Below are positions 1 through 64,000 of a DNA stretch of 64,000 nt, one piece after another (position 1 is the first letter of the stretch; the number at the start of each line of letters is the position of its first letter). The notes beneath the pieces are model-generated. The model worked only from the letters and a program-made list of their open reading frames with translations, had not been told where the DNA came from and searched no databases. Made by a program: the position numbers and the translations under genes. Source of the stretch: TPA_inf: Saccharomyces. Lineage: Eukaryota. The stretch is taken from positions 160,001-224,000 of the forward strand of contig BK006946.2 of assembly GCA_000146045.2 (NCBI GenBank). The letters are read 5' to 3'.

Positions 1-179
1 CCGAGACAAATGAGAAAATGTCCTAAAAATACCTTTCATCAAGACTCCTATTTTTCCTTAGAAAAAACATATATCCAACTGGAACAGTATTAAGCCAATT
101 GCTACGATACAAACAAAAGGAGATATTCCTTCCCTCCCATAGAGTCACACAGGAGCCAGTACTTCTTCTTGAACCCGCA

Positions 180-1994
180 ATGTCTTCAGACGCTATAAGA
201 AATACTGAGCAGATAAACGCCGCTATTAAAATTATAGAAAACAAAACAGAGCGTCCGCAATCGTCCACAACCCCTATAGATTCGAAGGCTAGTACAGTTG
301 CTGCTGCTAATTCCACGGCCACAGAAACTTCCAGAGACCTTACACAATATACCCTAGATGACGGAAGAGTCGTATCGACAAACCGCAGAATAATGAATAA
401 AGTGCCCGCCATCACGTCACATGTTCCTACAGATGAAGAGCTGTTCCAGCCCAATGGGATACCTCGTCACGAATTCCTAAGAGATCATTTCAAGCGCGAG
501 GGCAAATTGTCGGCTGCGCAGGCGGCCAGGATCGTTACACTTGCAACGGAACTCTTCAGCAAAGAACCCAACCTTATATCTGTTCCCGCCCCAATCACAG
601 TTTGCGGTGATATCCATGGCCAGTACTTTGACCTTTTGAAGCTATTCGAAGTTGGCGGAGATCCGGCCACTACATCGTATTTGTTCTTGGGAGACTATGT
701 CGACAGAGGGTCCTTTTCGTTTGAGTGTCTTATTTATTTATATTCTTTGAAGCTGAATTTTAACGACCATTTCTGGCTACTGAGGGGTAACCACGAATGT
801 AAGCATCTAACGTCATATTTCACTTTCAAAAATGAAATGCTGCACAAGTACAATCTAGATATTTACGAGAAATGCTGCGAATCGTTTAACAACTTGCCCC
901 TGGCTGCGTTAATGAACGGACAGTATCTTTGTGTTCATGGTGGTATATCTCCCGAGTTAAACTCTTTACAGGACATTAACAACCTAAATAGATTCAGGGA
1001 GATTCCCTCTCATGGCCTGATGTGTGATCTGTTGTGGGCTGACCCGATTGAAGAGTACGACGAAGTCTTGGATAAAGACTTGACTGAGGAAGACATAGTG
1101 AACTCCAAAACCATGGTTCCTCATCATGGCAAGATGGCACCTTCAAGGGATATGTTTGTCCCAAACTCAGTAAGGGGCTGTTCATATGCCTTCACGTATC
1201 GTGCTGCGTGCCATTTTCTGCAAGAGACTGGCCTGTTGTCCATCATCAGGGCACACGAGGCTCAAGACGCTGGTTATAGAATGTACAAAAATACCAAGAC
1301 TTTGGGCTTTCCCTCTCTTTTGACCCTTTTCAGTGCGCCTAACTACTTGGACACCTACAATAATAAGGCTGCCATATTGAAATACGAAAATAATGTTATG
1401 AATATCAGACAATTCAACATGACTCCACACCCCTATTGGTTACCAGATTTCATGGACGTTTTCACGTGGTCCTTGCCATTTGTTGGTGAAAAAGTTACAG
1501 AGATGCTTGTCGCAATTCTAAACATCTGTACTGAAGATGAGCTGGAAAACGACACCCCCGTCATTGAAGAATTAGTTGGTACCGATAAAAAATTGCCACA
1601 AGCTGGTAAGTCGGAAGCAACTCCACAACCAGCCACTTCGGCGTCGCCTAAACATGCTTCCATTTTAGATGACGAACATCGAAGGAAAGCCTTACGAAAT
1701 AAGATTCTGGCCGTCGCCAAAGTTTCCAGAATGTATTCTGTTCTCAGAGAAGAAACCAATAAAGTTCAGTTTTTAAAAGATCACAATTCAGGCGTGTTGC
1801 CACGTGGCGCTTTATCTAATGGTGTAAAGGGTTTAGATGAAGCCCTGTCTACCTTTGAAAGGGCAAGAAAGCACGATTTAATTAATGAAAAATTACCGCC
1901 TTCACTAGACGAACTGAAAAACGAAAATAAGAAGTACTACGAAAAAGTTTGGCAGAAAGTACATGAACATGATGCAAAGAATGATAGCAAATAG
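180..1994 (+). CDS. CMP2: Calcineurin A catalytic subunit (PP2B Ser/Thr phosphatase), 604 aa
   Basis: ORF 99..1994 trimmed to the first ATG at 180 (the track start at 99 is TTG). Metallophosphatase motifs GDIHGQ, GDYVDRG and GNHE are present, with a C-terminal calmodulin-binding and autoinhibitory tail. The 604-aa length matches what I recall for CMP2/CNA2. Confidence 0.9.
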
Positions 1995-2193
1995 AGAAAG
2001 CTCCTATTTCCACTGTACATACTTCAATAAGTAAGTAAGTTGCATTAATTATCTATTTAGAAGCTAGATGCTCCTCAAATGCACAGAATCATATAGCGTT
2101 TTATTAGGTCTGTTCTTTATTTTAGTTTTGTTGATCTCTATGAAGGTATATTTATATGCAAAAATAAACTTTTAAATATCTATGGATGCTTAC

Positions 2194-3308
2194 TCAATTG
2201 TATAGACGTTTTTCATAGGAGTGCAAATTATGGACACCACCTTCTAATTGAGCAGAAGCGGTTCTGAATTCAAATCTAACTTCACCATTTTGAACATTCT
2301 CTTTCAATGAAGTTAGAGATTCGCAACCAATGTCTTGACAAGAATGTTGTAAACCGTTGTACAAATATGGAATAAACTTCTTGATGGAACCTTTGTCTAC
2401 GACAGCCCCAGAAACACCTTGTGCAACCAAGACACTGTCTGACTCAGAGAAATAACGAGAAGTAGAGGCATTACCCTTGTTACCGGTCTTTTGCATGGCG
2501 TCAATGGACCCCATACCACGATAAGCCTTCAATCTCTTACCATCCTTGTAGAAGTATTCACCTGGTGACTCGGTAGTACCAGCTAACATACCACCCATCA
2601 TGACGGTGGAGGAACCAAGGGCCAAAGCCTTGGTGATGTGGCCAATGTTTTGGACACCACCATCAGCCATACATGGAACGCCAAATTGGTTAGCAAATTG
2701 ACAAACGTTGTAGACAGCTGTACCTTGTGGTCTACCACAAGCCATAACTTCTTGAGTGATACAAATAGACCCAGAACCCATACCAATTCTTAAACCATCG
2801 GCACCGGCAGCAATCAAGTTAGCAGCTTGTTCTCTGGTGGCAACGTTACCAGCAATGATTTCCAAATCTGGGAAAGTTTCTTTAATCCATTTGATCATGT
2901 TCAATTGGAAAACAGAGTTACCTTGAGAGGAATCTAAGATAACAACATCCAAACCTGCTTCGACTAATAGTCTTAATCTTTCCTTATCAGCTTCGATAGT
3001 ACCAATTGCAGCACCACATAGCAATTGCTTGGTGGTGGCGGATTTAGAAGCTAACGGGTAGTTTTGATTCTTCATCAAATCCGCTCTTGACAACATGGAA
3101 ACGAGGTTACCGTTATCATCAACGATAAGCAATTTACCTTTCTTGGTTTGTTTTAGGATTTCATTACCTTCTTTCAAAGTAATACCCTTGATGCCAGTAA
3201 CTGGATTTTTAGTCATGACTTCAGAAACAACCAAAGAATCATCTTCTAAGAATTGTATATCACGAGAGGTGACTAACCCAACTAACTTACCTGGACACTT
3301 ACCGTCTT
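2194..3308 (-). CDS. IMD4: IMP dehydrogenase, exon 2 (codons 154-524 plus stop)
   Basis: IMPDH sequence with the catalytic loop GSICIT and CBS domains. The 3' splice site is cag|AAGACGGT on the minus strand. TACTAAC branchpoint is the reverse complement of 3420..3426. Splicing rebuilds ...[12 protein letters not shown]. Confidence 0.88.
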
Positions 3309-3716
3309 CTGTGTTCAAAAAGATGTACTTGTTTCCTTTTATTTTCTCAACTTTATGAAGACTGAAGAAATTTTCAGCCCAGCCAGAAAAGAAAAAAAAT
3401 AACAGTATTTACATAGCAATGTTAGTAAAATAAGCCACATATTTTTTTATCACATATATTAAGTTCCTCAAGTGCACTGCACGTCAATTAATCACACATA
3501 ATGGGCTTTCCGAAAAAGGTGCGAATATGATTTAATTCAGAGTAAAAGTTCTCTACAAGATCGTTTGATCACAGTCAGTAGAACGAAAGTTATTGATATA
3601 AAAAGTTGATCATCATCTTAGATCTTTTTCACACCTTGGAAAACTTTATGGATGATTAAAAAGCGCATTCTAATGAAAGAAACATAATACCAAAAATTTT
3701 GTCTATTATAACATAC

Positions 3717-4176
3717 CAGTAACTGGGAAGCCAGAGAAACCAAACTTTCTCTTCATAACCTTAACTTCACCAACAGTGGTGGTTGGAGAAATTACTATTG
3801 GAGAATTGATGAAACCGTTTTCAAACATTTTAACTTTCTTGACCATGGAAGCCTGTTCCTTTGGAGTACAGTTGTGATGGATGAAACCAATACCACCCAA
3901 TAAAGCCATATAAATAGCCATATCAGCTTCAGTGACTGTGTCCATAGGAGAAGAGACAAAAGGAGTGTTCAAAGTGATTTTCTTGGTCAATTTGGTTTGC
4001 AAACTGACAGCAGAAGATGGGAAATTGACCAAGCCTGGTAAGACCAAAAAATCATTGTAGGTCAACCCACCTCTAGTTGTGGAGTCCATCAATTCCTGGA
4101 CAGAAAGACCGTCCTTGGAACTGTATGTCTTCAAATGTTCTAAAGCCTTTTTGTAATCCAATGGAGCAGCACTCAT
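3717..4176 (-). CDS. IMD4: IMP dehydrogenase, exon 1 (MSAAPLDYK... to ...GFPVT plus 1 nt)
   Basis: ATG at 4176 (minus). The exon ends at 3717, followed by a GTATGT donor (reverse complement of 3711..3716). The intron is 3309..3716 (408 nt). Joined length is 524 aa. Confidence 0.88.
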
Positions 4177-4789
4177 CGTAAAATGTTTGTTAGGTTTCTT
4201 CAAAGCTATGGAATTGGTCCAATATCCTTTGGTTCAAGCAGCAAAGAAGACCAGAGAAAATGTAAAAGCCACCATTTTTTCGTAAAAAAATTTAAGCCCA
4301 AGAGTTTGAGAAAAAGAGATGAAAAAATGCGATGAGCCAAGCATGATTTGAATCGGATGGATTCTCAACTGATATTTATATGGCTTTTTCAGTTTTTTTT
4401 TTTTTTTTTTTTTTTTTCAGCATCTCGAAGAGCAAAAAAAAGGAACGAAAAAGTGCCACGGCAAAGAGTTTTTCACATTAGGGCTGCCAGAAAGAAAAGA
4501 GTAAGCAGATTTGAGGATTAAAAGCACTAGTGCGTCCCTCAAGTCTATCATAACAATTTTATGTATTGATGGAGTGTAGTTGTTTTTTAAATAGTACCAT
4601 TAGCTAGCTTCTTGTAAGATCAATGTACTTTTGTAAAGGAATATGCCTTCTTGATGAGGCGGAACCTTTAAGAGATTTTTTCAGTTCTGCAAAATCATAC
4701 CAGACAAAAAATGACAATTGTACACGTTGAAACGGAATTATAGAAGGAAAAGCACAAGTTATTGTAAGGAAAAGAGACGCCTGTTCAAG

Positions 4790-5326
4790 ATGAGTTCTGC
4801 TAAACCTATTAATGTATATTCAATCCCGGAGTTGAACCAAGCTTTAGATGAAGCCCTACCTTCTGTTTTCGCGAGATTAAATTACGAGAGATCATACGCT
4901 TTACTCGATGCTAAATTGTACATAGGTTATTCCATAGCTGTTGTAGCTGGTTTGAGTTTCTTCTTGGATAAAAAATTTGAGAGAGATCAGATTGTTACGT
5001 ATCAAAAGCTTTTGGTAGGCGCATATTTTGTGCTCTCGCTACTTTTCTGGTATTTCTCTCGTTTTATTGAAAAGGGGACTGTTTATGTGGGAAAGAGAAG
5101 AGGTACAAAGGAGGAAATATATGTAAAGACAAAGTTCGAAAAGAACGAACCATTATATCTGGTTGAGCTTGTTCAGAAAAAAAAGGGAGAAAACTCCAAG
5201 AAGGAGTTGAAGGCAAAATTAGAAGTGAATAAGGTTTTTAATGAAAGTGGATATTTACAGAACGATGCGTATTTTAAGTGGTTCTCTGAACAGCACAATG
5301 TCCTCGACACCAAAAAAAATGAATAA
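4790..5326 (+). CDS. SPC2: Signal peptidase complex subunit, 178 aa
   Basis: ORF 4718..5326 trimmed to the ATG at 4790 (MSSAKPINVY...). Small membrane protein, and the length matches SPC2. Confidence 0.85.
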   Translation: MSSAKPINVYSIPELNQALDEALPSVFARLNYERSYALLDAKLYIGYSIAVVAGLSFFLDKKFERDQIVTYQKLLVGAYFVLSLLFWYFSRFIEKGTVYVGKRRGTKEEIYVKTKFEKNEPLYLVELVQKKKGENSKKELKAKLEVNKVFNESGYLQNDAYFKWFSEQHNVLDTKKNE

Positions 5327-5532
5327 ATAATGTATAAAACATATAACTTTGCAAATGATTCAAAAATTCAAATTTTCTCTCTCTCTCTCTATAAACATAA
5401 ATATATATGTGTATATGTTTTCTTTTTTTTTTTTTTTTTTTTTTGAATGATATTAAGTTATACGAATGTTCGATAATATATATGTATGAATAAATAAAAA
5501 GTTTTTAAAGTAGCCTTAAAGCTAGGCTATAA

Positions 5533-7308
5533 TCATGCATCCTCAAATTCTGTTAAAGTAGGTCCCTCATAAACTTCATTATACAGCACGTCGTTTGGTA
5601 CTCCAACTGTTCTTGCCTTTAGTGTTGATAGATCTAAAAGATCAGGCTTCAATTCCGCAATGCTAGTAACACCTAATAGTCTCATAGACATTTCAATTTC
5701 ATCTCTTAAAATTTCAATGGCTTTTTCAACACCATTACGACCATAGCATGAGTTCGCATACAAGAATGGTCTACCCAAACCAACACCTTTAGCACCTAGA
5801 CATAACGCTTTCAAGACATCTGTACCACGACGAACACCACCGTCCACGAAAACTTCCAACTTATCCTTCAAGTTACGTTGTTCCAGGATTGGCATGGTTT
5901 CAGCCAGGACTTCAATGGGAGCCCTTGAAAAATCTAATTGTCTACCACCATGATTGGATAGAACCACCCCACTTACACCGATTTCTGCTGCTTTGATAAC
6001 ATCTTCGGTACGTTGAACACCTTTGATAACAATAGGTAGTTTTGTCTTTTTCTTCAACTCTTCTATATCTTTCCAAGTCAAAGAGGGGTCAATAAACTTT
6101 GATAACGCTCTCGAAGCACCTTGAGATTCTTCTACATTAGTTTTCTTCATCGCTTTTGGACCAGCCTTTGTATTGGAAAATTTCAGCTTCATATCTTTTT
6201 CTCTTTGACCTAAACTTGGAGCATCCACAGTGACAAATAATGCCTTTACACCCAGCTTTTCTACATTTTTAACCAAATCATCAGTGATCTTTCTATCAGA
6301 GTTAACATATAGTTGGTACCATTGAATTTGTTTATCAGAGGGTGCTGCTTCAATAATTTCCTCAGGGGAACATGAAGCCAAAGTAGATATCATTTGTGGG
6401 ACTTTTGTCACACCTTGGCCACAACCTCTGGCGACATCTTTTTCACCTTCTAAGGGGTTTCCCAGTTTACACAAAGCTGTAGCAGACACGTAGAAGGGAA
6501 CATCCACATGAGAACCCAACATGTCAGTTGAAATGTCTACTTTGCGTACATCTACAAGGATCTTTGGTTTGAAAAAAATCCTATGATAAGCATTATGGTT
6601 TTCTCTGTGAGTAACTTCGTCGTTAGCACCGGAGGAATAGTAGGCCCACGCTTGTTTAGTCAAAGTTTGAGAGGCCAAGTATTCAAAGTCGTAAAGGTTA
6701 ATAATATTATCTAGAGGAGGTAGCAGCGATTTTAGTTGTTCTTTTCTAGCGATATCTTCCTTAGTTTCACCAGGAGCATAAGGAGGACAGACAAGTTCAG
6801 GAGGCATGGATCCTTGAAGGGGACCCAATTTTTTCTCGGGAGCTATATACTTATCGATGACATTAGGAGCATGTAGTGGTTCAAAAATAGCAGTGACATC
6901 TTTCCCGGCGTTAAACTTGATAACATCCTGCCCACCTGGATGATTTGGTAGGAATCGCGTTAAGTCGTATACGTAACCATTGATCACAACCCAACAATCA
7001 TCGGGCTTGTTATGCTTGGCAACTTCAGCGGGCGAAATCTTTTGTTTATTCATATCCAGTTTCGGCTCGTTGTCTATTTGGCCATTATGCCAGTTTAGAT
7101 ACGCCACGGAACTAGTAGCGGCTAGAATTGCACCGACTCTCAAGGCAGTCCATGACTGTGTGCGTTTTCTTGAGTCTTGTTCGAACGACTTGGATTTTGG
7201 AACGGTAGAACCGTACGCGCGGATTGTGTTCAATCTAGTCTTAGACGCTCTGAGGATAGCAGCCTCACAGTTCTTCGAGATTTTTAGTAAAGGTTTGTAT
7301 TTTAGCAT
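5533..7308 (-). CDS. CYB2: L-lactate:cytochrome c oxidoreductase (flavocytochrome b2), 591 aa
   Basis: N-terminal mitochondrial presequence, a cytochrome b5-like heme domain (HPGG), and an FMN-dependent alpha-hydroxy acid dehydrogenase domain. ATG verified at 7308 on the minus strand. Confidence 0.93.
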   Translation of the reverse strand: MLKYKPLLKISKNCEAAILRASKTRLNTIRAYGSTVPKSKSFEQDSRKRTQSWTALRVGAILAATSSVAYLNWHNGQIDNEPKLDMNKQKISPAEVAKHNKPDDCWVVINGYVYDLTRFLPNHPGGQDVIKFNAGKDVTAIFEPLHAPNVIDKYIAPEKKLGPLQGSMPPELVCPPYAPGETKEDIARKEQLKSLLPPLDNIINLYDFEYLASQTLTKQAWAYYSSGANDEVTHRENHNAYHRIFFKPKILVDVRKVDISTDMLGSHVDVPFYVSATALCKLGNPLEGEKDVARGCGQGVTKVPQMISTLASCSPEEIIEAAPSDKQIQWYQLYVNSDRKITDDLVKNVEKLGVKALFVTVDAPSLGQREKDMKLKFSNTKAGPKAMKKTNVEESQGASRALSKFIDPSLTWKDIEELKKKTKLPIVIKGVQRTEDVIKAAEIGVSGVVLSNHGGRQLDFSRAPIEVLAETMPILEQRNLKDKLEVFVDGGVRRGTDVLKALCLGAKGVGLGRPFLYANSCYGRNGVEKAIEILRDEIEMSMRLLGVTSIAELKPDLLDLSTLKARTVGVPNDVLYNEVYEGPTLTEFEDA

Positions 7309-7944
7309 TGACTACTTTTGTTTGCTTTCTTCTCTATGCGGGAACTGTATTAGCGACATAGGATGTAAGAATACGAAAAGATGCAAGAAGATTAGTCGAC
7401 CAGGTACTTATATATTCACATACTCCAACTGAAAGTATTGGAGATCTAAGGTTCAGCAGTTGGTTCTTGGCGGTTCTTGTATGACATTATTATTGGTCGG
7501 GTCGTAGTTCTCTCGAACAGGAGGAGGGGGCAAGGAGATATCGGCAGGCTTTTTGCTAGCGCCTTGTTTGAAAAGCGTGGGGGTAGGTCTCCAAGCGATT
7601 ATTGAGGAAGTAGTTTCAAGTATTACAGAGTCCAGGGCACAAGGGTCTTCATTATAGAGAGAGAATTTTCGTGAAAAAAATGGGCAGAATGCCACATGTT
7701 AGCAATGCAACGACTTGAGTGGGGGGTGATCCTTCCGATGTATGCGTGAAAGATCTCGTGTTGTGCAGGAAAGGGAATCATTTCGGAAAAAAAAGATGCA
7801 ACAAGGAGGATGGCATGTGGATACTACGTTCTTGCGTAATATCCTTTTTGTTGCCTGTGTTAATACGTGAGCAACATTTTTTGTTAAAGTAGGCGATCAA
7901 CTATTGCCCCCTGATATTGGTAGTAATTCTGCTAAAATATCGGC

Positions 7945-8263
7945 TGAGAAATGGTGATTCTCAAATAATTGCTGGGATTCCACTGGATATGGCCCCATTC
8001 TTAGATATATGGAACGTAGTAGAAGGCCTCTTAGAGGCTATGGGAGTCTCTCAAGAGAAAATCGACATTTTTACGTAATCATTCGTTCATTTCACTTTAT
8101 ACGTCATGATTCAATATCGTATTACTTTATCAAGTACCCGCGTTTAAACTTCATTAAATGACTGCGTCTCAATCTTTATGTCATCCTCCCTCCGCAAGTG
8201 ACAATGTACTGGTAAAATAAAAACTAACTAACTAGATGATATTTTTAGAGTTTTATTCCAACG
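7945..8263 (-). repeat. Degenerate delta-like solo LTR (older Ty1/Ty2-family LTR remnant)
   Basis: In reverse complement it reads cgTTGGAATAAAACTC...ATGGAATCCCAGCAATTATTTGAGAATCACCATTTCTCA. This is collinear with delta LTRs, including the TYA start region, but strongly diverged. The boundaries are approximate. Confidence 0.55.
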
Positions 8264-8348
8264 TTTCTCAATAGGCGATGGAGGAACAGAGTGAATATAA
8301 GAGGCTCTGTGGATTTATGGTTACCGGATTTATTTCGTAAATTCTTAT

Positions 8349-8681
8349 TGAAGAATGGGTGAATTTTGAGATAATCGTTGGGATTCCATTTTTAATAAGG
8401 CAATAATATTAGGTATGTAGAATGTACTAGAAGTTCTCCTCGAGGATTTAGGAATCCATAAAAGGGAATCTGCAATTCTACACAATTCTATAAATATTAT
8501 TATCATCATTTTATATGTTAATATTCATTGATCCTATTACATTATCAATCCTTGCGTTTCAGCTTCCACTAATTTAGATGACTATTTCTCATCATTTGCG
8601 TCATCTTCTAACACCGTATATGATAATATACTAGTAACGTAAATACTAGTTAGTAGATGATAGTTGATTTTTATTCCAACA
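8349..8681 (-). mobile_element. Solo delta LTR (Ty1/Ty2-type, 333 bp) flanked by a 5-bp target-site duplication CTTAT
   Basis: In reverse complement it begins TGTTGGAATAAAAATCAACTATCATCTACTAACTAGTATTTACG... and ends ...ATGGAATCCCAACGATTATCTCAAAATTCACCCATTCTTCA. CTTAT sits at 8344..8348 and again at 8682..8686. The element lies 113 bp upstream of tRNA-Tyr. Confidence 0.8.
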
Positions 8682-8794
8682 CTTATATTCTATATATCCA
8701 TAACATTGTCTACATATAATCCGAGAGGTTACGACAACATTCATATAATAAGGGTAGTACTGACACTTTATTTTGAAGTAAATCAAAATAGTCA

Positions 8795-8883
8795 CTCTCG
8801 GTAGCCAAGTTGGTTTAAGGCGCAAGACTGTAATTTACCACTACGAAATCTTGAGATCGGGCGTTCGACTCGCCCCCGGGAGA
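8795..8883 (+). tRNA. tY(GUA): tRNA-Tyr (GUA) with a 14-nt intron (8834..8847)
   Basis: CTCTCGGTAGCCAAGTTGGTTTAAGGCGCAAGACTGTAA[tttaccactacgaa]ATCTTGAGATCGGGCGTTCGACTCGCCCCCGGGAGA. This matches the yeast tRNA-Tyr sequence, and a T-run terminator follows. Confidence 0.95.
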
Positions 8884-9115
8884 TATTTTTTTTCCCTTTT
8901 TCTCCAGGCCTAGTGAGGTTTGAGTTTTGAACGTTTTATAGATAGATGTAAGGTAGCCAGAATGAGCACTTAGCCTTTAAAGTAAATTGAGTAGAGATAC
9001 GTAAACAGTCGTGATAAATATGTAATACATTGTATTATTTTAAATAGGTTAAATTTTCTTTTTTTTTTTTCCATTTCATTTTCATTTTCATTTCCTGCAG
9101 TTATTTTTTTTCTTA

Positions 9116-9754
9116 TTAATCTATATCCATGTAATCGTTAGCGATATTGTTGTTAGTCAACGCGGCCATGGCAGTACCGGGTGCTTGTGATGCAATTATA
9201 CTTTGGGATGGTAGAAGATGATACTGGTGTTGTATAATACTAGCACTTCCAGTAGGACTCGTGCCTGTTATGTCGCGATTAGTGTTACCGAAATAACCAT
9301 GAATCATGTACTCTTCTGTTTCAGAATAAAATTCAGATTCGTTCAGTAAGCGGCTGTTCATAGTGTGGTGCATACTAACCGGTTTCAGGGGACATATTTC
9401 GATATTTTTTTTATAATGAATATTATTGTAGGTTGCAGTATTATTGCTGTTATTATGATTATGGTTATTATTATTATTATTGTTGTTGTTGTTGTTGTTG
9501 ATGATGATGTTGTTGTTGTTGTTATTAAGATTAGCACACCCGGAACCGACCGAAAACTTTGTACTTACAGAATCTCGTTTTGTTCTCTTCGATCTTTGGT
9601 AGAAAGTGTGTGTATCAAACTCGAAATGGTCATTTTTTCTTTTATTCATGATCGTATCATTATTGGCGTCGCTGTTGTATGTAGTGGCGGCATTGCTACC
9701 GGAATTGCAATTGTTTGTTTGGAACGCAGTATTGTGTTCATAGTATGAGAGCAT
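9116..9754 (-). CDS. Uncharacterized Asn-rich protein, 212 aa (YML053C)
   Basis: The track ORF 9116..9766 starts on GTG. The first ATG is at 9754, giving MLSYYEHNTAF... The protein has a long poly-Asn tract encoded by (AAC/AAT)n. Confidence 0.75.
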   Translation of the reverse strand: MLSYYEHNTAFQTNNCNSGSNAATTYNSDANNDTIMNKRKNDHFEFDTHTFYQRSKRTKRDSVSTKFSVGSGCANLNNNNNNIIINNNNNNNNNNNNHNHNNSNNTATYNNIHYKKNIEICPLKPVSMHHTMNSRLLNESEFYSETEEYMIHGYFGNTNRDITGTSPTGSASIIQHQYHLLPSQSIIASQAPGTAMAALTNNNIANDYMDID

Positions 9755-10401
9755 TTCACGCAGCACACTTGAGTCTTAAATTAATGAATAAAAGCAGCCA
9801 ACCCCAAGAAAAAAGAGCCCTTATCTGTTTCTGTCGCAGTCCTATTGTATTCTTCCTAACTATATAATTTTGTCAAAATGAAAAATATAAAAAAAATAAT
9901 AAAGTCAGCTGAGTGGTAAAGAGAAAGCAAAGGGAGAGAAAAATCGGTTACCCAGATGGATTAGGTTACCCAGATGTCATACGTGTATCATGATTTCTAG
10001 AAATTATTACCCTGTTTGGTACCATGACAACGGATATGGCAATCTTGCATTAAGTAAAATGTCTCTAATGGGACCGTGAAGGTACAAAACAGCAATGGTC
10101 TAGGTAGTGGCATTCGAAGCTTCGAAAGCGTGGCCTCGCCTCGAGCGTGAAGTCATATTTTCTCACTCTGCACTGCCGTGCTGTGCCATGTAGCCCACTG
10201 TATGCCTCTAGCACCCCAATCGGGAAAATTGTAAACATTAGCAGGTGTCGCCTCGAGGCCCCCGATACATTTTTCAACATCTCCTCGATACTTAAACAGC
10301 AAACAAACAAGCAACACCCACGCAAGAAGATTTATTAATACCTCTTGACTCCCGTAGATATTGAAGAGACTAAGTATAGTAACGCATATCCGCACAATAC
10401 T

Positions 10402-11310
10402 ATGGTTAAGGTCTGGAATATAGTACTACGTCTGGTAGTGTTGCTGTTTTTAGCAGGTAATACCTTGCTGTTAATTTTGATGATTATATCTGGTGCCACG
10501 GACCATTACCCCGTGAACAGATTCTATTGGGTGCAGGGCAATACAACAGGCATACCTAATGCTGGGGATGAAACACGTTGGACGTTTTGGGGCGCCTGTC
10601 TACAGGATAAAGACGGGTCGGATACCTGCACAAGCAATTTGGCACCTGCATACCCCATTTCCCCAGTAGATAACTTCAACACACACATCAATGTCCCTCA
10701 CCAGTTTATTTCCAAAAGAGACGCTTTTTACTACCTGACTAGATTTTCATTTTGTTTCTTTTGGATTGCGCTTGCCTTTGTAGGTGTGTCGTTTATCCTT
10801 TACGTTTTGACTTGGTGCTCGAAGATGCTTTCAGAGATGGTGCTTATCCTCATGTCTTTTGGGTTTGTCTTCAATACGGCAGCCGTTGTCTTGCAAACGG
10901 CCGCCTCTGCCATGGCAAAGAATGCTTTCCATGACGATCATCGTAGTGCCCAATTGGGTGCCTCTATGATGGGTATGGCTTGGGCAAGTGTCTTTTTATG
11001 TATCGTGGAATTTATCCTGCTGGTCTTCTGGTCTGTTAGGGCAAGGTTGGCCTCTACTTACTCCATCGACAATTCAAGATACAGAACCTCCTCCAGATGG
11101 AATCCCTTCCATAGAGAGAAGGAGCAAGCAACTGACCCAATATTGACTGCCACTGGACCTGAAGACATGCAACAAAGTGCAAGCATAGTGGGGCCTTCTT
11201 CCAATGCTAATCCGGTCACTGCCACTGCTGCTACGGAAAACCAACCTAAAGGTATTAACTTCTTCACTATAAGAAAATCACACGAGCGCCCGGACGATGT
11301 CTCTGTTTAA
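10402..11310 (+). CDS. SUR7: Eisosome / MCC plasma-membrane tetraspan protein, 302 aa
   Basis: ORF 10345..11310 trimmed to the ATG at 10402 (MVKVWNIVLRLVVLLFLAGN...). Four predicted transmembrane segments, and the length matches SUR7. Confidence 0.85.
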   Translation: MVKVWNIVLRLVVLLFLAGNTLLLILMIISGATDHYPVNRFYWVQGNTTGIPNAGDETRWTFWGACLQDKDGSDTCTSNLAPAYPISPVDNFNTHINVPHQFISKRDAFYYLTRFSFCFFWIALAFVGVSFILYVLTWCSKMLSEMVLILMSFGFVFNTAAVVLQTAASAMAKNAFHDDHRSAQLGASMMGMAWASVFLCIVEFILLVFWSVRARLASTYSIDNSRYRTSSRWNPFHREKEQATDPILTATGPEDMQQSASIVGPSSNANPVTATAATENQPKGINFFTIRKSHERPDDVSV

Positions 11311-11421
11311 ATGGCGCAAGTTTTCCGCTTTGTAATATATATTTATACCCCTTTCTTCTCTCCCCTGCAATATAATAGTTTAATTCTAATATTAATAATA
11401 TCCTATATTTTCTTCATTTAC

Positions 11422-11438
11422 CGGCGCACTCTCGCCCG
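11422..11438 (+). promoter_or_regulatory. Gal4p-binding site UAS_GAL (CGG-N11-CCG) in the GAL80 promoter
   Basis: CGGCGCACTCTCGCCCG, an exact CGG-N11-CCG 17-mer, lies about 155 bp upstream of the GAL80 ATG. Confidence 0.75.
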
Positions 11439-11593
11439 AACGACCTCAAAATGTCTGCTACATTCATAATAACCAAAAGCTCATAACTTTTTTTTTTGAA
11501 CCTGAATATATATACATCACATATCACTGCTGGTCCTTGCCGACCAGCGTATACAATCTCGATAGTTGGTTTCCCGTTCTTTCCACTCCCGTC

Positions 11594-12901
11594 ATGGACT
11601 ACAACAAGAGATCTTCGGTCTCAACCGTGCCTAATGCAGCTCCCATAAGAGTCGGATTCGTCGGTCTCAACGCAGCCAAAGGATGGGCAATCAAGACACA
11701 TTACCCCGCCATACTGCAACTATCGTCACAATTTCAAATCACTGCCTTATACAGTCCAAAAATTGAGACTTCTATTGCCACCATTCAGCGTCTAAAATTG
11801 AGTAATGCCACTGCTTTTCCCACTTTAGAGTCATTTGCATCATCTTCCACTATAGATATGATAGTGATAGCTATCCAAGTGGCCAGCCATTATGAAGTTG
11901 TTATGCCTCTCTTGGAATTCTCCAAAAATAATCCGAACCTCAAGTATCTTTTCGTAGAATGGGCCCTTGCATGTTCACTAGATCAAGCCGAATCCATTTA
12001 TAAGGCTGCTGCTGAACGTGGGGTTCAAACCATCATCTCTTTACAAGGTCGTAAATCACCATATATTTTGAGAGCAAAAGAATTAATATCTCAAGGCTAT
12101 ATCGGCGACATTAATTCGATCGAGATTGCTGGAAATGGCGGTTGGTACGGCTACGAAAGGCCTGTTAAATCACCAAAATACATCTATGAAATCGGGAACG
12201 GTGTAGATCTGGTAACCACAACATTTGGTCACACAATCGATATTTTACAATACATGACAAGTTCGTACTTTTCCAGGATAAATGCAATGGTTTTCAATAA
12301 TATTCCAGAGCAAGAGCTGATAGATGAGCGTGGTAACCGATTGGGCCAGCGAGTCCCAAAGACAGTACCGGATCATCTTTTATTCCAAGGCACATTGTTA
12401 AATGGCAATGTTCCAGTGTCATGCAGTTTCAAAGGTGGCAAACCTACCAAAAAATTTACCAAAAATTTGGTCATTGACATTCACGGTACCAAGGGAGATT
12501 TGAAACTTGAAGGCGATGCCGGCTTCGCAGAAATTTCAAATCTGGTCCTTTACTACAGTGGAACTAGAGCAAACGACTTCCCGCTAGCCAATGGACAACA
12601 AGCTCCTTTAGACCCGGGGTATGATGCAGGTAAAGAAATCATGGAAGTATATCATTTACGAAATTATAATGCCATTGTGGGTAATATTCATCGACTGTAT
12701 CAATCTATCTCTGACTTCCACTTCAATACAAAGAAAATTCCTGAATTACCCTCACAATTTGTAATGCAAGGTTTCGATTTCGAAGGCTTTCCCACCTTGA
12801 TGGATGCTCTGATATTACACAGGTTAATCGAGAGCGTTTATAAAAGTAACATGATGGGCTCCACATTAAACGTTAGCAATATCTCGCATTATAGTTTATA
12901 A
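11594..12901 (+). CDS. GAL80: Gal80p, transcriptional repressor of GAL genes, 435 aa
   Basis: ORF 11537..12901 trimmed to the ATG at 11594 (MDYNKRSSVSTVPNAAPIRVGFVGLNAAKGW...). Gfo/Idh/MocA-like NAD-binding fold, and the length matches. Confidence 0.92.
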   Translation: MDYNKRSSVSTVPNAAPIRVGFVGLNAAKGWAIKTHYPAILQLSSQFQITALYSPKIETSIATIQRLKLSNATAFPTLESFASSSTIDMIVIAIQVASHYEVVMPLLEFSKNNPNLKYLFVEWALACSLDQAESIYKAAAERGVQTIISLQGRKSPYILRAKELISQGYIGDINSIEIAGNGGWYGYERPVKSPKYIYEIGNGVDLVTTTFGHTIDILQYMTSSYFSRINAMVFNNIPEQELIDERGNRLGQRVPKTVPDHLLFQGTLLNGNVPVSCSFKGGKPTKKFTKNLVIDIHGTKGDLKLEGDAGFAEISNLVLYYSGTRANDFPLANGQQAPLDPGYDAGKEIMEVYHLRNYNAIVGNIHRLYQSISDFHFNTKKIPELPSQFVMQGFDFEGFPTLMDALILHRLIESVYKSNMMGSTLNVSNISHYSL

Positions 12902-13138
12902 AAGCATCTTGCCCTGTGCTTGGCCCCCAGTGCAGCGAACGTTATAAAAACGAATACTGAGTATATATCTATGTAAAACAACCATATCATTTCTTGTTCT
13001 GAACTTTGTTTACCTAACTAGTTTTAAATTTCCCTTTTTCGTGCATGCGGGTGTTCTTATTTATTAGCATACTACATTTGAAATATCAAATTTCCTTAGT
13101 AGAAAAGTGAGAGAAGGTGCACTGACACAAAAAATAAA

Positions 13139-14074
13139 ATGCTACGTATAACTGTCAAAACTTTGCAGCAGCGGGCATCCTTCCATCATAGCTTCAAACA
13201 TATTAGCGTTCCTGATCTTCATACCCGTGCTCAAAATGATCAAACAAACTGTTATTGCCAAGAAATAAACGCAAGGCTGCCTTCAAAAACTGATCCATTA
13301 GATCCTCATATCAAGCTTCCTCATAGAACGCCCAATTACAATAAGCATGTTTTGCTGTTATCACCGGGTGATAGGTTTGCTCAACCATGGAAGGTAGCAT
13401 GGAATCATAATTTGGATACTAATACAAATCGGCCATATAATGCCATTAGTAAATTGCGCTCCCATTTAGGTGGTTCTCCAGGAATACTAATAAATGCGGT
13501 GCATTTGCAAAATGAATTTATTCCAAGGCCAAAACAACACGATGAATGGCTTTATTTTTTTGTTATTCCTGACATGAAGCTTTATGTAATTAAGGAAACG
13601 GACATCGAGGAATTTGCATCTTTTTTAGATGAAGGAGCTATTCAAGCACCAAAGCTATCCTTCCAGGATTATTTAAGCGGTAAGGCCAAGGCTTCCCAAC
13701 AGGTTCATGAAGTGCATCATAGAAAGCTTACAAGGTTTCAGGGTGAAACTTTTCTAAGAGATTGGAACTTAGTCTGTGGGCATTATAAGAGAGATGCTAA
13801 GTGTGGAGAAATGGGACCCGACATAATTGCAGCATTTCAAGATGAAAAGCTTTTTCCTGAGAATAATCTAGCCTTAATTTCTCATATTGGGGGTCATATT
13901 TTTGCTGGTAATGTCATTTTCTATAAACTATTCGGCAGAGAAAAGATGCAAAACAAGCTGGATTCATTATGGTTTGGTAAAGTTTACCCACACAACTTGA
14001 AGCTGTTATGTGAAAACTTGGAAAACGGTAAAATCATCGACGAAATGTACAGAGGTGGCATATCGATGAATTAA
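13139..14074 (+). CDS. AIM32: Mitochondrial thioredoxin-like [2Fe-2S] ferredoxin family protein, 311 aa
   Basis: Complete 311-aa ORF with an ATG at 13139. Position between GAL80 and RSE1 matches YML050W. Confidence 0.8.
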   Translation: MLRITVKTLQQRASFHHSFKHISVPDLHTRAQNDQTNCYCQEINARLPSKTDPLDPHIKLPHRTPNYNKHVLLLSPGDRFAQPWKVAWNHNLDTNTNRPYNAISKLRSHLGGSPGILINAVHLQNEFIPRPKQHDEWLYFFVIPDMKLYVIKETDIEEFASFLDEGAIQAPKLSFQDYLSGKAKASQQVHEVHHRKLTRFQGETFLRDWNLVCGHYKRDAKCGEMGPDIIAAFQDEKLFPENNLALISHIGGHIFAGNVIFYKLFGREKMQNKLDSLWFGKVYPHNLKLLCENLENGKIIDEMYRGGISMN

Positions 14075-14219
14075 AACGGTTTCCTTTTAAAACAGAAATA
14101 AAGATGAGGTGAAATTTTATATTTCTTATATTTAAAGCTATCATATATTCCTTGTACATATATTTATTAAGAAAATACATTAACACGCCTTTATACTTGG
14201 TATTATTACTGTAAAATCA

Positions 14220-17200
14220 TTACATGTAATTTGTTCTGACTTCGTTGATTGTTTGAATTATATCCTCCACTTGTACACTCTTTAAATTTTTGGCCAAAAA
14301 TTCCTGCTCATTCAAGGAAAGTCTCAGGAAATTTTCACATAAATCACCATCAATAACTTTACGTACAGGGGCATAATAGCTTCTGTATTCTTGGTGGTCT
14401 CTACCTAAAATGGAACAGGAACCCTCACATATTATTTCATCCTCTATACCATGCCGTCCTTGTAACACAACACTTCCAGATTCCTCTTCATCGTCTTCCT
14501 TACGCATATTGTTATTCTTCTTTCTTGATTCATAATCTAAATAAAACGTATCATCCGCCTCAGCCATTATATTCTCAATGTTTCCCATCATAAAAACATT
14601 CCCCTTGGATAATAAGGGGATAAAGCATCCCACGGTTCCTTGTAAGCCCATATAGATACAACCAGGTCTATCAGAATTTGAAAGGCTGTCCAGGATATGG
14701 AAATCAGTGATGATATCATTAACAAAGAAGTGGTTCAGTAGTTGAAACTTGAACTTGCAATCATAAGTATTGGGTAATTTCTGCTGTAAAGTGATGACGT
14801 CTAGTGGGTACTTGATGGCCCCATTAGATAATTCGCTGGGATCATGATTTGACATGATTTTTTCGCACTCTGGTGGAGACCTTAAAGTCCACGCATTTCC
14901 ATATCTATCAGCGCCTATAACAGTTGCCTCATCTAGAAATTTCAATACCGTCACATGGCGTTTTACAGAGTCATCTACGTACGGAATAAATACATTCCCC
15001 GCAGGATCCCAGATAAATAAAGTGACAGATTCATGTATATCACCAACGGCCAGTCTTTCATAATTCCACTGGTGCATAGACACAATTTTTGTTATGGATA
15101 CCGGGGTCTGTGTTACGGACCTTCTTAATAATTGCTTTTTCCCCAAACCATAAAGGACAATAGTGGAGCCCATGGCTGTCAGCAAGAAGTTTTTAAACTT
15201 CAACATAGCATGTATTGGTGAAATGATTTCTGTTTGGTGAAGTAATTCAATATCAAAAGATAGTTTATCTTTGTTAACTAATATCTTGTATGTTAACAGC
15301 CTTTTGTCGCCAGCACAAATGATCAAATGATCAGCTTGTCTTGTGAAATCTATTATAGCAGCGGAAACGCAATCGATATCGTCCAGTATCTTGTATAAAT
15401 GATCCGAACTGCCAAACTTTAAGCATTCACCATCAATTTGCAGTGATATACGGCATTGTTTCTTACCACTGTGATTATCAATAAACAAAATGCTTTTCGG
15501 ATTATTGGGAAATGATAAAATAGTACGAGGTCGGAATGTAGATATTTGTAACATTTCCATTTCTTCTTCCATTTCATCTTCTTCCTCTTCATTGCTTTCA
15601 TCTCCTCCACCGTTCTCTTGCTTGTTAACACTTGATTCATGAACGTGAAACCAGTTATCCAAAGTTGGAAAGTTGGAAACTCTGCCAATATTTAAGCGTC
15701 CTGAGCTCGATATTGAACAAACACCGTTGATTGCAACATCTGCGTTAACAAATTTGGAACAACTTAGCATGTTTTGATCCTTTAACTGCCGTATGGTCCA
15801 CACATTTTTCCACGTGTAGCTTACCCATGTAGAAGAGGAATGGCAAACCACGCATGACATCCATTTAGCTCCACTACTATTTATTTCTTCTTCTTCTTTT
15901 TCATCATCATCGTCTTCTTCTTCTTCTTCTTCTTCCTCATTATTTAGTGATACAGATATCTCACGCAAATACGAAAGGGAAACAGGCTTCAAGCCAAGGA
16001 ATCGCCTTTTTATGTCAGTGAACGATCCGTCAACATCCCCTATATGAAATTTCATGTAAACGCCATTTTCTAAACCTACATGCAAATTAAGCTGTCCTAT
16101 TGAGGAATCTCTAACCATTATCATGTCAGAAATCTTTTCACTAACTAATTGCAAACTTATTACAGTTAAAAAATCTTCCTTTTGGTCTTTAAGAGACATT
16201 ATTTTGATCATACCCTCATTGTCAGCAATGGCTAATAAATCAGCATGCTGCGTATCTTGCACAATCGCAACTTTAGAGGGCATTGTGTCCAATTCTGGGT
16301 GGGTGGTTAATTCGATTAACGAATCCGAAGATACATCTATCTTGAAATAAACCAATTCGTAATTTGATAATGATATAATTAGTTGTGTTTTCGAGGACGT
16401 GGCACATACAATACGAATTCCCGCTGGTGGCACCCAAGTCAGCTTATTAGAATACCTAGATTTACCAGTCGGTACGATATGTCTTAGTTCTGCGGTGCAT
16501 ACTTGGATAATAGAGTGTGAGCCCATTAGGCATGTATGAATTGTTGTGTCCTGAGAGAGCTTGAAAGCTGAACGCGTTGCTTCATCCGGTGTTAGTTCCT
16601 CCATGGACTCGTTGTCAATTTGTAGTATCATAGTTTTCTTGGGAAAAGTTATGAACAAAAGAGTATTGTTATCGCCGGTTGTTGCAGGATCGGGTATTAG
16701 CCATAACTTGGTTGCGTTCGGGGGTAAACTAGTAGATATCAAATTAGAGTAATTCACAGCATTTGTTAAAGTTATTATCTTGTTGTTTGTAAAATGTTTA
16801 GTGGCGATAGACAGTGGCGAATCACTGACAATTTGAGATTTTATTGAAGGGTTCAAATTCAATTGTTGCGATAATATGCTCAAATTCTGCAACTTTATGG
16901 ATGGTTCGAAAACTAGCGACTTATTTGGATCTTTTGAGGTTAAAACATTAGAAAAATCATTTTTCTCTACACCAAGTTTCTCAAACTGGAAAAGAAAGTT
17001 GTTATTCATTTCAGATAGTGCAAAAAGATAACCGTTTTTGAAAATGTGTAATTGGTGTGAATTTTGGATTGTATCAAAGTAGGACAATTGAACTAAAGGT
17101 CTATTTCTATCATTAGTGTCTGGACTTACAGTTAACTTAAAAAGATCGCCATGGTTAGATTGTAAAAGTACGAAAAAATCATTTTTCAATTTCTGCACTA

Positions 17201-18305
17201 TGCCTGATATGATTGTTACATTTTTATGACGGCTATTTGTGATAGATCTTTTGGGTATTTCCACTTTCAGGCTGAAAAATCCGTTCATATCCTTTACCAG
17301 AATATGATTTTCGAAGCCTATGACAACAAAAGGGTTGAAAAGGGTATCATAGTCAGCATCATAGTTGTTGTCGCTTAGCGAAGTTGTTATATTATATCGC
17401 GATAGATCTGGCAAACTCAGTACGAAATTGGCAGATGGGTTAACTAAATAATCTGCCTTCTTGACGATGTGATTCAAACCCAACTCGAGGACATAAAATA
17501 TCAAGTGTACTGATAGTTGAGTAGCGGCATTGTCGATTTCTAAGGTAACAAAACATGGATTATTGAAATTTACATCAACAACTGCCATATCCAGCGTTAC
17601 CATATGGGGTCTGATGATTTCCAATGGAGACGAAATCCTCAATTTTTGAGCATAATCAACGAGGAAACACAATTTATTTTGTTCGACAGATGAGAGAATG
17701 ATACAACGCCCATTAGGGTCAATTTCCATGTATGATATGGGAGAGACTCTTCGAAGGGTGGTCCTCGTCAATGGCTGGTTCACTAAAGTCTTAAGTCTAA
17801 GAGCACCTGCATGCATAATGATTTGCACGATACTTAGGTTACCAGAATCGGAAGTTAGCGCTAGAAAAGTGGGCCAGTTGGAAGCTTTTGCCCTTGACCC
17901 TGAATGCGGCAGATCCAGCGACTTCATCGAGGTTATCGTCGCAAACAGGTTTTGAAACTTGGCAATAAGCTTTAGTTCCCCATCTGCAGTATCATAAAGT
18001 TCTAAATGCGTCTCAGTAGCTACGCACAATTGCGACTGCTCACGCTTGGACCCTGCTTCCAGATCGACGAAGTGTCCGATGCAGGAGTGCACGAAATTCG
18101 TCTGTTTCTTTAAAGTAAGATGGTACAAGTATAGCTCATCATCTTTAGCAACCATTGTTATGTTATGGTCACTCCTTGTTCTTCTTTCAGCCTCTCGTTT
18201 TAAACCGTCATAAGCCATCGTTGTGCTAGCTTGCCCAAATAGTTTACGCATCTTCGCCGTGTGGGGCGACAAGCTTACTACTGCCATTTTGCCACCTCCC
18301 CACAT
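14220..18305 (-). CDS. RSE1: U2 snRNP SF3b complex subunit (SF3B3/SAP130 homolog), 1361 aa
   Basis: 1361-aa ORF with the ATG verified at 18305. WD/beta-propeller-rich CPSF_A/DDB1-like architecture and an internal acidic E/D tract. Confidence 0.9.
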   Translation of the reverse strand: MWGGGKMAVVSLSPHTAKMRKLFGQASTTMAYDGLKREAERRTRSDHNITMVAKDDELYLYHLTLKKQTNFVHSCIGHFVDLEAGSKREQSQLCVATETHLELYDTADGELKLIAKFQNLFATITSMKSLDLPHSGSRAKASNWPTFLALTSDSGNLSIVQIIMHAGALRLKTLVNQPLTRTTLRRVSPISYMEIDPNGRCIILSSVEQNKLCFLVDYAQKLRISSPLEIIRPHMVTLDMAVVDVNFNNPCFVTLEIDNAATQLSVHLIFYVLELGLNHIVKKADYLVNPSANFVLSLPDLSRYNITTSLSDNNYDADYDTLFNPFVVIGFENHILVKDMNGFFSLKVEIPKRSITNSRHKNVTIISGIVQKLKNDFFVLLQSNHGDLFKLTVSPDTNDRNRPLVQLSYFDTIQNSHQLHIFKNGYLFALSEMNNNFLFQFEKLGVEKNDFSNVLTSKDPNKSLVFEPSIKLQNLSILSQQLNLNPSIKSQIVSDSPLSIATKHFTNNKIITLTNAVNYSNLISTSLPPNATKLWLIPDPATTGDNNTLLFITFPKKTMILQIDNESMEELTPDEATRSAFKLSQDTTIHTCLMGSHSIIQVCTAELRHIVPTGKSRYSNKLTWVPPAGIRIVCATSSKTQLIISLSNYELVYFKIDVSSDSLIELTTHPELDTMPSKVAIVQDTQHADLLAIADNEGMIKIMSLKDQKEDFLTVISLQLVSEKISDMIMVRDSSIGQLNLHVGLENGVYMKFHIGDVDGSFTDIKRRFLGLKPVSLSYLREISVSLNNEEEEEEEEDDDDEKEEEEINSSGAKWMSCVVCHSSSTWVSYTWKNVWTIRQLKDQNMLSCSKFVNADVAINGVCSISSSGRLNIGRVSNFPTLDNWFHVHESSVNKQENGGGDESNEEEEDEMEEEMEMLQISTFRPRTILSFPNNPKSILFIDNHSGKKQCRISLQIDGECLKFGSSDHLYKILDDIDCVSAAIIDFTRQADHLIICAGDKRLLTYKILVNKDKLSFDIELLHQTEIISPIHAMLKFKNFLLTAMGSTIVLYGLGKKQLLRRSVTQTPVSITKIVSMHQWNYERLAVGDIHESVTLFIWDPAGNVFIPYVDDSVKRHVTVLKFLDEATVIGADRYGNAWTLRSPPECEKIMSNHDPSELSNGAIKYPLDVITLQQKLPNTYDCKFKFQLLNHFFVNDIITDFHILDSLSNSDRPGCIYMGLQGTVGCFIPLLSKGNVFMMGNIENIMAEADDTFYLDYESRKKNNNMRKEDDEEESGSVVLQGRHGIEDEIICEGSCSILGRDHQEYRSYYAPVRKVIDGDLCENFLRLSLNEQEFLAKNLKSVQVEDIIQTINEVRTNYM

Positions 18306-18425
18306 TTAATGATGGAAAATATTATAAAAAAGCGAGAAAAGAAGCTAATGGTGCCATTGTTTTCCTTTTTAGAGAGGGGCAGCAGAGATCGGTGGACTTT
18401 GTTTTGATAGAGGGCGATTGCAAGC

Positions 18426-19637
18426 ATGGAGATTTACATTAGACTTAACGCAGATGTCGAGCACGACTATGCGTTTCAGGTGTCAAATGAAGACACCATA
18501 AATAACAAAATTAAGAAGATTTTCCCTTCCAAGACGGGTTTGGCGGACTTAATGGTGCTGAGACCATCAATTTTCCATGAGAAGGAGCCCGTAAAGTTCT
18601 ATAAGTCTATCCATCCAGGGTACCTGTCCGAAGGTGGTTGTTTGATGTTCCATTATGAAGCTGATAACGAAGAAAATCTCGAGGAGTTGAATGACTCCAA
18701 GCCGCTTATTGACCAGTTGTGGCCTGGTCAGCTAGTTGTTCCGGAGTGGAAGCTATCCAAGAAAAACATATGGGTATACACCATTATTATGTTGGCCTGG
18801 CTATATACCGATTTGCCCGACGCCATTTCTCCAACCCCAGGTATTTGTTTGACTAATCAATTGTCTAGACTATTGATTCCTGTAGCCAAGCACATGGATT
18901 TACCTGAAATTGCCGCTAAACTCGAACAAGAAGTTCAGGCAAACTATTCTAGTCTCGTAGCTCAATGGCTTTTCTTTGTCATGCACATTTTCAAAGTGGG
19001 CATAATTACTTTATTCCTCAAATTAGGCATTGCCAACCCCATCAGCTTCAATCCTTACAAGTTATGGAGTTTGAGAGATTTAACTTCTCCTTCTGCTAAC
19101 GGCGCTAAGAATTCTGGCGGCAATAACAACACTACTGACTTAAAGACACGTTTGCGCTCTCTGGGCTGGATTGGTGCTAAGAGAGCTACTTACGACGATT
19201 ACCAGACTAACTATTACAACTATGTCATAGATAAGATGGGTGGTGCAGTTGCTGCTTATAGAGCGGGCGCGATTAGGAAAGCTGCAGCACCAGGTATCCA
19301 ACTTGTGGCTGGAGAGGGTTTCCAAAGTCCTCTAGAAGATAGGTTCACTGCTTCCACTTTCACGGCTATTAAAACCGAACGGAAATTCATTTTAAGTGAA
19401 GAATACTTTGTGGAGCTGGAAAACAATCTAAAGAAGATCTTGGAAGAGTATGACGGGGATATTGGTAAGATGAATGCTGAAATTAGGAGGTTTAGAAGGT
19501 TTGGTATTTATGAACCAGATGAAAAACTGGCCTCGCTAGTTAAGCTCAGAAGAGAAATTGCTGATGAGAAAGAGAAAGCATCAAACAATGATGCTACTTT
19601 TGGTATAAAAAAGAATGATTTGAAAAAATCTAATTAA
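18426..19637 (+). CDS. GSF2: ER membrane protein required for hexose-transporter secretion, 403 aa
   Basis: 403-aa ORF with an ATG at 18426. Position and length match YML048W. Confidence 0.8.
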   Translation: MEIYIRLNADVEHDYAFQVSNEDTINNKIKKIFPSKTGLADLMVLRPSIFHEKEPVKFYKSIHPGYLSEGGCLMFHYEADNEENLEELNDSKPLIDQLWPGQLVVPEWKLSKKNIWVYTIIMLAWLYTDLPDAISPTPGICLTNQLSRLLIPVAKHMDLPEIAAKLEQEVQANYSSLVAQWLFFVMHIFKVGIITLFLKLGIANPISFNPYKLWSLRDLTSPSANGAKNSGGNNNTTDLKTRLRSLGWIGAKRATYDDYQTNYYNYVIDKMGGAVAAYRAGAIRKAAAPGIQLVAGEGFQSPLEDRFTASTFTAIKTERKFILSEEYFVELENNLKKILEEYDGDIGKMNAEIRRFRRFGIYEPDEKLASLVKLRREIADEKEKASNNDATFGIKKNDLKKSN

Positions 19638-20016
19638 TTGTAAAACCAAAACACTACCATCCAGACTTTTTTTTTATTCAACCATAGCCTTTAACTACTA
19701 CTACTACTACTAGTACTACTACTATTACTATTACTATTACTACTACTAGAGGGCCTTTTTTTACTCCTAGTATTTTTGTACTATCCTATTTACTCTCGTT
19801 GTTTTTATTAGTTTTTTCACTCTTTTTTTCAATTCCTCACGAATCTACTGTTTTCGTAGTGCTTTTTTTTGTTTCATTGTTTATAGCCATCAATGGTTTT
19901 TGTTACTATCATTATCATTATAAATATTTCATACAATATATACAATATATATACAATAAATGAGAATCGATTTACTTTTAATGCATTTTTGCAGTCAAAA
20001 AAAGCTTCGTTTACAT

Positions 20017-21075
20017 TTATATGTATTTATGTTTGTATTTCTGGGGGAAATATGCCTTTATGGGCGTATATACTCTTTCGTACGTTTCTACATCCGAGTA
20101 GCAGTAGTAACTCGGTATTGTGCTTTCGTCGCCATAATCAGGACTATCATAATCGAATTTTTTTTGCGTTTTGTTGTCACCACATATGGTCCCTTCTTCC
20201 TCATCATCTATCAATATTCCCAATTCGTAGACAGTTCTACTTAAATTCTCGTCAATGACTTTAGACACATACTTTCGTAGTTTCAATTCATACCCCTTAA
20301 CCTTCCTTTTACTAGACAAAAATCTCGGACGTATAAAAATGATGAATATTATTATGCTTAGAATTAATTTGCTTATTAAAATTACCCATATGATAAACGA
20401 GAACAACATGAAGGACAAGATCACACTTTCTTCGTAATTTGTCTTAGCAATATGTTTTATCTTGTTTATTATTCCATTTAGGTCATCTAAATTACCTAGG
20501 CTTTGAGTACTATGGGTTCCGCTACTGGTCTCATTCGAAACTGTCAGTAAAACTGACCACAAAGTTAATCCGTTGATTATTTGCCTTGGAGAGTCACCGA
20601 ACAATAGCCTCAAACATCCACTGATTTCAAAATATGAAAAGAATAACCACTTACTGAATTTTTTCTCATCAGTCAGCACTATTAGTTCGAAAATTTGATA
20701 CTTTTTGAAATTGAACAAGCAATTTATTAATCTGCTAATGCCATTCATGTAGTTCGATGTAATCTCTTTCTTCCTATACACTCTCAATCCAATTACCAAC
20801 TCCCAAATTAATATTAATGAGGAGCATAATATGCATCCGCTAAACAACCATTTTGAAATACGGAATTCCAAGAATGGTTGGATGATATTGTTCGACCATG
20901 TGTTAAATGCCAGTAATTTAATACACGTGTATATATCAGAAAAAAACATGGCCACATGTAGTATCGACTGACACCAGGTGTATAGAATATACTGTAATTT
21001 TGTGGTCCACTTCGCAGTAGGAATAAGATTTATGTCAATATCCTGGAATTTCAATTTTTGTAAACTTGATTCCAT
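20017..21075 (-). CDS. PRM6: Pheromone-regulated membrane protein, 352 aa
   Basis: 352-aa ORF with an ATG at 21075 (MESSLQKLKF...). Multi-pass membrane protein. A PRE motif lies upstream. Confidence 0.8.
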   Translation of the reverse strand: MESSLQKLKFQDIDINLIPTAKWTTKLQYILYTWCQSILHVAMFFSDIYTCIKLLAFNTWSNNIIQPFLEFRISKWLFSGCILCSSLILIWELVIGLRVYRKKEITSNYMNGISRLINCLFNFKKYQIFELIVLTDEKKFSKWLFFSYFEISGCLRLLFGDSPRQIINGLTLWSVLLTVSNETSSGTHSTQSLGNLDDLNGIINKIKHIAKTNYEESVILSFMLFSFIIWVILISKLILSIIIFIIFIRPRFLSSKRKVKGYELKLRKYVSKVIDENLSRTVYELGILIDDEEEGTICGDNKTQKKFDYDSPDYGDESTIPSYYCYSDVETYERVYTPIKAYFPQKYKHKYI

Positions 21076-21473
21076 TATTTAGCGCTTTGTTGTCATTTTC
21101 CTTTCCCTCTTAGACAATGTGGTAAAAAATGCCAGCTCCAGGGCTTTCAATTAATCCATTATTGATTTTTAATCTGGAGGTTTGAGCATGGCTGAATAAT
21201 TTATATACAAATATCTTTTTTTATTGTTTCAGATCATTCGTTTTCAGTATGATTTACTATCATTCATTTTCTTTTTCTTTACCATTTTACGTCGCCGTCG
21301 CACATCTTAAAACAAATTTAATACAGAGTTGAAAGTTTCAGACTTAAACAGAATTTACGCAAGAAAGTTTTCAAAGTCCTAAAGTAAAAACGCGCCTTCC
21401 ACAGCCATTTCTTTGTTCAACAAAAAGTTTTGGCCCTTACTGCTATTGGATACTTGGCAATCCGTCTTTCGTT

Positions 21474-23363
21474 ATGCCAGATGAAACAAATTTTACAATA
21501 GAAGATATTGAGCCTAGGCCTGATGCCCTTCGAGGTTTGGACACCCAGTTCCTTCAAGACAACACAGCATTAGTACAAGCATATCGTGGTTTAGACTGGT
21601 CAGATATTTCTTCGTTGACCCAAATGGTAGATGTTATAGAGCAAACAGTGGTTAAATATGGCAATCCAAATGATTCAATCAAATTGGCCTTGGAAACTAT
21701 TTTATGGCAAATATTGCGTAAGTACCCTTTATTGTTTGGATTTTGGAAGAGGTTTGCTACTATTGAGTACCAGTTATTTGGTCTCAAGAAATCGATTGCT
21801 GTTCTGGCCACCTCGGTCAAATGGTTCCCAACTTCTCTGGAGTTATGGTGTGATTATTTGAATGTGTTGTGTGTTAATAACCCGAACGAAACGGATTTTA
21901 TTAGGAATAATTTTGAAATTGCAAAGGATCTTATTGGCAAGCAGTTTCTATCACACCCTTTTTGGGACAAGTTTATAGAATTTGAAGTTGGGCAGAAGAA
22001 TTGGCATAACGTTCAAAGAATATACGAGTACATTATTGAAGTTCCTCTACATCAGTATGCGCGGTTTTTCACATCTTACAAGAAGTTTTTAAATGAAAAA
22101 AATTTGAAGACAACAAGGAATATTGATATAGTTTTACGAAAAACACAAACAACAGTAAATGAAATTTGGCAGTTCGAATCGAAAATCAAACAGCCCTTCT
22201 TCAACCTGGGCCAAGTGTTAAATGATGATTTGGAAAATTGGTCGCGATATTTAAAATTTGTGACGGATCCTTCAAAATCCTTGGATAAAGAATTCGTAAT
22301 GTCCGTTTTTGACAGATGTTTGATTCCTTGTCTTTACCATGAAAATACGTGGATGATGTATATTAAGTGGCTAACAAAGAAAAATATATCCGATGAAGTG
22401 GTAGTGGATATATACCAAAAAGCCAATACGTTCTTACCACTGGATTTCAAAACTTTGAGGTATGATTTTCTTAGGTTTTTGAAAAGAAAATATCGGTCAA
22501 ATAATACCTTATTCAATAACATATTCAATGAGACAGTATCGCGTTATTTAAAGATTTGGCCCAACGACATATTACTTATGACGGAGTACCTTTGTATGTT
22601 GAAAAGACATTCTTTTAAGAATTCCTTAGATCAATCGCCAAAGGAAATTCTAGAGAAACAAACATCGTTTACTAAAATCCTAGAGACATCAATCACCAAC
22701 TACATCAATAATCAAATTGATGCCAAGGTGCATTTACAGACCTTAATAAATGATAAAAACTTAAGCATAGTCGTGGTAGAATTGATAAAAACTACATGGC
22801 TTGTACTTAAAAATAATATGCAAACAAGGAAATATTTCAACCTTTATCAAAAAAACATCCTCATTAAAAATTCTGTACCGTTCTGGTTAACTTACTACAA
22901 ATTTGAAAAGAGTAATGTAAATTTTACCAAGCTGAATAAATTCATTAGGGAGCTTGGGGTAGAAATATACTTGCCGACTACAGTAATGAATGATATTTTG
23001 ACGGATTATAAGACTTTCTATTTAACTCATTCAAATATCGTCACGTATGAATCCTCCATTATAGATTCAAATACATTTGACCCTATCTTGTACCCTGAGC
23101 TGAAAATGTCGAATCCAAAATACGATCCAGTATTAAATACTACAGCAAATGTAGATTGGCATAAAAAGACGGAATGGAAGGAGGCTGGTCACATCGGCAT
23201 AACGACAGAAAGACCGCAGATATCCAACAGTATAATTGAGTGCAATTCAGGAACTTTGATTCAAAAGCCCATCAGTTTGCCTAATTTTAGAAACTTGGAG
23301 AAAATTAATCAGGTCAAGATTAATGATCTATACACTGAAGAATTTCTTAAGGAAGGTAAATGA
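21474..23363 (+). CDS. PRP39: U1 snRNP protein with HAT/TPR repeats, 629 aa
   Basis: 629-aa ORF. HAT-repeat character is visible (W/Y...LW..Y spacing). Confidence 0.85.
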   Translation: MPDETNFTIEDIEPRPDALRGLDTQFLQDNTALVQAYRGLDWSDISSLTQMVDVIEQTVVKYGNPNDSIKLALETILWQILRKYPLLFGFWKRFATIEYQLFGLKKSIAVLATSVKWFPTSLELWCDYLNVLCVNNPNETDFIRNNFEIAKDLIGKQFLSHPFWDKFIEFEVGQKNWHNVQRIYEYIIEVPLHQYARFFTSYKKFLNEKNLKTTRNIDIVLRKTQTTVNEIWQFESKIKQPFFNLGQVLNDDLENWSRYLKFVTDPSKSLDKEFVMSVFDRCLIPCLYHENTWMMYIKWLTKKNISDEVVVDIYQKANTFLPLDFKTLRYDFLRFLKRKYRSNNTLFNNIFNETVSRYLKIWPNDILLMTEYLCMLKRHSFKNSLDQSPKEILEKQTSFTKILETSITNYINNQIDAKVHLQTLINDKNLSIVVVELIKTTWLVLKNNMQTRKYFNLYQKNILIKNSVPFWLTYYKFEKSNVNFTKLNKFIRELGVEIYLPTTVMNDILTDYKTFYLTHSNIVTYESSIIDSNTFDPILYPELKMSNPKYDPVLNTTANVDWHKKTEWKEAGHIGITTERPQISNSIIECNSGTLIQKPISLPNFRNLEKINQVKINDLYTEEFLKEGK

Positions 23364-23897
23364 AATTAATCATAAATCATAAATTATATTTAAAATAATA
23401 ATTTACTCGGCCGGACCCCGAAGGAGTACCCAAATATTTACTTGTTTATAATTTATTATTGAAAATGTTTTATTCTATATTGGTAGAGTTAATAAATAAT
23501 TATATAATAAATTATTGTATGATAATATAAATAATAGTTTATGTAATATTTTAAGTTATTATTTATAATAAAAAAGTAACTATTGAACCTGTTAAATTAA
23601 AATATATTCAAAAAACATTAGAGGTTGGTAAGATTCTATTAAATCGCAGAAATCAAATAATATGAAGAGTAAAACAGGTAGATGAAATAAATTTATTATT
23701 AATTTAGTTTACGTAAATCGAAATGACAGGCCTTTTCTGTGTTTTTTGATGGTTATATAATCAGAAAAATTTGATAAATATTGTTTATATGTAAAGACTA
23801 TTAATGATTGTTTCTATCGTCAGGATATTTTGAAAACGTCCAAATATGTAAAACAACTTCTAAACATTAAATATTTTTGGTGAATTAAAAAAAAATA

Positions 23898-23968
23898 TGC
23901 GCAAGCCCGGAATCGAACCGGGGGCCCAACGATGGCAACGTTGGATTTTACCACTAAACCACTTGCGC
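23898..23968 (-). tRNA. tG(GCC): tRNA-Gly (GCC), 71 nt, no intron
   Basis: The reverse complement reads GCGCAAGTGGTTTAGTGGTAAAATCCAACGTTGCCATCGTTGGGCCCCCGGTTCGATTCCGGGCTTGCGCA. An A-run on the plus strand at 23887..23895 is the poly-T terminator. Confidence 0.95.
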
Positions 23969-24460
23969 GATCTTTATTGGTATTTGTTGGAACATAGAGT
24001 TAACTAACCATATATAACAACTTCTTAAATGCACAGTACAGTCTATTCAAAACTGTAGCTATGCGCTGCATCTTGTGGCAAACTCGAATGGAATTGTGGG
24101 TTTGCTAGGTCTCTGTCCATCTGTAAACAATATTTCCCGGGAACGGGCAACAAAGGTAATGTTTATATGTGTTGGAATAAAAATCCACTATCGTCTATCA
24201 ACTAATAGTTATATTATCAATATATTATCATATACGGTGTTAAGATGATGACATAAGTTATGAGAAGCTGTCATCGAGGTTAGAGGAAGCTGAAGTGCAA
24301 GGATTGATAATGTAATAGGATAATGAAACATATAAAACGGAATGAGGAATAATCGTAATATTAGTATGTAGAAATATAGATTCCATTTTGAGGATTCCTA
24401 TATCCTCGAGGAGAACTTCTAGTATATTCTGTATACCTAATATTATAGCCTTTATCAACA

Positions 24461-25783
24461 ATGGAATCCCAACAATTATCTAATTACCCAAATATATCTC
24501 ATGGTAGCGCCTGTGCTTCGGTTACTTCTAAGGAAGTCCACACAAATCAAGATCCGTTAGACGTTTCAGCTTCCAAAATTCAAGAATATGATAAGGCTTC
24601 CACTAAGGCTAACTCTCAACAGACAACAACACCTGCTTCATCAGCTGTTCCAGAGAACCTCCATCATGCCTCTCCTCAACCTGCTTCAGTACCACCTCCA
24701 CAGAATGGGCCGTACCCACAGCAGTGCATGATGACCCAAAACCAAGCCAATCCATCTGGTTGGTCATTTTACGGACACCCATCTATGATTCCGTATACAC
24801 CTTATCAAATGTCGCCTATGTACTTTCCACCTGGGCCACAATCACAGTTTCCGCAGTATCCATCATCAGTTGGAACGCCTCTGAGCACTCCATCACCTGA
24901 GTCAGGTAATACATTTACTGATTCATCCTCAGCGGACTCTGATATGACATCCACTAAAAAATATGTCAGACCACCACCAATGTTAACCTCACCTAATGAC
25001 TTTCCAAATTGGGTTAAAACATACATCAAATTTTTACAAAACTCGAATCTCGGTGGTATTATTCCGACAGTAAACGGAAAACCCGTACGTCAGATCACTG
25101 ATGATGAACTCACCTTCTTGTATAACACTTTTCAAATATTTGCTCCCTCTCAATTCCTACCTACCTGGGTCAAAGACATCCTATCCGTTGATTATACGGA
25201 TATCATGAAAATTCTTTCCAAAAGTATTGAAAAAATGCAATCTGATACCCAAGAGGCAAACGACATTGTGACCCTGGCAAATTTGCAATATAATGGCAGT
25301 ACACCTGCAGATGCATTTGAAACAAAAGTCACAAACATTATCGACAGACTGAACAATAATGGCATTCATATCAATAACAAGGTCGCATGCCAATTAATTA
25401 TGAGAGGTCTATCTGGCGAATATAAATTTTTACGCTACACACGTCATCGACATCTAAATATGACAGTCGCTGAACTGTTCTTAGATATCCATGCTATTTA
25501 TGAAGAACAACAGGGATCGAGAAACAGCAAACCTAATTACAGGAGAAATCCGAGTGATGAGAAGAATGATTCTCGCAGCTATACGAATACAACCAAACCC
25601 AAAGTTATAGCTCGGAATCCTCAAAAAACAAATAATTCGAAATCGAAAACAGCCAGGGCTCACAATGTATCCACATCTAATAACTCTCCCAGCACGGACA
25701 ACGATTCCATCAGTAAATCAACTACTGAACCGATTCAATTGAACAATAAGCACGACCTTCATCTTAGGCCAGAAACTTACTGA
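24461..25783 (+). CDS. TYA: Ty1 TYA (Gag), 440 aa
   Basis: The ORF starts inside the 5' LTR ([17 protein letters not shown]...). The Gag sequence is typical Ty1. Confidence 0.9.
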
Positions 25784-28700
25784 ATCTACAGTAAATCATA
25801 CTAATCATTCTGATGATGAACTCCCTGGACACCTCCTTCTCGATTCAGGAGCATCACGAACCCTTATAAGATCTGCTCATCACATACACTCAGCATCATC
25901 TAATCCTGACATAAACGTAGTTGATGCTCAAAAAAGAAATATACCAATTAACGCTATTGGTGACCTACAATTTCACTTCCAGGACAACACCAAAACATCA
26001 ATAAAGGTATTGCACACTCCTAACATAGCCTATGACTTACTCAGTTTGAATGAATTGGCTGCAGTAGATATCACAGCATGCTTTACCAAAAACGTCTTAG
26101 AACGGTCTGACGGCACTGTACTTGCACCTATCGTAAAATATGGAGACTTTTACTGGGTATCTAAAAAGTACTTGCTTCCATCAAATATCTCCGTACCCAC
26201 CATCAATAATGTCCATACAAGTGAAAGTACACGCAAATATCCTTATCCTTTCATTCATCGAATGCTTGCACATGCCAATGCACAGACAATTCGATACTCA
26301 CTTAAAAATAACACCATCACGTATTTTAACGAATCAGATGTCGACTGGTCTAGTGCTATTGACTATCAATGTCCTGATTGTTTAATCGGCAAAAGCACCA
26401 AACACAGACATATCAAAGGTTCACGACTAAAATACCAAAATTCATACGAACCCTTTCAATACCTACATACTGACATATTTGGTCCAGTTCACAACCTACC
26501 AAAAAGTGCACCATCCTATTTCATCTCATTTACTGATGAGACAACAAAATTCCGTTGGGTTTATCCATTACACGACCGTCGCGAGGACTCTATCCTCGAT
26601 GTTTTTACTACGATACTAGCTTTTATTAAGAACCAGTTTCAGGCCAGTGTCTTGGTTATACAAATGGACCGTGGTTCTGAGTATACTAACAGAACTCTCC
26701 ATAAATTCCTTGAAAAAAATGGTATAACTCCATGCTATACAACCACAGCGGATTCCCGAGCACATGGAGTCGCTGAACGGCTCAACCGTACCTTATTAGA
26801 TGACTGCCGTACTCAACTGCAATGTAGTGGTTTACCGAACCATTTATGGTTCTCTGCAATCGAATTTTCTACTATTGTGAGAAATTCACTAGCTTCACCT
26901 AAAAGCAAAAAATCTGCAAGACAACATGCTGGCTTGGCAGGACTTGATATCAGTACTTTGTTACCTTTCGGTCAACCTGTTATCGTCAATGATCACAACC
27001 CTAACTCCAAAATACATCCTCGTGGCATCCCAGGCTACGCTCTACATCCGTCTCGAAACTCTTATGGATATATCATCTATCTTCCATCCTTAAAGAAGAC
27101 AGTAGATACAACTAACTATGTTATTCTTCAGGGCAAGGAATCCAGATTAGATCAATTCAATTACGACGCACTCACTTTCGATGAAGACTTAAACCGTTTA
27201 ACTGCTTCATATCAATCGTTCATTGCGTCAAATGAGATCCAACAATCCGATGATCTTAACATAGAATCTGACCATGACTTCCAATCTGACATCGAACTAC
27301 ATCCTGAGCAACCGAGAAATGTCCTTTCAAAAGCTGTGAGTCCAACCGATTCCACACCTCCGTCAACTCATACTGAAGATTCGAAACGTGTTTCTAAAAC
27401 CAATATTCGCGCACCCAGAGAAGTTGACCCCAACATATCTGAATCTAATATTCTTCCATCAAAGAAGAGATCTAGCACCCCCCAAATTTCCAATATCGAG
27501 AGTACCGGTTCGGGTGGTATGCATAAATTAAATGTTCCTTTACTTGCTCCCATGTCCCAATCTAACACACATGAGTCGTCGCACGCCAGTAAATCTAAAG
27601 ATTTCAGACACTCAGACTCGTACAGTGAAAATGAGACTAATCATACAAACGTACCAATATCCAGTACGGGTGGTACCAACAACAAAACTGTTCCGCAGAT
27701 AAGTGACCAAGAGACTGAGAAAAGGATTATACACCGTTCACCTTCAATCGATGCTTCTCCACCGGAAAATAATTCATCGCACAATATTGTTCCTATCAAA
27801 ACGCCAACTACTGTTTCTGAACAGAATACCGAGGAATCTATCATCGCTGATCTCCCACTCCCTGATCTACCTCCAGAATCTCCTACCGAATTCCCTGACC
27901 CATTTAAAGAACTCCCACCGATAAATTCTCATCAAACTAATTCCAGTTTGGGTGGTATTGGTGACTCTAATGCCTATACTACTATCAACAGTAAGAAAAG
28001 ATCATTAGAAGATAATGAAACTGAAATTAAGGTATCACGAGACACATGGAATACTAAGAATATGCGTAGTTTAGAACCTCCGAGATCGAAGAAACGAATT
28101 CACCTGATTGCAGCTGTAAAAGCAGTAAAATCAATCAAACCAATACGGACAACCTTAAGATACGATGAGGCAATCACCTATAATAAAGATATTAAAGAAA
28201 AGGAAAAATATATCGAAGCATACCACAAAGAAGTCAACCAACTATTGAAAATGAATACTTGGGACACTGACAAATATTATGACAGAAAAGAAATAGACCC
28301 TAAAAGAGTAATAAATTCAATGTTTATCTTCAACAGGAAACGTGACGGTACTCATAAAGCTAGATTTGTTGCAAGAGGTGATATTCAGCATCCTGACACT
28401 TACGACTCAGGCATGCAATCCAATACCGTACATCACTATGCATTAATGACATCCCTGTCACTTGCATTAGACAATAACTACTATATTACACAATTAGACA
28501 TATCTTCGGCATATTTGTATGCAGACATCAAAGAAGAATTATACATAAGACCTCCACCACATTTAGGAATGAATGATAAGTTGATACGTTTGAAGAAATC
28601 ACTTTATGGATTGAAACAAAGTGGAGCGAACTGGTACGAAACTATCAAATCATACCTGATAAAACAGTGTGGTATGGAAGAAGTTCGTGGATGGTCATGC

Positions 28701-29729
28701 GTATTTAAGAATAGTCAAGTAACAATTTGCTTATTCGTTGATGATATGATATTGTTCAGCAAAGACTTAAATGCAAATAAGAAAATCATAACAACACTCA
28801 AGAAACAATACGATACAAAGATAATAAATCTGGGTGAAAGTGATAACGAAATTCAGTACGACATACTTGGCTTAGAAATCAAATATCAAAGAGGTAAATA
28901 CATGAAATTAGGTATGGAAAACTCATTAACTGAGAAAATACCCAAATTAAACGTACCTTTGAATCCAAAAGGAAGAAAACTTAGCGCTCCAGGTCAACCA
29001 GGTCTTTATATAGACCAGGATGAACTAGAAATAGATGAAGATGAATACAAAGAGAAGGTACATGAAATGCAAAAGTTGATTGGTCTAGCTTCATATGTTG
29101 GATATAAATTTAGATTTGACTTACTATACTACATCAACACACTTGCTCAACATATACTATTCCCCTCTAGGCAAGTTTTAGACATGACATATGAGTTAAT
29201 ACAATTCATGTGGGACACTAGAGATAAACAACTGATATGGCACAAAAACAAACCTACCGAGCCAGATAATAAACTAGTCGCAATAAGTGATGCTTCATAT
29301 GGTAACCAACCATATTACAAGTCACAAATTGGCAACATATATTTACTTAATGGAAAGGTAATTGGAGGAAAGTCCACCAAGGCTTCATTAACATGTACTT
29401 CAACTACGGAAGCAGAAATACACGCGATAAGTGAATCTGTCCCATTATTAAATAACCTCAGTCACCTTGTGCAAGAACTTAACAAGAAACCAATTACTAA
29501 AGGATTACTAACCGACAGTAAATCTACAATCAGTATAATTATATCCAATAATGAAGAGAAATTTAGAAACAGATTTTTTGGTACTAAAGCAATGAGACTA
29601 AGAGATGAAGTATCAGGAAATCATCTGCACGTATGCTATATCGAAACCAAAAAGAATATTGCAGACGTAATGACCAAACCTCTTCCGATAAAAACATTCA
29701 AACTATTAACAAACAAATGGATTCATTAG
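24461..29729 (+). CDS. TYB: Ty1 TYA-TYB (Gag-Pol) fusion by +1 ribosomal frameshift, 1755 aa: join(24461..25765,25767..29729)
   Basis: Slippery heptamer CTTAGGC at 25763..25769. The Pol frame shows protease DSGAS, an integrase zinc motif H-H...C-C with DDE, RT motif VDDM and RNase H DAS(Y)G. 435 + 1320 codons give 1755 aa. Confidence 0.88.
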
Positions 29730-30243
29730 ATCTATTACATTATGGGTGGTATGTTGGAATAAAAATCCACTATCGTCTATCAACTAATAGTTATATTATC
29801 AATATATTATCATATACGGTGTTAAGATGATGACATAAGTTATGAGAAGCTGTCATCGAGGTTAGAGGAAGCTGAAGTGCAAGGATTGATAATGTAATAG
29901 GATAATGAAACATATAAAACGGAATGAGGAATAATCGTAATATTAGTATGTAGAAATATAGATTCCATTTTGAGGATTCCTATATCCTCGAGGAGAACTT
30001 CTAGTATATTCTGTATACCTAATATTATAGCCTTTATCAACAATGGAATCCCAACAATTATCTAATTACCCACATATATCTCAATATGCTATGTTCTTTA
30101 TTATCAATATGCAAAATATTACTCTATGAAGTATAAATATATGTACTGCTTATATACATGCATGCTTTTTAATTACACTTAAAAACAAAAAATGTTTTAA
30201 GTTTCCCTAGTTGAAACCAAGTTATTAAAGTTTACTAGTTTGT

Positions 30244-31767
30244 TCACTCACTTGAGTCTTCATCACTGTAATGCATTTCGTCCAACCCGTTGTCCTCCGG
30301 CGATAAATCCATCAGCTGCGTATCTAGAAATTCTGCATTTGTTTCATACACGTCTCCAAAAGAGTTTTCCACTGAACTGTTATCAATGCTATCATATACG
30401 TTGGCTACATCCCTCTCTTGAATGTCTTGTGCTTCGCCGTACAGTCTTGACTCGAAGCTTTTCAGTTGATTTTCAATTAACCTGCTAGGGACGGCAAACC
30501 CACCTTTATCTAAGCAAATTTTTAAAAACGTTCTCACGTAGTGAATATGTTTTATAACCTGGTTGATCTTTATGTCTCTATCCAAACCAATTAGGTCATT
30601 ATTTTTGTTGTCATTGACAAATTGCCTCGACAATGTATCGGCCTTCAATAAATGACAAGATGCATAAATGAACCAAACTTCAGCGTCTTCCATAAACGGA
30701 GGGGTCAATACCCATTCTGATATCTTATCAATCAATTCTTGTAGTAAATCGTTTTCCGTATCAAAAGGTTTGTCAATGATGTTTGATGATGGTTCCATAG
30801 ATTTTTGGCAATTAATTAAAGAAGACCAAAGGTACGTGATAGCAAATTTCGCAGTATGTGTTCTAGAACCGGTTTGAAAAGGAGGGACAATGGAACGGTA
30901 ATTGATGTTCTGAACAAATCTTGACTTTGACGAATAGATTTGACACATCCATTGTAAGAAGTCAAGACCACTTGATGAATTTGATAAATTATCCAGTATT
31001 TCAACGCCAATGCCCCAAAGAGACTTGATTTGAACCCCTGGGATCCTTATTAATGTGGCGAATATTTTATATGCAAGCGACCAGTTATGTCTTGACACAT
31101 TCAAATGCAAAAGGTCGGTTAATGTTACTATATGTCTTGTGCGGTAGTTTCTGACTTCTGATGTTGATGTTTTTAATGGCTCTAACCCTCTAGATATAGA
31201 TTGGAAGTAAAGTTTATTTTCCTTTGTACAATGCAAAAGTGGAATTTCCATTTTCCTTAAAGGAATCTTTTCAATTTTTTTAAAATTATGATACGTCATT
31301 TTTTGTTTGTTAATGGGCTGTTTATTTTGTGAGGACACTGTTCGCCAAATTTCGAAACTCTTCTCAGGTTTTTCGTATTTTTTCCAAAATTTTCTCTCCT
31401 CATCACTATCTTCCTTGTCTATCCCGGTGTCATGTTCGCCACCTTCCTCAGTTTCCTCCTCTTGAGAGTCTGTTTCGCTTTCCGTAGTAGAGTAAATTTC
31501 ACCGACCACACTCCTCCAATGCCTTTCTCTTCTTCTTTTCTTCTGCTGTAGTACTGACCTCCTATATGTGCCGGCTTCACTGTTTTGACCTTCTTCTTCG
31601 TCATTATTTTCAGCTGCAGAATTTTCGGGCGTTGGCAAACTATCTGTGGTAGTAGATTTCTTGGAAATTCTGTCAAATCTTCTAGAAATGTAATTTATGT
31701 ATTGATACTTTAACTTTCTTCTTTGAGCAAACTTCCTATTAGTTAAAGTTATAGGGACTTCAAACAT
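30244..31767 (-). CDS. RRN11: RNA polymerase I core factor subunit, 507 aa
   Basis: 507-aa ORF with the ATG verified at 31767 (MFEVPITLTNRKF...). Position between the two Ty1 elements matches YML043C. Confidence 0.82.
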   Translation of the reverse strand: MFEVPITLTNRKFAQRRKLKYQYINYISRRFDRISKKSTTTDSLPTPENSAAENNDEEEGQNSEAGTYRRSVLQQKKRRRERHWRSVVGEIYSTTESETDSQEEETEEGGEHDTGIDKEDSDEERKFWKKYEKPEKSFEIWRTVSSQNKQPINKQKMTYHNFKKIEKIPLRKMEIPLLHCTKENKLYFQSISRGLEPLKTSTSEVRNYRTRHIVTLTDLLHLNVSRHNWSLAYKIFATLIRIPGVQIKSLWGIGVEILDNLSNSSSGLDFLQWMCQIYSSKSRFVQNINYRSIVPPFQTGSRTHTAKFAITYLWSSLINCQKSMEPSSNIIDKPFDTENDLLQELIDKISEWVLTPPFMEDAEVWFIYASCHLLKADTLSRQFVNDNKNNDLIGLDRDIKINQVIKHIHYVRTFLKICLDKGGFAVPSRLIENQLKSFESRLYGEAQDIQERDVANVYDSIDNSSVENSFGDVYETNAEFLDTQLMDLSPEDNGLDEMHYSDEDSSE

Positions 31768-32787
31768 GGTTTATGCATCATATTAGAATTTAATTCTAAC
31801 TTTATTCGTGCTTCAATTTCTTTCTTCTTTTTCTTTAAAACACTTTTTTATTGAAGAATGCTCAAGTATAACCCACTCAAAAATATAATTGGCAATGAAA
31901 ATATAACTTTTTTAGATGTTAGCGATGCTATATCATCTGAGATGAGATGAGATGAGATGTTTATTATGATCCATTTCTTTTCTTTTTTTATTTTTTTTTT
32001 TTTTTTTTTTTTCATTTTTCAACGCGGGTAATAGAGAATACATCCACTGTCCGGGTAAATTATGTTACAGTTAGCGCTTAATGTTCACTTCACAGTATTA
32101 TGAGCTGTTTTTGTAATAAAGACGACTATAACATAACAAAAAAAATCAACTCTCGCTAGAATAAAGTAACATAATTACTAAAAGGTGGCTAAGCAACATA
32201 TCGGTCCAACTTTTTCACCTCTTCTCAACGCTGTTTCAGAGTACATTTAATTTCCGCCATATACTCGAATAAGTGGCTAAGGGAGAGTCCGAAGAGCGTG
32301 CTACCAATTCTTCATCTCGTTAACAAACTGGTTCTCCGTTAAAAATTGTGCTATATGTCCTATAAGCCAACTCTATCTATATCTTTTCTTTTAGTCCTAC
32401 TTTGGATACTGTTACCACCATTTTAGATTGCTTTTTCTTTTGCCGCTAGCCTTACAATATTTGGCAAACTTTTTTTTTTTAGCCGCCGAGACTCTTGATC
32501 TATGGCCGGGCGAAAGGGCAAATGACTGCTTATCCCCGCCATCACTTCCCCCCGCCCAAGGGTTTAGAATTGGGGATTAAGTAAAAACGAATGACTATTC
32601 CTCTCAAAGTCATCCTTGTTCGACAAAAAGAATGGAATATAACATATTGGAACAATTTCATCCTCTTTTCCCCATTTTCGCATATAAGAGCAACTAAACG
32701 CCGGTGAGTAAAGTGCCCTTCCCTACAGACTCTTTTACTCAGGTATATATATATATATATCCCTTAAAAACTAAAAAGAAAGCACTC

Positions 32788-34800
32788 ATGAGGATCTGTC
32801 ATTCGAGAACTCTCTCAAACTTAAAGGATCTTCCGATAACGTCAAGGAGAGCAATGCATTCGGCCATTGTCAATTACTCCACCCAAAAGGCCCAATTTCC
32901 CGTAGAGACAAATAATGGGGAACACTATTGGGCGGAAAAGCCGAACAAATTCTACCAGAACAAAAGGCCCAATTTTCAAGGCATTACCTTTGCTAAACAA
33001 CAAGACTTACCATCATTACCCGTGCCCGAATTGAAGTCTACACTTGACAAGTATTTGCAAACCATCCGCCCATTTTGCAATGATGTAGAAACTTTTGAAA
33101 GACAGCAGCTGTTATGTAAGGACTTCTCGGAGCACATGGGGCCTATCTTACAAGACCGATTGAAAGAGTATGCCAACGATAAAAGAAACTGGATGGCCAA
33201 GTTTTGGGATGAACAATCCTATTTACAATACAACGATCCTATTGTTCCATACGTCTCTTATTTTTATTCTCATATGCCATTACCGAATCATTTATCGAAG
33301 ATCGATAATGATCCTTTGATTAAGGCTACTGCGATTATCTCAACCGTGGTTAAATTCATCGAAGCTATTAAAGATGAATCTTTACCCGTAGAAATTATCA
33401 AAGGTATGCCATTTTGTATGAATAGTTTTTCATTGATGTTTAACACTTCGAGATTGCCTGGTAAGCCAGAGGATAACCAAGATACAAATATTTTTTATTC
33501 AGTTTATGAGAACAACTTTGTAACTATCGCTTATAAAGGGAAGTTTTACAAACTGATGACCCATGACGGGAATGACAAACCGCTTTCCGAAAACGAAATC
33601 TGGAGGCAACTGTACTCTGTGGTATTCCAAGGATCGCAGTCCGATCCCAAACTAGGTGGCATTGGTTCTCTCACCTCTTTACCTCGTGATCAATGGCGTG
33701 AAGTACATCTGGAGCTTATGAAGGATCCTATTTCTCAGGATTCACTAGAAACAATCCATAAGTCTTCCTTTATGCTATGTTTGGATCTTGACCAATCCCC
33801 TGTCACTTTGGAAGAAAAGTCAAGAAATTGCTGGCACGGTGATGGTATTAACAGATTCTACGATAAGTCTTTACAGTTCCTGGTCACCGGTAATGGTTCA
33901 TCAGGTTTCTTAGCTGAACACTCGAAGATGGATGGTACGCCAACATTGTTTTTAAATAACTACGTTTGTCAGCAGTTGAATAAACTAGATGTGGATGACT
34001 TCATGAGAAAAGTAATTACGCCATCATCTACGGTGGCAATGAAACCTATGGAACTGCCCTTCATTATCACACCGAAGATTCATAAAGCAATCGAATCTGC
34101 CCAACTACAATTTAAGGAAACAATTGGTGAGCATGACCTACGTGTTTGGCACTACAACAAATACGGAAAAACGTTTATAAAACGCCATGGCATGTCACCT
34201 GATGCATTTATTCAACAAGTTATCCAACTGGCGGTTTTCAAATATCTGAAACGACAACTACCAACTTACGAGGCTGCTTCCACGAGAAAATACTTCAAAG
34301 GCCGTACTGAAACTGGTAGATCTGTGTCCACCGCCTCCTTAGAATTTGTTTCTAAATGGCAAAATGGCGATGTTCCTATTGCAGAAAAGATTCAGGCTTT
34401 GAAACATTCTGCAAAAGAGCATTCTACGTACCTGAAAAATGCTGCAAATGGTAATGGTGTCGATCGTCATTTCTTCGGTCTAAAGAATATGCTAAAATCT
34501 AATGATGACCAAATTCCGCCCCTTTTCAAAGATCCCTTATTTAATTATTCTTCAACTTGGTTGATCTCCACATCTCAACTATCTTCGGAATATTTTGACG
34601 GTTATGGTTGGTCTCAAGTAAATGACAACGGGTTTGGACTGGCATACATGTTGAATAACGAGTGGCTGCATATCAATATTGTCAACAAACCAGCCAAGAG
34701 TGGAGCCAGTGTTAACAGATTACACTATTATTTATCTCAAGCTGCTGATGAAATTTTTGACGCCTTGGAAAATGAGAATAAACGAAAAGCAAAGTTATGA
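32788..34800 (+). CDS. CAT2: Carnitine O-acetyltransferase, 670 aa, with an N-terminal mitochondrial presequence and C-terminal PTS1 (-AKL)
   Basis: The track ORF starts on GTG at 32704, and the first ATG is at 32788. Choline/carnitine acyltransferase family (LPSLPVP motif, catalytic His region). A second in-frame ATG sits at 32854 (codon 23). The C-terminus is ...KRKAKL. Confidence 0.88.
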   Translation: MRICHSRTLSNLKDLPITSRRAMHSAIVNYSTQKAQFPVETNNGEHYWAEKPNKFYQNKRPNFQGITFAKQQDLPSLPVPELKSTLDKYLQTIRPFCNDVETFERQQLLCKDFSEHMGPILQDRLKEYANDKRNWMAKFWDEQSYLQYNDPIVPYVSYFYSHMPLPNHLSKIDNDPLIKATAIISTVVKFIEAIKDESLPVEIIKGMPFCMNSFSLMFNTSRLPGKPEDNQDTNIFYSVYENNFVTIAYKGKFYKLMTHDGNDKPLSENEIWRQLYSVVFQGSQSDPKLGGIGSLTSLPRDQWREVHLELMKDPISQDSLETIHKSSFMLCLDLDQSPVTLEEKSRNCWHGDGINRFYDKSLQFLVTGNGSSGFLAEHSKMDGTPTLFLNNYVCQQLNKLDVDDFMRKVITPSSTVAMKPMELPFIITPKIHKAIESAQLQFKETIGEHDLRVWHYNKYGKTFIKRHGMSPDAFIQQVIQLAVFKYLKRQLPTYEAASTRKYFKGRTETGRSVSTASLEFVSKWQNGDVPIAEKIQALKHSAKEHSTYLKNAANGNGVDRHFFGLKNMLKSNDDQIPPLFKDPLFNYSSTWLISTSQLSSEYFDGYGWSQVNDNGFGLAYMLNNEWLHINIVNKPAKSGASVNRLHYYLSQAADEIFDALENENKRKAKL

Positions 34801-34912
34801 ATTTTTCACCTTTCCTCTTCAATTAATTTGTGAATATTTTTGTTAAGTATCTACACTTACATACGTATAAATAGGGGAGAAAAAAGGGCTTACGAATACA
34901 TACTGATCATTA

Positions 34913-35755
34913 CTATCTATTTCTGCACCTAGTTTCATTATGCAATTTAAAACAACTTACAGAACAAATCTTATTTCCACAATTAACGCAACTTGAAATA
35001 CTATCGTAGCCACCGCAAATAGAGCATGTCGTAATTAGGGGTAACACTTTGAAGTATCGTTTATTGTAAACATTGTGGTAAATGACATTCTTATCCATCA
35101 AGTTTAGCAGCGCAGAATCTAAAAACGAATGTAAATTTCTTTTTGAACTTAAAACCTTCTTTAACGCCACAATACGATTGGTATTCTTCCTCTTTGGTTT
35201 AGGTAGTTTTGTAGATTTATACGATAATTGTATTTCCCGTAAGGTTTCTGGTTTAAGCACCCAACCATGACCATACTTGGAATGCTCTTTTACAAAAGAA
35301 GAACCACCCATTAATGCAGAGAGACCATCCGAGGTCTGTGAGATCGGTTTGGTTGTTGATTCAATTCTATCTCGTGGTACGCCTGTGAGATCACTTAATA
35401 AAGTCGGTACATTTGGTAAATCCGAGAAATTTTCTGTGTTAAGTTCCATAAACCTCCTGTCCGACTGGAGAATCTCTTGTTGTGTGTACCTTTCTTCAAA
35501 TGAATGGGAATTCTTACTATTTCGGTCATCCTGTCTGCTTATACTATTGCCATCTCCCTCAGATCTCGAAGTATATAACCTGGCCTCTAAATCTGCCAGT
35601 GAGTAGTTTATGCGCTTTACGGGCCTAGAGGTGGATATTGTGCCTTGCTTATTAATCTTCTTTGAAGTATATCGACGTGCTTGAGGATCCAATGACGTGA
35701 AATATATGTCAGGATTGTAAGTTTTCTTATCAATCTCTTCAACTAGCGCCTTCAT
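34913..35755 (-). CDS. VPS71: SWR1-complex subunit with a C-terminal HIT-type zinc finger, 280 aa
   Basis: 280-aa ORF. C-terminal CSICGGYDSISSCVNCGNKICSVSCFKLHNETRC is a zf-HIT motif. Confidence 0.82.
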   Translation of the reverse strand: MKALVEEIDKKTYNPDIYFTSLDPQARRYTSKKINKQGTISTSRPVKRINYSLADLEARLYTSRSEGDGNSISRQDDRNSKNSHSFEERYTQQEILQSDRRFMELNTENFSDLPNVPTLLSDLTGVPRDRIESTTKPISQTSDGLSALMGGSSFVKEHSKYGHGWVLKPETLREIQLSYKSTKLPKPKRKNTNRIVALKKVLSSKRNLHSFLDSALLNLMDKNVIYHNVYNKRYFKVLPLITTCSICGGYDSISSCVNCGNKICSVSCFKLHNETRCRNR

Positions 35756-36067
35756 TTCGCTGTTATGAGTAAGCGATCCGTTCTTTTTCTTCGATCTATC
35801 AATGATATCGACGTTACTATAGATTGAAAGGGCCGCTTCGACTTTTGTTAATACTCACAAAGATCATCATGTTCATTATAAAAAAAGTAGTTATTAATTA
35901 TCTATTACCCGGATCAAAGTTATTTCTACAGAACACAAATATTTTATTGATTGCTTCGTTACATAAAGCAACGACTAAATAAATATAAGCTCTCTAGCTA
36001 TTCCACCGACTTCACTTCCTTAATGAATGGTCGTTTTTGTAATACTCCAAAAAAAATATCAAAAAAA

Positions 36068-36170
36068 GGGGCGAGCTGGGAATTGAACCCAGGGCCTCTC
36101 GCATGCTTTGTCTTCCTGTTTAATCAGGAAGTCGCCCAAAGCGAGAATCATACCACTAGACCACACGCCC
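36068..36170 (-). tRNA. tP(UGG): tRNA-Pro (UGG) with a 31-nt intron
   Basis: The reverse complement reads GGGCGTGTGGTCTAGTGGTATGATTCTCGCTTTGGG[cgacttcctgattaaacaggaagacaaagca]TGCGAGAGGCCCTGGGTTCAATTCCCAGCTCGCCCC. A T-run terminator follows (A-run on plus at 36053..36067). Confidence 0.9.
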
Positions 36171-36627
36171 TTGTGAACTTGTGAATCTTAGCCACTAAGG
36201 AATCACCGAATAGTAAAAGTTTTCTGACAACTACAATATTAAGCCCTTAACAACAATAATGAATATTGAGTGCATAATGTTGAAATGGAACTCTAAAATA
36301 TCATTTGTTTAGTAGTATTCGTGTTACTAGTTGTTGGAATAGAAATCAACTATCATCTACTAACTAGTATTTACATTACTAGTATATTATCATATACGGT
36401 GTTAGAAGATGACGCAAATGATGAGAAATAGTCATCTAAATTAGTGGAAGCTGAAACGCAAGGATTGATAATGTAATAGGATCAATGAATATAAACATAT
36501 AAAACGGAATGAGGAATAATCGTAATATTAGTATGTAGAAATATAGATTCCATTTTGAGGATTCCTATATCCTCGAGGAGAACTTCTAGTATATTCTGTA
36601 TACCTAATATTATAGCCTTTATCAACA

Positions 36628-37950
36628 ATGGAATCCCAACAATTATCTCAACATTCACATATTTCTCATGGTAGCGCCTGTGCTTCGGTTACTTCTAAGG
36701 AAGTCCACACAAATCAAGATCCGTTAGACGTTTCAGCTTCCAAAACAGAAGAATGTGAGAAGGCTTCCACTAAGGCTAACTCTCAACAGACAACAACACC
36801 TGCTTCATCAGCTGTTCCAGAGAACCCCCATCATGCCTCTCCTCAACCTGCTTCAGTACCACCTCCACAGAATGGGCCGTACCCACAGCAGTGCATGATG
36901 ACCCAAAACCAAGCCAATCCATCTGGTTGGTCATTTTACGGACACCCATCTATGATTCCGTATACACCTTATCAAATGTCGCCTATGTACTTTCCACCTG
37001 GGCCACAATCACAGTTTCCGCAGTATCCATCATCAGTTGGAACGCCTCTGAGCACTCCATCACCTGAGTCAGGTAATACATTTACTGATTCATCCTCAGC
37101 GGACTCTGATATGACATCCACTAAAAAATATGTCAGACCACCACCAATGTTAACCTCACCTAATGACTTTCCAAATTGGGTTAAAACATACATCAAATTT
37201 TTACAAAACTCGAATCTCGGTGGTATTATTCCGACAGTAAACGGAAAACCCGTACGTCAGATCACTGATGATGAACTCACCTTCTTGTATAACACTTTTC
37301 AAATATTTGCTCCCTCTCAATTCCTACCTACCTGGGTCAAAGACATCCTATCCGTTGATTATACGGATATCATGAAAATTCTTTCCAAAAGTATTGAAAA
37401 AATGCAATCTGATACCCAAGAGGCAAACGACATTGTGACCCTGGCAAATTTGCAATATAATGGCAGTACACCTGCAGATGCATTTGAAACAAAAGTCACA
37501 AACATTATCGACAGACTGAACAATAATGGCATTCATATCAATAACAAGGTCGCATGCCAATTAATTATGAGAGGTCTATCTGGCGAATATAAATTTTTAC
37601 GCTACACACGTCATCGACATCTAAATATGACAGTCGCTGAACTGTTCTTAGATATCCATGCTATTTATGAAGAACAACAGGGATCGAGAAACAGCAAACC
37701 TAATTACAGGAGAAATCTGAGTGATGAGAAGAATGATTCTCGCAGCTATACGAATACAACCAAACCCAAAGTTATAGCTCGGAATCCTCAAAAAACAAAT
37801 AATTCGAAATCGAAAACAGCCAGGGCTCACAATGTATCCACATCTAATAACTCTCCCAGCACGGACAACGATTCCATCAGTAAATCAACTACTGAACCGA
37901 TTCAATTGAACAATAAGCACGACCTTCACCTTAGGCCAGGAACTTACTGA
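36628..37950 (+). CDS. TYA: Ty1 TYA (Gag), 440 aa
   Basis: [17 protein letters not shown]..., the canonical Ty1 Gag N-terminus. Confidence 0.9.
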
Positions 37951-40900
37951 ATCTACGGTAAATCACACTAATCATTCTGATGATGAACTCCCTGGACACC
38001 TCCTTCTCGATTCAGGAGCATCACGAACCCTTATAAGATCTGCTCATCACATACACTCAGCATCATCTAATCCTGACATAAACGTAGTTGATGCTCAAAA
38101 AAGAAATATACCAATTAACGCTATTGGTGACCTACAATTTCACTTCCAGGACAACACCAAAACATCAATAAAGGTATTGCACACTCCTAACATAGCCTAT
38201 GACTTACTCAGTTTGAATGAATTGGCTGCAGTAGATATCACAGCATGCTTTACCAAAAACGTCTTAGAACGATCTGACGGCACTGTACTTGCACCTATCG
38301 TAAAATATGGAGACTTTTACTGGGTATCTAAAAAGTACTTGCTTCCATCAAATATCTCCGTACCCACCATCAATAATGTCCATACAAGTGAAAGTACACG
38401 CAAATATCCTTATCCTTTCATTCATCGAATGCTTGCACATGCCAATGCACAGACAATTCGATACTCACTTAAAAATAACACCATCACGTATTTTAACGAA
38501 TCAGATGTCGACAGGTCTAGTGCTATTGACTATCAATGTCCTGATTGTTTAATCGGCAAAAGCACCAAACACAGACATATCAAAGGTTCACGACTAAAAT
38601 ACCAAAATTCATACGAACCCTTTCAATACCTACATACTGACATATTTGGTCCAGTTCACAACCTACCAAAAAGTGCACCATCCTATTTCATCTCATTTAC
38701 TGATGAGACAACAAAATTCCGTTGGGTTTATCCATTACACGACCGTCGCGAGGACTCTATCCTCGATGTTTTTACTACGATACTAGCTTTTATTAAGAAC
38801 CAGTTTCAGGCCAGTGTCTTGGTTATACAAATGGACCGTGGTTCTGAGTATACTAACAGAACTCTCCATAAATTCCTTGAAAAAAATGGTATAACTCCAT
38901 GCTATACAACCACAGCGGATTCCCGAGCACATGGAGTCGCTGAACGGCTCAACCGTACCTTATTAGATGACTGCCGTACTCAACTGCAATGTAGTGGTTT
39001 ACCGAACCATTTATGGTTCTCTGCAATCGAATTTTCTACTATTGTGAGAAATTCACTAGCTTCACCTAAAAGCAAAAAATCTGCAAGACAACATGCTGGC
39101 TTGGCAGGACTTGATATCAGTACTTTGTTACCTTTCGGTCAACCTGTTATCGTCAATGATCACAACCCTAACTCCAAAATACATCCTCGTGGCATCCCAG
39201 GCTACGCTCTACATCCGTCTCGAAACTCTTATGGATATATCATCTATCTTCCATCCTTAAAGAAGACAGTAGATACAACTAACTATGTTATTCTTCAGGG
39301 CAAGGAATCCAGATTAGATCAATTCAATTACGACGCACTCACTTTCGATGAAGACTTAAACCGTTTAACTGCTTCATATCAATCGTTCATTGCGTCAAAT
39401 GAGATCCAACAATCCGATGATCTTAACATAGAATCTGACCATGACTTCCAATCTGACATCGAACTACATCCTGAGCAACCGAGAAATGTCCTTTCAAAAG
39501 CTGTGAGTCCAACCGATTCCACACCTCCGTCAACTCATACTGAAGATTCGAAACGTGTTTCTAAAACCAATATTCGCGCACCCAGAGAAGTTGACCCCAA
39601 CATATCTGAATCTAATATTCTTCCATCAAAGAAGAGATCTAGCACCCCCCAAATTTCCAATATCGAGAGTACCGGTTCGGGTGGTATGCATAAATTAAAT
39701 GTTCCTTTACTTGCTCCCATGTCCCAATCTAACACACATGAGTCGTCGCACGCCAGTAAATCTAAAGATTTCAGACACTCAGACTCGTACAGTGAAAATG
39801 AGACTAATCATACAAACGTACCAATATCCAGTACGGGTGGTACCAACAACAAAACTGTTCCGCAGATAAGTGACCAAGAGACTGAGAAAAGGATTATACA
39901 CCGTTCACCTTCAATCGATGCTTCTCCACCGGAAAATAATTCATCGCACAATATTGTTCCTATCAAAACGCCAACTACTGTTTCTGAACAGAATACCGAG
40001 GAATCTATCATCGCTGATCTCCCACTCCCTGATCTACCTCCAGAATCTCCTACCGAATTCCCTGACCCATTTAAAGAACTCCCACCGATAAATTCTCATC
40101 AAACTAATTCCAGTTTGGGTGGTATTGGTGACTCTAATGCCTATACTACTATCAACAGTAAGAAAAGATCATTAGAAGATAATGAAACTGAAATTAAGGT
40201 ATCACGAGACACATGGAATACTAAGAATATGCGTAGTTTAGAACCTCCGAGATCGAAGAAACGAATTCACCTGATTGCAGCTGTAAAAGCAGTAAAATCA
40301 ATCAAACCAATACGGACAACCTTACGATACGATGAGGCAATCACCTATAATAAAGATATTAAAGAAAAAGAAAAATATATCGAGGCATACCACAAAGAAG
40401 TCAATCAACTGTTGAAGATGAAAACTTGGGACACTGACGAATATTATGACAGAAAAGAAATAGACCCTAAAAGAGTAATAAACTCAATGTTTATCTTCAA
40501 CAAGAAACGTGACGGTACTCATAAAGCTAGATTTGTTGCAAGAGGTGATATTCAGCATCCTGACACTTACGACTCAGGCATGCAATCCAATACCGTACAT
40601 CACTATGCATTAATGACATCCCTGTCACTTGCATTAGACAATAACTACTATATTACACAATTAGACATATCTTCGGCATATTTGTATGCAGACATCAAAG
40701 AAGAATTATACATAAGACCTCCACCACATTTAGGAATGAATGATAAGTTGATACGTTTGAAGAAATCACTTTATGGATTGAAACAAAGTGGAGCGAACTG
40801 GTACGAAACTATCAAATCATACCTGATAAAACAGTGTGGTATGGAAGAAGTTCGTGGATGGTCATGCGTATTTAAGAATAGTCAAGTAACAATATGTTTA

Positions 40901-41896
40901 TTTGTTGACGACATGATTTTATTCAGCAAAGACTTAAATGCAAATAAGAAAATCATAACAACACTCAAGAAACAATACGATACAAAGATAATAAATCTGG
41001 GTGAAAGTGATAACGAAATTCAGTACGACATACTTGGCTTAGAAATCAAATATCAAAGAGGTAAATACATGAAATTAGGTATGGAAAACTCATTAACTGA
41101 GAAAATACCCAAATTAAACGTACCTTTGAATCCAAAAGGAAGAAAACTTAGCGCTCCAGGTCAACCAGGTCTTTATATAGACCAGGATGAACTAGAAATA
41201 GATGAAGATGAATACAAAGAGAAGGTACATGAAATGCAAAAGTTGATTGGTCTAGCTTCATATGTTGGATATAAATTTAGATTTGACTTACTATACTACA
41301 TCAACACACTTGCTCAACATATACTATTCCCCTCTAGGCAAGTTTTAGACATGACATATGAGTTGATACAATTCATGTGGGACACTAGAGATAAACAACT
41401 GATATGGCACAAAAACAAACCTACCGAGCCAGATAATAAACTAGTCGCAATAAGTGATGCTTCGTATGGCAACCAACCGTATTATAAATCACAAATTGGC
41501 AACATATATTTACTTAATGGAAAGGTAATTGGAGGAAAGTCCACCAAGGCTTCATTAACATGTACTTCAACTACGGAAGCAGAAATACACGCGATAAGTG
41601 AATCTGTCCCATTATTAAATAATCTAAGTTACCTGATACAAGAACTTAACAAGAAACCAATTATTAAAGGCTTACTTACTGATAGTAGATCAACGATCAG
41701 TATAATTAAGTCTACAAATGAAGAGAAATTTAGAAACAGATTTTTTGGCACAAAGGCAATGAGACTTAGAGATGAAGTATCAGGTAATAATTTATACGTA
41801 TACTACATCGAGACCAAGAAGAACATTGCTGATGTGATGACAAAACCTCTTCCGATAAAAACATTTAAACTATTAACTAACAAATGGATTCATTAG
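36628..41896 (+). CDS. TYB: Ty1 TYA-TYB Gag-Pol by +1 frameshift, 1755 aa: join(36628..37932,37934..41896)
   Basis: CTTAGGC heptamer at 37930..37936. The Pol ORF is intact and nearly identical to the Pol of the first element. Confidence 0.88.
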
Positions 41897-42774
41897 ATCT
41901 ATTACATTATGGGTGGTATGTTGGAATAGAAATCAACTATCATCTACTAACTAGTATTTACATTACTAGTATATTATCATATACGGTGTTAGAAGATGAC
42001 GCAAATGATGAGAAATAGTCATCTAAATTAGTGGAAGCTGAAACGCAAGGATTGATAATGTAATAGGATCAATGAATATAAACATATAAAACGGAATGAG
42101 GAATAATCGTAATATTAGTATGTAGAAATATAGATTCCATTTTGAGGATTCCTATATCCTCGAGGAGAACTTCTAGTATATTCTGTATACCTAATATTAT
42201 AGCCTTTATCAACAATGGAATATCAGCAATCATCAGATGAATGTTAAAATTGTGTAAGGATGCTCATTCTGTTTCGTTAACTTTCCAGTTTTCTCGAGGA
42301 CTTCTGGTTCATTATACGTGAAATTATTTACCTAACCAAAATTATCAAACAATTCTTCCTTACTTCAGCTAAAGATTCGGCGAGACAGAGGTTGAACACA
42401 ATGCAAGCGCATCGATATTTTTACGGCCGCAGTTGAATGGATCCAAAAGCATTGGCCAATTTAAATGAAAGAAATAAGTAAATTTCTAAAGATTTATCTA
42501 AGTGCCTCTTCTTTCCTGTATTCAATAATTTAGTGTCTAAAACGCAAAGGTATAAATTTGATAATGTTCTTTTATTAACTGTCAATAAAGTATATATGAA
42601 AAAGTGTGAAGAACCTTCGTATAAAATCTATCTAGTAAAATATTTTTAATTATGTGCGGATGTATTGTCTATTCCCATGTGCTTTGCTTATGTCCTGTTA
42701 GAGGACTTTTAAGTATGCTGTATACATGTTTTAAATTTTTGCCTTTATTCTTTCTCTCTCTTACTATATCGCTC

Positions 42775-44103
42775 TCAGACCTGCTGGGATGAACGACTAA
42801 CGTTTTGAGCAATCATATCAAGCTCATACTCTTGATTTGTTAGGTCGACACTAATAGAATATGGTGCGATTTTCTTGCTTCCTAACTGTTCGAAGTCTTG
42901 AAATCCCTTTAACTCGTTACGATTATCTTGTGTCGAAACTGAATGATATTTTTGTAATAGATCTTGCTTATATCTGAAGTAATTATAATAGCATACATCT
43001 GCCATAATAATAAGCATTCCTAACCAATTGTAAAAACCACTTAATCTTTCAGAAAGAATAATTATACCAAATATTACCGTCAAAAGTTCCTTCACTATAC
43101 CCACAATAGATACGGTCAGCACGGGCGTTTGCTCCAAAATACTAAACTCACAAATTGTCAACAAAAAGACTGCAAAACCAGGTAAAATTAACAAAACAAT
43201 ACCCCTCACAATGGATAGGACGGTAGTTTCCGTGCCGACACCGCCATTGCTCGTATCAAGCCTAAATATGCTAGAGCTGAATATACCAGGAAATGGTTTT
43301 TCCACAAGTAGCGAGGTAAGCAACAGAGTAATGCCCATTATAGGAGCTAACTGGTGGATTGTATGAATTGGGTGAGGCTTGGATTCTCCAAAATTCTCCA
43401 GCATTTTGTTATTGGCGAGGTTAACAACAGGTTCATTATCGACATTATCTTCATTTTCCGTGAAAAGGGCACCATCAGATTCCTCTACTGCTGCAGCGGT
43501 GTTAGTTTGAATTGGGTTGTTCCTAAGCATCAACTGCGTATAAACCCACCTTAACCCAGAAAGACAGCTACTTGCTAGGACAAGAAAGCTGCCAAAAATG
43601 ACCAAGGCTTGGTCGTTTTTGGTACTGGTGGAATCGCTTGGTTTGAAAACCATTAATGCTACACCAACAAACATAATTATTACTGAAAGTGCCAACTTCC
43701 AATGAAACTTTTCTAGCTTGAAGATACAGCCGAATAAAAGGACAAAAGCTATGCTCGAAGATTTGATAATTGTATAAATTGTCAAGGGAACATACTGGAA
43801 GGAAACGTTACTGAGCCCGATATCACCTGCAGAAGCGACTGCCGTAGGGAGTAAAAATTTTAGAAAAAAACTCCAGTTAAAACCATTATTCTTTCTTAAA
43901 ACGTTTTTCACTGGCTTATGCCTGAGCTTAATGTATATGCCGGATAGTAACCATAAAGTAGCCTGATGGAATGTTGTCACCAACACGGGATACCCAATAC
44001 CCAATCCGTCCTTCGGATCGAACATCCATCTATTGTATATGGAGAGAGCTATTGAACAGAAATACCATCCAAATACAAATGCCAAAAAGACAGTCCTATT
44101 CAT
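42775..44103 (-). CDS. YMD8: Putative nucleotide-sugar / triose-phosphate transporter family membrane protein, 442 aa
   Basis: ORF 42775..44157 trimmed to the ATG at 44103 (MNRTVFLAFVFGWYF...). Multi-pass membrane protein, and the length matches YML038C. Confidence 0.78.
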   Translation of the reverse strand: MNRTVFLAFVFGWYFCSIALSIYNRWMFDPKDGLGIGYPVLVTTFHQATLWLLSGIYIKLRHKPVKNVLRKNNGFNWSFFLKFLLPTAVASAGDIGLSNVSFQYVPLTIYTIIKSSSIAFVLLFGCIFKLEKFHWKLALSVIIMFVGVALMVFKPSDSTSTKNDQALVIFGSFLVLASSCLSGLRWVYTQLMLRNNPIQTNTAAAVEESDGALFTENEDNVDNEPVVNLANNKMLENFGESKPHPIHTIHQLAPIMGITLLLTSLLVEKPFPGIFSSSIFRLDTSNGGVGTETTVLSIVRGIVLLILPGFAVFLLTICEFSILEQTPVLTVSIVGIVKELLTVIFGIIILSERLSGFYNWLGMLIIMADVCYYNYFRYKQDLLQKYHSVSTQDNRNELKGFQDFEQLGSKKIAPYSISVDLTNQEYELDMIAQNVSRSSQQV

Positions 44104-44385
44104 AGCAAAATGTGACACGAGAATTGAAGGTATAAACACTCGCTGTAACAACTTCAAGTGATCGTGGAAGTGATGAAAATGCAGTTATGAGTATAATCAG
44201 GCCAATTGACACTTTAAAAAAACAGAACAACAGCTTCTCGTGATGCCACTATCCCTTATATTTCCAGTTCTAAGCCATCTCCTTCTCATTCTCGACAAAA
44301 AAAATGGGTGTGATTATTTTGCGCTTTATTTTTTGGCGTCTCGTCGCCGATGACTCTAATAGATGTTGAAGCCTACAAGCATCTA

Positions 44386-45408
44386 TTATATTTTCTTCTT
44401 TGGTTGTAATGGGATGAATGAATCTAGAGTTAATGAAGGAGTGCTGGCAATGCTGGGCTCGCTGGATGGATGATAACTAGATTGTGCAGGTACCTGTTCA
44501 AATCCATCACCATCATCATGTTCACTGCATCCAGTGTTAGTAACTGCGGGCTCGTGTACTTTGGGTTCAGCTTGTTGATCACTCATACTCTCTTGCTTTG
44601 ATTGGATGGTATTTTTATCACTGAAAGTTGTATCATCGTCAGGTGATAGGCCAGATTTTTGGCTTACCTCATCCTGAATTTCATTTTTGGCCTCTATAGG
44701 CTTTTCGGATTTCTTTTTTGAACCTGATTTAGAACCAGAATGGCCCCAAAATCCAAAAAAACTCTTCCTTTTCGACTTATTTTTCTTTGTCTTATCACCG
44801 TCTGATTTCTTCTTTTCTTTGGGCAATTCCTTAACAACGAATTTCTGTAGCGGGTCCACTTTGAAATCGGAATTAGCCCACGTAGAAGGTTTCTTGCCAT
44901 CAGCTGTATGTGCCTCATTTCTCTCAAATCTTTCTTCCACCATCCAACTTTTGCTATTGGGCTTTATACACTTATCAATCTCAGCAGAAGCTCTATCAAA
45001 TAACTGACTGGTAGTAGTAATTTTGGGCTTGTTGCTTCCTCTGCTCGGAGAGCCCTGCTTGAAGGTTGTATTTATAGTTTCTTGATGAGAAGTAGGTGCT
45101 ACATTATGACTCCAGGAAAATAGAACTGGCCCATCCAGCTGTAAAGCGCCAGAATTCATAGTTATGGTTTTTTCCTCATCAATCCAATCTCTTTGTATTT
45201 GCCGACATTTCCCATCAAGTTTGTCGGTACTCAATTTATTCCCCATTTGCATAGGTGAATGAAACAAACAGTTCATCAACCGCCTACCGTTCGCTACTTC
45301 ATCTAATAACCCATATAACGACACATCTCCATTTTTGGCTTGCTCGGAGTCATCTTGCGGTGTGTATTCCTTACTGAACAACTGGTCGATTATTTTGTTT
45401 TCGTCCAT
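44386..45408 (-). CDS. Uncharacterized S/K-rich protein, 340 aa (YML037C)
   Basis: The 354-aa ORF runs to 45450, and the second ATG at 45408 gives 340 aa. The start assignment rests on my memory of the protein length, which is uncertain. Confidence 0.6.
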   Translation of the reverse strand: MDENKIIDQLFSKEYTPQDDSEQAKNGDVSLYGLLDEVANGRRLMNCLFHSPMQMGNKLSTDKLDGKCRQIQRDWIDEEKTITMNSGALQLDGPVLFSWSHNVAPTSHQETINTTFKQGSPSRGSNKPKITTTSQLFDRASAEIDKCIKPNSKSWMVEERFERNEAHTADGKKPSTWANSDFKVDPLQKFVVKELPKEKKKSDGDKTKKNKSKRKSFFGFWGHSGSKSGSKKKSEKPIEAKNEIQDEVSQKSGLSPDDDTTFSDKNTIQSKQESMSDQQAEPKVHEPAVTNTGCSEHDDGDGFEQVPAQSSYHPSSEPSIASTPSLTLDSFIPLQPKKKI

Positions 45409-45641
45409 AATTTGTCCTTCCCAAAAAATAACCAGCTTAGATTCTGACAATGCTTGTTTCTTTAATTGATGATCTGTAATATTCGTTGATCATTAATACC
45501 ATTGATTTCAATATTTCATGTTTAATCTTTTGCGCGAAAATTTCAATTGCAAACCAAAATATACATCAACAATCTTTTATCGGTCAACAAATTTGTCGAT
45601 ATAACCAAATATACGTCGTCGCTGCCCATTATACAATCATC

Positions 45642-46097
45642 ATGGTAGTATCCATCATACCGCAATTTCCTGATATCAAGGTTTCACTAGCATTGTTTGA
45701 ACAGGTTAAAAATGCTAAAGAAATACGCTCTAAAATGAGTGAATTGTCGACATCCTTTGCCTTTATTGACCCCCGGTTAGTCTGTTCGGGGGAGCAGATG
45801 TATTCTGCAATTTACAAGACCTTAATAGAAGTGAAATATAACAAGATGAGAACAAGAAATTTGAATTCCGAGTGCGTACTATGTCTTTCACCCACTTCCA
45901 ATATTAGTGATGCTTTCCTCAAATTCGGAATCAAAGACGATTCGTCACAGTTAATATGCCTTAAGTTCCATACTAATACTGACGATGTAGACAAAGAGCA
46001 ATTGAGGACGATTATGACTTCTATAGTAAAAGGACAAGAGATCGAGTTTAATGATGACAATTTATCGAGATTTTATGACGAAGCGCTCATAAGAAAA
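45642..46097 (+). CDS. CGI121: KEOPS/EKC complex subunit, exon 1 (152 codons)
   Basis: ATG at 45642 (MVVSIIPQFPDIKVSLALF...). The exon ends ...ALIRK, followed by a GTATGT donor at 46098..46103. Confidence 0.85.
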
Positions 46098-46203
46098 GTA
46101 TGTTTTAATAATAAATTCGAGGTAAAAACTTCAACAGCCTCACCAGAAACACATTGTACTAACTTCACCTTTGTTTTCCTTTTATTTTGTTTTTACCTAT
46201 TAG

Positions 46204-46293
46204 ATCTATAAATTAAGTGATGATTTCAAGCCCCAAGACGTAAATGGTCTCTCAAGAGCTTTGGTAGACGCTATTCAATTGAGGGGTGTGTAG
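46204..46293 (+). CDS. CGI121: KEOPS/EKC complex subunit, exon 2 (29 codons plus stop)
   Basis: TACTAAC branchpoint at 46157..46163. Acceptor TAG at 46201..46203. Exon 2 reads IYKLSDDFKPQDVNGLSRALVDAIQLRGV*. The spliced product is 181 aa. Confidence 0.85.
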   Translation: MYKLSDDFKPQDVNGLSRALVDAIQLRGV

Positions 46294-46427
46294 ATAAGAG
46301 ATATCTAACGATAAAATTATAAAAAAAATTCTTTGATTATTTTTCAGATTAGTATTATTTGTTCTCCGTGAAGTCAGTGTATCGAACTGCCAAAAGTTCT
46401 CCTTATATACATGTGCGCGTATAACCA

Positions 46428-48860
46428 TCACTTTTCTTCAATGGTTCTCTTGAAATTGGCAAAATGATTAACTAATTCCAGTTCAGTTGATAATGTATCG
46501 TATCTGTAGTTAATTCTAATATCAGGAACATTTGTTCTAACCACATCGTTACCTTCAACACCACTCTTGTCAAAATCTTTCCCTATCCAATGTTTTTTGA
46601 TTTGTGCTTCCCACCCACTTTGCAACACGGAATTTCTTGCCAATTCACACATATCTACATTAGACAATTTATAAATTTGTGCTGCAACTGAGTATTCTTC
46701 GATTAATGGTTCTCTGGTATATGAGAATTGTAAAGGATCATCTGTGGATAGTGAGACATTCAAACCTCTTTTAAAGTATCTCGGAAATGGGTTTTTATCA
46801 TAGGTCAAAAATAATGCGTTATTAGAAAGGGGTGACATTGCGATACCAACCTGATCTAAATAGTATAAGTATTGAACAAATGGAACTTTCCTCAATAAAA
46901 TACCATGTGATATACCATGTGCCAATAGATATGCTGAAACGAGATGCTCGGGGTCACCGGCTTCACCACAATGTGGTCTCAAAACCAAAGTGTTAAACCC
47001 TCTCTTAGCCCTCCATTGATTCAAAGACGCGACATTTGAATACAAATAGTACAGGTAATAGGAATAAGGAGGGTTTTGAGGAGCCTCCCAGAGTGATGGC
47101 TTGGGATATTTCCTATGAAAGCGGCGATCAACCTTGGATTCATCATCGACAGAATCAAACCCAATTACTCTCTGTAAAAATACATGCAATTTTGGATGAG
47201 ACTGAGGATTTTTGGTCACTTCAAATAGTGGCTGAAACAGATTCTTACAGATGTCCTGGAAGCTTTGAACAATGCCAGTTTTCTTGTAAATATCATATAA
47301 CCTCGGAATTTGGACTAACCAACGAACATTATGGGAAATAACTTTGTTGTCAATCACCCAGCTAGCTAGTTTATCCCATTCATCGAGAGACCTGCCATAA
47401 ACAGAAATTCTATACTCACAGTTTTGGTATTTTGAATTCTCTAAATCGAATATGACTTGTTTGGTAATGTCAGCCAAGTAGGTACCCTTGATGTAGTTGT
47501 TTGTCTTCAAAAAAATTTCTCTGAGACGAGATTCACCGATAGGGTTATATTTTAAGTTGAATTTATCGAATCTGTGGAATGTATCCTTATGTGCATGCAT
47601 ATCTAAAGTATCGATGGATAAATCATATCCAGTCAAATGCAAAGAACGGAATACTTCGTCTAAAGTTAGTAGTTTCCCGTCCCTGAAAATAACCTTTTCA
47701 TCTTTGGAATGTCTCAATTTGTGTTTAATGAAACGTAATAAGTGCTTTTGGTTCATACAAGCAGAATGGTGAACGTGAGTGTCCACTTTCCTAACATTAT
47801 AAAAATCCCTGTGTGGGTTTCTTTTGGAAACGCTAGTTTCTTGATATTCGTTCAAGAGATAGTAAAGATTCCAGCGTGCTTCTAGGTATTGCAGCCTTCT
47901 ATAAGCAAATGATTTAGCGGGACCGTCTGATGAGATGGAAATCATTTTTTCTAGATCCAGATAGTAGTCACGAAGGGTAGGGATTTGAGCAATTAACTCA
48001 TCCGTCTTACCTGATCTGTGTACCACGTACGAGTCGTCATCGTTGAGGGTAAATTCCCAATCTGGATCCTCACCAGGAATTTCACATTTCGTAAAATCGA
48101 AAACTTCCGCATCCGGCTTGTTTGTTACTGGCACAACAGTCTTAGTGTCTGAGTTGTATGAAGGTTTAGGTGGTGGTGGATAGACTACCCAGCCTGGCTT
48201 ATTTTTTGGGTTTTGATCATCGTTTTGCACAGATATGGTCTGATATTTGGCTCTCAAATTTCTACACTCTGCCACTTTGGAATACAAGTCAATCAACTCG
48301 GAAGAGGGATCATCAAGAAACTGCTGTGAAGCATCATCAGCCAACATTCCCATTTTATAGGAGGCAGAGGTACGTACCTGCTTATTCACTACCGGAGCGC
48401 CGGCAAATGACTTGAGCGTCTCTGGCAAGATATGCTGAGCACTAGCAGACAAGGTCCTCGGTTTACCCCCGGAATTTTGAGATGCATGGTCTGCCGAGTC
48501 ATGGCCCTTATTCATCGCTGCTATGTTGGAAGAGCTACAATTGGTAGAATGCGATGGTTGCTCCAAGATGGCAGAGTGAGAATCATGCTCATCTAGGGCC
48601 AACTGTTTGGTGCCATTTTCCAACAACTGCTGATTCTCGTGATACGAGAAATTAGCATTCCGAGAATCAGCAGCTAAACTTTCGTGTGAATCTTGCTGCT
48701 CTAAGGGGGGTGTCTCATCATCCACTACGACACCAGCTTGTTCATCACCAATCTTTCTTTGATCTATGTCAATGACTAGTCCTGAACCATCTTGTTCATC
48801 GTGTGAAGGAGCTGGTTCTAGAGAAAGGTCGTTAAGCCTCTGTGTAGCCTGATTGTCCAT
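46428..48860 (-). CDS. AMD1: AMP deaminase, 810 aa
   Basis: 810-aa ORF with the ATG at 48860. Adenosine/AMP deaminase domain (SLSTDDPLQF, HGI...) and a low-complexity N-terminus. Confidence 0.93.
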   Translation of the reverse strand: MDNQATQRLNDLSLEPAPSHDEQDGSGLVIDIDQRKIGDEQAGVVVDDETPPLEQQDSHESLAADSRNANFSYHENQQLLENGTKQLALDEHDSHSAILEQPSHSTNCSSSNIAAMNKGHDSADHASQNSGGKPRTLSASAQHILPETLKSFAGAPVVNKQVRTSASYKMGMLADDASQQFLDDPSSELIDLYSKVAECRNLRAKYQTISVQNDDQNPKNKPGWVVYPPPPKPSYNSDTKTVVPVTNKPDAEVFDFTKCEIPGEDPDWEFTLNDDDSYVVHRSGKTDELIAQIPTLRDYYLDLEKMISISSDGPAKSFAYRRLQYLEARWNLYYLLNEYQETSVSKRNPHRDFYNVRKVDTHVHHSACMNQKHLLRFIKHKLRHSKDEKVIFRDGKLLTLDEVFRSLHLTGYDLSIDTLDMHAHKDTFHRFDKFNLKYNPIGESRLREIFLKTNNYIKGTYLADITKQVIFDLENSKYQNCEYRISVYGRSLDEWDKLASWVIDNKVISHNVRWLVQIPRLYDIYKKTGIVQSFQDICKNLFQPLFEVTKNPQSHPKLHVFLQRVIGFDSVDDESKVDRRFHRKYPKPSLWEAPQNPPYSYYLYYLYSNVASLNQWRAKRGFNTLVLRPHCGEAGDPEHLVSAYLLAHGISHGILLRKVPFVQYLYYLDQVGIAMSPLSNNALFLTYDKNPFPRYFKRGLNVSLSTDDPLQFSYTREPLIEEYSVAAQIYKLSNVDMCELARNSVLQSGWEAQIKKHWIGKDFDKSGVEGNDVVRTNVPDIRINYRYDTLSTELELVNHFANFKRTIEEK

Positions 48861-49524
48861 AATTTTTTTTAGAATGCCCCCTTTTTATTTGTTATATAAT
48901 TTATTAATCTGGCGTACTAGCAGTTCAATCGAGTTTTGCTGAATCAAAATTGGCTATAGCAGGGAGACTATAATAAAAATACTATTAATATCCGATAATT
49001 GACTAGTATACGAGAAACGCTGCTAATTCTGCCTGTAGAGAGAGAGAAGAAAAGTCGTCAAGAGATGCCTTTTTTTTTTTTTTAAAATTTATCTATTTTT
49101 TGATAATATCCTTTAAACCTTGTGCTACTAGAACTCCTTTCTCATCATCGCCAGGCGCAAAAAAAAGATGAAAAAGGAATGAAAAAAGAAAAGAGAAGAC
49201 CCCCACGTGCCCTAAAAATAAAGTTAGGGCATCTATAAAATAACTAGGATATATATATTGATCACCCTGAACGGAAATCAAGGGTTTTAAAGAGCCCTCA
49301 AAATTACTGTTTTAGGAAGCCCCCTTTGTTTTTGTTTTGGTTTCAATTTGTGGTGGCTAATCTGGACATCGATCTACTTGTATAGCTGTCAATATACTAT
49401 GCGGAATACATGGAAGAGAAATAGTCCTCAGTCATTATTAATAGTAGACTGAGACCATACGGAGTGAACGTAGAGGCCAGAACAACAAACAGTAGAACGG
49501 TAGCAGTACTCAGTTAGTGCCGCG

Positions 49525-49870
49525 ATGAATAGTGACTTGGAGTATTTAGAGGACGGTTTTGATCCGAATTCAATGAAAGTTGCGACTTTGAGGAGGATAT
49601 TGGTAGAAAATAATGTCGATTTCCCATCTAATGCTAGGAAAAATGCGCTGGTGGGGCTGTTCGATGAAAAGGTTAAACCGCAGATCCCGCAGTTACGGAA
49701 AATGTATCTGAACGTTCGGCCCAGCGATGAAGGTATTGTGAAAATGGACCGTCCCTCATCTTCCCCATCTATAGCTTCCCCTCGTAGAAGTAGACGAGCT
49801 CGCAGGGAGAAATCTGCTTCCCCCATGGCCAAACAGTTTAAGAAGAATAGAATACTGGATGATGTAAGTA

Positions 49871-49904
<34 letters not shown>

Positions 49905-51444
49905 CAATGATAAAAAAGACGATCCTTTAATTGTACCTAGTGGAACGGATACCGATGAAGTGGACGATGAAGAGGATGATGTGATAACATCAAGCTCCAA
50001 CAAATCAGACACCAATGATTTCCAGCAAAATTCCGATACTCGTAAGAAAAGGAAAGACCCTGATTCTGACGACTGGTCTGAATCTAATTCAAAGGAAAAT
50101 AAAATCGATAATAAGCATTTGAACCTCCTATCATCAGATTCAGAAATTGAACAGGATTACCAGAAGGCAAAAAAGCGTAAGACGAGTGATTTGAACCAAG
50201 AGCATGGAAATGGCTCTGCCATTTTAGGAAAACTTTCCGTCAAAACACCAATAAAGAACACAAATAGAAAGCCAGTAAGCATGGATAATTTTAACGATTC
50301 GTTGACTTCAAGCGGTACGGAAAATGATCCATTTGTACCGAACATACGACACAATCCAAAAGAGCTCGGAACTGCCAATGGAACAGGCCATAGCACACCC
50401 TTGAGTAAGTTAAAAGTTTCTGCCTCATTTGCGGATAAATTGCCTCAAAAGGAGGTACCATCTACAATACTGGTTCCAGAAGTGGAACAGCAAGAACCTT
50501 CTCAGAGTGAAAGAACACCGTCTTTGTTTTCGTCCGAAGGCTCTGGCTCAGAGTCGGAAGCACCCTTGCTTCCAGAGATCACCACGCCAGGTCCTCATCA
50601 GCCTATGGGTAATACCAGCAATAATGTGGTCGAAATGATAGATACAGATAGTAGTAACTTGGTATCGGATGAAGATGAAGTTTTAGTGCCTACAAGGATC
50701 GAGACTCCCCAATTACCCACAGAGAAAGACGTCGAAAAGTGTGAAGCAAGAGTGCAAGAACTTCAAGAGGAAGTAAATGAGCAATTAGAGCATGAAAATG
50801 GGAGTGAATTTGATGTTAAGCAAGGATCTGGGAAGGTCGGGAACAGGCATAAGTTCAAAAGAGCACTCAAATTTTTGAGCAAATCATTACTGGCGCTATT
50901 TTTATTTTGCATATTCATTGTTATTCCTCTCTTATTTGGCCTCTGGTATAGAGAGCAAAGACTGCTCATAGGTTACTGTGGGCATGAAGTACCATCCCAT
51001 CGAGTTAGTGGCAATTCCTTCGAGTTTATTCAAAAACTGGATAATTTGTTGCAGGACTACAGACCGAAATGTATCCCTTGTCCACCCAATGGTATTTGTT
51101 ATCCTTATTTGAAACTTAAATGTAAGCCAGATTACAAGTTAGCACCATCTAGACTTGACTTTTTGGAAATTATTCCTGCACAAGGCAAATGTGTTAAAGA
51201 CGACAAAAAACAGCAGTTAGTTTCCGAAGTGGTTGAAAAATCTTTAGAGTTTCTGAGAGCCAAAAATGCACAAATTTCATGCGGTGACGGAAAAGACGAC
51301 ATCGAGAGTGGTATGACGGAAGATGCCCTCTATCAAATATTTAATGAGGCTAGAGCTCCTTGGATTCGCGACGATGAATTTGAGGACCTGTGGATCCAAG
51401 TTATCAAAGATTTAACTGAAGAACCAGAAATATTATGGAGGCAA
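49525..51444 (+). CDS. SRC1: Inner nuclear membrane HEH/LEM-domain protein, exon 1 (long isoform, codons 1-640)
   Basis: ATG at 49525. N-terminal HeH/LEM-like domain. Overlapping donors: GCAAGT at 51441..51446 and GTGAGT at 51445..51450. Confidence 0.85.
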
Positions 51445-51570
51445 GTGAGTACAATTTATTATCTTACAAAAATTATTAAACCTGTTATTATATGATAACA
51501 GTTTTAATTTTTTTTGAATTTTTTTTTGTTTTTGATTTATTTACTAACATCTTTTCCTAATTTTCTCTAG

Positions 51571-52155
51571 TTATCACCCACTGACAACAACATTGGCGGA
51601 AATTCCAACAACATCATTAAAACCAATGACGTTCCGAGACAGAAGAGACATCTTCCAGAAAAATTCATCTCCAAGACGAGGAATTTTCGGTCGACGTCCA
51701 AGAAATACATTGGAATGAAGTGTCGATTTGAAAGAGAAATCTACCAAACGTATAAAAAATTTCAAAGGCCAATATGGCTAATGTTTTTACTGATAGTCAT
51801 TAGTAAAGTAATCGAGATCAAGCTGAAGAATTATTATAGAAAGAAGGCAAGAATTGAAGAACTCGTTACTCAAACCATGGAAAAATTGAAATTCCAAAAG
51901 ATTAAATCAATGTCCGATCCGAAAGAAAACGCGTATTTGAGCATAGTTCAATTGCGTGACATCTTTCTTTCTGATATTGTCGATCTGAAATACAAAAATC
52001 AATTATGGTCAGAAGTGGTAAAATATTTAGAGCATAATAACAGTAATATTAAATCGAACTTAACTGAAATTCGAGGTGAAATAATGAAATGTTGGGAATG
52101 GATAGGTCCGATGGAACTCAATGAACCTAAGGATTCCGCTGAAAACAAAATATAA
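51571..52155 (+). CDS. SRC1: SRC1 exon 2 (long isoform, 194 codons plus stop; total 834 aa)
   Basis: TACTAAC at 51542..51548. Acceptor AG at 51569..51570. Downstream-donor splicing keeps the frame into the MKCRFEREIYQ... segment, giving 834 aa. Upstream-donor splicing shifts the frame, stops at 51716..51718 and gives 687 aa. Confidence 0.85.
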   Translation, partial: LSPTDNNIGGNSNNIIKTNDVPRQKRHLPEKFISKTRNFRSTSKKYIGMKCRFEREIYQTYKKFQRPIWLMFLLIVISKVIEIKLKNYYRKKARIEELVTQTMEKLKFQKIKSMSDPKENAYLSIVQLRDIFLSDIVDLKYKNQLWSEVVKYLEHNNSNIKSNLTEIRGEIMKCWEWIGPMELNEPKDSAENKI

Positions 52156-52514
52156 CCCACAAAATGAAACTCAAACGTAGTTTTCTCTTCTCAAACTTAA
52201 TGATCTATTGTTTTTCCGAGTTGCCATATTTGTATAGTTTATTCTATTTATACGGTTATCCTAATATCTGTTATATAATTCTTTATGTAATACTTTTGTA
52301 AAGTTATAATGAATCTAATCCTGAAAATGACTTGTAAAATAATAAGAATTTTTTATTCGATTTAAAGTAAATATTAATACGACACATGGAGGAAAGAAAA
52401 ACTAGACGATATAGGAAGAAATACAAATAAAATCAGAATTGAAAGAGTAACTAGAGGATTTTGGAGTAATAAATAATGATGCAAATTTTTTATTTGTTTC
52501 GGCCAGGAAGCGTT

Positions 52515-53930
52515 TCAAGTAGGCTTGCGTGCATGCAGGGGATTGATCTTTGGTCTTCCAACTTCTCTTCGTGTCGATCTTTGTTGCGGAACGGCTGGCA
52601 CTGCACCATTTCCATTAGGATGTACTACCTTAGAAGGCGGCGCAAACCGTGGAGCAGCTGCAGGCGGAAAAGCTGTAGCGTTCGTTTTAATTGGTGTGGT
52701 TTCACGCGGTACTTGATTCCCAGCCCCTTCTAGCATATGAGGCCCCAGTTCTTTATCATTGTTCTTCATGCTCAATTGTTTTCCCTTTGGTGCAAATTTT
52801 TCATAGACAGAATCCCTCGCGGTGGTCATCGTTTTGTCTTTTAGCACACTCGCTGGAATATGCTTGGACGTAGTCTGATCAACGGTGTGCCTAATGGATT
52901 GTGCCTGGTATTTGGGATCAAAAATGCTCTCTTCACCAATATAACGTTCATTTTGTACGGAAGTTGCAGCCTTAGCTGTAACAAAGGTGATTTGTTCTGC
53001 CTCTGGGTTTGAGCTAGCAGTTGGGCTTTGCTTAGCTACAACGGGATCCTTCTCTGTCGTTAAAACATTACTGTTTGTGTTGCCCATATTTATCAAGTCG
53101 TCGTCTTGAAAATCATCGCTAAACATAAGAGAATCATCGAGAAGGTCATCTTGATCCTGTTTGGAAGCATCGAGAGATTTGAGATCAGTATCTTTATTAC
53201 TGCTGTTTTTACTGTTAGCCTCAGCAGGTGCGGCCATCATTGGGGTACCTCGACTTACTGTATTTTCTATTTTCACCAGGTTCTTCGTCGAGTCGGGATT
53301 GGTATTTGTAACTTTAGTCAATTGCCTTCTTTTATTCGGGTATTGTTGTTGTTCTTGATTTTCATGCAAAGTATTCGTTCTTGAGCTTTCGCTGATTTCA
53401 TCCGTTGGCCTAAACAAATTGTTTTCGTCAAAATCTGGCGGATCGAACTTCACCTTATCGATCTTTGCCAGAAAATCTTTATCGTAAAGACAATTTCCTA
53501 GAGCATTACCAAACCCTCTCAAAGATCTTTTCAAGGCATCCGTAACGGCAGATTTCTTGGCCCTTTCGAAAGCGGCAGGTTTCCGTCTTTCGTTCTCCAC
53601 GGTACCATACCCAATATCTTCCCTATAAGTCCCGCTAGTCAACGTAACACGAACAATTGCAGTACACCCTATGCTAAACTTTCCCTGTCGCTCATCCAAA
53701 AAATCGATAACTACACTTTTTACCTCCGTAGACCAGCCATTATATCCAAAGATTTGATTAGCAAGATTAATTACTCTCCAACCTTCGATGTATGCAATCC
53801 TGCTTGTTCCAAACCCAACTCTCTTGGAGATATACTCAGGTCCTAATTTCTTGTCCAATTTGGTCTGTATGTCCTCGGAATGGTTACCGAAAACGGGCTT
53901 CTTCTCATCCATATCCATAATTTCATTCAT
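52515..53930 (-). CDS. RAD52: Rad52 recombination mediator, 471 aa from the third in-frame ATG
   Basis: The ORF extends to 54029 (504 aa). The conserved Rad52 N-terminal domain is present (GWRVINLANQIFGYNGWSTEV...). I place the start at 53930 because I recall a 471-aa annotation, and that recollection is uncertain. Confidence 0.85.
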   Translation of the reverse strand: MNEIMDMDEKKPVFGNHSEDIQTKLDKKLGPEYISKRVGFGTSRIAYIEGWRVINLANQIFGYNGWSTEVKSVVIDFLDERQGKFSIGCTAIVRVTLTSGTYREDIGYGTVENERRKPAAFERAKKSAVTDALKRSLRGFGNALGNCLYDKDFLAKIDKVKFDPPDFDENNLFRPTDEISESSRTNTLHENQEQQQYPNKRRQLTKVTNTNPDSTKNLVKIENTVSRGTPMMAAPAEANSKNSSNKDTDLKSLDASKQDQDDLLDDSLMFSDDFQDDDLINMGNTNSNVLTTEKDPVVAKQSPTASSNPEAEQITFVTAKAATSVQNERYIGEESIFDPKYQAQSIRHTVDQTTSKHIPASVLKDKTMTTARDSVYEKFAPKGKQLSMKNNDKELGPHMLEGAGNQVPRETTPIKTNATAFPPAAAPRFAPPSKVVHPNGNGAVPAVPQQRSTRREVGRPKINPLHARKPT

Positions 53931-54188
53931 CAACAACACACCAAAGCCACCAGAACCTTCAGCAGTTCTTGGCAACCTCCTTGTTTGCATTTGTTGATTC
54001 TCAGTGGCAAAATAGCTTAAAAACGCCATTCGATACCGGTCGCGTAACCCGCCCGCCGCTATATTTTTCGTCTTTTCTTAACAGACTAAAGAATATAATA
54101 ACATCGAGAATCACTAACGGGAAGAGCAGACTCTTTGGCGATGAGTAAGTGTGATTGAGAAGACGAAAGGACATTACAGGGCAAGCAG

Positions 54189-64000: not shown

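Follow-up and report, generated by a model that had tools for sequence, protein, structure and literature searches.

Here, we analysed the second Ty1 element of a 64,000-nucleotide stretch of yeast DNA (the window), which lacks both the end of its 3' long terminal repeat (LTR) and a target-site duplication, and propose that it inserted normally and was afterwards shortened by a deletion of 149 bp. We put the probability that these two steps explain the element at roughly 85%. The element is YMLWTy1-2 (Ty1-ML2; YML040W, YML039W), located on chromosome XIII of Saccharomyces cerevisiae S288C at positions 196332-202221, as coordinates, LTR lengths and Gag-Pol all agree with the known element. The change that it has undergone is of an ordinary kind and does not define a new kind of element. 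Coordinates below are those of the window, and the features of the element and its delta flanks lie on the forward strand.

In a previous survey (Carr et al. 2012), the element was listed as chrXIII_u26+_TY1 at 196332-202234, with a 5' LTR of 337 bp (196332-196668 in File S3) and a 3' LTR of 316 bp (annotated at 201919-202234), and these coordinates equal the window coordinates plus 160000. The same authors described the insertion as polymorphic and scored it positive in the SGRP strains S288c, W303 and Y55. The gene order of the window is that of chromosome XIII, and snR54 (3535-3620) supports the identity of the locus.

Two direct LTRs enclose an internal domain of about 5.3 kb. The 5' LTR (36332..36668, 337 bp), described as intact in the earlier note, was confirmed as such by direct reading and alignment and runs from TGTTGG to TTTCTCA with the expected TG...CA ends. 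It is adjoined by the primer-binding site TGGTAGCGCC (36669..36678), which in Ty1 pairs with tRNA-iMet, and the Ty1 polypurine tract TGGGTGGTA (41910..41918) abuts the 3' LTR; both were read directly. The TYA (Gag) reading frame (36628..37950, 440 amino acids) starts with an ATG at LTR position 297. The reconstructed TYA-TYB Gag-Pol (36628..41896, 1755 amino acids), joined by a +1 frameshift at CTTAGGC (37930-37936), is uninterrupted and matches NP_013672.1 / Q03434 ('Transposon Ty1-ML2 Gag-Pol') exactly. As judged from these reading frames, the coding capacity of YMLWTy1-2 is intact. In the standard scheme of Ty1 replication, the element would probably still be a competent donor because the 5' LTR, primer-binding site, polypurine tract, Gag and Gag-Pol are kept; the loss is limited to the 3' LTR, at its U5 end, and U5 is restored from the 5' LTR in reverse transcription.

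The 3' LTR (41919..42221) agrees with the 5' LTR at every base over 303 bp and breaks off after ...ATGGAAT at 42221/42222, so that it ends at LTR position 303 and lacks its final 34 bp (positions 304-337). The target site CTAGT is present once, on the 5' side (36327..36331), and a second copy following the element was not found at the 3' side in the window, whereas the first Ty element of the window, which served as a control, does carry its duplication (ATATG). Both observations, the sudden divergence of the 3' LTR at 42221 and the unrepeated CTAGT, had been made in the earlier note and hold. Of the features of a full-length Ty1, the window thus lacks the CA terminus of the 3' LTR and the 5-bp target-site duplication; neither a canonical ...TTTCTCA end nor the accompanying CTAGT appeared on re-alignment, though both are found in an undeleted allele described below. 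The deleted junction reads CCTAATATTATAGCCTTTATCAACAATGGAATATCAGC, and the join lies inside a 24-bp block, TATAGCCTTTATCAACAATGGAAT (42198..42221), which the alignment with the undeleted allele identifies as the sole remaining copy of a direct repeat. Beyond it, positions 42222..42240 form the tail of delta-c, an old delta fragment in direct orientation; this tail has diverged from LTR positions 304 to ~320, and in alleles without the Ty1 it is continuous with delta-c. The earlier note read this sequence as a divergent version of the LTR tip. The continuous delta-like piece in the empty alleles hints in the same direction, but only about 10 of 17 bases match past ATGGAAT. A further stretch (42250..42385) faintly resembles LTR positions ~196-330 (nhmmer E=3.5), with a local alignment no better than those of shuffled sequences. 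In the literature that we searched, the short 3' LTR of YMLWTy1-2 appears only implicitly, in coordinate tables, and neither its missing duplication nor the 149-bp deletion nor the undeleted allele is described.

The undeleted allele was found at the corresponding locus (L022) of GCA_010356925.1, a near-isogenic, chromosome-level assembly of the S288C lineage. There, a Ty1 sits at the identical base with a full 337-bp 3' LTR, CTAGT on both sides and 110 bp of old delta debris, the latter common to every strain with an empty site. Its 5' side reads ...GTGTTACTAGT followed by TGTTGGAATAG..., and its 3' side reads ...CACCCATTTCTCA followed by CTAGT and ATAGTACCTGAGAAATGGG... From the tRNA gene to YMD8 (6.7 kb), the two alleles differ by one SNP (38513) and one 149-bp indel, which is bounded by the 24-bp direct repeat, and about 10 kb of unique flank contain zero SNPs. 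An independent insertion in L022 appears unlikely given one SNP in 5.9 kb and the same insertion base. The 149-bp difference is directly visible in the alignment; its direction we infer from the canonical ancestral state, with the window allele as the derived one because L022 holds both the canonical terminus and the CTAGT duplication. This undeleted allele was recovered in one assembly only, and a search for the deleted allele in any further, independent sequence found none. L022 also carries two tandem Ty1s at the YMLWTy1-1 position, where the reference has one, and its adjacent Ty carries PF01021, PF00665 and PF07727.

We compared 62 fetched loci without a Ty1 at this position. CTAGT occurs a single time in the empty alleles, and in all 62 loci the same 110 bp separate ...ACTAGT from ATCAGCAATC. 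The order at the empty site is a delta head (LTR positions 1-60), an inverted delta tail (335-262), a 20-bp loop and a direct delta tail (259 to ~319), and nhmmer assigned all three fragments to delta, with E=1e-12 for the inverted tail, E=9.7e-9 for the direct tail and E=0.0075 for the head. The direct tail, ...TATAGCCTCAATCAACAATGGAAT(A/C)TCAGCAATCATCAG, is one continuous delta-like piece covering LTR positions 259-319. In the window, the head corresponds to a remnant directly upstream of the 5' LTR (delta-a, 36278..36331, LTR positions 1-52), in which 39 of 52 aligned bases are identical to the neighbouring LTR (75%) with one 2-nt gap. Taken alone, delta-a is marginally significant in the window (nhmmer E=0.74) and its permissive Smith-Waterman score falls inside the shuffle range; its significance in the empty-site strains comes with an extension via ATAGTACC to LTR position 60. 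A 'CTCTAAAA' insertion is common to delta-a and to the old solo delta at 7943-8263. The delta homology of about 75% at this place had been noticed before, with a start at 36277 instead of 36278, but the piece had been regarded as duplicated, which does not fit a remnant present in all 62 empty loci. Delta-a is an ancient and fixed delta remnant, collinear with the LTR and shared among strains independently of the Ty1 insertion.

An intron-containing tRNA gene, a Pol III target attracting Ty1, occupies 36068..36170 on the reverse strand (Rfam tRNA model, 48.7 bits). We read it manually as tRNA-Pro(UGG) with a 31-nt intron, while ARAGORN missed it without introns and, with the option -i, called Ala(tgc) with a different intron placement. 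The 5' end of the Ty1 lies 161 bp upstream of this gene, which fits the insertion of Ty1 within a few hundred bp upstream of Pol III genes, and six other independent insertions in other strains fall into the same interval.

We suggest the following course of events. A normal Ty1 integration at CTAGT, amid the ancient delta remnants, produced a full Ty1 flanked by LTRs of 337 bp each and by a duplicated CTAGT, a state that survives in L022. The old direct delta fragment contains the same TATAGCCTTTATCAACAATGGAAT block as the 3' LTR (positions 280-303), shifted downstream by 149 bp, and a deletion of 149 bp would then have fused the two copies. Lost in this event would be the LTR end (34 bp) with the 3' CTAGT behind it, 8 bp from the head of the old delta, the inverted delta tail of 58 bp and the loop of 20 bp. 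In L022, the direct repeats (24-bp perfect core; 62 bp at 79%) are 149 bp apart, exactly the length of the deletion, and one repeat copy stays at the junction 42198-42221. The earlier note had proposed a Ty1 insertion into an older delta followed by recombination of the 3' LTR with the rest of that delta; the insertion into a fixed remnant, the in-register exchange and the loss of LTR tip and duplication are retained here, but the partner is, according to the empty-site layout, a separate direct fragment.

The insertion itself may have created the instability. By placing the LTR end 13 bp from the inverted delta tail, it generated a quasi-palindrome, and a hairpin arising in replication or after breakage probably made it easier for the direct repeats on either side to slip or to undergo single-strand annealing. 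In L022, the LTR end and the inverted delta remnant form inverted arms of 77 nt that are 96% complementary and separated by a 13-nt spacer. Folded as single-stranded DNA, this allele reaches -73.7 kcal/mol (z=-20), compared to -4.1 kcal/mol (z=+1.3) for the window allele, and the hairpin-capable inverted repeat sits inside the deleted interval of the L022-type progenitor. As a separate observation, the 3' LTR of L022 shows a 2-nt 'correction' towards the inverted arm. For a deletion of this class, the rate is expected to depend on the inverted repeat and on genes of replication or hairpin processing (Pol delta, Mre11-Sae2, or SbcCD in E. coli). On circumstantial grounds, we lean towards the view that the palindrome promoted the deletion, while a 24-bp repeat at a distance of 149 bp could also recombine or slip without any hairpin. 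Inverted repeats in yeast drive excision between flanking direct repeats, but efficient excision required inverted repeats of at least 800 bp (PMC3748122), whereas the arms here measure 77 nt.

But where did the deletion take place? The setting may have been the sequenced yeast lineage, E. coli cosmid or lambda clones, or the reference assembly. Living S288C/AB972 might well be undeleted, with the 149 bp lost in the clones behind the chromosome XIII sequence of the 1990s or during assembly, a possibility that we take seriously although we incline against it. E. coli deletes hairpin-forming palindromes lying between flanking repeats, and the deleted interval folds as a strong hairpin; in unique DNA, L022 and the window are otherwise the same, the only record of the exact Ty1-ML2 Gag-Pol comes from the reference contig (924,431 bp), and the 3' junction of the window has no independent assembly match. 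Moreover, the same region already conflicts with S288C-derived strains, as RDKY6076 carries two tandem Ty1s at YMLWTy1-1 compared to one in the reference (Chan & Kolodner 2011, PMC3102749). Southern blots of YMLWTy1-2 in that study gave the expected sizes, though 149 bp is below their resolution. Direct evidence for an artefact was not found, and true differences between S288C sub-lines, including SNP 38513 and the tandem Ty, are equally possible. The reference was later re-sequenced with this site kept, which counts against a cloning or assembly error. As this explanation bears on the place of the deletion only, the nature of the deletion is unchanged.

Two other explanations would dispense with the deletion. 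Ty1 cDNA is able to enter the genome by homologous recombination, and integrase might have joined only the 5' cDNA end at CTAGT while the 3' end was captured by recombination with the direct delta, in which case neither a duplication nor a full 3' LTR ever existed. The exact LTR terminus at the 5' junction and the 3' junction in register with delta homology would suit such a one-step origin, yet L022 holds the same element, with one SNP in 5.9 kb, at the same base and with a full 3' LTR and two copies of CTAGT. A single nucleotide would need to have received two nearly identical insertions independently, which makes this origin highly improbable. Since L022 holds the complete element at the same base, a normal two-ended integration did occur. 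Alternatively, the 3' end could have been swapped with a distant Ty1 or delta by ectopic recombination, translocation, inversion or gene conversion; such exchange is the classical explanation for Ty elements without duplications, reportedly given by Kim et al. in 1998. Here, however, the two flanks face each other across a single contiguous empty site in 62 loci, with 110 bp between them, the local delta fragment continues with exactly the sequence found right of the break, and the gene order is unaltered, so that we give a distant exchange hardly any credence.

The two-step origin by insertion and local deletion resembles two known processes. With delta-delta recombination, as in the formation of solo LTRs or LTR exchange with loss of the duplication, it shares an in-register join between LTR and delta in direct orientation with the intervening DNA gone, but here the LTR joined with a 60-bp piece of old delta at a distance of 149 bp, over a perfect homology of just 24 bp, and the element is kept, with the loss confined to the LTR tip, the duplication and 110 bp of flank. 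With the stimulated deletion at inverted repeats in yeast and E. coli, it shares the layout of direct repeats bracketing a hairpin, of which one copy is kept and the palindrome is lost; here, the arms are just 77 nt long, a role of the hairpin is suggested by sequence, and the host may have been yeast or E. coli.

The value of these results is mostly curatorial, as they explain the short 3' LTR and the missing duplication in one of the 32 reference Ty1 elements and flag a 149-bp difference next to a collapsed tandem Ty between the S288C reference and an assembly of its own lineage. A more far-reaching thought, which we consider unlikely, is that S288C-derived laboratory strains truly carry the undeleted allele. 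The reference would then be missing, at the 3' end of YMLWTy1-2, a near-perfect quasi-palindrome of 167 bp that would act as a naturally fragile or fold-back site. Isolate I12 contains an inverted YMLWTy1-2 : YMLWTy1-2 fusion (Chan & Kolodner, PMC3102749), and a fragile site, if real, would account for this fusion as well as for the 2-nt 'correction' in L022. Should laboratory strains carry the undeleted allele, read mapping and models of Ty-mediated rearrangements should add a palindrome with 77-nt arms. Our results thus offer a clean natural case, though no new principle, of a fresh insertion that met old transposon debris and would thereby have formed an unstable palindrome.

The window belongs to the left arm of Saccharomyces cerevisiae chromosome XIII, with snR54 at 3535-3620, two tRNA genes (23898-23968 and 36068-36170) and a gene order (RSE1 ... 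PRP39, RRN11, YAT1, VPS71, YMD8, AMD1, RAD52) that is the same as on chrXIII of other strains. The intron-containing tRNA gene at 36068-36170 (minus strand) was missed by ARAGORN at default settings and called Ala(tgc) when introns were allowed; with the intron set after position 37, the anticodon loop is TTTGGGT and reads Pro(UGG). Carr et al. 2012 (PMC3511429, Files S2 and S3) place YMLWTy1-1 at chrXIII 184170-190083 and YMLWTy1-2 at 196332-202234, the latter with LTRs at 196332-196668 and 201919-202234, and these coordinates equal those of the window plus 160000. The Gag-Pol protein of the second element, rebuilt with the +1 frameshift at CTTAGGC (37930), has 1755 aa and exactly matches NP_013672.1 / Q03434 ('Transposon Ty1-ML2 Gag-Pol'), which is on record from one contig only (924,431 bp). 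The element is therefore YMLWTy1-2 of the S288C reference. The papers found that name YMLWTy1-2 do not discuss its LTR.

The 5' LTR (36332-36668; 337 bp, TG...CA) is directly followed by the primer-binding site TGGTAGCGCC, while the 3' LTR starts at 41919, directly after the polypurine tract TGGGTGGTA, and equals the 5' LTR over 303 bp. Identity stops after ...ATCAACAATGGAAT at 42221, where the sequence continues with ATCAGCAATCATCAGATGAATG...; the LTR lacks its final 34 bp, and there is no second CTAGT. Both the break at 42221 and the missing CTAGT repeat, described in an earlier note made from the sequence alone, were confirmed by alignment and direct reading. As a control, the first Ty of the window, YMLWTy1-1 (24170-30083), is flanked by a clean ATATG duplication; its LTRs carry a Ty2-like U3 and are ~89% identical to those of the second element. 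The partial delta reported in front of the 5' LTR of YMLWTy1-2 kept its identity of about 75% (36278-36331, 54 bp, against LTR positions 1-52, 75%), but its start moved by one base to 36278. Taken alone, this match is weak (E=0.74), and when the LTR was aligned locally to the flanks with permissive scoring, the scores did not exceed those of shuffled sequences; nhmmer and cross-strain comparison were used in place of that alignment. In the context of strains with an empty site, the reading of 36278-36331 as a delta remnant is credible. Compared with the adjoining solo deltas of the window (7943-8263 and 8349-8681, both on the minus strand), the remnant has the insertion CTCTAAAA in common with the older one (7943-8263, 82 bits); the younger delta of the pair is ~90% identical to the Ty1 LTR (227 bits). 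On the other side of the element, a faint delta-like stretch at 42250-42385 containing TCTCGAGGACTTCTGG, at E=3.5 and thus without statistical support, may be a still older remnant.

Copies of the locus were fetched by exact-protein look-ups with YMD8, VPS71, YAT1, YML037C, AMD1 and SRC1 exon 1, yielding 65 copies from about 48 assemblies, 62 of which carry no Ty1 at the position of YMLWTy1-2. All loci returned by YML037C, AMD1 and SRC1 exon 1 lack this Ty1, with other insertions present in two of them (L045 and L050), and a YAT1 look-up with a smaller flank gave the ten places already obtained. At the empty site, ...GTGTTACTAGT and ATCAGCAATCATCAG are separated by 110 bp, composed of ATAGTACC, the end of an old delta head, followed by an inverted delta tail (TGAGAAATGGGTGAATTTTGAGATAATTGTTGGGATTCCATTGTTGATAAAGGCTATA), a 20-bp loop and a direct delta tail (TATAGCCT(CA/TT)ATCAACAATGGAAT). 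A delta profile run on empty alleles assigned the head (plus orientation) to LTR positions 2-60 (E=0.0075), the inverted tail to positions 335-262 (E=1e-12) and the direct tail to positions 259-319 (E=9.7e-9). Since the 5' remnant occurs in all empty-site strains, it is an ancient feature common to all of them and no duplication made by YMLWTy1-2. To the right of its break, the window simply has the sequence that comes after the direct delta tail in all strains. A 3' flank in which the old delta head continues from position 53 was rejected, because in empty alleles the head ends at ATAGTACC and the inverted fragment comes next.

The tRNA-upstream stretch of ~150-200 bp (equivalent to window 36170-42260) is a classic insertion hotspot. 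It holds at least six other independent insertions in other strains, among them a solo delta (locus copy L012), a Ty flanked by an AATAT duplication, with an LTR end of the Ty2 type (L014), a 6.6-kb Ty-sized insertion nearer the tRNA gene together with a solo delta within the inverted tail (L020), an inverted Ty within the loop (L025) and insertions of 2.2 kb (L045) and 338 bp (L050).

One locus, L022 (GCA_010356925.1, CM021139.1), has a Ty1 whose insertion point agrees with that of the window to the base. At its 5' junction, ...GTGTTACTAGT is joined to TGTTGGAATAGAAATC..., and its 3' end reads ...CAACATTCACCCATTTCTCA, CTAGT and ATAGTACCTGAGAAATGGG..., followed by the remainder of the 110 bp. 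Between the tRNA gene and the stop codon of YMD8, a span of 6.7 kb, only two differences separate L022 from the window, a SNP at 38513 and a 149-bp indel, and the other ~10 kb of unique flank contain no SNPs. At this SNP, the sole one across Ty1 and flanks, the window has A and L022 has T; it lies in TYB. At YMLWTy1-1, L022 has a tandem pair of Tys sharing an LTR (L022 1-7296) where the reference has one copy, and Chan & Kolodner (PMC3102749) described such a YMLWTy1-1A/B tandem, unlike the reference, in an S288C-derived strain. This near-identity and the tandem together identify L022 as an S288C-lineage chromosome with the same insertion in canonical form, that is, with a complete LTR and a CTAGT duplication. 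By the same comparison, the window allele reads as a derivative of an L022-type allele that has undergone a 149-bp deletion. The string CATTTCTCACTAGTATAGTACCTGAGAAATGG is diagnostic for the undeleted and CCTAATATTATAGCCTTTATCAACAATGGAATATCAGC for the deleted allele.

In L022, the 24-bp block TATAGCCTTTATCAACAATGGAAT occurs twice with a spacing of 149 bp, at positions 280-303 of the 3' LTR and in the old direct delta tail, within a wider direct repeat of 62 nt (79% identity); a single copy (42198-42221) is left in the window. The lost 149 bp comprise the 34-bp LTR end, CTAGT, ATAGTACC, the 58-bp inverted delta tail, the 20-bp loop and one 24-bp block. In L022, the LTR end faces the inverted tail across the 13-nt spacer CTAGTATAGTACC, giving inverted arms of 77 nt with 96% complementarity. 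Folded as single-stranded DNA, the stretch reaches -73.7 kcal/mol (z=-20), whereas the matching window sequence is unstructured (-4.1 kcal/mol, z=+1.3). The 20-bp loop, whose place in the window would be just after 42221, flips its orientation between strains (GTATTCTGTATAGCTGATAT in, for example, L002 and L008 versus ATATCAGCTATACAGAATAC in L006, L011 and L022), and the neighbouring arm bases (AAA/TTG, CA/TT) fail to pair in some haplotypes but have become complementary in others; loop and arms of the empty site resemble a small, naturally occurring flip-flop palindrome whose arms undergo conversion. The two LTRs of L022 differ in two adjacent bases, CACCCATTTCTCA in the 3' LTR (19455-19457) versus CACATATTTCTCA in the 5' LTR (equal to window 36659-36661), and the 3' version (CACCC vs CACAT) agrees with the inverted delta arm, which lies 13 bp from it. 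Correction templated by the quasi-palindrome, or conversion by some other delta, may explain this change. Loop inversion, arm homogenisation and the LTR change are further signs of interaction between arms at this locus. In isolate I12 of Chan & Kolodner (PMC3102749), a chromosome rearrangement joined two copies of YMLWTy1-2 head to head through their 3' ends (junction of ~11.4 kb). The fused end is exactly where the undeleted allele has a palindrome capable of folding back, a feature hidden from these authors, who worked from the reference.

The compared sequences show two steps, a normal two-ended Ty1 integration and a subsequent deletion with endpoints within the 24-bp direct repeat; in a third, inferred step, the quasi-palindrome which the insertion had made promoted that deletion. 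The palindrome might have acted by hairpin-crossing replication slippage, or through breakage of the hairpin and later single-strand annealing. Inverted repeats drive excision between flanking direct repeats in yeast (PMC3748122), but efficient excision in that system needed arms far longer than the 77 nt found here, and we therefore put the role of the palindrome at a probability of roughly 0.6. L022 contradicts a one-step origin, in which integrase would have acted at the 5' end and the cDNA would have recombined homologously at the 3' end, and the collinear flanks of the 62 empty loci contradict an exchange with a Ty or delta far from this site. The reading offered in the earlier note, with recombination between the 3' LTR and an older delta, is supported in part; the observation beneath it is confirmed apart from the start coordinate.

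The deletion may be a genuine feature of the AB972/S288C lineage that was sequenced. Alternatively, though we consider this the less probable origin, the 149 bp may have been lost in E. coli, during growth of cosmid or lambda clones bearing the palindrome, or in assembly, and the collapsed tandem Ty nearby shows that the reference is imperfect in the same region. Look-ups and pattern scans found no second S288C-lineage assembly or independent read of the window 3' junction: exact-pattern scans of metagenome contigs gave 0 matches to the predicted undeleted junction and to the window junction, and a contamination scan of bacterial and archaeal genome contigs gave 0 exact matches to the window 3' and 5' junctions. 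By exact-protein look-up, the 54-aa ORF spanning the junction is not on record, nor did a look-up find the TYB ORF of Ty1-ML2, and the only hits to its Gag were a CEN.PK chrX copy and a 2.5-kb Logan contig.

YMLWTy1-2, an element already known, has undergone a secondary deletion of an ordinary kind; its 5' LTR, primer-binding site, polypurine tract, Gag and Gag-Pol are still intact. The 34 bp that the 3' LTR lacks make up its U5 end, which in standard Ty1 replication is absent from the genomic RNA and rebuilt from the 5' U5. Following this scheme, YMLWTy1-2 should still yield complete copies. The only wider interest lies in a possible 149-bp reference error or polymorphism that conceals a natural palindrome.

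What the first reader, a model, noticed from the sequence alone, without database searches (positions are those of the whole stretch)
51436..51575. SRC1 has two overlapping alternative 5' splice sites 4 nt apart, giving 834-aa and 687-aa isoforms
The sequence GCAAGTGAGT at 51441..51450 holds two donors. Splicing at the downstream GTGAGT to the acceptor at 51570/51571 keeps the frame through the C-terminal exon to 52155 (640 + 194 codons = 834 aa). Splicing at the upstream GCAAGT shifts the frame and stops at 51716..51718 (687 aa), which removes the C-terminal membrane-proximal segment. Both products are computed directly from the sequence.
Basis: partly seen in the sequence, partly recalled or inferred. 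Interest (0 to 1): 0.6.

Follow-up and report, generated by a model that had tools for sequence, protein, structure and literature searches.

The report
Known SRC1/HEH1 overlapping splice donors

Summary
GCAAGTGAGT lies at 51441..51450. Splicing from GTGAGT (exon 1 ends at 51444) to the acceptor AG at 51569/51570 gives 834 aa. Splicing from GCAAGT (exon 1 ends at 51440) shifts the frame and stops at TGA 51716..51718, giving 687 aa. The gene is Saccharomyces cerevisiae SRC1/HEH1 (100% identical to Src1p), lying between AMD1 and RAD52.

Grund 2008 reported the 834-aa and 687-aa forms and the 126-nt and 130-nt introns. Kawashima 2014 found both junctions by RT-PCR and RNA-seq, neither degraded by NMD. 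Banyal 2025 worked out the mechanism.

- The donor pair, branch point and acceptor are invariant in five other Saccharomyces loci.
- Two intron-less contigs from a relative carry exactly the two predicted junctions with the same acceptor.
- In the 148-nt stretch read in both frames, substitutions follow the short-isoform frame.

One correction. The short form does not lose a "membrane-proximal segment". It loses the second membrane span and the C-terminal half of the MSC domain, and it gains 49 unique, conserved residues.

Novelty: already known. Interest: low.

The parts
49525..51440 (+). SRC1/HEH1 exon 1 common to both isoforms (residues 1-638 plus 2 nt). It encodes the HeH/LEM domain (aa 14-48, nt 49564..49668) and the first membrane span M1 (aa ~450-474, nt 50872..50946).
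   Evidence: ORF and translation; Pfam HeH E=6.7e-16, MSC E=7e-111; Kyte-Doolittle peak at 445-478; 100% identical to S. cerevisiae Src1p.
51437..51452 (+). 16-nt exon/intron boundary segment GGAGGCAAGTGAGTAC (gene nt 1913-1928). Published mutagenesis shows it is required for alternative donor choice.
   Evidence: coordinates and sequence; PMC12830679 mutagenesis; it lies inside the block 51434..51454 that is invariant in 6 Saccharomyces loci.
51441..51446 (+). Upstream non-canonical GC donor GCAAGT (cut between 51440 and 51441). It gives a 130-nt intron and the 687-aa short isoform.
   Evidence: contig L006 has the junction ...TGGAG|TTATCACC. (literature).
51445..51450 (+). Downstream donor GTGAGT (cut between 51444 and 51445). 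It gives a 126-nt intron and the 834-aa long isoform.
   Evidence: contig L007 has the junction ...TGGAGGCAA|TTATCACC. (literature).
51445..51570 (+). Intron (126 nt; 130 nt when cut from 51441). It is T-rich and diverges quickly between species outside the splice signals.
51542..51548 (+). Branch-point consensus TACTAAC, with the branch A at 51547, 23 nt upstream of the intron's last base.
   Evidence: Invariant in all 6 loci.
51568..51570 (+). Shared 3' splice site TAG. It holds the only AG between the branch point and exon 2.
   Evidence: Both contigs L006 and L007 join to the orthologous position.
51571..52155 (+). Exon 2 in the long-isoform frame (194 codons plus TAA 52153..52155). It encodes the end of the lumenal domain, the second membrane span M2 (aa 708-725, nt 51772..51825) and the C-terminal half of the MSC domain.
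   Evidence: MSC matches profile positions 1-337 of 337 in L but only 1-182 in S; hydropathy peak at 703-728, present in L only..
51571..51718 (+). Stretch read in two frames. In the +1 frame it encodes the short-isoform-specific tail (residues 639-687, 49 unique aa) and ends at TGA 51716..51718.
   Evidence: variable sites by L-frame codon position are 21/13/7 here and 31/24/103 downstream; the S-frame tail is 86% identical pairwise against 72% for the L frame. Fisher p=3e-8; deleting these residues abolishes the Heh1-S function assayed.

Best explanation
The locus is Saccharomyces cerevisiae SRC1/HEH1 (YML034W), which encodes a LEM2/MAN1-type inner nuclear membrane protein. Its single intron has two partly overlapping, non-consensus 5' splice sites, /GCAA/GTGAGT, that compete for one branch point and one acceptor.

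- Cutting at GTGAGT keeps the frame and gives Src1-L/Heh1-L (834 aa). It has two membrane spans, and both termini are nucleoplasmic. It carries a complete MSC domain, which binds the ESCRT protein Chm7.
- Cutting 4 nt upstream at GCAAGT shifts exon 2 into the +1 frame and gives Src1-S/Heh1-S (687 aa). It has one membrane span and a 49-residue unique tail in the perinuclear lumen.

According to the published work, the choice is not made at U1 recognition. [quoted passage not shown] Use of the weak GC site needs Hub1-Snu66, Prp8 (the prp8-101 surface), Ecm2, Urn1 and the RES complex.

The upstream donor must be GC. A GT there would create a TAA stop in the long-isoform frame.

Basis of each step:
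- Shown here: the anatomy, both products, conservation, both junctions in a relative, and selection on the S frame.
- Taken from the literature: expression of both proteins, topology, the trans-acting factors, and the role of Heh1-S in restraining Chm7 recruitment.
For: Sequence arithmetic.

Identity: 100% identical to Src1p of S. cerevisiae; 99.8-99.9% nucleotide identity to two S. cerevisiae assemblies; flanked by AMP deaminase and Rad52 as in S. kudriavzevii and S. uvarum.

Domains: HeH plus a full MSC domain in L, and only MSC profile positions 1-182 of 337 in S. The second hydrophobic span is present only in L.

Conservation: GCAAGTGAGT, TACTAAC and the acceptor are invariant in 5 other Saccharomyces loci. 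Exon 1 is always 2 mod 3 at the GC donor, and the S frame always ends ...RNTLE*.

Transcripts: intron-less contigs L006 and L007 from a S. uvarum-clade relative show the two junctions and encode 707-aa and 862-aa products.

Selection: codon-position periodicity of substitutions switches to the S frame in 51571..51718.

C51442T would give TAA in the L frame, matching PMC12830679.

Literature: PMC2528585, PMC3983031, PMC7491326, PMC12830679, bioRxiv 10.1101/2020.06.25.171694.
Against: Nothing found contradicts it. There are four limits.
- No RNA data for this exact strain could be examined here.
- The library type of the runs behind L006 and L007 (SRR23107898, SRR23107907) is inferred from precise intron absence, not verified.
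- The exact 687-aa S. cerevisiae sequence is not in the protein collection, because annotation pipelines record only the long form.
- The U5/U6 mechanism and the Chm7-related function rest on the cited papers, not on tests made here.
Confidence: 0.97

Rival explanations
1. The upstream GCAAGT is a chance overlap. Only GTGAGT is used, and the 687-aa product is a computational artefact.
For: The 10-mer alone is not improbable: 0.10 occurrences are expected per window and 10 of 100 shuffles contain one. GC donors are rare and far from the yeast GTATGT consensus.
Against: Both proteins were detected by tagging each stop codon (PMC2528585). RT-PCR and RNA-seq show both junctions at about 60/40 S/L (PMC3983031). 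Contig L006 from a relative uses the GC donor. The S-frame tail is conserved, and substitutions follow the S frame.
Confidence: 0.01
2. The GC-donor product is real RNA but non-functional splicing noise: a frame-shifted transcript with a premature stop, cleared by NMD.
For: Many alternative splice events in S. cerevisiae are non-productive NMD substrates (PMC3983031). The S stop lies 437 nt upstream of the L stop.
Against: The SRC1-S level is unchanged in upf1-delta. Across the 6 loci the S tail is 86% identical pairwise against 72% for the overlapping L frame. Variable sites are concentrated at S-frame third positions, 21/13/7 against 31/24/103 downstream, Fisher p=3e-8. Every indel there is a multiple of 3, and the stop position is conserved. 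Deleting the 49 unique residues abolishes suppression of the HEH1-L chm7-OPEN defect.
Confidence: 0.02
3. A third product from intron retention matters in this species: a 656-aa protein ending inside the intron at 51493..51495.
For: The unspliced ORF is open for 16 codons into the intron. [quoted passage not shown] Gene callers on relatives report such read-through ORFs.
Against: The read-through tails are not conserved in length or sequence among the Saccharomyces loci (687, 658 and 662 aa ORFs with unrelated ends). The intron diverges quickly. No paper read here reports such a protein in S. cerevisiae.
Confidence: 0.03

Closest known systems
S. cerevisiae SRC1/HEH1 (YML034W) alternative 5' splice sites /GCAA/GUGAGU (Rodriguez-Navarro 2002; Grund 2008; Mishra 2011; Banyal 2025)
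   Same: Everything matches: sequence, coordinates within the gene (16-nt segment at nt 1913-1928), 126/130-nt introns, 834/687-aa products and chromosomal neighbours.
   Different: Nothing of substance. The window is a strain variant, 100% identical at protein level to strain P283 and 99.8-99.9% identical at DNA level to two assemblies.
Tandem donors 4 nt apart (GYNNGY-type overlapping 5' splice sites) in animals and plants
   Same: GCAAGT fits GYNNGY. The two donors are 4 nt apart, share one acceptor, and cause a frame shift. PMC12830679 draws the same parallel.
   Different: In S. cerevisiae this is one of very few productive alternative splicing events. Both sites are non-consensus, and use of the upstream one requires Hub1-Snu66.
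LEM2/MAN1 family of inner nuclear membrane proteins, including the paralogue HEH2
   Same: HeH/LEM domain, two membrane spans and an MSC domain.
   Different: HEH2 has no intron (PMC7491326). The dual-topology short isoform made by a 4-nt donor shift is reported for the SRC1/HEH2 lineage of budding yeasts.

Membership tests
S. cerevisiae SRC1/HEH1 gene | Protein sequence identical or nearly identical to Src1p | tested here: met
   100% identity over 834 aa to Src1p [S. cerevisiae P283]; its 90%-identity cluster contains the S288C Src1p.
S. cerevisiae SRC1/HEH1 gene | Chromosomal context AMD1 - SRC1 - RAD52 | tested here: met
   an 810-aa ORF at 46428..48860 (-) and a 504-aa ORF at 52515..54029 (-). 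The orthologous loci have AMP_deaminase and Rad52_Rad22 genes in the same positions.
Yeast spliceosomal intron | 5' splice site, TACTAAC branch point and YAG acceptor at the usual distances | tested here: met
   donors at 51441 and 51445, TACTAAC at 51542..51548, and TAG ending at 51570, 23 nt after the branch A. All are conserved in 6 loci.
Overlapping alternative 5' splice sites (4 nt apart) | Both junction classes exist in RNA and share one acceptor | tested here: met
   In an orthologue: contigs L006 (GC donor) and L007 (GT donor). In S. cerevisiae itself, from the literature only: RT-PCR and RNA-seq in PMC3983031.
Overlapping alternative 5' splice sites (4 nt apart) | Both products are translated and functional | tested here: inconclusive
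   Comparative evidence here supports selection on the S frame. Protein detection and genetics come from the literature only.
Hub1-dependent alternative splicing | Use of the upstream site depends on Hub1 binding to Snu66 and on U5/U6 pairing | not testable with these tools
   Taken from PMC12830679 and PMC3983031 (3-fold drop of SRC1-S in hub1-delta).
LEM2/MAN1 family | N-terminal HeH/LEM domain, two membrane spans and an MSC domain | tested here: met
   PF12949 E=6.7e-16; PF09402 E=7.3e-111, covering profile positions 1-337 of 337; hydrophobic peaks at 445-478 and 703-728.

The most novel reading that the evidence does not exclude
In the 148-nt stretch read in both frames (51571..51718), purifying selection acts mainly on the short-isoform frame, and the long-isoform frame behaves like a tolerant linker. 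This would mean the 49-residue lumenal tail of Heh1-S (core ...KPMTFRDRRDIFQKN...RRGIFGRRPRNTLE) is a specific binding motif for a still unidentified partner in the perinuclear lumen, through which Heh1-S restrains Chm7 recruitment by Heh1-L. Conservation and functional need of the tail are already published (Capella et al. 2020). Only the frame-dominance argument and the lumenal-partner inference go a little further.
Probability: 0.4. Interest if true: 0.3.

Novelty: already known. Interest (0 to 1): 0.08.

Why it matters
SRC1/HEH1 is a standard model for productive alternative splicing in budding yeast, and for how a spliceosome chooses between overlapping donors. The two isoforms have different membrane topology, and they tune ESCRT recruitment at the nuclear envelope. 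For this scan, the result matters mainly as validation. A reader working from raw sequence alone recovered a real, experimentally established event with exact coordinates. It adds no new biology.

Tried and rejected
The exact sequence is not in the protein collection, because annotators record only the long form.
- P0005, a 687-aa hit, looked like an annotated short isoform. It is an unspliced read-through ORF of a related species that has the same length by coincidence; its tail ...LLAITH is unrelated. The true predicted S form at that locus is 690 aa.
- Chance occurrence of the 10-mer was tested. The motif alone is not significant, so the argument rests on context and conservation.
- Davis et al. 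2000 (PMC102823), cited by Grund et al. for the alternatively spliced SRC1 intron, is not held in the library.
- One translation was made in the wrong frame and is not used.
- The homologue search returned only 8 Saccharomyces sequences. Deeper conservation (Saccharomycotina, Aspergillus) is therefore cited from PMC7491326 and was not re-derived.

Full report
**1. The observation**

The sequence GCAAGTGAGT is at 51441..51450, as stated. An ORF starts at ATG 49525.

- Ending exon 1 at 51444 (donor GTGAGT, 51445..51450) gives 1920 nt, or 640 codons. Joining it to 51571 keeps the frame through 194 further codons to TAA 52153..52155, for 834 aa.
- Ending exon 1 at 51440 (donor GCAAGT, 51441..51446) gives 1916 nt. 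Exon 2 is then read in the +1 frame and stops at TGA 51716..51718, for 687 aa.
- The two introns are 126 and 130 nt.
- A perfect TACTAAC branch-point box lies at 51542..51548, with the branch A 23 nt from the end of the intron.
- The AG at 51569..51570 is the only AG between the branch point and exon 2, so no other acceptor competes.
- Without splicing, the ORF ends inside the intron after 656 aa.

The 10-mer alone is not statistically unusual. It occurs once, 0.10 occurrences are expected, and 10 of 100 shuffles contain one. The case rests on its context and its conservation.

**2. Identity of the locus**

- The 834-aa product is 100% identical to Src1p of Saccharomyces cerevisiae, and its cluster includes the S288C protein.
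- The DNA is 99.8-99.9% identical to two S. cerevisiae assemblies.
- The neighbours are an 810-aa ORF upstream on the minus strand and a 504-aa ORF downstream on the minus strand. At the orthologous loci of S. kudriavzevii, S. uvarum and three unnamed relatives these positions hold an AMP deaminase gene and a Rad52 gene.
- Pfam finds a HeH/LEM domain (aa 14-48) and a full Man1-Src1p C-terminal (MSC) domain (aa 463-820, profile positions 1-337 of 337) in the long form. The short form keeps only profile positions 1-182.
- Kyte-Doolittle analysis shows a strong hydrophobic span at about 445-478 in both forms. A second span at about 703-728 is present only in the long form, and the short-specific tail is not hydrophobic.

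*(a) Conservation.* In five other Saccharomyces loci (L001-L005), GCAAGTGAGT, TACTAAC and the acceptor are all present. Exon 1 is always 2 mod 3 at the GC donor. The +1 frame always runs 49-50 codons and ends ...RNTLE*. The block 51434..51454, which contains both donors, is invariant, while the rest of the intron diverges quickly and varies from 115 to 131 nt.

*(b) Transcripts.* Two short intron-less contigs were assembled from public sequencing runs of a relative about 90% identical to S. uvarum.
- L006 reads ...ATATGGAG|TTATCACC..., which is the GC donor, and encodes a 707-aa protein with the S-type tail.
- L007 reads ...ATATGGAGGCAA|TTATCACC..., which is the GT donor, and encodes an 862-aa L-type protein.

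Both junction classes therefore exist, and they share one acceptor. That these contigs are transcripts is inferred from the precise absence of the intron; I could not check the library type.

*(c) Selection.* In the stretch read in both frames (51571..51718), variable alignment columns number 21, 13 and 7 at long-frame codon positions 1, 2 and 3. Long-frame position 1 is short-frame position 3. In the rest of exon 2 the counts are 31, 24 and 103, the normal third-position excess (Fisher p=3e-8). Mean pairwise amino-acid identity in this stretch is 86% in the short frame and 72% in the long frame. The short-isoform tail is thus under purifying selection, which argues against splicing noise.

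**4. What is published**

- Grund et al. 2008 (PMC2528585) describe two alternative 5' splice sites, 126-nt and 130-nt introns, and Src1-L of 834 aa and Src1-S of 687 aa. Both proteins were detected at similar levels by tagging at each stop codon. [quoted passage not shown] Src1-S spans it once, with its C-terminus in the perinuclear space. M2 is residues 708-725 and is absent from Src1-S.
- Kawashima et al. 2014 (PMC3983031) confirmed both junctions by RT-PCR and RNA-seq, at about 60/40 S/L. The ratio is unchanged in upf1-delta, and SRC1-S falls 3-fold in hub1-delta.
- Hurtig et al. 2020 (PMC7491326) show that the GUgaGU/GcAaGU pair is present in all Saccharomycetaceae. They also show that alternative splicing of SRC1/HEH2 orthologues is ancient.
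- Capella et al. 2020 (bioRxiv 10.1101/2020.06.25.171694) show that Chm7 binds the MSC domain found only in Heh1-L, that the two isoforms heterodimerise through the shared lumenal domain, and that the 49 unique, conserved residues of Heh1-S are needed to restrain Chm7 recruitment.
- Banyal et al. 2025 (PMC12830679) show that a 16-nt segment (gene nt 1913-1928, window 51437..51452, GGAGGCAAGTGAGTAC) is required. Donor choice tracks pairing with U5 and U6 snRNAs rather than U1. Hub1-Snu66, Prp8, Ecm2, Urn1 and RES proteins support the weak GC site. A GU at the upstream site would create a stop codon in the long frame. I checked the last point directly: C51442T turns ...AGG CAA into AGG TAA.

**5. 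Mechanism**

Two weak, overlapping donors compete for one branch point and one acceptor. The 4-nt offset moves exon 2 between two frames, both of which are open and both under selection. The result is a two-span protein with a nucleoplasmic ESCRT-binding MSC domain, and a one-span protein with a lumenal tail that modulates it.

- Shown here: the anatomy, the products, conservation, junctions in a relative, and S-frame selection.
- Taken from the literature: protein expression, topology, trans-acting factors, timing within the spliceosome cycle, and cellular function.

**6.

The short form does not just remove a "C-terminal membrane-proximal segment". It loses long-form residues 639-834. These comprise the end of the lumenal domain, membrane span M2 and the nucleoplasmic half of the MSC domain. 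They are replaced by 49 different residues, which changes the membrane topology.

**7. Rivals**

- A chance overlap with only one donor used is excluded by the published data and by L006.
- Non-functional noise cleared by NMD is excluded by the upf1-delta result and by the S-frame selection signal.
- An intron-retention product (656 aa) cannot be excluded by sequence. However, its tail is not conserved among the relatives, and none of the papers read here reports it for this species.

**8. Verdict**

The feature is already known in detail, so interest is low. It is still a good validation of the first-stage reading.

Noticed in passing
window 49871..49904: A perfect (GAT)11 microsatellite inside SRC1 exon 1 encodes a poly-Asp run. 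Src1p variants of 829-836 aa in the S. cerevisiae cluster suggest length polymorphism, possibly at this run.
   Followed up: partly
window 24461..29729 and 36628..41896: There are two near-identical ORF pairs, each of 440 aa followed by 1239 aa on the + strand, about 12 kb apart. This layout is what two Ty1-type retrotransposons (gag/pol) would look like. A tRNA-Gly(GCC) lies at 23898..23968 (-), just upstream of the first pair.
   Followed up: no
window 49428..50015 (-): A 195-aa antisense ORF, rich in Ser and Leu, overlaps the 5' part of SRC1. It is most likely a by-product of the acidic, low-complexity coding strand and not a gene.
   Followed up: no
L003 2001..4064: In one relative the unspliced SRC1 ORF reads through the entire intron and was called as a 687-aa protein (P0005). 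It has the same length as the S. cerevisiae short isoform by coincidence but an unrelated tail. This is a trap for annotation by length.
   Followed up: yes
L009 (S. cerevisiae GCA_000568295.1), intron: The SRC1 intron is 1 nt shorter in this strain (125/129 nt against 126/130). The splice signals and both products are unchanged.
   Followed up: partly
window 52515..54029 (-): The RAD52 ORF is open for 504 aa from its first ATG. One S. cerevisiae assembly annotates 504 residues and another 471, so annotators chose different start codons.
   Followed up: no
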